A DNA stretch of 63,264 nucleotides, filler included, from Choristocarpus tenellus KU-1152 (taxonomy: Eukaryota > Protista > Phaeophyceae), in NCBI GenBank assembly GCA_964200185.2. It is 11 parts of 11 records of this genome, joined end to end, with 100 filler letters (N's around TTAATTAATTAA, not from the genome) between each part and the next. Parts side by side here need not be neighbours in the genome. Positions count along the whole stretch, not along the records: positions 41,065 to 51,781 come from CAXNAD020002760.1; 10 more parts are not named here. One strand, given 5' to 3'. The notes under the pieces were generated by a model, which worked only from the letters and a program-made list of their open reading frames with translations, ran no database searches and was not told the origin of the DNA. Below are positions 1 to 63,264 of the stretch, in pieces (position 1 is the stretch's first letter; every line of letters starts with the position of its first letter). Position numbers and translations under genes: made by a program.

Positions 1-447
1 GTGAAAGAGTTCAGTCCGGTGATTGTGATTGCCCCCTTGAGCAACAAAGAACTTAGCACCTTTGACACTTTCACAGTAGTCAATAAAAGAACGACCTTAC
101 TGAATGTTGGACCCCTAGAAGATATTGTACATACTGGGGTTTTATACAGCCTAATTCGAGTGTTACCTCTGCTCGGGAATCAAATATGAAATTTATAAAG
201 GGGAGTTTTGCCCTCTTCGCTAATATATTGAAATTTATATATGTCTGTGACGACGTACATATATGTACAACTCTCCATCCTCTATTTCTTCATTATTAGT
301 GCGACAGGGTCAAAATGTCGAATTTGCACCTTATTTCATATACAAAAGAACTTTCCCCAAACCGCATTTACGATTAACCCCACACTCCTTCACTCACTCA
401 CTCAACAACAAACGGGGCTCGACAATATAGAGGATTCTATGTTGCAG

Positions 448-3134
448 TTCTTGGAGAGGACCATATACTCATCGCACCGCAGATGTAGGATGGCCACCCG
501 TCAGCTGGTGGGGGATCTGGCTAACAACGGGAATGAACTCATGGACTTCGGAGGGGTAGACCCCAGGACATCCCAAGGGTAAGGCCAGGCCTCCATCGCA
601 GCTAGACACACTCCAATGTAGTCTGTGCATTCTGTAATTACCAGAACAAGGGATTAGTGCTTGAAGACTAGACATAGCGAAGCATATGGTCACCATATCC
701 TTCCGAAATCACACATTTGCATCGAAATCAGAGACATGTGATGTTCACCAGTTACATCGTAGCATGGAACTGGTGATGCACATGTCCTCCCCTCAAGAGC
801 AGGACGAAACCTAACGATGAAGATTGTGTCCTTCGATACATCGAATCTGATATGTATCGGAAATAAGCAATGTTCCTTTCTGTTTCTGTTTCTGTTTCCA
901 ATCCCAACCCTAACACCTGTCCCAACCCTAACCTTGTGCCTCAACCCCAACACCATCCCTGACCCTTCAAATCCCAAAACTATGCCAACACATGTTTCTC
1001 TCTTCCTTCATCCACTCGCCTTGTGTAATTTTTTCCATAGTTTACCATACGACAAAGTATGCCAAAAGTTGCGGCGGTCGACACGACTTATTTGAAGGCA
1101 CACTCCTCCAACCCATTGTCCTCGATTTTCCACCAACTCAAGCGCAATCTCATATCTCCTGTAGAGAAGGAGGCACAAACAATGGTATGTGCATCTGGGG
1201 ACATGTATAGACCTATACCACATGAAACATTCGATATCCCTTCCACCAAAAACCCATCCTACACAATAGTTTATCGTATGACAGAACACGTCAATTGTAA
1301 CTGGTGATACCCAACAAGCATTTGTCAACCGTTTTCCAAAAAATCAGATCAAAGCATACACTCTGCCATACGACAAACTACCTAGCACATATACTACGTG
1401 CATGCCCCCCCCACTCACAATAATCGGCCTCTGTTTGTCACTGGCGACAACCCTAACCCTTACGCACCTTGTCCACCAATGCACTAATCACGCCATCGAA
1501 ATCGTTGCAAAATGTGTCACATCCATGCCTTCCCTTCACGTCGACACCACATGCGACATGCTAATCGCACATACGCACTTCTCCATCAACCGCACACTGT
1601 CCGTGCACACTTGCAACCATCACCCTCTATTTTGCATAAGTATACCAACCGACAAACCCAAACCTCTAAGGTATCGTTATCTTCTTCCACATTAATGTCT
1701 GTCTTTTACCAAACAATTGTTACAGGAACAGGTAGCACATATACGACGTGCATAGTCCCTCCCACTCACAATAATTGGTCTCTATTTGCCACTGGCGACA
1801 GACTCACCCCTCCTGCCCCTTGCCAACCCATACACTAGAAACGCAATAGATGTTGTTGACCCATTATGTCACATCCATGCCTACCCTTCTCGTCGACACC
1901 ACGTGCGACATACGTACTAATCGCATATCACACTTCTCTATCGACCGCACACTGTCCATGCACACTTGCAATCATCGCCCTCCATTTTGAATAAGTCTGC
2001 CAATCAGTAAACTCACACAAAACCCAGTTTTTTTCCTGTATCAACGTCGGCCATGTACCCATTGCTTGCTGCAGGAATACATAGCACATGTACTACATGC
2101 ATGATTCCCCCCACTCACAATAATCGGCCCCTGTTTGCCACTGGCGACAGACTGCCCCCTCCTGCCCCTTGCTAACCCATACACTAAACGCAGAATAGAT
2201 ATTGTTGACCCATTATGTCACATCCACGCCTTCCCCTCACGTCGACACCATGTGCAACATGATAATCGCACATACGCACTTCTCAATCGACCGCAGACCG
2301 TCCGTTCAACCCACATTCATGTCACCCTCTATTTTACAGAAGTCTGCCAACCATCAAACTAACCCAACTTCTTACAGGAATAGGTAGCACATATCATCCC
2401 AAAGAAAATACCATAAAATCAATTTGGTCACAGGGCCCCACCTCGGTACCAACACCAACTCCAACACGTACCACCCCTCCCCGTATACGCACAATCACCA
2501 CACCCCTTAGGATTGGACGGATAGGGACGGCAGACCGCATAATAACACGATGAAACTTGTATACATCGACACGTTCAGAACACAGGAGATAGTCCACCTT
2601 TCGGCTTATAAGATCGACCGCGCGGGACTACACGACCCATGTGTCCCAAACATCGGGGGCATTAAGTCCATGCACAGGTTCTTCACTGATCGGCTCACCA
2701 CTGGAGACTCCTGTACATTGATATATACCGAACGGTTGTGCTACTGCACGAACTGTTCCATTGGCAACCTGGCCCAATGCAGGTGGAAACTAACCCACGT
2801 GCCCCTGCTTAAGGAGATAGACCTCGGGTTTTCCATGGAAACAAGAACGGGCGATATGGATCTGAGAAGCCAGTTTTCGAGGAAGAAGAGACAGCTTGCT
2901 GAGGGGAACATATGCATTTTGCGGACGCAGCCATCGGAGTACAATGGTATAGAGTTCTTGCCATTCACTGTCCACCACAAGGACACGATTCAATGGAACG
3001 CCAGGCACTACTCCAGCTACGGAGGGATGTTCAGTGCTGGAGACGAGGTAGTCTTTGTCACAGAAGACTTCGAGGTGCTGAGTGCTAGCTTTGTTGATGG
3101 AGTGCCAACTATTTGCATGTCACGGACGGACAAG
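448..3134 (+). mobile_element. Spliced DNA-transposase-like coding region, C-terminal part resembling Sola2 (exons 448-578 and 2579-3134; possible further exon from 4041)
   Basis: The two exons have AG/GT ends and join in phase 2 without stops: ...LANNGNELMDF...TQEIVHLSAYKIDR...PNIGGIKSMHRF...ERLCYCTNCSIGNLAQC. This resembles the I-x-G-x-(R/K)-x-x-H ... (S/L)C-x-C-x2-C tail recalled for Sola2 transposases. The catalytic core is not seen in the window. Confidence 0.4.
1384..2394 (+). repeat. ~350-bp tandem repeat, 3 diverged copies plus start of a 4th (starts 1384, 1734, 2083, 2386)
   Basis: Recurring blocks agcacat...cccactcacaataat...ctggcgaca...gtcacatcca...cgtcgacacca...cacttctc. Confidence 0.9.
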
Positions 3135-6100
3135 GTAAGAAACGCTTCATATTGCTTCTAAGAGAACAATGCTCCACACGAATGAATCCACGCTGTCTGT
3201 ATACAGATATTGCATATCCCCTGATATCCCCTCATACCCAAATAAAATCCTCCCATAACTTCCAACCCTGACATCCAAACCAGTGTCATTCTTCTCTCCT
3301 ACTTTGCAACCACTATTGTCAACTTTCACATAATATTTTACAAGTTCCGTAGGGCAAATAAGCATATCCCATTACATTTTGGGATCTTGGAGGTATCTTC
3401 CAGACAACCATTACTAAATACTTGTGGTTTCTTCTGAAATGTTCATAAACAAACAATTGGCATCCGGCGAAACACCCTATTGGTAGAGTTCTACACAATA
3501 TTTCAAATAGTCGATGCTGTGAGAGGAAATGGCGTACATTTTGTCAATACTATTGGCAGGTTAAACCTGAAATGAAATATGGGGAGCACAAGAAATTCAT
3601 GTGCCCCTCTGCATTTGAATAAAGTTTACTATTAAAATGTTGTTGTCGCGAAGAGGACCCGACCTTTGTTGATCATTCAAGGACCTTGTTTTGTTTGTTT
3701 GTGATTGGAGGGCACATGGGAGTTACAGTTTAGTTAACGGCATGTGCAATAAGCGCAACTTTAATTGAACAACAATCGTAGTAGATGAGACAAGAAGCAA
3801 GAATGATACAGATACCGTCAGTGCAAATTTGCTTTGGTGCTTGCTTTCCCTAAGGTCTTACCCACAGGAGTTGTTCATACCACTACAATGCCTTTTATCA
3901 AATAGCTTGATCTACAATATATGTAACTTACGTCCTGCAGCAAATTGTATTTCTTTACTTATTTCGATACACCATGGTCCGACAATTTAGTTCTGTTCAT
4001 GCACGGGAGACAAAATCATCTCGTTTAGGCAATGGAACAGACCGCAGTATGCTCTGAAGTAACCGAGAACTACGAGTACTGTTGTTGTAGACTTGCTCGA
4101 AAACGGGACAGCGTGCTGGATATTACTTTGGGGGGACACACAGAGTGTTCTGTAGAGGAAATAGTTGGGGAAGAAGGAACTTGTCTTCTAGTATATAATG
4201 CAAATTGAAACAATGCATGCCCCACAAGAGCATGTCATGCTTTTGTGATGGATGGCAGGACTGAGGGGGAGAAATATTAACGATGCTATGGTTCAACTCA
4301 GGGTATAAGACCACAGGATTGAAGTATGAACTTCAAAACAGGCAAGGGTTTTGCTGTTCTTTGGATTTGTGTCGTTAGCATCTGATTTTGTGACCCCATT
4401 GAGATGAAGAATCGACGCCATGTGGGTTACCTATAATTTTGAAGTATTGGTTTTAATTAAGGATAAATCTCAACAGGGGGGGTTGCTTGGTGAATATAGA
4501 TGGCATCATTGATTGCATCCAATTTGGTCAAGGTGAGATACAAACATACATTCATAGTCGATCATCATTAACTGATTATATTGTGTTGTTGTGTTTAGAG
4601 TATCACTTTTTGGGATCATTTGTCCTCCACCCCTCTATAGATAGTATCATTATTCCTAAAAGTTTCTTACTGTTAATGAATATACAAAATATTTTCAACG
4701 TTGTTACTAATTCTTGTTTACCACAAACCAGTTTCGATAGTTATTTGCATACTTTGATTAATATGTGTATGCTACAATAGGACAATCATGCTCACTCAGG
4801 CACTGTGTACAATAATAACATTGTCCATTTTCTCTTGTTCAAACAATATTGTTGCTCATGTTGCATTTTGTCATCTACATATCATGTACTCATCACAAGT
4901 ACTTTTCACTTCGTACTACAAATCATGCACCAGCAACACTCTAAAGCCTTACGTTTTCCCTCTTAATAGATCATGCTTTCCATCTCCTACTAGCAGCACT
5001 CAGCAAGCAAGCTTTACAATAAACTACGACGCTTGTTTCCAAATGGTCTTTCTTTCCTACAGAGTACACAATAAGCAGATCAATAATTTCTTCCTTGATG
5101 TCGTCGTTGTCATCATTGCCACTTATTCATTAGCACAGTATGACATAATACCAGTACTAGTTTACAACACATACCATGTGCGGCACTGCTTGAAGAGGAA
5201 GACAGTGCACTACTCTCGTGCACATGCATGATATTAGTATTAACAACAACAACAGCAAAGGTCGTAAAATCCGACAAAGCAAAAGATGCACACACACACA
5301 CACAACATGCCAGAATAACTTTATTGGTTGAACCATATCTTGCAGTGCAACTCCACAAAACAAACCTATCAACTGCAGCAAACGTTCATTTTCTTCCATC
5401 TCGAAATTTAAATGCCCTGGAAATTCTAATCAGAAGAGAGTTGAGCATGCTATCGAATCTTTTTGGCGATTGATTAAATGATTCAGGTTGAATGAGTTTA
5501 CTTCAGTTATCTCCTGACCCATTGCGTCTTGTTTCCCGACAATAAATATGTGTTGACTCCTTAAGGCAGCCAGTCAGAGAACCAAAATATCATTGTGAGT
5601 CACTTTCAACCCCTAATCCGCATGATGTCCCTTTGTGGTGCTTTTGTGCTCAGAGACATTACACAAGATCCCAAATGACGTATTTGTGAGTCTTCCAAAG
5701 TCCACAGCGTACCCTTGCACTTGGTACTGGCACACTTATGCTTACAATAGATTGTCTTGTACTGCTATGCGTGGATCAATCCAGAGGACTACCAACTTAG
5801 ACTACACTCCAAGATCACCCTTTGCACAAAGACTGAAAATATTTAGTGAGAAGAAGTATCGTTGTATTTGTCCATATATATTCCTATCAATTATTAAAAG
5901 AATACAAAGGATACTTATTTACGACCCTAGCTACCCTTGATTGATCATACAGTACCTCCATGGCCTTAAGTTCAAGCCCAGAAAATGCAGAGAAGCACAT
6001 CAGGGTTGGAGGGTGCTATAGTTGAGCTTAAGCAAAGAGAGCATTAGGCAGTATGACAAGGGCATTGGACTCCCATTGCTTCTTAATGCTCCAAATTTCT

Positions 6101-6967
6101 TCCACCGTAGATGTACGTGCTTAGTTGTCAAGGAGGGGTACTGTCATACTAATTACATGAACCTCTACATGGGTTACAAAAACGATATGTAAAAACCAGA
6201 GTACTTGTCCAGCGCACTAAAGTTCTGACCTGTAACAAGCCCAATGCAAAAAGCAGACTATGCTGCACAAAAAATTGTTGCAGCAGTGAAGGAAGGTGCA
6301 GTGTAGCCTTCAATTAGTAGGGGTAAAGTTGTATGCATGTACCATAGATGTGGACACCACAACCATTCTAATTAAGCGAGTACACAATTGTATGCATCGG
6401 GAACCTCTAATATTCTGTGTCGACAAAGTATTCCCCAGGTTCCACTCGGTCATACGCACTTAGAAAATCGAACAAGAATGACCCAAAAGGGAACTAGTAC
6501 AGTCTTGTACCACGTGCTGAATTCCATCCCAGTCCACGAACAACGCAGTACCACAGCCTTACCCTATATGGCAAGATCTTCACAGTTCTGCATCACACAG
6601 AGGCAAGCAGCACATGCATCAGATATGTGTGTACTAATACCTCTTGTACAACAAACACATGCAATGCATAGTGGTCACACGCTAAAGCTCTAGTTCCTAC
6701 ATACAATGGTGTTTATTCATCCACCCATGTGCGCACTCCTCCTAGACCATATCATGGACGAAGGGCAACATTTGGACCAACAGGATGCGTTTTTCCCTGC
6801 AACAGTCACTAACCCTAACCCTCAAATGTAACTAATGATGAAACCTTTGACAGAGTGAGCGTGATAGTTGTGGTAGATATGTACATAATATGTGTATCAA
6901 TACAGGCACAGAAGCGAAAAAGGCCTTCGCACGTCTCCCTGACTGGAACTCCAGTCAGAATTGTCAA

Positions 6968-7006
6968 TCAATCGATGAAGTCAATTTGAGTACGATCGGC
7001 ATTGAC
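6968..7006 (-). CDS. MCM7: MCM7 terminal exon (VNADRTQIDFID*)
   Basis: AAG acceptor, phase 0, stop codon; resembles the MCM7 C-terminus (VNxxRTxIxF). Confidence 0.85.
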   Translation of the reverse strand, partial: VNADRTQIDFID

Positions 7007-8188
7007 CTTGCACAACAAAACAAGCACCACAGGGTTGGGAGGAAGGGGCAGAAATGTATAATGTTACTTGTTTTCTCGGTCAACACAATAAACACAAATA
7101 AAACAACAGTGTGCGTATTTAAGTGTTGGGGGAGCGGGTAGGAGTGGGGCAACTGCTGTCAAGGTTTTTAAAATTTCTATATTGAGCAAAACCAATTGAG
7201 AGGTAGGTAGGCAGGGGTGCACTTTAAGGATCCCGAGAAAAGGTAAAAGTACACTGTTTTGTACAATTGCAGAAAGAGCCTTTGCAAAATTGTAGTGTCA
7301 CTGTGTGTGTGTAAAAGGGCAATGGCAATTTTGTGTACGATATTGCGTACATAAACCAGTGAAACAGGATGTATTACACAAGGAGAGAAGGATCAGAACG
7401 CAAAAGGGTCCAAACCTGCCTGCCTCCCAATTGGTTGGACTCTTTTTCAGTTCACCAGTCAAACGACTTACTGTCCTTCTATTGCCTTCTAACCTCTGTC
7501 AGGCCTTACACGGCAAAGAGATGTATGTGAGAACATGGAGAGCATCGATCGGTGCCAACAATAATACCGTAGCATTCAAGGTGTGCTTGTATGGGTAGTT
7601 CCAGGACTAGAATGTTGGTGTAAGGTGACTGCCTAAAATATCCCCTACTCCTTAAACCTACGATGACGATGACAATGACTCTTGTCAGTCTCCCCTAAAG
7701 ACACACCCCACTCTAATCTACACCTTAAAACCCAGGCCGATACGTCCAAATTCCCTCGAGTAAGCTATTGCCGATCAACCGTACGGGGCGTTTTTTTCTG
7801 AAGAGATTTCACCGTGAGAACCAAGACCGAGATCGTTCTCTCCTTGAAATTTATTTTTAGAAACCAAAGACGATGTTCCGGGTCCTCTGTTCTTGTCGGG
7901 TACAAATCAGAAAAGAAACTGCACAAGAAGGGTCAATACTATTTCTTATCTTTTGGTCAACGGAGTACAACCATACAGAAAAAAACTAACAGGCTCGATT
8001 CCCTAAAATACACCCAGTAGCGTGCCCGTACACACAAACGGCATCAGTACAACACACCAACACCTACTACGCATGCAGGAACATGTGGTAATAGTAACTA
8101 ATATCAACGGCCACACACACACACACACACATACAGACAAACGCGCGCTCCTGCTCTCTCCCCTCACACAGCACACAACGGAGCTAAC

Positions 8189-8313
8189 CTGCAGCACGTT
8201 GAGGTCCGTGTACTCATCAAGGCAATTTTGCAGCTGCTCCATGCTGAAACCCTTCCGTACAACCATCGCCTCTGCCGTCTTGAAACCCACTCTCGACGTA
8301 TCTCTTCCCTCCG
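8189..8313 (-). CDS. MCM7: MCM7 exon, C-terminal winged-helix region (…KGFSMEQLQNCLDEYTDLNVLQ)
   Basis: TAG acceptor, GT donor, phase 1->0; KGF..EQ...CLDEY..LNV.Q motif of MCM7. Confidence 0.92.
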
Positions 8314-8823
8314 CTAACGGCGATGTACACATGGTCCGAGAGGTCATGGGTTGGTGTCAACATTGTGATTACAATTTCTTATCTCTTTGCTGGGTCAAAT
8401 GGTAGTCTAGTGTAGAACCCAGAAACAAGAAGGGACACAGCTCAGAACAATATATATATATATGTAATATGATATATGTGCGTACGCCAAGAGCATGACC
8501 TGAACTTCCATCCATCGTTTATTTACCGCCTTCACCAAGGACTAAGCACATTTCTTGTGCTTTTTTTTTTGGCAGCATCACAGTCACGCCATTTCCCCAA
8601 CGTACACAACTATAGATAATGCATATCCTAACTTCCACTAGAGCTCTATCTGTGCACATCAAAAATAAAATACTAAACTCAATAATAATAATAATATCTT
8701 CAAACAAGGAGATAAATGTGGTTTCTGTACCTCCCTCCCCCCTCCCCCTCTTTCCCCACCTTTCATATGACTTCCCACAGTCCTCTACTAACCTCCTCTC
8801 CCCTCCCCCTCCCCCTTTCTCAC

Positions 8824-8938
8824 CATAGTCCCTAATGATGTTGTATATCCGAGAGGTTACGTCCTGTGCCTCACCACCACCCTCACCAGGCTCATCGTCG
8901 GCAAGTGATGCCTTGGACATGTGTGTCAAGCGGATCGC
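8824..8938 (-). CDS. MCM7: MCM7 exon (AIRLTHMSKASLADD…DVTSRIYNIIRDY)
   Basis: AAG acceptor, GTGAG donor, phase 0->1; EAIRL..MSK.SL motif. Confidence 0.92.
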
Positions 8939-9654
8939 CTTGAACAACCCAACCAAACACAGTCAGTAGCGATGGGGTGTTTTTTATTGGTTGGGGTGAA
9001 GTGGGAAGAGGAGGTGTAGACAAGAAAAATGAATAAAAGGGTTGTTTGTTCTTATTTGCCAATATGTTGCTTTGGATGTGCGTGTGTGCGTATGTGTGTG
9101 TGTTGAGGGGGGGGGAGGGGCTTCTTTTCCACCTCTATGCAGCATCTTATTCAGAGACATTCACAATGGTATATCAAGAGACATCTAATTCCATGCATAC
9201 AAAAATAAAAATACGCAAGCTGATTTTAAAGTACTGCTGGTGCACAAAATGCCAATATTCCTACTTTATGAAATCTCTTTTCTCTTATGGCAGGATAAGA
9301 CAGGATAGGACAGGACAGGACAAGACAGGACCATGCCTTTCTCGTTTGAATATATCAGGTGTTAGGGTTAGGGTTAGAGTGTGGAATGAACATGTCTCTC
9401 CCAACATATATATCTGGGTGTGTGTTTTGGGGCTGGCTGCAGCACAACATCATCACTGTGACACGGGACCTGTTTTTATTTCATCTTGACCGTGGAACAC
9501 GTGCTAAGCACTCTCTGGCGAAGGACAGGATAGGAAAGAACAGGAAGGAGAGTGGAGGTGGTGGGCGATATTGCCTGCATGGGGCATGGGAGGCCAGTGA
9601 TCAATTTTGAGCTGTAGGGTCCAGTGACCCCTCAAAACGATTAGACGAGTAGCA

Positions 9655-9899
9655 TCGTACCAAAAAGGGTTTACCTTATGCACACTGTTCTGCAATACAT
9701 CCATATTATTATGGATCATGCGCTAAGTTTTGACTTGAGAGCATTGGTCTCAGTATTTTCAATGTTTGAAACTTTGAGACAGAATTTAGAAAAGTTCCTA
9801 CACGTGCACTAGTATATATATATACTTACAAATTTTGCACATTTTTGTCAGCATCTTTAAAAAATGCAACTTTGGGTTACCTCTCGGTTAATTTGACTC
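9655..9899 (+). mobile_element. MITE family B copy (degenerate) in MCM7 intron
   Basis: Right end aaatgcaactttgggttacctctcggttaatttgactc; internal similarity to copies at 24189, 30083 and 57875. Confidence 0.7.
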
Positions 9900-10112
9900 T
9901 CAAGTCCTGTAGCGAAAAAAGGAAAACAAAATGTACTATAAAAAACAGAGATAATCTTCTTGAAACTCTTAACTTCAACAACCAATACTAATATATTTTT
10001 TTCTTCCTTGTCATCATACAATCAATACTGATTGATACCGCCTGTACAGTACACAACTAGCAAATCCCGATACTAATAAAAAAAAAGGCTAGTTAACAAG
10101 GCACAAACGCAC

Positions 10113-10214
10113 CTCATCCACCTCCTCAGAGCTGACAGCGACCAAGAATCGTATTCTAGCCAGCGCTTGAGATAGGCGAAGTATGCTCAGAAGCTGTCTA
10201 GCCGTCATGATAGT
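10113..10214 (-). CDS. MCM7: MCM7 exon (TIMTARQLLSILRLSQALARIRFLVAVSSEEVDE)
   Basis: Sensor-2 region T.R.LL.ILRLS.ALAR of the MCM AAA-lid; AAG/GT ends, phase 0-0. Confidence 0.95.
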
Positions 10215-10999
10215 CTTGAGCCATGACATCATTCAATACGTATGGTGGGAAGACAACGGAGGAGGGATGATGCTGTTCAAGCTGGTAGCCAGGGGAGTAG
10301 GCAATGCAACAAGAATCAAATAGGATATATAAAATGTGTGGGTGTTTGGAGCTGTTTAATGCAGTAGTATTGGTAGTACCTACGAGGCAGTAGTCTCTGA
10401 AGTACTCACAACACAAGCGGGTGTTGTTCTTGAGCACTCACTAAATGTTACTACAACTTAGATCAACCCAACCTACCTTTGTACAAGAGCAAAGGGATGA
10501 AAAAAATGCTCTCCTATATTGGAGTGGATGTAAAACTCATTATCCCTTACCCCAACCCAAATCAGCACTGCAAATTTCACCGTCCAACATTTCATCACAA
10601 TAATCATAATAATAAAATTAATAATGAAGCATTTTGAAGTAGATCTAAAAAGCACTACCTATCCATCACCCTATACCAAATCTCAACTCTTATCTACCCT
10701 CGATTGAACCCAATGACGGGCCCCTTCCAAGCAAACGCACACGGATGGAATCAAGCAAGAAAAAAAAACACATTTTTTTAATACTAAGAATTCCCAACAC
10801 AATCCCTCCCTTGCACCACCCCCAATACATCTTGTTATATCAATGATAGCACCCACCTGCAGTGGTCTTGAACCCCCTATCAACACTAACTTGTGACATG
10901 ACAGTCAGAAATAACACCGAAAAAAAAAATCCATGGGAGGAGGGGAAAAAGAGGGGGGAGCAAGAAGGAAGGAGGGGGGGGAACTCCCCCCTGACACAC

Positions 11000-11107
11000 C
11001 TGATCACCATTCTTTGCATCTGAGCCTGACTGCGCTCTAAGAGAGACGTACGCCTCAACTATGTAGCTTGTCAGTTCCTGTGGGATGTAAGGTTCCACCA
11101 TTCTTGC
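11000..11107 (-). CDS. MCM7: MCM7 exon (ARMVEPYIPQELTSYIVEAYVSLRAQSGSDAKNGDQ)
   Basis: CAG/GT ends, phase 0-0; P.EL..YIV.AYV.LR motif of the MCM7 lid. Confidence 0.93.
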
Positions 11108-11440
11108 CTGAGGGAACAGGGCATTATGCATCATCATTATTATTACTATCATTGTTTAAAGTGCATGACGGAATGGTTTGGGGGTGGTAGGTGTAAAAAA
11201 AAGAGCTTACAGGGCAGACCAAAGGATATATATAAAAAAACGTAATGACTAACAAGGCAGAGTGTTTTTTAAACATATTTTGTATCTCTATGTGTTGATT
11301 TTGACCCACAGAATGATGAACCGACTTGCTTTTTCTTTTATTAATTTTCTTCTTAAAAAAAAAAAAACCCTGCATGGTGGTGGAAGCTGGCCGATCATTG
11401 CCGTCTGTCACCAAAAAGTCCCCCCTTACCCAATGAAACC

Positions 11441-11560
11441 AACCAATCAGAAAAAGGAAAGGGTCTTGTTCCCCCCAATAAATTTAAACCAATCAGAAAA
11501 GGGTAAGGGTCTCGTTCCCCCCAATCAATTCCAATCGATCAGAAAAGGGAAAGGGTCTCA
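11441..11560 (+). repeat. ~45-bp tandem repeat, ~2.7 copies, in the MCM7 intron next to the GC donor
   Basis: Unit ccaatcagaaaa(a/g)gg(a/t)aagggtct(t/c)gttccccccaat. Confidence 0.85.
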
Positions 11561-11570
11561 GGTTTCTTGC

Positions 11571-11693
11571 CTGCGAGATGTAGAGCTTGATGAACTTCGG
11601 GTCATACGGTTCGAAGTCCAGCTCCGGATTCCTTTTGTACTGGTGAACAAATGTCACGTGCCTTGCAAGAGCCATGTCACTTTCCATCTCTGC
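11571..11693 (-). CDS. MCM7: MCM7 exon (AEMESDMALARHVTFVHQY…PKFIKLYISQ); upstream exons lie beyond the contig end
   Basis: D..LA.HV..VH motif; TAG acceptor; ends at a GC donor (CAG|GCAAGA). Confidence 0.92.
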
Positions 11694-12057
11694 CTATTGT
11701 AACCGTCGTGTATGATTTCAAAAATGTAAGTTAATCACATTGTGGTCAACCAAGCCAGATGGTGATGAGGAAGGGGATGGGATGTATGGGGATGGGTGAG
11801 TGAGGGCATGTCGTGGGTAGGTAGGAGTGCTTCTTCTGTCACAGTGTGCACTCAATAACTAAATTTCGTTAGTATATACGTACACATGTGGAGTATATTT
11901 CAAAGGACTTCAAATAGCGGATAATCATTGACACAAAAAAATATGCTACTGCAACTGCAACACAATAGACAAGACAATGAGAGTACATGTGAGGAAGTTC
12001 TGTATATAATAAAGATAGCAAAAAAGAAAGAGGCGTCAAAATTACTACTACTCTGCG

Positions 12058-12101
<44 letters not shown>

Positions 12102-12164
12102 ACCCCCCCCCCCCCCCACCCCAACCCCCCACAACACACACAACACAAACACCACCAAAAAAAA

Positions 12165-12264
12165 NNNNNNNNNNNNNNNNNNNNNNNNNNNNNNNNNNNN
12201 NNNNNNNNTTAATTAATTAANNNNNNNNNNNNNNNNNNNNNNNNNNNNNNNNNNNNNNNNNNNN
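12165..12264. other. Artificial contig spacer (44N-TTAATTAATTAA-44N); identical spacers at 16224, 21493, 26580, 29343, 33999, 40965, 51782, 56450, 60591
   Basis: Ten identical 100-nt blocks carrying a six-frame stop linker. Confidence 0.97.
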
Positions 12265-13299
12265 CATACCCAAGGTAACTATTGCACAAGATTCAAAAAC
12301 CTTCAACTTGAAACGGCCAAATTAGACCCCCCCCCCTCATGGGTAATTCACTCAAACAGTACTAGGGTGCCCCAAGAAGTGAATGTGATGACTATATTCA
12401 ATGTACATCTGTGTAATCTTCAAGGCAATAGGATCAGGTGATGAAAGCTATTTGTGTTCTCACTGATGAAGTGATACTGTTACTAGGGACATGTATCCCT
12501 TGGGCCAAACATTGTTGAAGACTCCGTTTCACCTATATTGACTCAGCAATGCTTTCTAGTCTATTTTTTCCATCAGTACACAATGTCCTGAGATCGCAAT
12601 ATATTGAACATTAGACTCTTCCAACGTATGTACAATGAACAGAGGATGGGCACATTTCCCCTTTAGAACAGCGCTGGCAGTTTGCAATTTTGCCCATACG
12701 TAATGTTGCTCATCAGCTAGACTATGGGCGGCTGTACTTGTTGCCCCAAGGCTCACAGTGTATTAACTGAGATCAACCTGAACTAGATAGTACTTTTTCA
12801 CTTCTATGAAGTGATGGAGCAACCATATTTTCATTTGATATTGTTGATTTTATAACTGGAGGATTGCATCGAAGGCCATGGTGAGGTGACTAACTATGGG
12901 GACATTAGTTGGTCAGAGATTGGACATGAAAAATCATCCATCAATTCAGGTGGGGTACAAGAATTGGCTGGTTCATTTGTGAAGTATGGGATGATTGATG
13001 CAGCAATCATTAAATGCCCGATGGGGCGCTTCATACAACTACTTGATGCAGGCAAGCATCTGGGTTGGAAGTATGATGTTTTTCACCTTCTGAAACAGCA
13101 ATGTGTTGAGACCAAGAGAACGAATGAAACCGTTTCTTGAACAACATAGTACACTGTAAATTTCTTGGCATTCTTTTTCCAATATAAATCGTTTCCAGAA
13201 TCTCTCTAAGACCATTCTTGACAAGGTCGCAGAACAGGAAGGAAACACTACTGTATACTTCCAATTGTATTTGATAGGGTGGGGGTGAAAATGTCGCTT

Positions 13300-15120
13300 T
13301 TTGCAAAGTCAATGTTTGACCTGAGAATGTTAATGACTAATTCTGTTCCACCAAGTATTAGTTCAATACATTGCAAGCACAGACTGTAGATAAATTGTGT
13401 TCACTGTGGCAAAGTTGTTCTATACTATGAACAGAAGAGTGATGAAGAAAGCAGATGAGTTTACTTCCCACTCCCGTTGTGTAATTCTAGTGGTCTGCTG
13501 TCCTGCATTTGTTACTGACTCATTGTTCCGAGAGATTTTTCATCAACTATCCAGATATGTATAGTGGGTTTGTTGCAACTTCCAAGACCTCCCAAATATG
13601 AAGGAAATTGCTTCCTCCCAATGACCACAACTGGCTATAAAAAATTGTAGCGGCAATATACTAGGTGTACCCCGGATTTTTTTTTTACTGTATATCTTAT
13701 TGGCCCCATACTGAGTACCTTGGTGAAAACTATAGGGGCACTGTTAAAGCAGACACAAACAGTAAGGCAGGTCCACCAGTAAGTAATTGACATGCAGACT
13801 CAAGAGAAAATATGGAAGGCACTTGACTTATTTTTGTTTTTTGTTTAAAAGAATAGTAAAATGATTCTTCCCTTTTTAAAGTATCAATATTCTTGATTGA
13901 TTTGTACATTTTGGTGAGAAGGTATATGTATTATGTATGTGGTTAGGATATGGAGAACTAATATTCTGTGAAACTATCTTGCAGATCTTTTGTATTTTGC
14001 AAATGGATTCTGCAATAGATGCTGCATTTGGCAGAACATTGGATTCTTATGTTTTTAGTTTCGTTCATTTGGATGAATTTTAGGGCTACATTAGACCTTC
14101 ATTGAACACTCTTTGCTGCAAGATACGTTGACAGCAGTGTTAAACAAGAACCATTAAACATTATACTGCACTGTGCTGGATATAGTGAGTGATGGAGTGT
14201 CATCTGGTGGCGTGATTCTGGCTTCCTAATACTACAATGCCAATCTCAACCTTCAACAGAGTGGTACAAAGTCATGTCATAACAAGAATATGCATACTGA
14301 ACCTTGAGACCTCATCCAACTAATTTTGCAGCTGATTGAAATATGCCCCTCAGGTGTTGAGATGATTTGGATCGGTTTTGTGCCAATGTTGTAAGTTTGT
14401 GATATTTCCCAGTGAGGACCAGAGACTCCTCAGTCATAGGTTTGGTGTTCTTTGAGTCTGATATTTGGATATGCTTTGAATTAATATCTGAACACACATT
14501 TGCTTGTCATGCATATTGTTCGTGACCATAGACAGACAACTGTATGAAACCCCATAAAAGAGGGAGGTGTTCTTGTTGTCAGAAGTCACCCTGCATCTTG
14601 AATGCAGACACTGTACTACAAACTCTTGTGTCAGAGTGAGTGTTGCCCGTTGACATGACAAATTGTCCTGCACGAATACCTCGCATACATCCTTTCGTAG
14701 CAAATATTCATCATTTGAGTGTGCACAAATGTTCTGCATGCAAGACAGCAGAACTAGTCCCCACCCCACAATAGAATGCTACACAAGTAGTCCTTTGTCC
14801 CTCAGCTCGTTTCGTTTTTGTGTAACATCGAATATGAATGAGTTTTCCAACAATCTTTTTCTTGACACAGGAGATCATGCTACTCTCCTACTAATGGAGA
14901 GCACAAAAACGTAGTTGGTGCACTTTTTTCATGTTTGTCCTTGTTGTGTATGGAGAAGTCGAAAACATGGTTGAAAATGGAAGCGTGGTGCTACATATGT
15001 CCAACTAGTTAAGGATACCTCTAAACTTCATTTCAGGTGTCCTAGTTAAAGACAAACATGAAAAAATGGAACTTTTAACATATGAGGCCATCTTCTATAC
15101 GCACGTTTGGTTTTGCTGTT
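13300..15120 (-). pseudogene. Highly decayed coding-like remnant, possibly a DNA transposase with a Cys/His-rich N-terminal region
   Basis: Fragments such as CAHSNDEYLL…LSC…CLHSRC (14434-14769 ORF) and TIHIWIVD, broken by many stops and frameshifts; family not established. Confidence 0.25.
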
Positions 15121-15327
15121 TGGTTTTTCTTTTGGTGAAAAATTGAACGGGAAAAAGAGAACTGGAAAAATGTGACTGAAGAGAGTTATACGATAGATTT
15201 CATGTCGATTATACGGACGCCTTGTATTGTACATACAAGACTTTCCAATGCCACCACCACACCACTCCACCATAATGTCTAACCCTTGAAAGTCAATACC
15301 AATTCAAGATTCTTGGAACAGTGAATC

Positions 15328-16223
15328 GTGGCTTATCAGGATGCGGTCACGAGCATAGTCTTCGAGCTGAATGCTGCAGTGTCATGGGTACTAAAGAGAC
15401 TGAAGAAAACGTGCGGTTCAAAGATGACAGCTGCTCATTTGAAGTCATACCAAGCGATTCCCATCGCCTATGTGGCGAGGTCCATGAAGGAATGCGGAAG
15501 CACAGTTTCACGGAATTCGAGACATGCCTTGGAAACGCAAAGAAAGATACATGGAAGTGGCTGGCGGTCCCTGGATTCTTGAAGTGGTTAGGAGAGGAAG
15601 CCCCAGACTTGACCCCCACTCGACTCTTACGAAGGGAGTGTTGGAGCAGACAACCTTGGGAACCGGGAAGAAGACCATTCCGAAGATATTCTTAAGTGCG
15701 AACACTTCGACATGGTCCAGGTGGACTAAGGCGCAGAAGATTGTCACCAACGTGTACATCCCCCTCTGGCTGACGTGAGTATGAAAGTAGATGTTGCTGA
15801 GCTTCTGCTGTATTGCATTTCACTTTCATAGGTTACATACACACTTGAAATCCATAATCACAAAGCTCAATGGCGAGTATCTTAACATACACACATCCAA
15901 CACTTTTCTTGCTTCCCAGTCTTGTTCCTGGAGAAAAGTTGTGGTCTGGGGAGCAGGACACGGACTGCCTGCAGAAGCTGTGCGACCTGTTGTGGGAGGA
16001 ACAGGAGAAATCGAGGATTACTGGGAGTACCATTGACCTTGTTGGAGGGGGGGAGGACAAAGGCGAATCTCCAGCGGCGACTGAGGCTAAAGTAGTGGGG
16101 ACTGATTCAGGAGGTCCCACTTCCAGTCCTGCCAGTGCCACCCCAGAAAAGCCCAGCGACGAACTACCCTTTCCTGGATCAGGGGGGAGAGACCTTTTCC
16201 CCAGGTTTCCCCTATTCCCCCCC
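15328..16223 (+). pseudogene. Frameshifted, intron-containing coding remnant, possibly hAT-like transposase (donor 15775, acceptor ~15919)
   Basis: Overlapping ORFs 15321/15328/15524 give …HRLCGEV…AVPGFLKW…KIFLS…TWSRWTKAQKIVTNVYIPLWLT, spliced in phase to LVPGEKLW; only a loose hAT-like pattern. Confidence 0.3.
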
Positions 16224-16684
16224 NNNNNNNNNNNNNNNNNNNNNNNNNNNNNNNNNNNNNNNNNNNNTTAATTAATTAANNNNNNNNNNNNNNNNNNNNN
16301 NNNNNNNNNNNNNNNNNNNNNNNATCGAAACGATCTACTCCATCAGTATCCGTTCATATTTTACCCACAAAAAGTAGCACGCGGGGGGAGGGGGGGGACC
16401 GACCTTGATATCGGCACACGAATCGAATCCGTTAGCAAACGCAAAGACATCAAATCACTCTCTCTACACAAAAGAAATCACAAACACAAACTAAACTGTT
16501 GATATTACACTTCAAACAAACAAAAAAATATGGAAATTTTACACTCTCACTACGTATATTAAAGTTACATTAATGTCTTTGAAAAAACAATATATATATA
16601 TATATCTTGTTTTTTACAAACTAACGCTGCAGCAAAGAAAGAAAAGAAAATCAACAATCAAGAAGGACATCACATCATCCCCCA

Positions 16685-16893
16685 CCCAGGTCTTGCAACC
16701 TTTTTAAAATTTGAAGTGTTAAGCTTGACTCAAGAACGTTAATAATATCTCTCATGTTCAATTTTTTTTTACACAATTCCGAAAATATTATAGTACACAT
16801 TTTTGTAAAAATAGACGATGTACTTTTTTTCACATAGTTGTCAGCACATCCATAAAATTCAACTCTCTGGGCACCTTTTGCTTACCTTGACTC
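16685..16893 (+). mobile_element. MITE family B copy (degenerate)
   Basis: cacatagttgtcagca block shared with the 24189 copy; right terminus ccttgactc. Confidence 0.6.
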
Positions 16894-17292
16894 ATGGAGG
16901 TACATTCCATAGTCCATGCAGGGGCCCAACATCCATAACTGATTCAAAACCACAAAACACCCATCCTTCAAAATCAACCTTAAACCTAACCCTAACCCTA
17001 ACTCTATTTCATGGTATTAGGTTGGCTGACTAATTTTGTAACCCCTTTAGAGACGACAAACTCAATTCCATTGGGTTAGGGTTAGGGTTATTGGGGGCCA
17101 ATCATCTCCACTTTCTGCTTCTCATTCTAACACCAGACAACTGACATCTCACAATCCGACTCAATCACCCCACCTCTAAAAAAAACACACACACACCCTT
17201 AACCTCAACAAAACATCCAACAATAAAGCGCTGTATTCTCATGAGAGCACTATTAACAAATCAAAATAAATTACCATACACCCTCGACTCAC

Positions 17293-17383
17293 CCGTCGTA
17301 ATAGAGGTTCCTACTGTGAAAGTAAGTCGTTGGTCGAATGCCTTCTCCAGAAGTGAAAGGACCTCTCTACCCACATCATTGTC
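17293..17383 (-). CDS. Deltex C-terminal (DTC) domain protein, exon ([31 protein letters not shown])
   Basis: CAG/GTGAG ends; matches the DTC motif DN..GR.VL.LL..AF..RL.FTVGTS.TTG. Confidence 0.9.
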
Positions 17384-19051
17384 CTGGGAAGGCGAGGTTG
17401 AAAAGGTTCTGAGGGTATATTGACTCCGCCGATCTATGTTGCAATTAAAACAAAATCAAGAATATAAAAGAGTATACAGGGAAGATTTCTTTTTCTTCAA
17501 CTATTTTTCTTTTTTTTCTTTCTGTCATGCATATGAAACACGTGCGTTCTGCGTTCAGCTCGCAGAGATCAGCGGCGAGCGGAACACCTCGTGTGTGATT
17601 CGATCATCATTCTCTTCTTGCATCCCTATTATCACCACAGGTCTAAGTAGCTATACATCCAGCTATGCACTACAGAGACAGACATGTTCCAAAAAATAAA
17701 ATAGCAGCAGAGTAAATTAAACCTATTCTAAAAAAAAAAAGAATCTGCCCCACAAAATAGTTCTAATAAAATTCTGTACAATTATGCATATATACCCATC
17801 TGTATTTTAAAAAATCAAAACAGCCAAAAAGACTATCCCCAATAAAAACAAATAAATACTGCACAAATAAATAGACCACCAGATCTACCAATAGAGTTCT
17901 ACAAATACCTGCAAAAATAAAAACATCAAATAACAATACTAACAACAGTAAAGAAAATACTGAAGAAATGTTTTCATGCACTTGCTAACAAACACGATAG
18001 CCAAAAAATTACATCAAAATCACAACATTTCAAGTCTTCTCAAGGAGACATGTTTGAGCTCATTGTATAGTACCTTTCATGCACTACCCCCCCTGGAAAA
18101 TACAGCCCCCGTGTTGTTTTTTTACAAATTTCAGCCTGCGTTGAAGCTTGTGCTCTACAATTCCTTCTCTTTTTTGAGCATTTCTGATCAAAGACAGGTT
18201 CTTCTTACTCTAAAAATATATTTTTTTAAACAGATTTTAAACTCCAGAGAAAGAGGGCAGCCAATCAACTGCCAATCTTGACTGCCCAACTGAGACAGTG
18301 AGGGAAAAACCCAACCCATACAACACAAATAGCTCTTCTCAAGTCCCCGTAGAAGACACCAATCACCAAAACCTCCATCCAAAAACAATCATCACAAATG
18401 TATGTATATATATTATTAACAAATAACACCCCATACAACAACAACAATTGCATCAATTAATACTGCAAAGGTCATATAAAAAACCCTACGTATACCTATT
18501 ATAATTTTTTACTGAATACAAGGAATTGAAATCTGTAACAAGTCACTGAAGCAGAGAAATATAAAAAAATGCAATGCAATGCAAGGATCCCCCCAAAATA
18601 GCCGTAACACAAGCCTTCCTCCACATACAAAAAGGACATCTTCTAAATTGTGGTACATCATGTTTTTAACCTCTCTACTTTTGTGTCTGTGCACGTGTGT
18701 GTGTGTTTTTTATTACGCAGAGGTTGAAAAAAGAAAATTTCAAAAACAGTCAAGCTTTGTGTACCTCACAATTAGTGTATTGGAAGAAAGTACACATACA
18801 ATAATAAAATATTAATTAAAAAATATATATATACATACAAACCCTAAAACTGACAGGGAAGATACTACGTGGTACACATGGTACATAGATTTCACATAAA
18901 GATCAACAATTCAATGAAAAAAGAAAATAGGAAAGAACACCTGTTCTCCAACAACAAAAAGCCTCCATCTAAACAACTCCACCTCAGTAGAACAACCACC
19001 ATACCTTGCTCTATAGTGTACAAATATGTCATACTGTGCTAGGATGAACAG

Positions 19052-19320
19052 TACAAAAAATTAGTATTGATAATATAGGGTCTACAACAGATTAGTGTCG
19101 ATAATGTGTAGTTTACCAAAGATTAGTATTGATCAAATGTAGTCTACAACAGATTAGTATTGAGAGTGTATAGTGTACAACAGATTAGTGTCGATAATGT
19201 GTACTTTACCAAAGAGTAGTATTGATCAGATGTAGTCTACAGCAGATTAGTATTGAGAGTACATAGCATACAACAGAGTAGCATTGATAATATGTCGTCT
19301 ACAAAAGATTAGTATTGAAC
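19052..19320 (+). repeat. 31-bp minisatellite, ~9 copies, with 93-bp (3-unit) higher-order periodicity
   Basis: Units tacaacagattagt…; variant tails gtcgataatgtgta / attgatca.atgtagtc / attgagagt recur in fixed order. Confidence 0.9.
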
Positions 19321-19562
19321 TCGACACATACACAGTTCACCACAACTGTAGTACAACAACTACGGATTTAGAAAATAAAATAAAACAAGAGAAACAACTA
19401 TGGATACTACATATTCAAGCATACTGCAACATACAATGGACAATACATTGGAGGTAACTGTCACATAAATAACTAGGAATGTACAATAGAGCAGGCAACC
19501 CACCATTTGAAGGATTGATCCCTACCTCATCTAGAGTTGGATCCCTACCGCAGCAAGCAAAC

Positions 19563-19705
19563 ACAAATATACAAATATACAAATATACAAATATACAAAC
19601 ATACAGATATACAAATATACAAACATACAAATATACAAATATACATACAAATATACAAACATACAAATATACAAATATACAAATATACAGATATACAAAT
19701 ATACA
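19563..19705 (+). repeat. 8-bp microsatellite (ACAAATAT)n
   Basis: Directly visible tandem array. Confidence 0.95.
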
Positions 19706-19885
19706 GGGTAAACTGGCATCAATCACCCTCCTGGGCTGTGGTCAACTTCACTACCATCCTAGAAAAATATAAAAAAATATGAAAAACCAACCGTACAATG
19801 ATAGAAAAATATAAAAAAAATATGATATCTTTTTGCACCAATACAGGCCCAGAAAAAAAAATGGACGGAGGAAGCTGTCACTCAC

Positions 19886-19948
19886 TGGGAGGTACGCCAC
19901 TCTTCTAGTACCATGGAAGGCATGACCAGGGTTAGGGTGTTGCGGACC
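19886..19948 (-). CDS. Deltex C-terminal (DTC) domain protein, exon (GPQHPNPGHAFHGTRRVAYLP)
   Basis: CAG/GTGAG ends, phase 0-0; HPNPG…GT.R.AYLP is contiguous with DN of the next exon, as in DTX-family E3 ligases. Confidence 0.9.
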
Positions 19949-20168
19949 CTGCAAACACCATGCAGGGTTATGGAGTCGGAGAGAGAGAGAGAGAGAGAGA
20001 GAGGGAGTCAGGAGAATGTATCATGCACATATATGCCTGACTCAATGAGAACTAATGTAGTGTTGTGAATCCCTGATTCCATTCCACCGTGATGAACTGG
20101 AATCAGAAAATGAGCAAGTGCTTTTCCATTGATTTTTCATGTGTGAGATGCACGCTCGGCAATTTGTT

Positions 20169-20282
20169 GTACCATACCTCCTGTAGTACCATACCTCCTG
20201 TAGTACCATACCTCCTGTAGTACCATACCTCCTGTAGTACCATACCTCCTGTAGTACCATACCTCCTGTTGTACCATACCTC
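20169..20282 (+). repeat. 17-bp tandem repeat (GTACCATACCTCCTGTA) x~6.5
   Basis: Near-perfect copies; produces the spurious repetitive ORFs at 20042 and 20103. Confidence 0.95.
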
Positions 20283-23125
20283 AAGACGTAAAACATTTAA
20301 CAATATAATGGAGTACATCAAGACCTTTTCCTCCCATAAAATAATGACTTCCAGTTCACAACTCTATCAAGAAGACCACCAATGAATGACCTATTACACA
20401 AAAACACGAAAAAAAACGTTTTTTATTTTTTTACAAAACAGTAACAAAAAAAAAAGTATACATTTAAAATCGGCACTCAATCCCTTTTCATTTGCAAAAC
20501 CACAAAAAACTACCACACTCGAGAGATAAATAATAAAAAATGATAAAGAGAGTGCGTGCATATTGATGGGGGCACAACCAACAACAAATAAAAATAAGAA
20601 ACAAAACCTCTTTGAGGACTCTACTTCTTCACTTAAAAAAAAACAAAATAAACAGGAACATTTGTCAACGCAACAAAATTCTAGAACAATAAACAGGAGT
20701 AGGATGACAAGGCATAAAGATAGACAAGCAATGGAGTGGGTCAGCACAATACAACTTCAATATAAACCCATGACGGTATCATAGGCCTAACTCACACCAC
20801 CATAAACATAAATGAATAAATAATCACACTGTCATACCAACCAAATCAACTCTTCCCCCACCCCCCACCCCCCACTTCATCACGACCAATCTCGGAACAA
20901 TTGGGAAAATTCGACCAGCACAGGACTAAACTGGAATTCTATTTTAAACCCTCATGTCTCTTTTTCTTCATTCTTGTCTTTTTCCTGCCTACTGCTCATT
21001 CACCATGCTCATTCACTGGCCCTTAAGAACATTTTATTTACTCAAATACACAGGGCAAACAAAACTTTCTAAGAAAAAACAAAATATTTTTTTGATTGCC
21101 GATTAAATAAAAAGTTAATAAAAAGTTGCCAGAATATTTTCCACATCAAACGGTATCAACAATAATAGCAACGCAACAAGAAGAAATGGGACAATTTTGT
21201 TCACATTTATTCTAATAAAACAAAAAACGAAGATGGACCCTTCAATCAAAAAATAAAATAAAATCAATTGAGTTACAAAATATGGATAAAAAATAAAAAC
21301 CGATTGGGGTGAAAAGCATCGTATATTCGTGTCTTGCAGGGCTATTCATCTTTTTCTCACACAACTCACTTCAACCACACCTCACAGAAGCATCTCCTGA
21401 ATACCCTCCTTCAACAACAAAATCATCGTATGGGGAACCCCCCCCCCCCCCTCCACATACCCAACCACAAAAAACAAACCACCATAAACAACNNNNNNNN
21501 NNNNNNNNNNNNNNNNNNNNNNNNNNNNNNNNNNNNTTAATTAATTAANNNNNNNNNNNNNNNNNNNNNNNNNNNNNNNNNNNNNNNNNNNNCCCCAAAT
21601 GGACAGCCGACACCCCCTCCCAGATACTGTGAGCCTGAGGCCGAACCTCATTGACAACGAGGGGAGTTGACTGCCTGAACATTTCAGCCAAATAATAGTA
21701 TTAGTCAGATATTTCCAAGTTACTAAATCTTGCACATCAAACTCATACACACGTTTATAAACCGCAGTATAAAGCTGTCCCCTCAAACTTTTTTTCTTCT
21801 TTCTTCTTTTTGTGTTGTTACTCTTTTTCTGACCACTGTTTGAAGCATGCTGTGTTGTTGCTATTTCTAGACGACAACAAATTTTAGAATCGCCCATTTT
21901 TGTATCCTGTATCGAGCTAATGCAAGGTAATCGATGAATTGATCAATGAGTCAACCCGTCGTCCGTCTCTTTCAAGGTTCATACCATGGGTGCTGACTCC
22001 ATCATTGCTATACTTACTTTCCTGGTTCTAAGGTAGAATTTCTTCAGAACTACAAATCGCTGACAGAATTCTCTTGAGTCCTTCCATCAGGAGTCCCTAT
22101 CCAATCCATCCCTCTAATTGTCCACCCCTGCCTCGTCTTCTAGTTTGCGATCTCTCTTGTGCGCTCTTAAGATTGATAGTGGGGACTCTTAATTTATTAC
22201 GCTCTAACAACAATTAAATTGATGAGAGAGTTGGGGTGGTGTTTTTGGAGGGCGTAGATCTCGAATTTGAAAGCAATCGATTGCAAAAAGAACTTGCTGA
22301 CCAGGGCTCAGGAAGGATTTTTGTTGTATTCCACACAACAATAAGGTGTTTATTACTGGATCCTGGAGGTGTGTATTGTTTTTCGATGTTGATTTGTTGA
22401 CGAGGGGGGAGAAATGACACTTTGTAACAGAAGGCGAGACAACAGGATGTTCCTGAGTATTAAGTGGAATAGACCCAAGTGCGACGTCCTCTACCCTGTC
22501 CCTCTTTTATCTCAACCCAGAACTCCGTTGGGAAGGAAATTGAATATATATGCCTGACAGGGTCAATAACATGCTTGAGCCTACAATTCTCAACCGTTGG
22601 CTCTGGAACTCGGTGCAAAAACAAGATAAACTGCAATAGGTGCGCTCAATGATACTCTTCAGAACAACAGGCGATGGTGTTCTTGGTTATCACGTATGTA
22701 GGGCGACCAACGGTCACTCAAGGTCACTCGGTAAGCACCCTCGCGTACTTCACTACTCCGTTCGTCGTTACACTCTCTACTTAGTTCCCCTTCGATAGAG
22801 TGTTGGTGTCGCGCTCACAGCAAAGTATAATTGTATGTTGTCATGATCCCCTTGAAGGAGGATTGCTCAAGGTTAGAAGAATTTCCCTTGAGGGATCTAC
22901 ACAATAAATGTACTTCTTAGAGCAAACATAGACGACTTGAACTCGAGCAAATCGATCTGGTTGACACGGGCTGCACGTGCCTGAAAATACTTCAATCACT
23001 TTGTATACCCGATTGTGTAACTGCCAAAGAGGAGCGACGTGCCAATAATGATGATGCGAAATTCTTATGCGGTGGTTTCTTTGAGCAAATGGGGCTGGTG
23101 GCACGAGCTGCACAACGCCCCCCGC

Positions 23126-23356
23126 GAGCGAAAGTAAACGAGAGGTACCCAGGGTTGCATTAAAAAATACTGTAAATGTCCCAAATTCTGCCTATAATGT
23201 TCCACAAATTGATATATACGGAGTTTTCTGGATTCTGTCCATAATTTTTAACCAATAGAGAGAAATCAACACTCTTAGGTCAATCCACAGAAAAAAGGTG
23301 AATTGCAAAAGATGAAAAAAAATGCTTTTAAAATGCGGAATGAATAAAACCTGGTT
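23126..23356 (-). mobile_element. MITE family B copy (reverse orientation)
   Basis: Terminus gagcgaaagtaaacgagaggtacccagggttgcat. Confidence 0.7.
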
Positions 23357-23949
23357 ATGTATGAAGATACAAGCACTGATGAAATCCAGGAGTACAGCTA
23401 TCCAGAATATGCAGGATAAAGTTGAGGCGAAGAGGAAGGCAGAAGAGAGGTAAAGAGGAAGATAAAGAGTGATGTATTATCTCGGCATTGGGGCGTGCAC
23501 ATCTCCATGCTCTCGTGGTAGATACACATTTTATTGGTCTGTCTAGACCAATCATAGTTATGAATGCCCTTGCTATCATCGACACTAATACAGAAATATT
23601 AACACAGTGAAACAGTCACATTCCATCCACGACTGGTGCGCTAACACTATGTGTATAGTGGGAAGAACTTCAATAAACACCCTCCCTAAGTCAGACAACT
23701 CTTACCAAATCACTAGCCTGTGTAAAACTCAAAACACAAAACCAACCGAGAAAAAAATCGACTCTGTGAAAAACAAACACAGAATGTGGCAAATAATGCT
23801 TACTCTTTCAAGATTATTAGGAAAATCTCAGCATGTTTCCAAAAATACAGATTTCTCGATGGCTTGGTGGGTATGTCTGCGTGTTGCTGGTCATATGATA
23901 CATAACTAATCACAATGTACCCTCTTGCCACAACAAATTCTGTAATAAG

Positions 23950-25430
23950 TGGTGCCTGCCATCTCTGTCTTTTGATCTGGCAGAACTAAAGAGGTTGTTA
24001 GAGTCCTAGAGAACTATGCCACTGCAGCACCTCTACACGCAATTTCTTCGCTAGACACAGAACCCCTATCCAACAGCTCTGTACCGAAATCAGCGTTAGC
24101 GTATGCCTCCAAGTCCATGCTAGCTCCTCTCCTGTATATCAACCTCAGTTCCCGAGTTTCGTCCAGGAATTCAAGCACTTGGACCACAGAGTCAAAGTAT
24201 ACGAGAGGTACCCCAAGTCTTGGCCTTTTTAAATTTAAGCAATTCTTGTTCAATCCTTTGTAATTCACCCATACTTCTATGGACGAAATCCTAAGTTTGA
24301 TTTGAAAGCATTCATCACTCTATTGTATGAAACCTCTTTGACATTAATTCAGAATAGTCCCAACGCACACTGTATAAAAAATAACTTTTGCACATAGTTG
24401 TCAGCATCCTGTTGAAACTACAATCTTTTACATATAGCGCGTCTTTGACACTATATGGACACACTCACCAGCGATCGCGCTTTTGTCTCTCCCAGATGGT
24501 TTACTTTAAGACATTGATGTGTAATTATGCGCTTCATAAGGGACGTAATGCACTCGTCAATACAAACGCGAATCTGCTCGCAAAATACTTCATCTACAGG
24601 TATGTACTAGTATATCCTATACACAACTCTTCTCCTTCACGCCTTTTGATCGCTGAAACACCAACACCATTGACAGACAATAGCTCAACCGCTTCAGGTG
24701 ACATACACACTTCATATCAGCACAGAGTCTAAATCTCAACGCGAAATACCTAGAAGAAGTATCCCCTACTACTGTACACCCTACACTTCAAGGAAACAAT
24801 GCCAGCCTTTGACAAAAAAGAAGCAAATGGGAATTTTCATAACACAGTCCACCCAAATCTAGGCTCTAAGGACATATCCAAAGTATAGGGTATTCCACAC
24901 TTCATCAAAACAAGATCAACCCTCGACTCGAGAATCCATGCAAATAACCTTTCCAACAACAAAGATAATCCACATAAATCTCAGGGCTCAAGACATACCC
25001 GAAATGTGACTTATTCAACACTTCATCAGAACGAGACCTGACCTCCACTCAAAAAACATAAAAATAAAAAATAAACCATTTTCCCAACACCTGGTCAAGG
25101 GCCGAGCGGACACCCTGGGCTAGATCCCTCCCACCCCCGAGATACTTCGTCTCATGAACCGAGAAGAATCACCCTGAATAATCATGGTGTATATTGCTTA
25201 TTTCCAAATGAGAAAATAGGCCGCTTGCTATGCAGATCAACGAAAACCCAATCCAGCTTTCTCATTGTTCTGGAAGATATGATCGATTTAATTACCTCAC
25301 GGATGCCCTTGCTCACAGAGCAGCTTGAACATGGTTCCAATACCATGGCATTTTCAGTTGACTTGAGCAGTGCCTCGTGATAATGACTGTACGTGCAATG
25401 AAAGAGATTAGTATCCAACTCATTATGTGT
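23950..25430 (-). mobile_element. Degenerate Ty1/copia remnant (GAG-pre-integrase/integrase start, RT, RNase H), interrupted by MITEs
   Basis: FHCTYSHYHEALL…CSSCSVSKG…VFVDL (25182-25418) and LIYRRGASMDLEAYANADF…DRGSVS…GAAV (24014-24188); INT-RT-RH order is copia-type. Confidence 0.85.
24189..24430 (+). mobile_element. MITE family B copy inserted in the copia RT region
   Basis: Left terminus gagtcaaagtatacgagaggtacccc. Confidence 0.8.
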
Positions 25431-26186
25431 GGGGCATGAGGCTTGGTTGTGGGTCGAATGGTTGCTTTTTGAACTGCATCAGCCTTTTTGTGAGTGTTGG
25501 CATGATGTGTCGACCTAAAAGAGTGCAGTGGCTACGGTGAGTTGACCCATGTATGCCGTGTAGTGTGCACCCTTGTGCGCCGCAGCCTGAAGAGAACGGA
25601 TTGTAGCCCCGAGTGGTGATATATCCAACATCCAACAGTTTAATCCTAACTCGTAGGCCTTCCAACAAAAAAAGTAGCAGTTGACGTATTGTCAAACCTT
25701 GAATTGCATAAATCAGTGTTACTGGAGAAGTGCTCTTTGCAGAGGCATGAAGTGTTGCAGAGTGAAGAGGTGACCTACTGCACTGAAGTGCTGGTGGAAT
25801 ACGATGCAACGGATCTGATGACATGCCTTGTGAAGAGGCTGGCTGTATACTGCGACGTGCAGCAGTATTCAGTGCTGTGGTCCAGGATAGTTATGCATGG
25901 TCTGAGTAGAGGCTTGTGGGTGTGTTAACTCTGAAATTATCCCGTTCAGATGTGTGTAGAGGTACACCTATAGCAGAGTGAAGTGGAAGTCAGAACAGGG
26001 GGCAGCACCTTGCATTAAAAAATACAAAACAAGGTATCAAGGGTTTGATCTACGACAATAAAGAAAAGAGGCGAACTTAAGTCAAATTCTTAATAATCGA
26101 TTCATGTGTGTCACGTACTGACTGAGTTTGTATGTTGAACATGTACCACTTTGTCAGAATTACTATGAATCATGCAACATTTACAA

Positions 26187-26459
26187 CAACTGTTACTTTT
26201 ACAGGGGTCGTTGTGATATTGGTTTGGACTTTTCCCTGTCACATCTGTATAATGTCAAAGGGTATAATAATTGTATATAAACCATGCAAAGTGTAACGGT
26301 AGGTCATGTTCACATACATGTTGCACAGGGCAATATGCATGCGGTGTAGATACTTGCTAAATAAGTAATATAAATAATGTGATGCCTTGTGATATTTTGT
26401 AGATGTGTCAGGAAGAGTCCAAACTAATATCATAGGGATCCCTGTAAAATAAAAAGTTG
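26187..26459. repeat. Imperfect foldback (inverted arms >=75 bp)
   Basis: ttttacagggg…gatattggtttggactttt…cacatct pairs with agatgtg…agagtccaaactaatatc…ccctgtaaaa. Confidence 0.8.
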
Positions 26460-26847
26460 TCACAAATTTGAAAGTTATCTCTCCAAAGACATACTATTTA
26501 GTACCAGTACATAACAGCCGATTTCAAAAATTGAGGATGGAGCTTTTCATTGAGGATGGGCTTGACCCAAAATTGACAGNNNNNNNNNNNNNNNNNNNNN
26601 NNNNNNNNNNNNNNNNNNNNNNNTTAATTAATTAANNNNNNNNNNNNNNNNNNNNNNNNNNNNNNNNNNNNNNNNNNNNGTGGCCTCTGATCGCCACATC
26701 ACTCGCCTATAGTCATTAAATGCGTGGTCTTTGACCACCATGGTCGAGACATTGCCTAGGTAGTCAATTGTTCTGCGTTCCTTTCCTCACACATTTTTGT
26801 TCGCTTTTGGTTGCCATCTTGTCCTCTTACCCCCCAGGTTTACAGAC

Positions 26848-29230
26848 ATGTCCAGCCCCCAACATTCGCAAGAAGCTGAGGTCGCCTCCGACCCGCAGAC
26901 TCTCCAAGGAATTGATGATTGCGAGAGATTCCAGTCCAGTACCGCAACTCAAGGCAATTCTGGTCGCGTCCACGCTACTGAACGTCGAGACAGGCGCAGA
27001 GAGCGCGTTCGTTTCCGGTTTTCCACTCGTGGCAGATCTCGCTCCAGGTCAAGATCCCGGGACAGACACTCTCATCGACATGGAAGGCGGGCCAGAGAAG
27101 AACGCAGAGGCCGCACCCGTTCACCACGTCGTCACCGTCAGACCAGTGATTATTCTTCTCCACACAGGTCTGTATCACCCAGACAATCTCGAAGGAATAG
27201 CCTGAGTACGGTACGTCGATCCAGAGAGGTTGAGGCAGAGTTGTGAAGAGAGAATAATGAGTTGAATATTCGAGCCGAGTCACGTGAGTCATGACCCGAT
27301 AGGCAAGAGCGCAACCTTGGTATGCGTTTTCACCAAGATTGTGTTAAAAACATGGAACGCATTCATAGAAAACTCGGAGACCCTGCCCACGGCCCCGTCT
27401 TTCTTGGGGTACCTGCAGAAAATCCGCCCCAACCATGTCAAACAACCCCGTTTTTTTCGCTGACGCTCTTACCAAGGCTTTAGGGAGGGTTCAAGGAGGA
27501 TCGTGGGCCTTACCCAAAGATCGTGTCCACTATCGTAATACATCACGTCCACGTAGTGATGCCCTTACCCCTTTCCGCAAAAAGCTTCTTGAGCAACTAC
27601 TGTCTGACTCTCTTAGGACCCACAGTGATCTCCTAAGTAACTCATCTACAGTGGAAGTCCCAAACGTCACCGGACACCTCCTTCAGGTTCCTCGGGAAGA
27701 CATGACAGCGACCGAGTGGGTCCGTATCCTGGTGAGAGAATGCACCCTTTCGTATAGTCGGTCAAAAAATCCTGTAAAGAACGCAATGAGTTCTTTAAGG
27801 ACGGAGAGGGGAATCGTGGAAAGCTGCAGCCAACAGGCTTGTCTTGCATTATCGAGCATACACCGTAGATTCGCGGATGCCTCATGTTTGCGAGACAACT
27901 TTCTTTTGGAGGTATATAGCTGAAGATCAACTCATTGATCTTTGCGAATGAGCTCTTCCTATCCGTCTTCCCAATGTTCTAGATCAGATTGGAGTACAGT
28001 CAATGGCATTTTCATTTCGAAAGGAGATTCGGAACCAAATTCTCCCACTGGAAATGTCCCAGAATAATCATTTAGGAGATGAAATGGTACAGCAAGGAAT
28101 TAAAGCAGAGCGGATCTTTGACGATCTTATCGAAGAATTGTCCAATCGTAGCGATCAGTACGTATTTTTCCCAACCAATCAAAAGCTACAAAACCTGCGT
28201 CGTCTAAAGATAGGACACCTACTGCTTCAGGTAGCATGGCTAACGCTCGTGCTATGTTTGCAAGCATGTCCGACCCGTTGTCTGCCCCAGTTGACACCCT
28301 GGTAGGCAGACAGGAACTGGAATTACCTCAACATAGCAGGACATCCTTGCCACAGGAGGTGCTAAGCCAGACTCCATCACCACACCAAGAAGTGGTCAAC
28401 AGTGTGCTGGCGGCCCTCGCACCTATGCTCCAACCTGTTTTGTCCCCAAACCCCTGCCCATTGTCTGTGCTGCGTTGACAAACCAACCTGCTTCTGCTCC
28501 TGGGAAGCATGGTACCACGTTCGTTTTGAAGAGCAATACGTCCGCGCCCGTTCGCCCAGCAACACCTGCCACCCAGTCTGTGCCTCGATCCACATCCTCT
28601 ATAACCACAGACAGAGCGAGCGATGCAGGTCGACACCATTCGGGTAAGGATTTACCTTCGCCATCTGCTTCCCAAGATGAGGTGGTCGAGTGGCTCAAGG
28701 CACATCGAGTTTGTTTCCATCATGCCTTTGGTCGCGATTGCTTCAAGTCTATCAGTCAGAGGTGCAGGTATACTCACCACGACTCCGTAGTAGCTAAGGG
28801 TTACTTTGCATATCTGTCCCAAGATAAGCCAAGTACCACCCCAGCGAACCAGTCACATATGATAGTAGCCTTGACAGATGCCCATTTGCACTACATCGCC
28901 GCGATGCAAGACTTTGAGTTTCCGCCACCATTTGCAAGCAGCTCGACCGATTCTGAAGTTCCCGAGTTGCCCTGAACGTGCGCCCTGGAGTCTTCAGCTC
29001 CAGGGAACTTAGGCATTGTAGCCATAGGAAGCATGACCCCCACACTTTCCTCGAAATATCCACTATGTCAACTGCCCAACGAACTAGTCAAGTATGGCTA
29101 TCTGCACTGCTGTGGCACCCTCGCAAAGTCCGCACGAGAATACCTGTACAGATACTCCTTGACACAGGTGCAGGAGGTGGGAACTACATCTCGTCTGCTT
29201 TCTGGCGCAGTACTACTCTTTGGGGAGGTA
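26848..29230 (+). mobile_element. Degenerate LTR-retrotransposon gag-protease region (Arg/Ser-rich N-terminus, CCCH finger, aspartic protease)
   Basis: Co-oriented frameshifted ORFs 26797-29286; protease motif ILLDTGAGGGNYIS; CFHHAFGRDCFKSISQRCRYTH just upstream of it. Confidence 0.7.
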
Positions 29231-30082
29231 GCACCGGCTTGCTACTGTTAAAACATAGGCTACTCATTTGTTTCTTGTTGATATGATGCACATACTACCA
29301 GCTTGTACTGACTGTTGATTGGTGCAATGCACTGGTTGTTAGNNNNNNNNNNNNNNNNNNNNNNNNNNNNNNNNNNNNNNNNNNNNTTAATTAATTAANN
29401 NNNNNNNNNNNNNNNNNNNNNNNNNNNNNNNNNNNNNNNNNNGGGACAGAGAACATTGGAGGGGGGGGGGGTCGCATTTCCGATTTATCTCCATTTCATA
29501 TTGTGTATCGATTTAATGGAGGAGTGAGAGAATTGCACGTTTGTGGGGGGGAGGGGACTTCGCAAGGTTAGACTTCATTTTGCGTAGCTACTAGTAGAGA
29601 GGGGGGGGGAGATTAACATATACCGCCTAGTAGTGTTGGTAAGGGAAGATATGTATAGGATTTCCCCAAGATTCACAGGAAGTGTGGCATATACATTGGT
29701 TGGAATGAATAGATTCGCCCGTTTTTCAGGTTTACGTGGTATATTCACTCTAAGTAACATTAGGGATTACACTGTAATTCTTTACCCACAAACAACACTG
29801 CAAAGGACACAATAGAAATACTGGGATTTGATCAGTGGGATTTCACTTCATCGTCCGACCTAACATCCTCTTCATACCTCGTGGGATCAGCGAGCACCTA
29901 TTCCTAGAAGAGGTGTGGCTAGTGAGGCAGAGAAAGAATACTATCATACTATCCAGTTTACACTTGACAAATATTTCAACCCACATATCCATACCTCCTC
30001 AACTCACGCAACATGTATCGATAGAGATGTGGGAGGTGGAGAAGATGAATACTATACTCTATATTATACTTTTTAAAATTTA

Positions 30083-30356
30083 GACCCAAAGTAAACGAGA
30101 GGTACCCAGTTTTTGGCCGTTTTGCGTTCTAAGCCGGTCTTTTAATATTTTGCAATTCACTCATATTTCTATGTATGGATGAAGTGGTAACTTTTGAATT
30201 GAGAGGGTTGATTTCTGTATGGTGTTGAAAATTTTTATACAGTTCGGAAAATATTCTATACAGATACACACTTTTGTAAATAATAAAGCCAAATATTACA
30301 CATATTTCCTGGAATCGTTAAATGCAACCCTGTGTACCTCTCATATACTTTGACTG
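30083..30356 (+). mobile_element. MITE family B, full-length copy
   Basis: TIRs gacccaaagtaaacgagaggtac / gtacctctcatatactttgactg; flanks TTTA/TTCA. Confidence 0.85.
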
Positions 30357-31005
30357 TTCACACAATATACAACTACAGCAACACTTGGTACGAGGTGTGG
30401 TCTCCGCAATAAGAGGTGAAGAGTGATACTGGTGTGCCATGCATGCTGTGCCTAAGACATTGGCGAAGTGTGGGGAGGTGCAGAAAGGAGGCAAAAAGAC
30501 ACACGGTATGTCAATGTGTTTACACAAGGCCAGTAATAAGGTGTGGTTACTTTGTAAGAGGTGAGAGGTGTTATTAGTGTGCCATATTGTGTTTGGGACA
30601 TCGGTCTAGTGTGGGGGAATAAGAAACAAGGCGAAATAACACGCATCATGGAAAAAATTAAAATTGGTAGCGATGGCTCATAGCAAGGTATGAGGTATGG
30701 TCACTTTGTAAGTGATGAGGAAGTGTTCATAATGTGTCATATTGGTCCTGTAACATTTGTGAAGTGTATGGTGACTTCGGAATTACGATTATTTCATAGT
30801 TTTTTTCTGTCCCAAACAACTTCTTTTTACTGTGATGAAAGCTTTTTGTTCCTAATCTTGTTCCTGTGCAACTATCTTCCTCCTGTGCTGAACTTGACCC
30901 AGTGCATCACAACTGTTTGCAGTGAGGAGCTAGTAGGACTTTGCTCATCACGTCTTTCTCTCACTTCTGAAGCTTATATCAAATGGGGTGTATTGACTTC
31001 CAGCC

Positions 31006-31263
31006 GAGTGAAAGTATCTTAGAGGATACAGGTATTGCCCTGTTTGTCCGTTTGGGGCTTGGCTTTCCACGGTTTTTTCATTAAGTTTTCCTACTCTAGA
31101 ATGTCTCGGAGTAGGTAAAATGTGTATGTTATGAAAAGTTGTGTCTGGAACAAGGATATTGACACTTCGTAACAGACACGATAGCCAAAATTACATCAAA
31201 ACCACAACATTGGATTTTGGCCTCCAAACAGACACGGCTCTACCCTCCAAGATACTTTGACTC
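31006..31263 (-). mobile_element. MITE family A (~257 bp)
   Basis: TIR gagtgaaagtatcttagagg / ccctccaagatactttgactc; co-linear with four other copies. Confidence 0.9.
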
Positions 31264-31477
31264 AGGAATTCAACATATTTCTTATTGTAGCTCCTTTGAG
31301 TTTCCTCAAAATGATTGGTGGTCAGCATATTAATACATAAGCATTCTCCCAAAATGCAAGTCAAGTGATCGAGTTATCTTTGTCTGCCCTTCCTTCAAGG
31401 CATCAACGCCTGCCTGCATTCTTGAGCACTGAGGCTTCTGTAATCCCGATCAGGTGAGTTAGCTTGGCGCTGAAACA

Positions 31478-31554
31478 TGGAGGTCCTACACGAAGGCTTG
31501 AACCCAGGGCATGAGATCCAGAGTCTCAACCTGTCGGAACTGTGCTAATGGGGC
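31478..31554 (-). pseudogene. Decayed tRNA-Gln(CTG)-like sequence ending in CCA
   Basis: Minus strand: anticodon arm TGAGA-CT-CTG-GA-TCTCA, GGTTCAAG T-loop, 3' …GGACCT-CCA; D-arm and acceptor stem disrupted. Confidence 0.6.
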
Positions 31555-31825
31555 TGTTGTCATGAGTGTGAGGGTTTATAAAGTGGGCTGTATTGACTTA
31601 CAGGTTATCATAATGTTTCACTTGTAGCTTGTTTGAGTCCCTTCAAAGTGAATAGTGGTCAGTCATTTATCTATAGCTAAATCAAACACTTTAAAGCGTA
31701 ACGAAAGTCAAGTGGTCCAGTGATGCATCATTTCTGGCCGTCCTTCAGGACATCAACGTCTACCTACATTCCTGAGTCCTGAGCTGCGCATCAAATGAAC
31801 TTCTGGTCGCTTCTAGTGGTTCGAG

Positions 31826-32198
31826 GTATCTGCTCTCTGAATAAGGCATCATAAAATTCATCCTTCGTGTAAAGTGTGTTTCTTGTGGGTACTAGGCATC
31901 TGCTCTCCATATAGAGCAGCAAGAGATTTAGCCACAGTGTGAAATGTGTTTCTAGTGACTTTTGTAGCTACTAGGCATCTGCTCTCCAAATAGAGCACCA
32001 TGAGACTTAGCCTTTGCGTGAAATGTGTTTCTAGTGGCATTTTGCGACTCCTATGTATTTTCTCTCGTAATAGAACAGCATGAGATTTAGCTTTTGTACG
32101 AAATCTGTGGCTTTTGTGCTCCTAGGTATCTGCTCTCCAAATAGAGGCAGCATGGGATTTACTCTGCTCACATCAAATGTGTTTCCAGTGACTTCTAG
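31826..32198 (+). repeat. ~70-80-bp minisatellite, 5 diverged copies
   Basis: Unit gg(c/t)atctgctctcca(a/t)atagagca…aaatgtgtttctagtg. Confidence 0.9.
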
Positions 32199-33780
32199 TC
32201 GCTGTGGTGAATCTGGAGACGGCCCTTTCAACCATTGCTTCAAAGTCACCGCCCATGGAGGATTTTTTTTGCGGCCATGCATGGAAATACTTCTTCCTTC
32301 ACTCTGTGTCTAATTTGCTTTCCGAAATTGAGTAGAATATACCCTACTCCGTTTTGGTTGCGCACTTACTCTTGCTGTCTATCAATTCTCTCTTATGCTT
32401 TGGGCCCATAGTATATTAGAGGGGGTATTAGACGTCCATTTGGGGCCCGTGCGACCCTCTAATGGTTTTCATATAATCTAAGTGAATGTGTCAGATAGAA
32501 GGGCAATTTCCTTCATCTGAAGGTACCTTCCTTTTCCATCCCCCTACCTCAACCATATCCGACGGAAAATCGACCGCAAAATTTTCATCAATCTCTGGTA
32601 TCTTAGAACACCTCATCAAACCCCAGATGGACAATCTGGCCTAAGCACCCCCGCTCCCTCTCTACGATACTACAAGCCTTTGATCACTGACATTCAGGTT
32701 GTTTTATGTCCTCATGCTCACCTGGAAGCTTTCCCCAACTGAGGTATCTCATACGCTGAGGGTTCCACCTCACGCTCGTGACAGGTAGCACTCCAGGATG
32801 GGATCTCGCCACAAGCGCAGCAATCACAGCATGTCCACTTACAGGAGCAGAAACTAGGGTCTCTGACCGTCAGCCCAAGAGGGATTATGGGCGCCTAAAT
32901 AATCTCACTTCCACACCACACTGTATCCCTAAAAGATTAGCCTAACCCCCTCTGCAGTGAGCCCCACTCCTTTCCTACTAGGATACTTTCATCCCGTGAA
33001 TGACAAACTGCTCCAACACAATGTCTGCCACTACTTGTGACCCTAATGGTTATCTATATCGTACACTGGAGGCATGCACCACAATAATCTGCCCGTCAAC
33101 TCATCAACATGCAATCTATACGTTACGTCTGTGTATATACACACATAGTCATGTCATATATACATAGTAGGAAATCAAAAATATTTGCCAATTAGATAAT
33201 GTAATAATCCTAGGTAGATACAAACACTACTATTCGTTACTCTGTTTGTGTACACGATAAAATTGGTTCAAAACATTTTTATAAGTAGGAACCTGTCTGG
33301 GCGCATGGGTCAGTGCGAACAACATGCCACGTGTTACATATTGGCAATATTGGCGAAGTTATTCCCAAAGATGCACAGATACCCACTTATTCTTCCATAT
33401 CACAAACATGAGACATTAACAATTCCTCGCGGGTGTTGCACCAAGCATGCACCATGTGTGCCTGTGTATGTGTGTGTGTCTTCCAACACTAATCCCATCC
33501 CTAGTCACCAAGATCAACAACAATACGCACCCTCGCAAATACCGTAATTTGTACTCTGCATCTGTGTACACGGTTGACATTTCTTCAGAGCACTTATGCA
33601 AGTAGGTCCCTTGGCCCATGATTCAGGCAAAAAGCACATCACACATTCAATATTGTCAATATCAGTACAATTATTACAAAAACAGACCAAATACACACTT
33701 ATCCTGCCGTGGCACCAACACAACACATCTGTAATTACTCCTAAAGGTTGCAAAAATCATACTCCATGCCCATGTCCCGG

Positions 33781-33817
<37 letters not shown>

Positions 33818-35350
33818 TGTATCTCCTGCACACTTCAGATCAAACGCTAGTCTCCAGCAGCACCAATGGTACGCACACTCCAACACATACTTCACGTACT
33901 CAAGCATGCACTTGAGTATGGCACATATGTTTGTATATCAGACCCAAAGTATCTGGGGGGGGGGGGTCTACACCAGGGTGTCCATTTGGGTGATGACCNN
34001 NNNNNNNNNNNNNNNNNNNNNNNNNNNNNNNNNNNNNNNNNNTTAATTAATTAANNNNNNNNNNNNNNNNNNNNNNNNNNNNNNNNNNNNNNNNNNNNGG
34101 CCCTTAAAAAGTGCCGCAACATTTACAAAAAAAAACATTTGGGCACTTTCCGCAAACCCATCCTCCATAGATAGATAGTATGCTCCATCCTCAATTTTGG
34201 TGAGAGGCTTTTCTAGGACTAGGGTTTTCTCAAGAAGGGCGAGAATCTCAGATTACCCCAAAATAAAATATTTAACATTCCCTCACCCTTCACAAGTGTT
34301 GCAGATACAGCAGTATGACACACTACTGATATTAATACTATAATTTCCTCTTACCATCTCTGTTTTTTGGGAGGCTGCTGTGATAATAAGTTTATTATTG
34401 TCACCGAGAACATTTGAAATAATCTGATATTTTCAAATTATTTCGAGGTCGAGAAAAGGAACAATCGGAAGAGAAAATCGTGACTTCCGAATATCGGGCG
34501 TAACCAATCATGAAAATGTGTACGCTCAAACTATATACATTTTTTTCTCGATTGATGGTTCCACGTCCCCTTCAGCAGCACTATTACTAAATTGTCGTAC
34601 AAGTAGTAGTAAAAGTGTTAGAGGCGAATAGTACAAGTATTTCTTCCCTCGATTTAACTAGTGCGAGCAGTGTACGCGCGTGTGGAACCCCAAAGAGGGG
34701 GAACTCCGATTTGCTAAAAGTTGCAGTGTAAGATCTGTAACTTGGGAATGTACGCAACAGTTCTCAGATGTGTGTCAACGTCTGTAAACTGAATTAAAAT
34801 AAAACGGTAAATGATGACAAGAGGCCCCAAACGGCTCAGGGCCCCACGTGGCTTACTCTTAACTGATCCCAATTCTCATACTCATGCTTATTGATTCATA
34901 AGAGTACCCTTATCTACTGACCTGATATTCATCATCCTCCTTGGGCATTTTGACTGTTGGAGTATTCCTGGAGTCCTGTACAAGCAACAGCACCATCTAT
35001 AGGTTTGTGGGTTGGAACTATACATCCTGGGAAGTTAAGCTTTGGAGCGTGCTGTACCAGAAGTAGTATTTAATAGTAATAGTAGTAGTAGTAGTAGTTC
35101 GTAGTTCGTAGTTATAGTGGTACTCGCAGTACCGATGAGTTATGTAGTCGTACATAGGGACTTGTACGTGGAAGGATGTCGAAGTGTTAACAGAAATGGT
35201 AAGATCCGTATGTAATTATGCTTTTAGTATTTACTGATGTTATCATTGAGAAAGAAGTAGCACACACAACATGCTGGAACCTCGTTTAACAAAGATTTGG
35301 GATGCTTGTACTGGTATTATTATAATTCCTCCGTTCAGAATTAATTGTAA

Positions 35351-35606
35351 GAGTGAAAGTATCTTAGAGGGTACGAGTTTTGCTCTGTTTGTCCATTTGG
35401 GGCCTGACTTCCCATGGCGTATTTTTATGACATTTTCCTATCCAAAATGTTTCGGAGTAGGTAAAATATATGTCATGAAAAGGTGTGTCCGGACAAGGAT
35501 ATTGACACTTCCCAACAAACACGATAGCCAAAATTACATCAAAATCGCAACATTGGACTTCGGCCCGCAAATGGACGAGGCCCTACCCTCTAAGATACTT
35601 TGACTC
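35351..35606 (-). mobile_element. MITE family A
   Basis: TIRs gagtgaaagtatcttagagggta / taccctctaagatactttgactc; flanks GTAA/CTAA. Confidence 0.92.
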
Positions 35607-35639
35607 CTAACGTAACTATTGCAACCTCTGTTCTTGTCC

Positions 35640-36330
35640 AGGAACAACCCACATGATAAACCTTCTGAATGAAGCTTAATTCTCATATAGTTTGGGAGGC
35701 GTGTAAAGTTCGAGATGGTGTGCTGTCATGATTGTGGAGGGTCACCAGTGCAAAGTCGACCAAGTCACATTGGATGAGGTTCGAAAACCCTGTGAAACTG
35801 TCAAAGCGTGTGTTTATTGGGATGCCTAGGGCGAAGACCCCCCATTGCTCAAGCGGCTCAGTCATCCCTTTGTCGCCTGTCATTCCCAACTCTTTTATCC
35901 AGAAGTCTTTCCAAGGTTCAAATTCAAACACCCCGGCACAGAACAGCATGGTGGCACGGTGGCTGGAGGCGAGAGGCCGAGAGACTCGGATTCCTTGGGG
36001 GACGGCGCCAACCATGGCAGAGGACTTTGTAGTTTCCCAAATCACCGTGTTCTGTCATCTGAAGGAGTATAACACTACATCATTGTCTGACGGGATGTTG
36101 TTTATCACTTTGAATAATTGGAGACATCAGCACCACATAAATATGAGTCGCAGATAATAAAATGCCATTTGAATACTGTCAAACACTTGGAACACATCAA
36201 TGTAATCTAGCCCACATCTTTGCGCAACAAAGACATCTCAATAGAATATTGGACGATTTCAGGAAAGCCAACATCCAATCCGAGCTGATACCATTATGAT
36301 GAGTCTTCAGATCTCATCTTCAGCATGTAT
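35640..36330 (-). mobile_element. Decayed tyrosine-recombinase element, Crypton-like
   Basis: Ordered fragments DLKTHHNG…RCLCCAKMWARLH, LGNYKVLCHGWRR (H-x-x-R box), TMLFCAGVF…EPLEQWGVF, FTGFSNLIQ…ALVTLHN parallel the motif order recalled for Crypton/NDC10-II proteins; stops and frameshifts present. Confidence 0.45.
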
Positions 36331-36671
36331 GTGTTATTGAGCATTATTGAGGCCACTACATCATCCCAACAACCTAGGTGCATGTAATCATGGCAAAAAC
36401 ATTTCTTCTTCCGTGTTGGGTTGAACCATCTAACTACTCGTCCCTCCTCTTTGCAATACGTTGAACCTTTGCTGTGGAAGGACTCATTTAGTCACAGCGA
36501 ATGAAGTCTTGCCATCAAGATTCGGGTTTTCCTGTTCTTCTTTGTGGTTCAGAGATAGACAAGAGGGTACAGTACAGTACCTGAAAATGTATGAATTCTG
36601 TTCATACAATTGAAGGAGGTAGGTTACACTACAAATGGAAATCAGACGTGTATTCACCTCATTAGGGAAAT

Positions 36672-36744
36672 AATCCTCAACGGGGATCGAACCCGCAATC
36701 TTGCACTTCGTAGGCGTACGCCTTATCGATTGCGCCACGAGTGC
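36672..36744 (-). tRNA. tRNA-Arg(ACG)-like, probably a pseudogene or tRNA-derived element
   Basis: GCACTCG TGGCGCAATCGATAAGGCG TACGC CT-ACG-AA GTGCA AGATT GCGGG TTCGATC CCCGT; B box intact, but D-loop GG lost and mismatches in acceptor, D and anticodon stems. Confidence 0.7.
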
Positions 36745-36949
36745 GACCTTATGGACAACAATTGGATATTATTTGAACGACAACAAGAATCTTGTACTTG
36801 TTTTTATTGCATACATAAATTTATATGTTCTTTCCCTTGTACTTTACTTCTTCCTTGTTTCCAAAATTTGAACGGGTTATCACCAGGGTTAAAAGAAGCG
36901 AGATATTACAGGGTAGGGTATTAGTTCATCCATTGTTGTGGGATCTGTG

Positions 36950-37950
36950 CAAGCACAAGAAGGTGTAGAAGGACTTGTGCGAATGGGCGGCCATACCTGA
37001 GGTCACCCTTGCCTTGTTGTAAGATCTGTGCAAGTGCAAGAAGGTCAAGAAGGCGAAGTGGTGGATTAAACCACTTCTCTCAGACCAGCAGAAAGTCAAC
37101 AGGGTGGGATTCGTCAACAGCCACACGTACAGGAGGGGGGAAAGTGGGGTAATAGTGGACGATCTGTACTGGGTGCATGTGGATGAGAAGTTTACATCCT
37201 CGAAGATAGGCGTGTACCTGCACCCCATTGAAGACTCACCCAAACCCTCAAGGTCATAGAATAAGCATTGCATTATGAAGGTGATGTTCCTTGCAGCTGT
37301 GGCCCGCCCTAGGAAGCTCTCCAATGGAGAGTAGTTCGATGGGAAAATCGGGATCTGGCCAATCATGTTCACTACTTAGGTCACTCAGTACTCTAGCAAA
37401 CACCCCCCCCAAGGGCACCACGGTGCTTGTGTCCGCTATGGTGGACGGGGGAGGAGTGCAAGAAGGTCACAGTCGAGGATGGCATCCCGGCAATCAAGAC
37501 CCACATGTCTAGGCTGAAAGGACACACTGCCTTCGCGCAGCAGGACAGGGCAAAGCCACACACAAAGGGGGGGATCATGGAGACAATCGAGGAGGTGGCA
37601 GGAGATGATATCATCACATACACTCAGCTAGCAACTCACCTGACCTAAACGTCAACGACCTGGGATTCTTTCGTTCCATCCAGCTGTCTGAAGGAAGACG
37701 GGGGGTTGATAAACACAGAGGAGCTGGTGGAGGTCACAACGGAGGCATTCAGTGTGTACACCTGGGAGACACAAGAGCGCATCTGGCAAAGCCTCTTTGC
37801 AGTCTACGGGTCCAAGGGTGAAATGTCTTCAAGGTTCGCTATCATAGCAAGGAAAAGACTGAGAAGGCAGTCGAACTCCTCGAATGCCCCAGTGGATGTG
37901 GCGAAATACGGCGCTGGAATGGAGTATTGTAGGGCTTCAGGGACGGAATC
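36950..37950 (+). mobile_element. Degenerate Tc1/mariner transposase of the plant-mariner (Soymar/Osmar, DD39D-like) clade
   Basis: IKPLLS…WVHVDEKF…KVMFLAAVARPR…FDGKIGIWP…QQDRAKPH…NSPDLNVNDLGFFRSIQ, read across stops and frameshifts. Confidence 0.9.
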
Positions 37951-38980
37951 ATAGATAGATAGGTGCAGGCCGTCCCATTTTGGTTGAGATTTTGATGGAC
38001 AACCTTTTTAGTGTCTACATAATATATCCATAAGATAAGAAAATGTTAATAAACATATATCGGTTCTTCATTAGGGCTGTAAAAGTTACATTTAATTTCG
38101 AGTGGAAAAAGTATGAAGTATTTTTTATTTGGTTGTTGTATGACGACTTATGTTCACCTCCAGAGGTGAATATGTCTAGTCACCCTCCATCTGATATCTC
38201 TGTTGATGGACCGATCACAATTCCAGAGAGTATCTCCCTATCGTTTTTGTCTGTGGACAACTTTTATCCAGAGGAACCAATAACGTCTAGTTGTGGAGAA
38301 AGCGAGGGTGAATCTGGTCACGTGCTTAGGAACCCATTGCATATCATCTTGAGCTGCGGTAATCCAGTTGGTTCACGAAGAAGAGCACAACTTCCCTGTT
38401 CGAGTTGGGGCGTACTGATCAAGAGGTCGAATTATCTAAAGCGGTACACCCACCCCAGATACACTGGAATTAGGTGCTTACATTGCCTAAGCCCGAAAGC
38501 TTCTGTCTGAACTTGCAGGTCACTATTCCAGAGTAAATAGTCAAACCTTCCACGGAAACTGGGCAACAATTGGGTTGGCGAGAAAGCTGTTCATCGAAGT
38601 TTGCTTCTTGCGGACTGGGTATATTAAGAGAGCGTACTCAAGAGCATTATGATAACTGTGCACCCTGTAATGTACATGAGAAGAAGCCGACTCACTTTCC
38701 TGAACAATACTTTCACCCCTCCCTGCAAACTTTGGAGGTCCAGTGTTGGCATCTTTTTTGTCTTTTCCTGTCCCTTGTTGCTGTTTCGACTCCTTCACGG
38801 ATGAAAGAATGGACGTAAAGAAACTACCTCTACCCAGCACTCTTAAAATCTATTCGGGTAGAGATTCGAAATTCACTCTAACATTCTTTGTGTATGTTCA
38901 ACTCACCTGGATTGTTGATGCTGCAACTGCCGCCTGTTTCACGCCACTCGTGTAGTGTCCCACTCAAGAACTGAACCAAT

Positions 38981-39064
38981 ATGGCCGCAGAAGTGAAGGG
39001 GCAGGAAGCTCAGGATGTGGAGATGAGTGATGGACCAGGGAATGGTGCAGGGTCTCAAGGGCAG
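38981..39064 (+). CDS. RBX1: RING-box protein (RBX1/ROC1 family), probable first exon (MAAEVKGQEAQDVEMSDG…QGQ)
   Basis: ATG to CAG|GTAATA, phase 0, in frame with the next exon; low-complexity N-tail typical of RBX1. Confidence 0.75.
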
Positions 39065-40100
39065 GTAATAGAAAATGCAGGAGTATTATCTGCACCTATT
39101 CCGTGTTCTGCAGTACCATAGCCCCCTCCATCACTTCTCCCAGGAGATCATTGCGGAATGTAGTATATATATATATGATATCATCACTGGTTCTGTAGTC
39201 GTCTGCTTATCTCTGTTCAAGAGTCATCTGAAAACAGAATACCTCTTGTCTTGGGTACGATATGTGAAGTTGATTGCTGTTTCTAACGTCAACTCCAATT
39301 TTTGTAACGACTATCCCTGTGCATAAGCACTGGATGGTGAGAACTTTGGTGCAATGTCGTGCATGGATTTATTCAGTAGTTCTTTGCGCCCTACTCTGGT
39401 TTGGGCAGATGAGGTTGTATATTTTAGGTGTTTTTTGTGTGCGTGTGTGCGGTAGATGCCGCTATAAACTATTTTGCATCATCCTACGAAGGTGTCAAGA
39501 GTATGAAGTGTCTGGTGATACCTCATTGCACTGCCTGGAGAAGAGCAATGAAGTAAAGATAGACTCCTTCCCAGTTCTATGTAATCCATACGGCGAATGC
39601 AGACCACATGGAGGATGCAACTTGGTTCAAACACAAACCCTCTAATTTTCCTTTTGTTTAGTATCAGGAGTAGAAAAGGCCATCTCATGATATTGGGGTG
39701 ATTAGATCTAACATCTCAACAATAACGGGGGGATAGATGACTGGCGTTCTATTTTTTTTTAGTATTGTTTAAAAGAAGTCGCCGCGCGGTTGAGATGTTG
39801 CATTCCTATTTCTCAGCACTAAAGCCTCTTTATTTATATAAGCCCTGTTAGTTATGGCAGGAAAATGGATTGAGCACTAAAGCCTCTTTATCAGAACTTC
39901 CACGTTTCAATGGTGTTGTGTTTGATCAGACACACATACGTCTGCATGTCTTCGTTACCATCTGCTGCCTTTTAGAGAGGACAGGCGTGTTTATTGACCT
40001 TAAGCCGACCGACCGACTTCCCTCTTGCTATCGAATCGTTTGATCGTATTGTTGGCTGCGGTTCCGACATGGTGTGGGCACAACATGGTGTGAGGCACAG

Positions 40101-40220
40101 GTTGCTCCTCGGTTTGAGATAAAGAAGTGGAACGCCGTGGCGATGTGGTCTTGGGATATTTGCGCAGACACTTGCGCCATTTGCCGCAACAGCCTCAATG
40201 AACCAAGCATAGAGTATCAG
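40101..40220 (+). CDS. RBX1: RING-box protein (RBX1/ROC1 family), exon 2 ([40 protein letters not shown]); rest lies beyond the contig end
   Basis: RFE.KKWNAVA.W.WDI..D.CAICRN signature; CAG/GTGAGT ends. Confidence 0.95.
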
Positions 40221-41482
40221 GTGAGTGACGCCTTAGGACAGTTTGTTTTAGTTTCTCTCAGTGCACTTTTGGTGCCTGCCCCCGTTGTGTCATGCCTAAG
40301 TCCTTGTCCTGGCTGGTGGTTGCTCTAGACTATTTATTTTTTTGTGGGAAGGGGGTTGGGGTTTTTTTTTCCTGTGTTGCTTTCTGTTTTTACTGATATC
40401 CCACCCTGCTTTTTTTTTGTGTGATGAATCCTGATCTCTAGGTAGCGTCAGTTGTTGTTTTGGCGCTATTTGATGATGTTATGGTCCGTAGATCCTGCTA
40501 GGATTTCATTTTGTGCGTTGAATACTTCCAACTTCCCATGCGTTATGTCGGCATGATTGTTCTAGTTTATATCGCCATCACCATTACTGTTATTAGAACT
40601 TGCGCAGAGATTCTGAGACCCCTGCGTATGTGCACGTGCGTGTATGTGTTTACAAATTATGAACGGTGATGGCTGTCCAGTTCTGTCAACTGCTGTCGGG
40701 TTTTATCATACTCAGTATGTCTCACCTCTATTTTTTTTTCCCCTTCTCTGTCTCTGGACAAGAAACAAACCCTGTTTGTGAGTTTAAAATGAATCACGTA
40801 CAATAGTCTCGGAGCAGTGAGTTGAGCACGTCGACTGACTGCGTTTGCATTCTTTTGAGATTGATCCTTTTTTGGGGGGGGGTGGGGGGGGGGGGGGGGG
40901 AGGGGGGGGGCGGATTTTTTTTGGTTAAAGTCGCAAACGCCTTTTTTACCAAAAACAAAACAGANNNNNNNNNNNNNNNNNNNNNNNNNNNNNNNNNNNN
41001 NNNNNNNNTTAATTAATTAANNNNNNNNNNNNNNNNNNNNNNNNNNNNNNNNNNNNNNNNNNNNCCCCCCCTCCCCGGATACTTTGGATCCTGTACATCT
41101 TCTCATCTTCTAGTGATTTGTCAAAAGATGTCTTATAATAGCACTGGATGGATGCCTTGATTTAAATTGTCTTGTCATGCATATTTTCATGTAGTTCAAG
41201 TCAATGTGATAATAGAATCATACTTGAAGGTACTTGAGCATGGAGGATATTGCCAGGGCAAAATAAGGCCTGCCCTAATGTCCCTCTATATAGTTAAAGT
41301 TCTTGAGCCCCTTTAAGATGAGATTGAGAGATTGAACTGTTCAATTGATTGTACCTGCTCCGTCTACTCATCATCTACAGAGGAGCAGACTATGGGCATT
41401 TGGAGGTTTTGGAGCAGGCACTTCCTCTCTTGCCATGCTGATCACAGCTCAAAGGGATCCGTGTAAGTGGAGAAGTGCATAC

Positions 41483-41587
41483 CTTGTGGCCATGGTGAAG
41501 GAGGTGCCCCAAGCTATTATGGGCGTAAGAAGCCCCAGGATTGATGCGTAGGGCTTCTCTGTAGTATTCTTCGGCACCTTTGTGGTC
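41483..41587 (-). CDS. Receptor-like protein, TPR exon 2 (DHKGAEEYYREALRINPGASYAHNSLGHLLHHGHK)
   Basis: 105 nt, TAG/GTATG ends, phase 0-0; TPR pattern A..YY..AL...P….A…LG.LL. Confidence 0.88.
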
Positions 41588-41651
41588 CTAGAAACATTTC
41601 AGGGAAACATGGGTATAAAACAAAGCAGAATACATCAAATCTAGGGTTATT

Positions 41652-42100
41652 GGGTCAAGGAAATTAGGTACCTAGAGTTGCTTGCATATTAGGGTCAAAG
41701 TGTATGCGGGGGGGGTGGCGGCTGTCCATTTGGGGCCCATTTTTCCATGACGCAGTTTTTAGATGATTTGGTTGCATGCGTCGGAAGGATAAACTAAGTG
41801 CACTTCTCCTGGTCAGGGTCCGAATGGACACCCTGGTGAAGACCCCCCCCCCCCCCCTCCAGATACTTTGAGTCACTAAGGATGCTGGCTAAGGTAGAAA
41901 ATCCATCTTTTTATACAAAGGTGTACAAGAAATTTGTATTCCGAATTATGTCAAAAATAAAAAAACGTAGCAATCTACACTCTCAAGTCAATCTTAGCAC
42001 TTCATCCATACTAAGGTTAGGGTAAACTTCAAAAGATGAATAAAATCGGTTTAAAATGCAAGACGATCAAAACTTGGGTACCTCTTGTTTACTTTGACTT
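41652..42100 (-). mobile_element. MITE family B copy carrying a nested family C MITE (41692-41874)
   Basis: Family B ends gggtcaagg…ggtacc / ggtacctcttgtttactttgact; inner element gggtcaaagt…ccagatactttgagtc flanked by ATTA/ACTA. Confidence 0.8.
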
Positions 42101-43216
42101 TTTAGTTTTTTTGAATTCGTAACAGCTCTCCAGGGGATTCTACCTGTGTCAATGACTATGGTTAGAGTTAACAACAGGGACTGTGTCTAATGTCTTACTC
42201 GGACAAACAAGATTCAACCATAAAAATAATCAAGGGGATTTTGAGGACCTCACTCTTGCTGCTTTGGTAATGTCCAGGGTACTGCATTGTTGCCACACTC
42301 CAGTCACAACTCTAGACTTTTGTAATGGTGCTTTGATGTCCCTGCTTTGGTAATATCTATCCTTCATTGCTTCTTTTACATTTCAATGCACAGCCTTTGC
42401 CATGAAGGTAGTATCTAGGAAACATATCTCCAAATTTGGATCTTCATCTCTTGGAGGCAAGAAAATTATCATTATTGTATCGGGAATTCCCTGATTTCCT
42501 GCTTGTGGGCAACTAGTTCCTCATACTGTGCCATTTTGTTTAACGAATTTCCTCACCCTTGATGTCTACCTTCCCCTCAGAGCTGCAGTCCCTCTTGAAA
42601 TCGATAAGCCAACTCTTTTGATCTGCCAAGGCTCAACTTGCTATGGGGTTCGATTTTGAATTTGCATGCCAAATTCACTGGTAACTTCTACGAAGAATTA
42701 GGCTGCACTCTCCTATGGATCTGATGGTACTAAGAAAGGGTAAACTAGAACAAAAATGAGACCTGATGTTTTCTGCTCAAAGATATAGGGAGGATTATAT
42801 ATTATTGTCCTAAGTGGAAATCCAATCCTCTGTGGTTGAGGGTTCATAGTTGACATTTGGAAGTATTTCACTAATGTGGACTGCATTTCAGTATGAACAT
42901 GCTTCTTTCGGATTGGGTAACTACTATTCTGGGTATCTCATCTTACCTAGTGAGTCAAACACAGTATTGACTAAAGTCATTCTTATACCAAGAGGAAGGA
43001 TGTTGAGGAGTGGTGCCTCGGAAGGGAGCTGAATCAACTGCTTACTCACTTGGCTGGATTTAATGGCCATTGTCAAACCATCCTGTTGATCAGGCTCCCT
43101 TTCCCACCCGAAATGCTTGAAATGTGATCACTCATCGCTGTCACAAGCATGTGTCAATAATGTTTGAGAACATGGATAGTAGGGAACACACTGGGGTAGG
43201 GGGGGCTCTGTCTCAC

Positions 43217-43324
43217 CTTGTGGACCGTCTCCAGGAGGTATCCCAGATTGTTGTGGGCAACAGCATCATTGGGGTCCTCCTCAATGGTGAGCCGAAGTTT
43301 GTCTTCCTCGCTTTGATACTTCTT
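43217..43324 (-). CDS. Receptor-like protein, TPR exon 1 (KKYQSEEDKLRLTIEEDPNDAVAHNNLGYLLETVHK)
   Basis: 108 nt, CAG/GTGAG ends, phase 0-0; DP.DA.AHNNLG.LL TPR motif. Confidence 0.88.
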
Positions 43325-44858
43325 CTGTAGTATTAGTTTGTGACAGATGCAGGGATCAGTGTAGGCATGTGGAGGACAGAAATATCTTATCTTTTACAAA
43401 GCCTATGGTACGTATGAATCAACCTTTTCCACCTGTGGTTTTTTTTGAACAGTTTGAAGTGTGTTGTTGTGAAGGGCATCTAAAGAGTTGGAAAAAAAGA
43501 ATTCGCATATTTCCCCTGAAAAGTATGATTGGCAATGATTCAGCACTACTCTACTTGAAATACAAATAAAATTTCTCCCTTTAAATGACCCTTGATATGC
43601 TAGAGTTGATGTGATGACAAAATGTGATGGCGATGTATGTATGGCCTTGCATATGGCTAAAGAATCCCTTCCATCCTTGACAAAACCAACAGTACACGCA
43701 TCATTTGCACTACTGAGTTCTCCCTCCCTCTCACAAGTAACACTGTATAGTTCATATCAACCTTTCTGTACTAGTTCCGAACAAGTTTTGCTCTACTACA
43801 CTGAAGGGTCTTTTTTTATTGACTCAACCAGCTGGAACACACAACAATTAAATCACAGTTGATTCCAGGGCCGGCATTAACAGGGGAGATATGAACTGGT
43901 ACATTTCATCCTGAAGGATGGCACTTCTTCTCTGGAGTATAAATATTAGGGTTAGGGTTAGTTTTGAAGAAGCAATAGTAAGAATGTTCAGGGTTAGGGT
44001 TAGAGTCGCATGGAACATGGTACGAAAAGCTATACTTATACTATCAGGATGAACTACCCAAAACGTTCCCCTACTCCCCTGAATGTTACATATTGGCACT
44101 ATATTTATGTAGTAGATAAGTATTGCAGGCATTATCATATCGCTTGGCAAATGCTCAATAGTGCACTTTCTAAGAAGGAACAAGTTGATGCAGACATGTA
44201 GGCACATAACAGGACTAAGGTGGTGTACCAAGATTTACATGTACATGGGAATATATTTGAAGAGTGTATACACTTATTCAAGATGGTAGGATATATGGGA
44301 TGAGAGTGCCACCTTTTCACTTCCCATAGAGGCACATGTCGCTCTGAAAATGGAGATGGACCTATGAGATGTGATTAGTACAGATGAGAATAAAACCTGT
44401 GAGGGCTATGGTGTAAGATGAACATGTTGTCAACACACCGTAAGAGGAACTACTTTGGTACATATTGAGATACCTTGCCCCCACTTGAAAAGAGGATCCA
44501 AAACCGTTGAGATAGATGGGCAACAAACACCCTATGCCTTAAACACATCTAAAATGGAGAAGAATTATCCCCCCTCCTCCCAAGTTGAACCAACAATTAC
44601 TTCTTTGATCATTTCCACTATGTTTCAGAGTCGAAATTCTGCTCCCTACCTAAGCGTACTGGATCTGTGGAGAAAAGTCTGACAAGTCAGGTACGGACAC
44701 CATTTGAATAAAGTTATTTCCCTTTTTTTTTCTTAACGCTACATAGCCGTCTGCTTTCGTGCCCTGGTTTTTTCAAAAAGTAAGAATCTTGCTACAGTAC
44801 ATGAACAAAATCCAGTTAATGGCAGATATATCTCCTAAGCATTCGTGAGAGGGTATAC

Positions 44859-45053
44859 CTTGCGTCTGTTGTGCATCACAGTCCAGATGACAATAGCAAA
44901 CAGGATGAGAACTGAGGCTGACACAGTGAGGGCAATGGTCAGAACGTCTGTTCCTCCTGCCGGAGATGTGGATGTTGATGTGATGGGTGCTGAAGTTGGC
45001 AACACCGGGGCAAATACTCGGTGGAGGAGCTCTCCCATGGACACAGTACTCTC
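44859..45053 (-). CDS. Receptor-like protein, S/T/P stalk + transmembrane exon (…PTSAPITSTSTSPAGGTD-VLTIALTVSASVLILFAIVIWTVM-HNRRK)
   Basis: 195 nt, CAG/GT ends, phase 0-0; ~24-residue hydrophobic stretch followed by a basic stop-transfer signal. Confidence 0.82.
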
Positions 45054-45170
45054 CTGAGGAACTCACAACAAAATGGATCAGAAGAATTGTCAATTGGGAA
45101 TAATCATACAGGAACAATATAATGATGTTACTAGATATCATTTACAGTACATTAAGTAAGTCTACGTCAC

Positions 45171-45173
<3 letters not shown>

Positions 45174-45253
<80 letters not shown>
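45174..45253 (+). repeat. (TAA)n microsatellite
   Basis: Directly visible. Confidence 0.97.
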
Positions 45254-45255
<2 letters not shown>

Positions 45256-45799
45256 TACAATTACAAAAGATGGTGTATCATATTGAGTCAAGAGTATGCA
45301 ATGGTTTGAAGTTTCCTCTCTACTCCACAAATCATGATATTGATAAATCATATGTTGGGTGTTGGATACATGATATTGGAGAGCAAGTTCGCCTTGTGAC
45401 CACCGTATGAAACTATGCCTCATGCTCATATATTAATTGAGGATATTAACAGGGGAGTGGGAAACAAGTGCTGAGATATTAATTGTAGACCCTTTCAAGT
45501 GTTGAGACAAGGTGAGTAATGAGCATGAGAGTGGTGGAGTCAGGGCTTTCTCATTAGACCCTGTACGATGTTGGAGTGATTGGGAGGCTGACAATATACC
45601 CTGCAATATCCTCTACCACCCCAGATTATATTACTATAGTCATTGCCATCATACTTTTTTTTCTTTAGCTATGTTGTTGCAACGTGTTTCCCTAAACTAA
45701 GGGTTAGGGTTATTCTAAACTTGAGAAAATGTCTGGCTCCAATAGTCTAAATTCAGGAGTGTACTCAGTACATACTTCAAAAGTAAACTAGCTTAGTAC

Positions 45800-45951
45800 C
45801 TCGTTGGCAACATAGATGTTCCCTTTGTCAGGAGATATAGCCAAGGCTGCAGGCCTCATAGCAAGTGAGAGCCAGTTCAAAGACGACACAGTGCCATTGC
45901 CCCCTTCCCCTAGATCAGCTGTGATCCACGCCACATGCCCGTCTGCCCAAT
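45800..45951 (-). CDS. Receptor-like protein, beta-propeller-like exon (DWADGHVAWI…RPAALAISPDKGNIYVANE)
   Basis: CAG/GT ends, phase 1->0; P..LAISPD…IYVAN..STVS spans the junction, a YVTN/lactonase/NHL-type blade motif. Confidence 0.75.
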
Positions 45952-46628
45952 CTGTCTCATGTCAAGTTTGGGTTAGGGTAGATTAGAAGTGTTGAGATGG
46001 AACAAGTGTAGTCAAGGGCAATGAATAGGACAATGGTGTAGCTGAGAAAGGGCCAGATGTAGAGTGGGGGGTGGGAGGTGAGGGTTAGGAGATAAAGAAG
46101 GAAGTAGTCGGCATTGTGGGTTTAACTTACCACACTTATTACCAAGGAAATTTTTAGAGAAGCAACCTTTCCACAGTAGGTCCCACACAGCTTATTCAGG
46201 TCACTACGTGGACTACTGCAATCATCAGAAATTGGCAATGGGTACCTGAGAAAATCTCAAACTTGGGCATGAGTGCATGAGTGTAAAGGGGTGTTCTGGT
46301 ATAGCACTAACTCATTGACTTTCCAATCATTTAGTCTCAGAAACTCGGACCCTGCATCCAGGCTCACCCCATGATTGGTCAGATCACTGCATTGTCTACC
46401 CTATTTTGCTTGGTCAAGTCCGGTTGCTCGCATACCTAATGCTGGCAATTGTACCATTGAAAACCGACATCTTCACACACACCCTTGTTTTTGTTCAGAA
46501 TAAGAGACAAAGTTGATTAAGAGACAAGTTTGAATAAGACGTAAGGTTGAAAAATGTATGAGGTTGAATAATATGTAACGTTGAATAAGAGACAAGGTTG
46601 AATAAGAGATGGAGTTCCGTATGATTTA

Positions 46629-46888
46629 GAGTGGAAGTATCTTAGAGGGTACGAATTTTGCCCTGTTTGTCCATTTGGGGCTTGGCTTCCCACGGGTTTA
46701 TTATGACAATTTACCTACTCCGAAATGTTTAGGAGTAGGTAAAATGTATACGTTATGAAAAGGTGTGTCCGGAATAAAGGATATTGACACCTGCTAACAA
46801 ACACAATAGCCAAAATTACATCAAAATTGCAACATTGGATTTTGGCCCCCAAACGGACGTGGCTCTACCCTCTAAGACACTTTGACTC
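46629..46888 (-). mobile_element. MITE family A, intronic
   Basis: TIRs gagtggaagtatcttagagggta / taccctctaagacactttgactc. Confidence 0.92.
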
Positions 46889-47528
46889 TAAGGAACTAAA
46901 CAAGCCATTAGGTATTTGCTGAAGATTTGTAAGAATCTAAACATTCAACCATTGGAGTGTGCTGTGACCTCCTTTCATTGACTTGTGTCTAAGACAAAGA
47001 CACTGGTGAACCGCTTTTTCTTCTCCACAATGTATTGATGTACCGTTACAGACAAAAAATGAGGAATTGAATCAGAATATCTCCATAGGGTACAGCCTCC
47101 AAGAATTCTCTTCCATACTGAATAAGCCACTTCCTTGCGGCAACCGCGCCATGCAAAGCTGCATGAGACCAACCATTAGGCCTAATACTTGTGTTTGGGC
47201 ACAAGAATAGAGACAGCTGATTGATAATCAATCCAGGTCAACTGTAGTGCAAAAATCTAGCTGCTTGTTGTGTACCTCCAAAGGCAAGTCAAGGATGTGA
47301 GGAAGGGCTCACTTTCTGGTGTCAAGCCTGCAAGACCCCTTTGGATTTGAAGGATCCTTCTTGCATTATTCTACCATTTATTTGTAGGTGTTTAAAATTA
47401 GCCTTGTGAGAGAACCTCAGACAGCACAGACTATTTATTTTACTGAAGACTGATGGCATCATCACAGAGATGGCATCCGTACATGGTTGAACAAAACACT
47501 GTGTACTCTGGTTGGAACAGTATGCATT

Positions 47529-47745
47529 GAGCCAAAGTAAATGAGAGGTATCCGGATTTTGACCATTTTGCAATTTAAGTCTGTTTTTCAATCTTTTGCA
47601 GTTCGAATTTTGGCCATATTTTTATTTACATGCATGAAACAAAGTTCTCTATTGTTTGAAAAAATTCCGACACAATTCATGTTTGAAAAAAAAGAAGAAG
47701 CAGAGTTTTGCAAATGTTTGTCAGCGTCCTTAAAACACAATTCTG
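47529..47745 (+). mobile_element. MITE family B copy (degenerate)
   Basis: Terminus gagccaaagtaaatgagaggta; internal ttgtcagcgtccttaaaa block. Confidence 0.65.
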
Positions 47746-48025
47746 AGTCATTATTGGAGGTAAGTATGACCAAGAGCTGAGTGAAGAGATCAGTGGTAGA
47801 TGAATAATTGCTATCCAGGTTTGTCTCAAAGAGTGGGCATGCATAGACTTTGGGCAGTCTTCCGAGGTAGACACCCAACCTGGGAGTTGATTAGAGGCAT
47901 TGATTGGCCTAATCAGGTGCTGCTTGACCTTGAGTGAAAGAAGGATTTTGTTGTCTGGTTTATATCACAGTTTGTTATTGCTAATTAGCATCTTTACCGG
48001 GTCAAATTTCATCCTACTGCTTCAC

Positions 48026-48072
48026 CTGTTGTGTAGACATCCCCAGAGCCATCTAACACCACCAGAAGACTC
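48026..48072 (-). CDS. Receptor-like protein, short exon (SLLVVLDGSGDVYTT|D); alternative acceptor at 48077
   Basis: TAG/GT ends; phase-1 donor joins the next exon to give DGSGDVYTTDW, an NHL-like blade. Confidence 0.6.
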
Positions 48073-49142
48073 CTAGCCTAACAATGGTTGTCACACACAG
48101 CAATGGTCATTGAGGGCATGGCAGGACAATGTGGGAGTGACTGGAAAGATCATCTTTGAGGAAAATGTGTATGACCAATATATTTTTCTTTTTAATCACA
48201 GTTGAAGAGTTTCAAAAATACCTCCAATGGAAGAGGTTTGATAAACAGTCTTGTGTATGCAGAGAGGGCTCCTATTAGAAGCAGTTCAGCTCTTGAAGTG
48301 TCCCAAGACCCTTGATGTACATATACTATCATCAGTAGTCCTATAATAATGTTGTTTATGGATCCGGATCAATTCGATTTTTCTCAAGACAAAGTGGTAG
48401 ATCCATACGCCCCAGATCTTTTACATTGCTTTAAAGTCAAAGAACTGTGGAGTATTTTCAAACCGTTTGAGTATCTCAACATTCCATTACAGCTGGAACT
48501 AGTTTTCTACTATGTGCAGGTGATACCCAAAAGGGAAAAAATGGAATTAACATGGACTGTTCATGCATGAGTAGGCTGCAAAAGCTGACAGGGTGGTGGT
48601 GTTGGAGTGTGTGCAGTTTGACCAAGGTTTTCGTGTTAAACATTGATTAATTCCCTTCAATAACCCTAACCCTAAGATCAAAATAAACAGACATCAAGAA
48701 ATCACTCCATAGTACTACTTAGCTCAAGCGCAACACTTGAAGAAGTTCAAGAAGTTGCATACCACCCTAACCCTAAAGCATAAAAAAGACTGCAATCCAA
48801 AGCAGTTGGCGCATTGAAAGAGTCTTTCTTGATAGTCAATTGCAGTTGTCTGCATTGAAGGACCCAAGATGACTGCGGGATGTTAGTGCATACATGCGCC
48901 ACTGTCCTTGTGGCTTGACATGATAGCATTTTGTGTGATACTTGGTGCCCTGTGCTAGAAGAGTGTCTGAGTACATGACATGGGCAATTGATTGTTGCTG
49001 CTTTTGCTGTCTGCTCTTCCTTCTGCCGGTGTATTATTGTATTATTATATCATTGTATCATTGTATCATTGTATTGTATCATTGTATTATTGTGACTTTA
49101 TATATAACTTGCAATAGTAGCTGACTTGGAAACAAAGAGTAC

Positions 49143-49368
49143 CTCCATTTGTTCAAAGCAATTGCACCACTCAGGACTTGAGAGATCTTCTCATTTATGG
49201 TTTGTCCATTGGCAGTCCTCTTTTACTGTAAAGAATAGTATGATACATAACAACACAATCATTCCAACAAACTGACACCAATACACCAAACTCTTCCTTG
49301 AGGCTGTGATACACCTCAACCGAGAGATCGTTGTGATGCTCTAGCTCAGCCCAGACAAGATGGTGCTT
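49143..49368 (-). CDS. Receptor-like protein, two candidate upstream exons (49315-49368 and 49143-49219)
   Basis: AAG/GT ends; phases 0-0 and 0-2 chain without stops into the 48072 exon (…SGAIALNKWR|SLLVVLD). Confidence 0.45.
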
Positions 49369-50069
49369 CTTTTTTTACACCTTCTTCCAATGTACAAAAA
49401 AAAAAATCTGAACAAATCAAGGAGAAGGTAATAAAAATGATGATAATGATAACAATGATAATAACAAACATAATAATAAAAATATTAACAATAATAATAA
49501 TAGTAACAACTACAACAATTATAATAATAGTAGCATAACTGATAGTAGAATAGTGAATAGATAAAATTGTTTCACATTTATAACAACTGATACTTTTTTA
49601 CGGTTTATTCTTAAATGTGAATAGTTGTTGCTGATTTTTCCCCTGACGCATCTGGAAAATGTCAGAGGGCATAATAATAAAATAATAACAAATAATAACA
49701 ACAATTATTATTATGCTCTCTGACATTTTATTATAGTAGTAAAAATGACATAATAACAATAATAACAACAACAATAATAATAATAATAATAATATCAGGA
49801 CCATCAAAAGGTCAAATAATATTTAATCTGATCAAAATGGAACAAAAATCTCCATTTTCAGATCTGTTTTGAAAGTAATTAGTAATCTCAATCTCATTTG
49901 ATGTTTTATCAGGAAAAACATATGCTAATAAGAAAAAGATCCCCAAAGTCTACAACAGCTGCGAGCCGTACTGAGTAACCCTGTAGCAACCTGTGGCCAC
50001 TCTATCCAGTACATTGGAGCTTGCAATATGACCTCCATGTTCAACGGTCCATAAAATTCTGTATTTGTA

Positions 50070-50389
50070 TTATTATGCCCTCTGAATTTTTTGCAGATTT
50101 GTCAGGGGAAAAACCAATGAAACCTATTCAAATGTCAGAATAACCACCGAAAAAGTAACAGTTGTCGTATATGTCAAAATTATCCCTCTAAAATCTATTT
50201 ACTATTTTACTGCCAGCTATACTGTACCACTGCCTTCCTGTGTCTCCAAACCATCATCCAGACATCGATATATTGCTGAAAATAAGTATGTAATATACAT
50301 GGCATGGTATAGAAATGGAACAGAAATGTTGACTAAGTGTCATTGATGTTTCCCTGACGCATCTGCAAGATGTCAGAGGGCATAATAAT
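50070..50389. mobile_element. MITE with ~38-bp TIR in a TA-rich site; partial inverted copy at ~49540-49677
   Basis: tattatgccctctga…gcagat.tgtcagggga / tccctgacgcatctgcaagatgtcagagggcataata. Confidence 0.7.
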
Positions 50390-51082
50390 ATAATGCATGG
50401 CATGGTTCAAAGTGTTTTTGTTAGGGTCACATCATTTTCAATTGGTATGATATAATCATGGCTGAATATACTTACATACATACATGACGCCATCTTAGAT
50501 CCCTACGCCATTTTTTGGGGGGGTTGGGGCAACTATATCTGAAAATTTCCACTTTCTCATAGTTTCATTTTTTGTACCTCATTCAGAATCCTATCATTGA
50601 GGTATTAACTAATTTAACTATTAAATTAAGTTTGTGTTTCATTCATTCCATTAATAAATACATCAACACAATTCTGAAAAGGCTATAAGGTATTGTTCCT
50701 TACAAAACGAGAGTAAGTGCGTTGTATGGACTACCGCTTCCAGGTACAGACTATGTACAAAGTACCAAGTACCTCAATAAACCTTACCAGAAAAGACATC
50801 TTACTCCCTCTGTCACATAAGTCTGTTAAGTTGTAGCTCTTCGGGATGACCTCTGATTACATACTTTTGCCTTGGATTCCTTGGAATATTTTACATTAAA
50901 AAAATAATTTCAAAGAATTCTACAAAGAAATCTGTTCTGAAATGGTTCCAAAAGAATGGAACACAGAATGGGGCAAATCTTTACTTACTCCCTCTGTCGC
51001 ATGAGTCTGTATCGTTACGGTTTTTTGTGGATAATTTTTCAAATGTGAGATTCAGAAAACTACAAATAATATCGTTCCATAG

Positions 51083-51757
51083 TCAACAACATCAGTTGGC
51101 GCATATATACCTTCAAAATACCTTCAAAATACCTTCAAAATACCTTTCCATTTCAAAATGATGGAGAAACCGTTCCCTGAACACAACCATTTTTTTTTCG
51201 GAAATGGTAGATATAACAAAAATAGCAAAGCCAACCAAAAATGGCTGGAAATGGGGGGTGAATCGACCATAAAGTCTCAACGAGACCTCCGATGAAGACG
51301 CGGTTAGTTGCGTTGGATTCCTTGATGAGGCATTATTTGCATTACATTTAGTTATATTTAGTTACATTTAATTACATTTAATTTCATTTAGTTACTCGTC
51401 ACTCTCATTTTCTCCTAAGGGCGTTCTGGATCACTTGATCCCCATCGACAGATGTGCGAAAAATGAGGCCACAACTTGGTGGATTGAGGTAGAGAATGGG
51501 AGCGACGAGTGATTCATTTAATGTAAAAAACGCCTCATCAAGGAATCCAACGCAACTAACCGCGTCTTCATCGGAGGTCTTGTTGAGACGTTATTGCCGA
51601 TCAACCATCATTTCCAACCATTTTTGGTTGGTTTTGCCGTTATTGCAAAATCTGACATTTCCGAAAAAAAAAATGCTTGTGTTCAGGGAACGGTTCCTCA
51701 ACCACTTTGAAATGGAAACATATTTCCAAGAATATACATGCAAGCCGAAGTTGTTAG
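51083..51757. repeat. Long foldback: ~270-330-bp inverted arms (51083-51413 / 51492-51757), ~80-bp spacer
   Basis: Includes a perfect ~49-bp core agacctccgatgaagacgcggttagttgcgttggattccttgatgaggc and its reverse complement. Confidence 0.9.
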
Positions 51758-51959
51758 GTTTCGAGGCTGCTGCAGATAAAGNNNNNNNNNNNNNNNNNNN
51801 NNNNNNNNNNNNNNNNNNNNNNNNNTTAATTAATTAANNNNNNNNNNNNNNNNNNNNNNNNNNNNNNNNNNNNNNNNNNNNACTGTTTCTTCATTCTTGA
51901 ATTGTTTCTTCTACAGAATCTTCTTTTACACATGAATAAAAAAGCATATTCTTAACAAT

Positions 51960-54900
51960 TTGATACGTAATTCATGGCCTTTATCATCCATGGATGAGTG
52001 CTTATCCACGTTGGGGGGTTCAAAACATTTGTCTTGTTTAGATATCCAATCAGCCTATTGGCAACTACCGATCACTGATGAATGCGAACGAGAAAAACTG
52101 CCTTCATCACGCCGGATGGAAAATATGAGTTTCAGAGGTTACCATTTGGAGTACAAAATGCACTTTGGATCTTCCAACGCTTTATGTCAGAAACCTTTCC
52201 AGTATCGGTCCTAGCTCAGTGTTGTTGGCATATTTAGACGATATCTTTTTGGCCTCTCCATCATGGACACACCATAAACAGTTAGTCACTGCAGTTTTTT
52301 CAATGTTACAAGATGTAGGGATTACATTAAAGCCAAAGTATCTTAGAGGGTAGGGCCGCATCCATTTGGGGGTCAAAATCCAATGTTGCGATTTTGATTT
52401 AATTTTGACCATTGTTTTTGTTAGGAAGTGTCAATATCCCTGTTCCGGGCACACCTTTTCATAACATACACATTTTACCAACTCCAATCCATTTTGAAGT
52501 AGGAAAATGTCATAAAAAATCCCATGGGAAACCAACCCCCAAACGGACGAACAGGGCAAAATTCGTACCCTCTAAGATACTCTCACTCTTAAAGCCGTCC
52601 AAGGCTCAATTTGGCTCACAACAAATCCATTATTTGGAATATGATGTTAGCCCACAAGGAATTGCTGTATCCCAAGCTCGTATTGAAGCTATATTAGATA
52701 TACATCCTCCTCAAGCTGTGAAAGGCTTACAATCGTTTTTAGGTTCGATGAACTTTGTTAGGAAGTATACTCCTCACCTAGCAACAGCAACAGAACCGTT
52801 GGTTGAACTGATTCGCCATACACAGAAAGTAAAGTCACGCAAAGAGACCACCTCAGTAAAACGAGCAAAGAAAGACCACAAGGATATCTCATCTAGATGG
52901 AATCGACCATAGCAGACTGCTTTTGACGAATGCAAACGACTGTTATCAAAGACTCCAGTGCTACACTTTCCTGATTTTTCTAGGAATGTTTTATTCATGT
53001 AAATGCCAGTAATGTTGGGACAGGGGCCTTTTTAGCACATAAAAATGAAGATGACAATTTTGATAAAATTGCATACCATAGTGCCTTATTTTCCCCCTCC
53101 CAATGTAAATATTATACCACACAAAAAGAGTGCCTTATTCTGGCAATCCAACATTGGAGACCACATATTTGGGGTAAACATTTCACAGTTATCGCTGATC
53201 ATTCAGCCTAACGGTGACTGCATACGATGCAAGATACGTCCAATCTGTTAACTCGATGGGCCTTAGCTTTGCAAAGTTTTGATTTTACCGTCCTTCATAA
53301 GTCTGGCAGATTACATACATCCCAGATATGTTGTCACGTCCTCAATTGGAAGAATGCTCTAAACATGCATCTGAACCAGCACCCCTAATCCCTATATGTT
53401 GAAATGTGGGCACAAAAACTACTGATGCAAGTTCTCAAGCAAGTAAGGTATATCCTGCCTATGAATTGTCCGTGGATCGACTAGATGAAATTACTAAAGT
53501 GGCAAATGACTCTGAACTCTTGGCAAGCTCCATCAATGTGTTTCCTGTAATTGATACGGAAGTTCTAGCCAAGGCCCAACATGAGCCGTATGAAGCTTAT
53601 TTTCAATACCTGGCAGACCTCAGCAGTACAGCATTACCCAGTAAGGAAACGGCCTACACATGTCATATTTTTTCACGCAACAACGAGGAAATAGACTTTT
53701 ACTCTACCGGTCGTATCAACCTGGTCACCTTCGAACAAACGGAAAATTTCGAGATCAGTTAGTAGCCCCAACAGAGGTTCAGGGTTTAATTTTACACGCC
53801 CTACATGACCATAAAGTTGCCGACCATCTTGCTTTCAAGCACACCTTTGACCGAGTTCGCGATAGAGTTTGGTGGCCAACCTTACAAAAAAGACGTGAGG
53901 GAGTGGTGTGAATCTTGTCAGTCCTGTCAAAGACGTAAGACCTCGCACACTCTACCCCCACTACCGACAGGACATATGCCTGTCACACGTTCATTTCAAC
54001 AACTTGCTATTGACCTAGTTAAATATAAAACCATGTCAGACGATGCAAAATATTTGTTATCCGCTGTAGACCATCTTACAAGATTCGCAATCTTGGTTGG
54101 TATTGCAAATAAGCAGGAAAAAACCGTGGCTAAAGCTCTCGTCGACCGTATTTTTTCCATCTTTGGTCCTCCTGAAACACTCCACTCTGATATCATAAAA
54201 CCAAGACAACGGCATATCGACCGCGAGGCAATAGTATATGTGAACGTATTAATTCCACAATGCATGGTATGCTGGCCATGTATTCAAATGTGGACCAATC
54301 TGACTGGGCCTCATTACTGCCCTTTGTTCAGCTAGCTCACAGTACAGCCTATAATTCCACTGTTCAAGAAACCCCCCATTTTTTCTCATGTTTGGGAGGC
54401 GCCCAATTTACCAATTGGTCTTATTTTGGGGGTCCCTAAAGCCACCCTCATAACTACACAAGAATACAGTATGAAAACAGTGAAGAATTTACAGCTAGCC
54501 TATGAATTAGCCCGGCGTAATATTGGTGAGATGGTTTTACGGAATGAATTGAAGAACGTGAACCATACCTCCCACTATACGAACCCGGAGATAAAGTGTG
54601 GCATCACAAACCACATACGTCAGCTGATGCACCAAACCCCAAGTTGTTATCCCATCGAGAGGACCTTAGGAGGTGAAGGCACGTATAACACCTGTTTTAT
54701 ATCATGTAAAACGCTTGGAAGATCAATGGAAAGTGACAGTCCATCTGGCCAGACTTAAACCCTACAAGGAGGGTAGGGTCACAGAACCAGATATAGATGC
54801 CCTTTATTCACTCTTTTTAGGCCGGATCTTACCAGAACTGGACCTTAATCAGGGGTCAAAGACACAGTCAACTATTGGATCTTACAATGTAGAGGGCATT

Positions 54901-55377
54901 GTTGATCATAAACGAGGGGTAGGAAGAAAAAACCCCCACAATTATTTGTACCGGCTTCGCCTTCAGGGATATTCACCGGCCAGTGATGTATGGTGCAAAC
55001 CCGCTGAAATACCTGAATGTGCAGAGATGATCGCAGCCTATAGGGATGAGAACAAGTTGGACCTCCCTAATGTAAGAGCCACTGACCAAGCGACTTGTCA
55101 TAATCAAAAGACATCTGCCACTACAACAGCTGAAGAATGTGTGTTACCGCCAACCGGACGTCCACCTAATAGCAACCAAGCCTCCTCAAATATTTGTGAC
55201 AACCCTCTTTGTGGACCGGAAAGTGCAATGAATGCCTCTATACTAGTGGGTTGCCGGCCTGGCGAGTTGCCACCAGATTCCACAGATAGAGAAGATGTTT
55301 CTTTTTCATTACCAAGATGGCAGAAGCGACGCCGATATATTCTTGAAGACCATACCATGGCTCAGTCCAGGTGGTAG
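51960..55377 (+). mobile_element. Degenerate Ty3/gypsy chromovirus-type pol (RT-RNase H-integrase-chromodomain)
   Basis: LDIQSAYWQL, AYLDD, LQSFLGSMNFVRKY; RNase H; HDH…H…CQSC zinc finger; integrase core AVDHLTRF…PETLHSD; chromodomain YNVEGIVDH…YRLRLQGYSPASDVW; many frameshifts. Confidence 0.95.
52331..52588 (+). mobile_element. MITE family A inserted in the gypsy RT
   Basis: Flanked by TTAA/TTAA; removing it plus one TSD restores GITLKPSKAQFG. Confidence 0.93.
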
Positions 55378-55412
55378 TGTCGGCGCTGATCTGGTTAGCG
55401 ACTTGAGTCTTG

Positions 55413-56290
55413 CGAAGTAGAAAGACTGCTCTCATCCGGAAACAAACACAGGTTGGACCTATCTGTGAGAAGCATGCATTCCTTTCAAAATATTACTTAC
55501 CTTGGGTATAATATTTTACTTCATTATTTGTAAACAAACTGTGCACATATATATTTTCATAAAACAGTCCAACTTACTGGTTTTCCAAGCACCTTGGAGG
55601 CAAGTTGTTGAAGAAGATGCTATAGTAAGGGATAGTGAGTCTTCCAACCACCCTTAATACTATTCCCACAACACTCCCTAACACATGACTTGATGTACCA
55701 AAGCTGTGGTGATACTGAGCTTCATCCACTCAGACCGTGGGAGTCACGTAGGAGACAGGCTGGTCCACGCCATTTTTCTCACTGCGCTCTACATCTATTA
55801 ACACAGAGTTCACTTGGACTGAGGTGATATTTAGAGCTGATCTATTAGATGACTTTAGAATTGTGGAGTAGAAAGATTGCTCTTATCCGGAGACATTAAC
55901 ACAACGTGATTCCACCTGTGAGAAGCATGCATATATTTTATATTCAAAATATTATACGATGGGTATAATATTTTACTTCTGTTAACAAATGCGCATATAA
56001 CATTGAAAGTGCATTTTTGTTTGGTTGTCCAAGCACCTTGGAGGCAAGTTGTTGAACCAGATGTGATAGTAAGGGATGATGAGTGTGACCCACCCTTGAC
56101 ACTATCCCCACAACACTCCTCAATAGATGACTTCATGTACCAAAGCTGTGGTGATACTGAGCTTCATTTACTCGTATCCCTGGGAGGCACGTAGGAGACA
56201 GGCAGGTGCATGCCATTTTTCTCACTACGCTATCCACCTGTTAACACAGATGTCACCTGGACTAGAGTGCAACCTAGGGCTGATCACCAC
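55413..56290 (+). repeat. ~450-bp tandem duplication in the gypsy 3' non-coding region (units start 55413 and 55865)
   Basis: Shared blocks ctgtgagaagcatgcat, ccaagcaccttggaggcaagttgttgaa, atgtaccaaagctgtggtgatactgagcttcat. Confidence 0.9.
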
Positions 56291-57874
56291 TAGTGCTCCA
56301 CCTTTTGTGTATCTACCCTGAGTTGATACAACCAGGATGTTTTTGTTTTTTTTCCTCCCAAAGATGGACCTGTCCGACATGAAGTGCTGGCCAGCTACTT
56401 TTGTGTTCGTGTTGAATAGTATCCACACTGGGGGGGGGGGCAATGTCAGNNNNNNNNNNNNNNNNNNNNNNNNNNNNNNNNNNNNNNNNNNNNTTAATTA
56501 ATTAANNNNNNNNNNNNNNNNNNNNNNNNNNNNNNNNNNNNNNNNNNNNGTGTATAGTGTCTGCGCAGCAAGGGAGAGTGTTCGTAGATAGTGCTGCGGA
56601 CACACATAGACACCACTGGTGGATTATGTAATAGGGTGGAGAGCCAGTGACAAATATATTATATATACTGACTCAATGTAGTGTCCATTTATTTTTATGT
56701 CATGTTAAAGATAAACTTTCTATACTTAAAACAAGTTAATAAGTGAATTATAGTGAATTAGTGTGGACGATTCCAAACCCCACACTATAAAAATAATAAT
56801 GATAGTTTAGGCTCGTCTCACCCACGTAATCAGTCAGTGGAATCGAGACCATAAGCCCTCTTGTAATATCAACTTTGCACATCTACATTAAGCTGTTCAT
56901 TGTCCTTCATCAAAGCACCAAAGCCACGGGTCCAGCGTGGGATACTTCAATGGCTCCCGCCCTAAAGGTTTATAACCCTAGTCAGAAGATAAAAACGACT
57001 TGGAAATGTTAGGCATCATGAGGGAGCTGCAGGTTGAGATGGAGGATCATCCATTCTCCTAACTCTAATGGATCTCGAGCCCCGACAAAGGGCATGGACA
57101 CCCCTGGCAGTTCGCTTGAACAAGAAGGGGCAGCATCAAAAAAGCTTATGGACAGACTTTCCCCTAACCTAGACCATACCCATTCTAAAGTACAAGAACG
57201 ACAAGCCGTCTGGTGTTAATGGCACCATCTCCATTCCAGTACAAGTTGTATACCAGAGTCTTAACACATTTTTGGAGTAGGAGAGTGACTCAAAGTATAC
57301 GAGAGTTGCATTTTAAGAATGCGAGCAAATATGTGGAAAATTCGGCATTTTTTACAAATGAGTGTAGGACGTTTTCCGAATTGTGACTATTGATTGGTCT
57401 ACTTCCATCATGAAGCACCGTTCTCACGAAGACTTATGCCCATGAGTTCTGGCGAACAAGGTTTATCCTATTCCCTTGTTGCCAAATTTCAAATATGGGT
57501 TGAACCTTTCACTCATGTGACACACGTGTACTCCGCAAAACTCGTGAACAGGAATTGATTGATGGACTTTTATATCAGTCATCCCAGTATCACCCTGCCA
57601 GAAATATCTACACTCCCCCCATAAACCCGTGCAAGATAACATAGAATCACAGGAGGAGAGGATGGGAATTGAGATAATTTAGGGATGCCGTGCCGATTCT
57701 GTTTTCTCAGAGTTAAGGGGGGGGAAAGGATGTATGTAGTATGAGATCTAGGGGCTGGTTGTCAAGGTCGGGAAACGGGGAACATTGATGAAATCATAGA
57801 ACCTAAGACATAGCTGAAAAAAATTCAATGTTAGTCAACCACCATTTGCCCCAAGTAGGACCTGTATCCATTTT

Positions 57875-58128
57875 GGGCCAATGTAAACGAGAGGTACTCA
57901 GATTTCGACCGTTTTTCATTGTTTCTTTTCAATCTTTGACAATTTCATCCACATTTCTATGGAGGAAGTTCTAAGCTTGATTTGAGAGCACTGTTTCTCT
58001 ATTGTTTGGAACTTTTTCCGATAAAATTCAGAAAGTATCCTATACACACTTGTAAAAAATGTCAAATTTTGCACAAAATTGCCACTATCCTTAAAATGCA
58101 ACTCTTACCCTCTCGTTTGCTTTGACCT
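57875..58128 (+). mobile_element. MITE family B, near full-length (another terminus at 57287)
   Basis: gggccaatgtaaacgagaggta / ctctcgtttgctttgacc. Confidence 0.8.
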
Positions 58129-58375
58129 CTAGAATCTGCTGAGATCTGGTCCTCAAGGCCCATTCTGGAGGCAACGGAAGATTTTGCTCGATCCAGATTG
58201 TGCTGTTCCACTTTATCATATTGTTGACACACATCAGCTACCAAACGCTACTCAGCCTCCCCTTGCTTCCTGCGTTTTTCATCTCACATAAAAATCCCTG
58301 GTTATGTGCTTTGTGATGATCCTCTTTGGAACATAATTATTAATACTGGAACTGATACGCCAGTGATTTAAATTT

Positions 58376-58605
58376 GTCCCAAAGTATCTGGGGGGGGGGG
58401 AGGNNNNNNNNNNTGTGCAATAGCAGTAGGTTGTGGGGGGGGGGAGGTGGGTGGTGTCTCCACCAGAGTGTCCATTTGGACCAAAACCAGGAAAAATGCA
58501 TTTTCATTATCCATCCAACGTATGGAACCAAATCACCCAAAAATCGCCACATGAAAAAATTGGCCCCAAATGGACAGCCACCATCCCCCCCAGATACATC
58601 GAGTC
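58376..58605 (-). mobile_element. MITE family C (poly-G subterminal); fragments also at 21593-21633, 25088-25153, 33941-33998, 41065-41090, 60691-60716
   Basis: Termini cccaaagtatctgggggg / ccccagatac…gagtc; reverse-complement similar to 41692-41874. Confidence 0.8.
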
Positions 58606-59270
58606 TTTGATATGTTCAGGTCCACCCCACACTGTGCAAGGGGCACATTAACGAGATTCCTGCAGGGGATCTAACCTTTAAGGGAGTGGGCATTAGATTT
58701 TTGTTTCTTCGTGGTTTCATTCAATTTGAACTACAGATTGGAGACTTGCAAACGCCAGTGGAAACAGCAGTCATACCCATAGTGGATAAGTTTTTATTGC
58801 CTAACTGCATAATTTCAGCTTTGGGAGCAGTGCTAGATTGGGACAAAAAATAATTGTCATTTAACGACAGTGATAAATGGATCCCAGCAATTGACACACT
58901 TTTGCCAATTCCCACCGTGCCCAGCCAACACTTGACTGTCAGACTGAATTTCCATCAGAGGCCGATATAGTACCATCTCATATCTCCATCTCAGTGGTCG
59001 CAAACGAGTTCACAATAACTCTACATCATACACACTGTGAAAATACATACCTTCCACATGGCATGGAAGCTATTCTCCTGGTATGTTCCGAGGCCATACG
59101 CTAAGTAATATATGCAGTAGAGTTCTAGAATTCAAGTTGTGTTTGAAAAGAAAATATGTATCAACAAAAAAACTACTGCGATACTATGGATATTAGGACA
59201 ATTTAACCCGAAACTGCTCCTAAAATGATGAATGAAGGCGGTCTATAATCATTAGTCAGTCAAGTCCTAT

Positions 59271-60590
59271 TCACCCCTCCGACCTGGGTTCTCCAGCTTG
59301 AACTGTACGATCACGCCTATAGATCGCCACTTGTCCTGGGATTGGCATGATGTATCGCAGGCACGTCTTCACCTCTCCCTTTGGACGAAAACCCTGAGCC
59401 CCCCTACCACACCCCCTGCATGAGTCACAAGTCGCTAGGCCATTCAATATTTTTTCTGCCTGTGTGCCTAGATACCTGGAGCTTTCCACTTCCTGAGTGT
59501 TGAGGTTAAGGAGGGTAGATGTATGATATAGAGGACCTCTGTACGGAGCCATTGACATTCTCTTTGCGATTGCTCGAGTTCACTACGAGAAACCTGTCCG
59601 CGACGAGAATTGTGAGTCACAGCACTCATGTAAGTCATGAGGTTGGGGTTATGGCCAGACAAATGGTTAGCTTCATGCCGCTTGGCACGGTCAAGAGCTT
59701 GTGCAAATGAGGTGGCAGGTTCGTCCCAAATCTGTTCAAGACAAATCGCAGGGACTAAGCCATCTTCCATCAGCATAATCTTCAGTTGCTCGACAAGCAA
59801 AGCTTTCGTGTCAACTGCATCTATCTGAGGACGACGTTGTGCGATGAACATCATCCAAAAAACGATTAATTGCTGTGGTGCAACGTAAAGTATACTGATC
59901 AACAGATTCATTCTCCCCCTGTTTCAGAGACGTCAGTCTACGAGCTGATACACTTACAGCATGGGCGGGAGTGAACGCAGTGATCAGGGCTTTCTGGACA
60001 TCATCCCAAGTCTTTCGTGGTGTAATGGGGATGGGAATGTCAAGAGATGATAGTAAACGAGCCTGATCACTGGTTGAACGCCACTCTACTGTGCCTGCCA
60101 ACGCCTGAAAGTAAAAGGTTTCAGCTGGTCCTTGAAGAAGTTTCGGTAAAAATTCTACACATCGAGCATTGATTGTCTCAGGGGATGCGGTACCATACTG
60201 CCTAGAGTGCAAGGAAATTGCCACGTGCCATTTGGAAAACAAGAGTGGCAAATTTTCCTCTCCCGAACCTGTAATGACAAGACCAGATGGGATTTCTGTA
60301 GTGGAAAACCTGAAACGACTCGCTTCTGACATTGATGGCAGACGTGCGACGTTGCTATTCTGTTCAACAGATCTTACTTGATTGGAGTCCATTCCCCGAG
60401 CATGAAGTTTTATCAGGTCCTGAAGCCATCCAGGAGGCACAGTGTTTGTCCTAGTGAACTCGTTAACGTGGTGCGCGATGTATGATAGCACAGAGTCCCC
60501 GAACTGTGCCTGTGACGTGACCACCTCACAAGTAGTTGAACTTGGGGGTGGGACTGGTTCTCCCTGGAAGAGGACCCGACGAGTGTCACG
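59271..60590 (-). mobile_element. Ty3/gypsy-type gag remnant
   Basis: LLQGPAETFY…TWDDVQKALITAF…ARRLTSLKQGENESVDQYTLR is a retrotransposon gag capsid motif; continues through frameshifted ORFs. Confidence 0.8.
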
Positions 60591-60716
60591 NNNNNNNNNN
60601 NNNNNNNNNNNNNNNNNNNNNNNNNNNNNNNNNNTTAATTAATTAANNNNNNNNNNNNNNNNNNNNNNNNNNNNNNNNNNNNNNNNNNNNCCCCCCTCCC
60701 CCAGATACTTTGAGTC

Positions 60717-63264
60717 AGGATCAATAGTCAAACTGTCTCCTTTGTTAACAAAGGATGGCCTCTCACCTAGTACAAACCTGTCCTTACTTCCGTCGCTACA
60801 GGAAGAGTCGTCAGAGAGGGATGAAGTGGAGGAGCGAGATGAACAAATAGATTGTACATCTAATGGTGAGTCACCACCTGCTTTGGGATGGGAGAGCTCG
60901 TCCTCAGAACGAGGGTCTGCATCAAGCCTCCCCCCCCCTTTGGCAAAGCAGGGGCAACCTCTCCTACTGGGGCAAGTCTGGGATCGTTAGAAGACAGCCA
61001 GGTCAGGTTATGAGTAGTAGCTATGGCACCGATCGAAGTAAGAACACAGTACACATCATGGGGGTGATTGATCCCCGGCCCCAGGTAAAAACACTGTTGA
61101 GACTTTTGGAAAGTCTTACGGGTTTTACTACAATGGCAAAAACCAGGTTGAAGATATTGGTTGGTCAACAGGGGTGCAGGGATGCCATACCACATTTCAT
61201 ATGGTGTTTTACAACCAGGGTTAGCCATGGTCGATGTGCGATTGAGTGAGTCACAAATAGAGTGTTGAGCTTCAGCCCATAGAGAGCCTGTCTTGGGGAT
61301 AGTGACATAAGGGGAAAAGTAGTGGAGCTTGAAGGCGGGCAGCTAATGAACTTTCATCAAGAATACCCAGCATGTGTTCAGCAACCTCACTAAATTGAGC
61401 GCTGTCTGCAGGTGTAAACTCCTATTTTATCCCGCGATCACGGCAAAGAGCGCCGAAAGCATCCTCATAAAATTCCCCCCCATTATCAGACCGCACGCAC
61501 ATGACCTGGGAGGGAGTGCCGTCAGCCCGGATATCGGATAGGTACTTCTTGAAGGCGTCGGCAGCATCCGACTTAGTTCGAAGGAAATACAACCAAACAA
61601 AACAAGAATAGTCGTCCTGCATTATTATCATGGTGTATTGTTTACTACCAACTGAAAATGTAGCCCTCTTCCAACTTAGATCAAGAAAAACCCTACCCAT
61701 CTTTCTCATTGCCCTTGTAGACATGCTGGACCGGAAGCCCTTTCATATGCCCTTGCTCATAGAGCAGACAGCACATGACTCCAGCTCACCCACCATTGTA
61801 TATGCCCATTGAAGTGGCAGTGGACTTGAACGATTTCTTGTGTGTGATCATAAGAGCGATGGAAGAGGTTAATGTTGACGTCGGTGTAGAGAGCGTGAGG
61901 TGCAAGCAAGGGGGCTATGGTCGCCTTCAAGCGACTTCAGCATTTCGACCCAGTTGCGGCAATATGCGTTGACCATGGAGGGTATAATGACAACCAGGAG
62001 AGTCAAAGTATCTTACAGGGTAGAGCCGTGTCCATTGGGGGCCAAAATCCAATATTGCAATTTTGATGTAATTTTTGCTATCGTGTCTGTTAGGAGATGT
62101 CAACATCTTTGCTTCGGACACTACTTTCATAATGTATACATTTCACATACTCCGAAACATTTGGGAGTAGGTAAAATGTCATTAAAACCCCAAGGGAAGC
62201 CAAGCCCCAAATGGACAAACAGGGAAAAACTCCTACCCTCTAAGATACTTTCACTCAGGATCTCTTGAAAAGATAGGTTGGCCAGCTAGTAACGAAAATG
62301 TACTGGCTTTGCAAGTGCATTTCGCACCCATATCAGCTGCTGCTTGAAAAGAAAAAATACAATATCCAAGATCTGTGACATGGGGGACATTTTAAAGGAG
62401 GAGTATCTCTACTTCCTTGTTGTCATATGAGGGAAACAAGATGGTTAGATCACCATGACCAGCGATGTGAAGGAATTTTGACTGGCAGTGACTACTATTC
62501 GATCTCGTACACAAGGCTTGTAGTTGGTCATGAATTTCATCATGTTTGTCATGTGACATGAGGCCGCACTGTCGAAAATCCACTCTTCTTTCTCGCGGCC
62601 AACCCCAGCACTTGACACCAAACATTCGTTTACCCCACACTGACCTGGAGCATTGCTGCTCGGAGAGTCCTCAGTGGCGGCCAGTAGTGCACACCGCTCA
62701 TAGCAGTCGCAGCTGGTCGCACTTTCCACAGTAATGTGAGAAGGTTTTGCCTCGGTCTCGTTCTTTTCTTTCCCAGACTCCACCGTGGTCATGAACACTG
62801 AAGTACATGTTGTAGCATCATGGGCAAGTCCACCACACTTGGTGCAAATGTGGATTGGGCAAGCTCCCTTCTCGTGTCCATTCTTGCCATACCTCTCACA
62901 AGGTTTCATCTTCTCGGAACCTTTAGCGTTTGAATTAGAACATTTTTTCTTTCTTCCATCATGAAATTTACGTTCAACCCCACGACCTTGGCCATTACAA
63001 TCAGACTGATTCTTCCTCTGTGATGAGCTGTTAACTATTGAAACCTGAATCGAATGCATTGTACATGTAAGCAAAATGCGTAAACTACGAGCGATGAGGA
63101 ATCATGGTGTTGCAAGGCACCAATGAGTAATATGCGTAGTCTATGTTGTGGATAGATGTGATTGTGCTGCAAAGCACCAATGTACTTATTCTGTAGTAGC
63201 TGAGGTCATTGATCTCTCTATCAAGAATGATGCGATGTGAATTCAGTATTCTTGGTTGCTCAAT
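60717..63264 (-). mobile_element. Degenerate Ty1/copia (gag knuckles, protease, GAG-pre-integrase, integrase)
   Basis: CTKCGGLAHDATTC knuckle; WIFDSAASCHM protease; DDYSCFVWLYFLRTKSDA…RSDNGGEF integrase; KTPYEMWYG. Confidence 0.95.
62000..62256 (+). mobile_element. MITE family A inserted in copia, perfect 4-bp TSD AGGA
   Basis: agga|gagtcaaagtatctta…taagatactttcactc|agga. Confidence 0.95.

What the first reader, a model, noticed from the sequence alone, without database searches (positions are those of the whole stretch)
41483..49368. Candidate undescribed single-pass receptor: beta-propeller-like ectodomain, S/T/P stalk, TM helix, cytosolic TPR array
Seen: seven minus-strand exons with AG/GT ends chain in phase (0-0, 0-2, 2-1, 1-0, 0-0, 0-0, 0-0) into one stop-free protein: …SGAIALNKWRSLLVVLDGSGDVYTTDWADGHVAWI…RPAALAISPDKGNIYVANEESTVS…PTSAPITSTSTSPAGG-[VLTIALTVSASVLILFAIVIWTVM]-HNRRKKK…DPNDAVAHNNLGYLL…GAEEYYREALRINPGASYAHNSLGHLL. 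Two blade motifs form only across splice junctions, which supports the model. Most exons are missing from the ORF track. Known: NHL/YVTN-type propellers bind ligands or carbohydrates; basic residues after a TM mark the cytosolic side; TPRs scaffold proteins. Inference: a type-I surface receptor or adhesion protein signalling through TPRs. I do not recognise this architecture from a characterised family. Both ends are missing (5' exons not resolved; 3' cut by the contig end at 41065), so a C-terminal catalytic domain may exist.
Basis: partly seen in the sequence, partly recalled or inferred. Interest (0 to 1): 0.8.

Follow-up and report, generated by a model that had tools for sequence, protein, structure and literature searches.

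The report
Brown-alga propeller–membrane–TPR protein gene
The window holds the middle of a real spliced gene for a single-pass membrane protein with a seven-bladed propeller outside and TPR repeats inside; unstudied relatives are already deposited from several brown algae.

Summary
Five minus-strand exons (E2–E6, 48072–41483) have canonical AG/GT ends. They match, in order and without gaps, a family of brown-algal proteins (exon E-values 1e-12 to 1e-15). They share five intron positions and phases with the Pylaiella gene; Ascophyllum keeps four of them and a third genome's contig the two around E3. E1 is plausible. E0 has no support.

The relatives show the whole protein: signal peptide, seven-bladed propeller of the lactonase/YbhE–YncE type (not a strict NHL domain), short linker, one TM helix, Lys/Arg stop-transfer, then about 4.5 OGT-like TPRs and a capping helix. 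They carry no C-terminal catalytic domain.

Relatives were found only in Phaeophyceae: Ectocarpus, Pylaiella, Ascophyllum, Hapterophycus, Nemacystus and Cladosiphon. They are labelled "unnamed protein product" or "TPR repeat-containing protein" (E. siliculosus CBN77550.1 / D8LME0). I found no paper on them.

The architecture claim therefore holds. "Undescribed" means uncharacterised, not absent from databases. A receptor or adaptor role is inference. The closest characterised analogue is PKN, the brown-algal gamete-recognition protein, which has a short acidic tail where this family has TPRs. No RNA data were available. Interest is moderate.

The parts
49315..49368 (-).
   Evidence: Stop-free with GAG|gtgtat donor, but the family profile gives no hit. 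By eye, two other in-frame GT..AG joins to E1 exist (donors after 49292 or 49285). Unresolved.
49143..49219 (-). E1, probable exon (end of propeller blade 6); phase 0-2
   Evidence: aaaag|AGG … AG|gtactc. The motif …IALNKW(R) lines up by eye with the family's …INIDKTW with no length change across the E1|E2 join. There is no profile hit, and the intron lies 5 nt from the Pylaiella/Ascophyllum position.
48026..48072 (-). E2, 47-nt exon, first strands of the last blade (…LLVVLDGSGDVYTT)
   Evidence: tblastn to P0092: 9 of 11 identical. Profile positions 374-388, E 0.036. The donor position and phase (1) are identical in Pylaiella. An alternative acceptor at 48077 would give the orthologues' 52-nt exon but does not fit the E1 donor.
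45800..45951 (-). E3, last propeller blade
   Evidence: Profile E 1.8e-15. 40-48% identity to five relatives. Both boundaries are conserved in Pylaiella, Ascophyllum and contig L003. Language-model features give NHL/YncE/lactonase clusters at 0.92. Pfam NHL is only 13.2 bits.
44859..45053 (-). E4: closing strand of the propeller, linker, TM helix, stop-transfer
   Evidence: Collinear with family profile positions 455-489. Both boundaries are conserved in Pylaiella.
44952..44999 (-). Short S/T/P-rich linker (16 residues) within E4
   Evidence: Read from the translation. The equivalent linker in relatives is D/S/G/T-rich and poorly conserved (45% Ectocarpus-Ascophyllum for linker plus TM).
44874..44945 (-). 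Transmembrane helix (24 residues) within E4
   Evidence: Kyte-Doolittle 19-residue mean up to 2.68. Relatives have one such segment at the same place.
44859..44873 (-). Basic stop-transfer HNRRK (continued by KK in E5)
   Evidence: Relatives have …QRKR… at this place.
43217..43324 (-). E5: juxtamembrane helix plus helix A of TPR 1; phase 0-0, 108 nt
   Evidence: Profile E 1.9e-12. 63-69% identity to relatives. Pfam TPR_17 E 1e-4. The donor position is conserved.
41483..41587 (-). E6: helix B of TPR 1 plus helix A of TPR 2; phase 0-0, 105 nt
   Evidence: Profile E 8.7e-13. 69-71% identity. Pfam TPR_1 E 3e-5. It has the same 105-nt exon and the same boundaries as in Pylaiella. The next exons lie beyond the piece's end at 41065.

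Best explanation
The piece carries the middle of an intact, spliced, minus-strand gene of a brown alga or a close relative. The gene belongs to the family typified by Ectocarpus siliculosus CBN77550.1 / D8LME0.

Shown, from the full-length relatives: the product is a type-I single-pass membrane protein. It has a signal peptide, a seven-bladed lactonase/YncE-type beta-propeller facing outside or the lumen, a short linker, one TM helix and a Lys/Arg stop-transfer. On the cytosolic side it has about 4.5 OGT/SPINDLY-like TPRs ending in a capping helix. There is no enzyme domain on the cytosolic side.

Shown for the window itself: it holds the last one and a half to two blades, the linker, the TM helix and the first one and a half TPRs. 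The signal peptide, blades 1-5 and the last TPRs lie off the contig.

Inferred mechanism: the propeller binds an extracellular partner, such as a cell-wall or matrix glycan or a surface protein. The highly conserved TPR groove holds an extended peptide of a cytosolic partner. The protein would then work as a non-catalytic receptor or adaptor, like a brown-algal propeller receptor kinase with a docking module in place of the kinase.

My odds: identity and architecture about 0.9; the receptor/adaptor mechanism about 0.4.
For: - Exon chain and splice sites.
- Ordered, gap-free profile hits. tblastn of P0092 onto the piece.
- Conserved intron positions in other brown-algal genomes.
- Relative P0092 was found with exon E3 alone, as the only long protein hit by one stretch covering the whole exon.
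- Family members and names.
- Signal peptides and a single TM.
- Ectodomain: Pfam Lactonase 1.4e-9, above its cut-off; PDB profile hits to YbhE, Pgl and PpgL at 1e-18 to 8e-23 and to an archaeal YVTN surface-layer protein at 2e-16.
- AlphaFold2 model of the ectodomain: pLDDT 81.7, pTM 0.84, 28 strands, which fits 7 blades. It matches seven-bladed propellers at Z 30-32 and Foldseek E 2e-13.
- Four invariant Cys in the ectodomain fit an extracytosolic site.
- TPR part: OGT 1e-35 and SPINDLY 3e-16, modelled at pLDDT 85-96 as nine helices plus a cap.
- The TPR part is the most conserved region: 76.6% Ectocarpus-Ascophyllum, against 63.9% for the ectodomain.
- Among 298 proteins fetched, only the 13 brown-algal ones combine the propeller and the TPR parts.
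Against: - No transcript evidence for this organism.
- The 5' two thirds of the ectodomain and the 3' TPRs are not on the contig, and no upstream exon is detectable in 49220-51781.
- E0 and E1 are unsupported or weakly supported, and the E1|E2 intron is displaced by 5 nt.
- Nothing here shows ligand binding, subcellular location or a partner.
- A lactonase-type fold could equally be catalytic.
- The taxonomic restriction rests on capped, word-limited searches.
Confidence: 0.6

Rival explanations
1. Membrane-anchored enzyme. The propeller is an active extracellular or lumenal lactonase, or a related hydrolase or lyase acting on sugar lactones or cell-wall-derived compounds. The TPR tail only positions or regulates it.
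For: The best sequence relatives of the ectodomain are 6-phosphogluconolactonase-type propellers and the periplasmic gluconolactonase PpgL.
Against: Identity to those enzymes is only 12-18%. Non-catalytic members of the same clan, such as YncE and the archaeal surface-layer protein, score in the same range. Catalytic residues were not examined. The most conserved part is the TPR tail, not the propeller.
Confidence: 0.2
2. Endomembrane sorting or quality-control adaptor (ER, Golgi or vacuole). The lumenal propeller binds cargo or glycans and the cytosolic TPRs recruit chaperones or coat components. It would not be a cell-surface receptor.
For: TPR domains on membrane anchors commonly dock chaperones or targeting factors (general knowledge). 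The signal peptide with a single TM does not tell plasma membrane from endomembranes.
Against: There is no ER-retention or sorting motif that I could name in the C-terminus (…EEGKH). The TPRs resemble OGT-type repeats rather than Hsp70/Hsp90-clamp TPR proteins in the PDB ranking. This is weak evidence.
Confidence: 0.12
3. Decaying or truncated copy. In this genome the gene is a pseudogene or a partial duplicate that lacks blades 1-5.
For: No homology-supported exon lies upstream of E2 within 3.7 kb. The region equivalent to one orthologue exon (E0/E1) is frame-broken unless a short extra intron is assumed. The introns hold high-copy repeats.
Against: E2-E6 are all open, with intact canonical splice sites at conserved positions and 63-71% identity in the TPR exons. 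Orthologue introns reach more than 8 kb, so the missing exons may simply lie beyond 51781.
Confidence: 0.07
4. Chance chain of open segments with AG/GT ends; no gene.
For: None beyond the fact that short stop-free AG..GT segments are common.
Against: Three exons hit the family profile at 1e-12 to 1e-15, in order and abutting. Intron positions are shared with other genomes.
Confidence: 0.01

Closest known systems
Ectocarpus siliculosus CBN77550.1 / UniProt D8LME0 'TPR repeat-containing protein' and its brown-algal orthologues (Pylaiella CAN0328345.1, Ectocarpus spp., Ascophyllum, Hapterophycus, Nemacystus, Cladosiphon)
   Same: Same domain order. Collinear sequence at 40-48% (blade exon) to 63-71% (TPR exons). 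Same intron positions and phases.
   Different: The window copy is the most divergent one seen. Its linker is S/T/P-rich. The E1|E2 intron is shifted by 5 nt. Its ends are missing. None of these proteins has been studied.
PKN (PICKINESS-ASSOCIATED PROTEIN), female gamete recognition factor of brown algae (bioRxiv 10.64898/2026.02.20.706836)
   Same: Brown-alga-restricted type-I protein with a signal peptide, a seven-bladed propeller, a Ser/Thr/Pro-rich region and a single TM helix.
   Different: PKN has a long mucin-like region and a short acidic cytoplasmic tail. This family has a 16-residue linker and a roughly 190-residue TPR domain. Sequence relatedness to PKN was not tested, because I held no PKN sequence.
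Brown-algal beta-propeller receptor kinases (Phaeoexplorer, bioRxiv 10.1101/2024.02.19.579948)
   Same: Propeller ectodomain plus a single TM plus a cytosolic module in brown algae.
   Different: Those carry a kinase domain. No kinase or other enzyme domain exists in full-length relatives of this gene.
Bacterial seven-bladed lactonase-type propellers (E. coli YbhE/Pgl 1ri6, P. aeruginosa PpgL 6igb, E. coli YncE 3vgz; Pfam PF10282)
   Same: Same fold and a detectable sequence relationship for the ectodomain.
   Different: Those are soluble or periplasmic single-domain proteins without a TM helix or TPRs. Identity is 12-18%.
TPR domain of O-GlcNAc transferase / SPINDLY
   Same: Best natural PDB matches of the cytosolic repeats, at 1e-35 and 3e-16. 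They share the recurring …A.A..NLG.LL… pattern, which includes the Asn that OGT uses to hold peptide backbones (general knowledge).
   Different: There are only about 4.5 repeats, no glycosyltransferase domain, and the repeats are tethered to a membrane.
Ectocarpus NB-ARC-TPR genes with one repeat per exon (Zambounis et al. 2012, PMC3341825)
   Same: TPRs are carried on phase-0 exons of about one repeat each.
   Different: Those exons are 126 nt (42 aa), numerous and shuffled. Here the exons are 108 and 105 nt, start in mid-repeat, and are fixed at orthologous positions across orders.

Membership tests
Brown-algal propeller–TM–TPR family (CBN77550 / D8LME0 type) | Collinear sequence similarity over last blade, TM and TPRs | tested here: met
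   Profile hits for E2-E6 are ordered and abutting; E3 1.8e-15, E5 1.9e-12, E6 8.7e-13. tblastn.
Brown-algal propeller–TM–TPR family (CBN77550 / D8LME0 type) | Shared intron positions and phases | tested here: met
   Five of six junctions are identical to Pylaiella, and most recur in Ascophyllum and L003. E1|E2 is displaced by 5 nt.
Brown-algal propeller–TM–TPR family (CBN77550 / D8LME0 type) | Signal peptide and blades 1-5; TPRs 3-5 and capping helix | not testable with these tools
   These parts lie outside the 10.7-kb piece. No upstream exon was found in 49220-51781.
Pfam PF10282 Lactonase, seven-bladed beta-propeller | Score above the gathering cut-off (21.7 bits) | tested here: inconclusive
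   Met by the relatives' ectodomains, at 38.1 bits. The window holds only the last one and a half to two blades, and its exons give no PF10282 hit.
Pfam PF01436 NHL repeat | Score above the gathering cut-off (20 bits) | tested here: not met
   E3 scores 13.2 bits, E 0.099. Relatives score 13-16 bits.
TPR (Pfam clan; TPR_1, TPR_17 and others) | 34-residue helix-turn-helix repeat above the cut-off | tested here: inconclusive
   Each exon carries half-repeats and scores just under the cut-offs: 22.6 against 24.4 and 23.9 against 27.8 bits. The relatives score 85 bits for TPR_17. The joined repeat was not scored, by rule.
PKN gamete-recognition proteins | Short acidic cytoplasmic tail after the TM; long mucin-like region | tested here: not met
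   The tail here is a TPR domain and the linker has 16 residues.
PKN gamete-recognition proteins | Sequence homology of the propeller | not tested
   No PKN sequence was available through the tools.
Receptor kinases (brown-algal LRR or propeller type) | Cytosolic protein kinase domain | tested here: not met
   No kinase family appears in Pfam scans of the full-length relative P0092. The relatives end after the TPRs.

The most novel reading that the evidence does not exclude
The family may be a brown-alga-specific, non-kinase surface receptor. A rapidly diverging seven-bladed propeller would read an extracellular cue (cell wall or matrix state, a gamete or a pathogen surface). A near-invariant OGT-like TPR groove would pass the signal on by recruiting a cytosolic partner. 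That would be a transmembrane signalling design not described in any lineage, possibly sister to the PKN gamete-recognition system.
Probability: 0.25. Interest if true: 0.65.

Novelty: new variant of a known kind. Interest (0 to 1): 0.4.

Why it matters
Brown algae evolved complex multicellularity independently, and their membrane signalling parts are only now being catalogued: LRR and propeller receptor kinases, and PKN.

This family appears single-copy, is found in several brown-algal orders (Ectocarpales and Fucales here), and seems confined to brown algae. It pairs a propeller ectodomain with a strongly conserved cytosolic TPR module. That makes it a concrete candidate for a kinase-independent surface-to-cytosol link.

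CRISPR knock-outs now work in Ectocarpus, as the PKN study shows. The finding itself adds one divergent family member and a homology-checked gene model. It adds no functional data.

Tried and rejected
- Word search with exon E3 alone found nothing. Its length window excludes full-length proteins.
- The RNA-run search found no RNA holders.
- Rfam found nothing in the piece.
- phmmer of E3, E5 and E6 against all stop-free segments found no extra blade or TPR exons in the introns. Only E5 and E6 hit each other.
- The family profile found no upstream exons in 49220-51781 and does not recognise E0 or E1.
- Pfam on the eight longest other open frames of the piece gave nothing credible, so there is no second gene.
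- Structure comparison cannot separate lactonase-type from WD40 propellers; all tie at Z 30-32. The assignment rests on sequence profiles.
- Considered and rejected: a strict NHL domain (below cut-off), a receptor kinase (no kinase domain), PKN itself (different tail), and an exon-shuffling TPR gene of the NB-ARC-TPR type (different exon size and fixed orthologous positions).
- Left out by rule: the exons were never joined into one protein for any search, scan or fold. All searches used single exons by reference or database relatives.

Full report
**What is in the sequence**

On the minus strand of the piece (41065-51781) six segments have canonical splice sites and compatible phases:

| Exon | Coordinates | Phase |
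|---|---|---|
| E1 | 49219-49143 | 0-2 |
| E2 | 48072-48026 | 2-1 |
| E3 | 45951-45800 | 1-0 |
| E4 | 45053-44859 | 0-0 |
| E5 | 43324-43217 | 0-0 |
| E6 | 41587-41483 | 0-0 |

The introns are 1070, 2074, 746, 1534 and 1629 nt long. Exons have 51.6% G+C against 39.8% in the introns.

E4 holds a 16-residue S/T/P-rich linker and a 24-residue hydrophobic helix (Kyte-Doolittle 19-residue mean up to 2.68). The helix is followed by HNRRK, which E5 continues with KK.

Taken singly, the exons give only weak family hits:
- E3: NHL 13.2 bits, below the 20-bit cut-off.
- E5: TPR_17, E 1e-4.
- E6: TPR_1, E 3e-5.

Language-model features of E3 point to NHL/YncE/lactonase propeller clusters (0.92, all ten best hits in one clan).

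**Finding relatives**

Every search used one exon by reference, or a database protein.

A word search with E3 was blank, because its length window excludes full-length proteins. The exhaustive HMMER search with E3 returned many bacterial multi-repeat propeller proteins. It also returned four hits in which one stretch covers the whole exon. Three of these are short ORF fragments. The fourth is a 527-residue protein, P0092.

P0092 is Pylaiella littoralis CAN0328345.1, an "unnamed protein product".

Searching with P0092 found full-length relatives in:
- several Ectocarpus species;
- Ascophyllum nodosum;
- Hapterophycus canaliculatus;
- Nemacystus decipiens;
- Cladosiphon okamuranus;
- E. siliculosus, as CBN77550.1 / D8LME0, "TPR repeat-containing protein".

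**Proof of the gene model by comparison**

- tblastn of P0092 onto the piece hits E2 (9 of 11 identical), E3 (45%, 1.7e-12), E5 (63%, 1e-10) and E6 (69%, 5e-11). The match boundaries fall at the proposed splice sites.
- A profile of five family members, run against all 588 stop-free segments of both strands, hits E2-E6 in order and abutting in profile coordinates.
- Mapping P0092 onto its own 21-kb gene (L001) shows introns at the same codon and phase for E2|E3, E3|E4, E4|E5, E5|E6 and after E6.
- The Ascophyllum gene (L002) keeps four of them, its E2|E3 join being annotated differently. An unrelated Logan contig (L003) keeps the two boundaries of the E3 exon.

**Weak spots**

- E1 gets no profile hit. 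It fits only through a short motif (…IALNKW against the family's …INIDKTW) and through the absence of any length change across the join.
- The E1|E2 intron sits 5 nt downstream of the orthologues' phase-0 position. A tandem acceptor at 48077 would give the orthologues' 52-nt exon, but it does not fit the E1 donor.
By eye there are two further in-frame GT..AG joins to E1.
- In Pylaiella and Ascophyllum this region is one exon. The window has either gained a short intron there or is damaged there.
- No upstream blade exon is detectable up to 51781. Orthologue introns reach more than 8 kb, so the 5' exons probably lie off the contig.
- No RNA run exists for the organism in the index. The two holders are genomic contigs identical to the window.

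**What the protein is**

The relatives supply the missing ends.
- E. siliculosus P0298 begins with a classic signal peptide. P0152 and P0154 have one after over-extended predicted starts.
- Each relative has exactly one further hydrophobic segment.

The ectodomain:
- It passes Pfam's Lactonase (seven-bladed propeller) cut-off, at 38.1 against 21.7 bits.
- As a profile, it hits E. coli YbhE (8e-23), other 6-phosphogluconolactonase-type propellers, the periplasmic gluconolactonase PpgL, and an archaeal YVTN surface-layer protein.
- AlphaFold2 on the E. siliculosus ectodomain gives pLDDT 81.7, pTM 0.84 and 28 strands, which fits seven four-stranded blades.
- Foldseek's top hits are putative 6-phosphogluconolactonases and WD40 proteins.
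- VIA-align ties all seven-bladed propellers at Z 30-32, YncE included. Structure therefore gives the fold, and sequence gives the subtype.
- Four Cys are invariant in the ectodomain.

The cytosolic part:
- It matches the TPR domains of OGT (1e-35) and SPINDLY.
- In the full-length model it forms nine TPR helices plus a capping helix at pLDDT 85-96.
- The relatives stop there, so no C-terminal catalytic domain is expected.

The window encodes the end of blade 6, blade 7, the closing strand, the linker, the TM helix, the juxtamembrane helix and one and a half TPRs.

**Distribution and conservation**

- An ectodomain-only word search found, outside brown algae, only secreted multi-propeller proteins at 24-47% identity. 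None of them has a TM helix or TPRs.
- Each species gave one cluster, which suggests a single-copy gene.
- Between Ectocarpus and Ascophyllum the TPR region is 76.6% identical, the ectodomain 63.9%, and the linker plus TM 45%.
- The window copy is the most divergent: 40-48% in E3 and 63-71% in E5 and E6.
- These limits rest on capped searches.

**How it probably works**

Shown: a type-I topology with the propeller outside and the TPRs inside.

Inferred: the propeller binds an extracellular partner, and the conserved, OGT-like TPR groove docks a cytosolic peptide. That would make a non-catalytic receptor or adaptor.

Rivals:
- a membrane-anchored lactonase-type enzyme;
- an endomembrane sorting or quality-control adaptor;
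- a decaying copy in this genome.

A chance ORF chain is excluded.

**Comparison with the literature**

- No paper in the library mentions CBN77550 or D8LME0.
- No paper in the library pairs an extracellular propeller with cytosolic TPRs.
- The nearest characterised protein is PKN, a brown-alga-specific gamete-recognition protein. It has a signal peptide, a seven-bladed propeller, a mucin-like region and a TM helix, but a short acidic tail.
- The Phaeoexplorer study reports propeller-ectodomain receptor kinases in brown algae.
- The one-repeat-per-exon layout recalls the Ectocarpus NB-ARC-TPR genes. Those exons are 126 nt and shuffled. Here the exons are 108 and 105 nt and fixed at orthologous positions.

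**Verdict**

The architecture is supported. The function is unproven. The family is already deposited in databases but uncharacterised. I rate it a new variant of a known kind, of moderate interest.

Noticed in passing
window 46617-47016 (intron between E2 and E3): Extremely high-copy dispersed repeat. Summed contig word depth is about 8e5 in run X1, against about 21 for the flanks. Many contig joints and loose ends fall here. It lies next to a 17/34-nt tandem array at 46498-46609.
   Followed up: partly
window 43946, 43988, 43994, 45698, 45967, 48664, 48765: Telomere-type (TTAGGG)2 dimers: 7 matches with at most 1 mismatch, against 0.07 expected. All lie in introns of this gene. Contig joints link 43961-43967 with 47525-47529 and 48653, so they probably sit in copies of one dispersed element.
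   Followed up: partly
window 51133-51347 and 51516-51730: A roughly 600-bp foldback: inverted arms in three blocks, 82-86% complementary. Similar open frames lie on both arms, with no Pfam hit. Probably a small non-autonomous transposable element.
   Followed up: partly
window 45174-45257; 49429-49529; 49750-49794: An (AAT)n microsatellite of 28 units in the E3-E4 intron, and further AAT-rich low-complexity tracts upstream of E0.
   Followed up: no
window 49638-49683 and 50349-50394: A 46-nt direct repeat, 91% identical, 711 nt apart. Together with the inverted pair 49570-49659 / 50089-50178, it suggests another small repeat element upstream of the gene.
   Followed up: no
window 48072-48077 and L001 24545-24552: Tandem acceptors 5 nt apart (ttag|gctag|G). 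The window's donor-acceptor pair is shifted 5 nt from the phase-0 intron of Pylaiella and Ascophyllum while protein length is kept. This is a possible case of intron sliding.
   Followed up: partly
P0152, P0154 (database relatives): Several deposited gene models start 60-100 residues upstream of the evident signal peptide, and P0092 and P0153 lack the N-terminus. The public annotations of this family are inconsistent at the 5' end.
   Followed up: no
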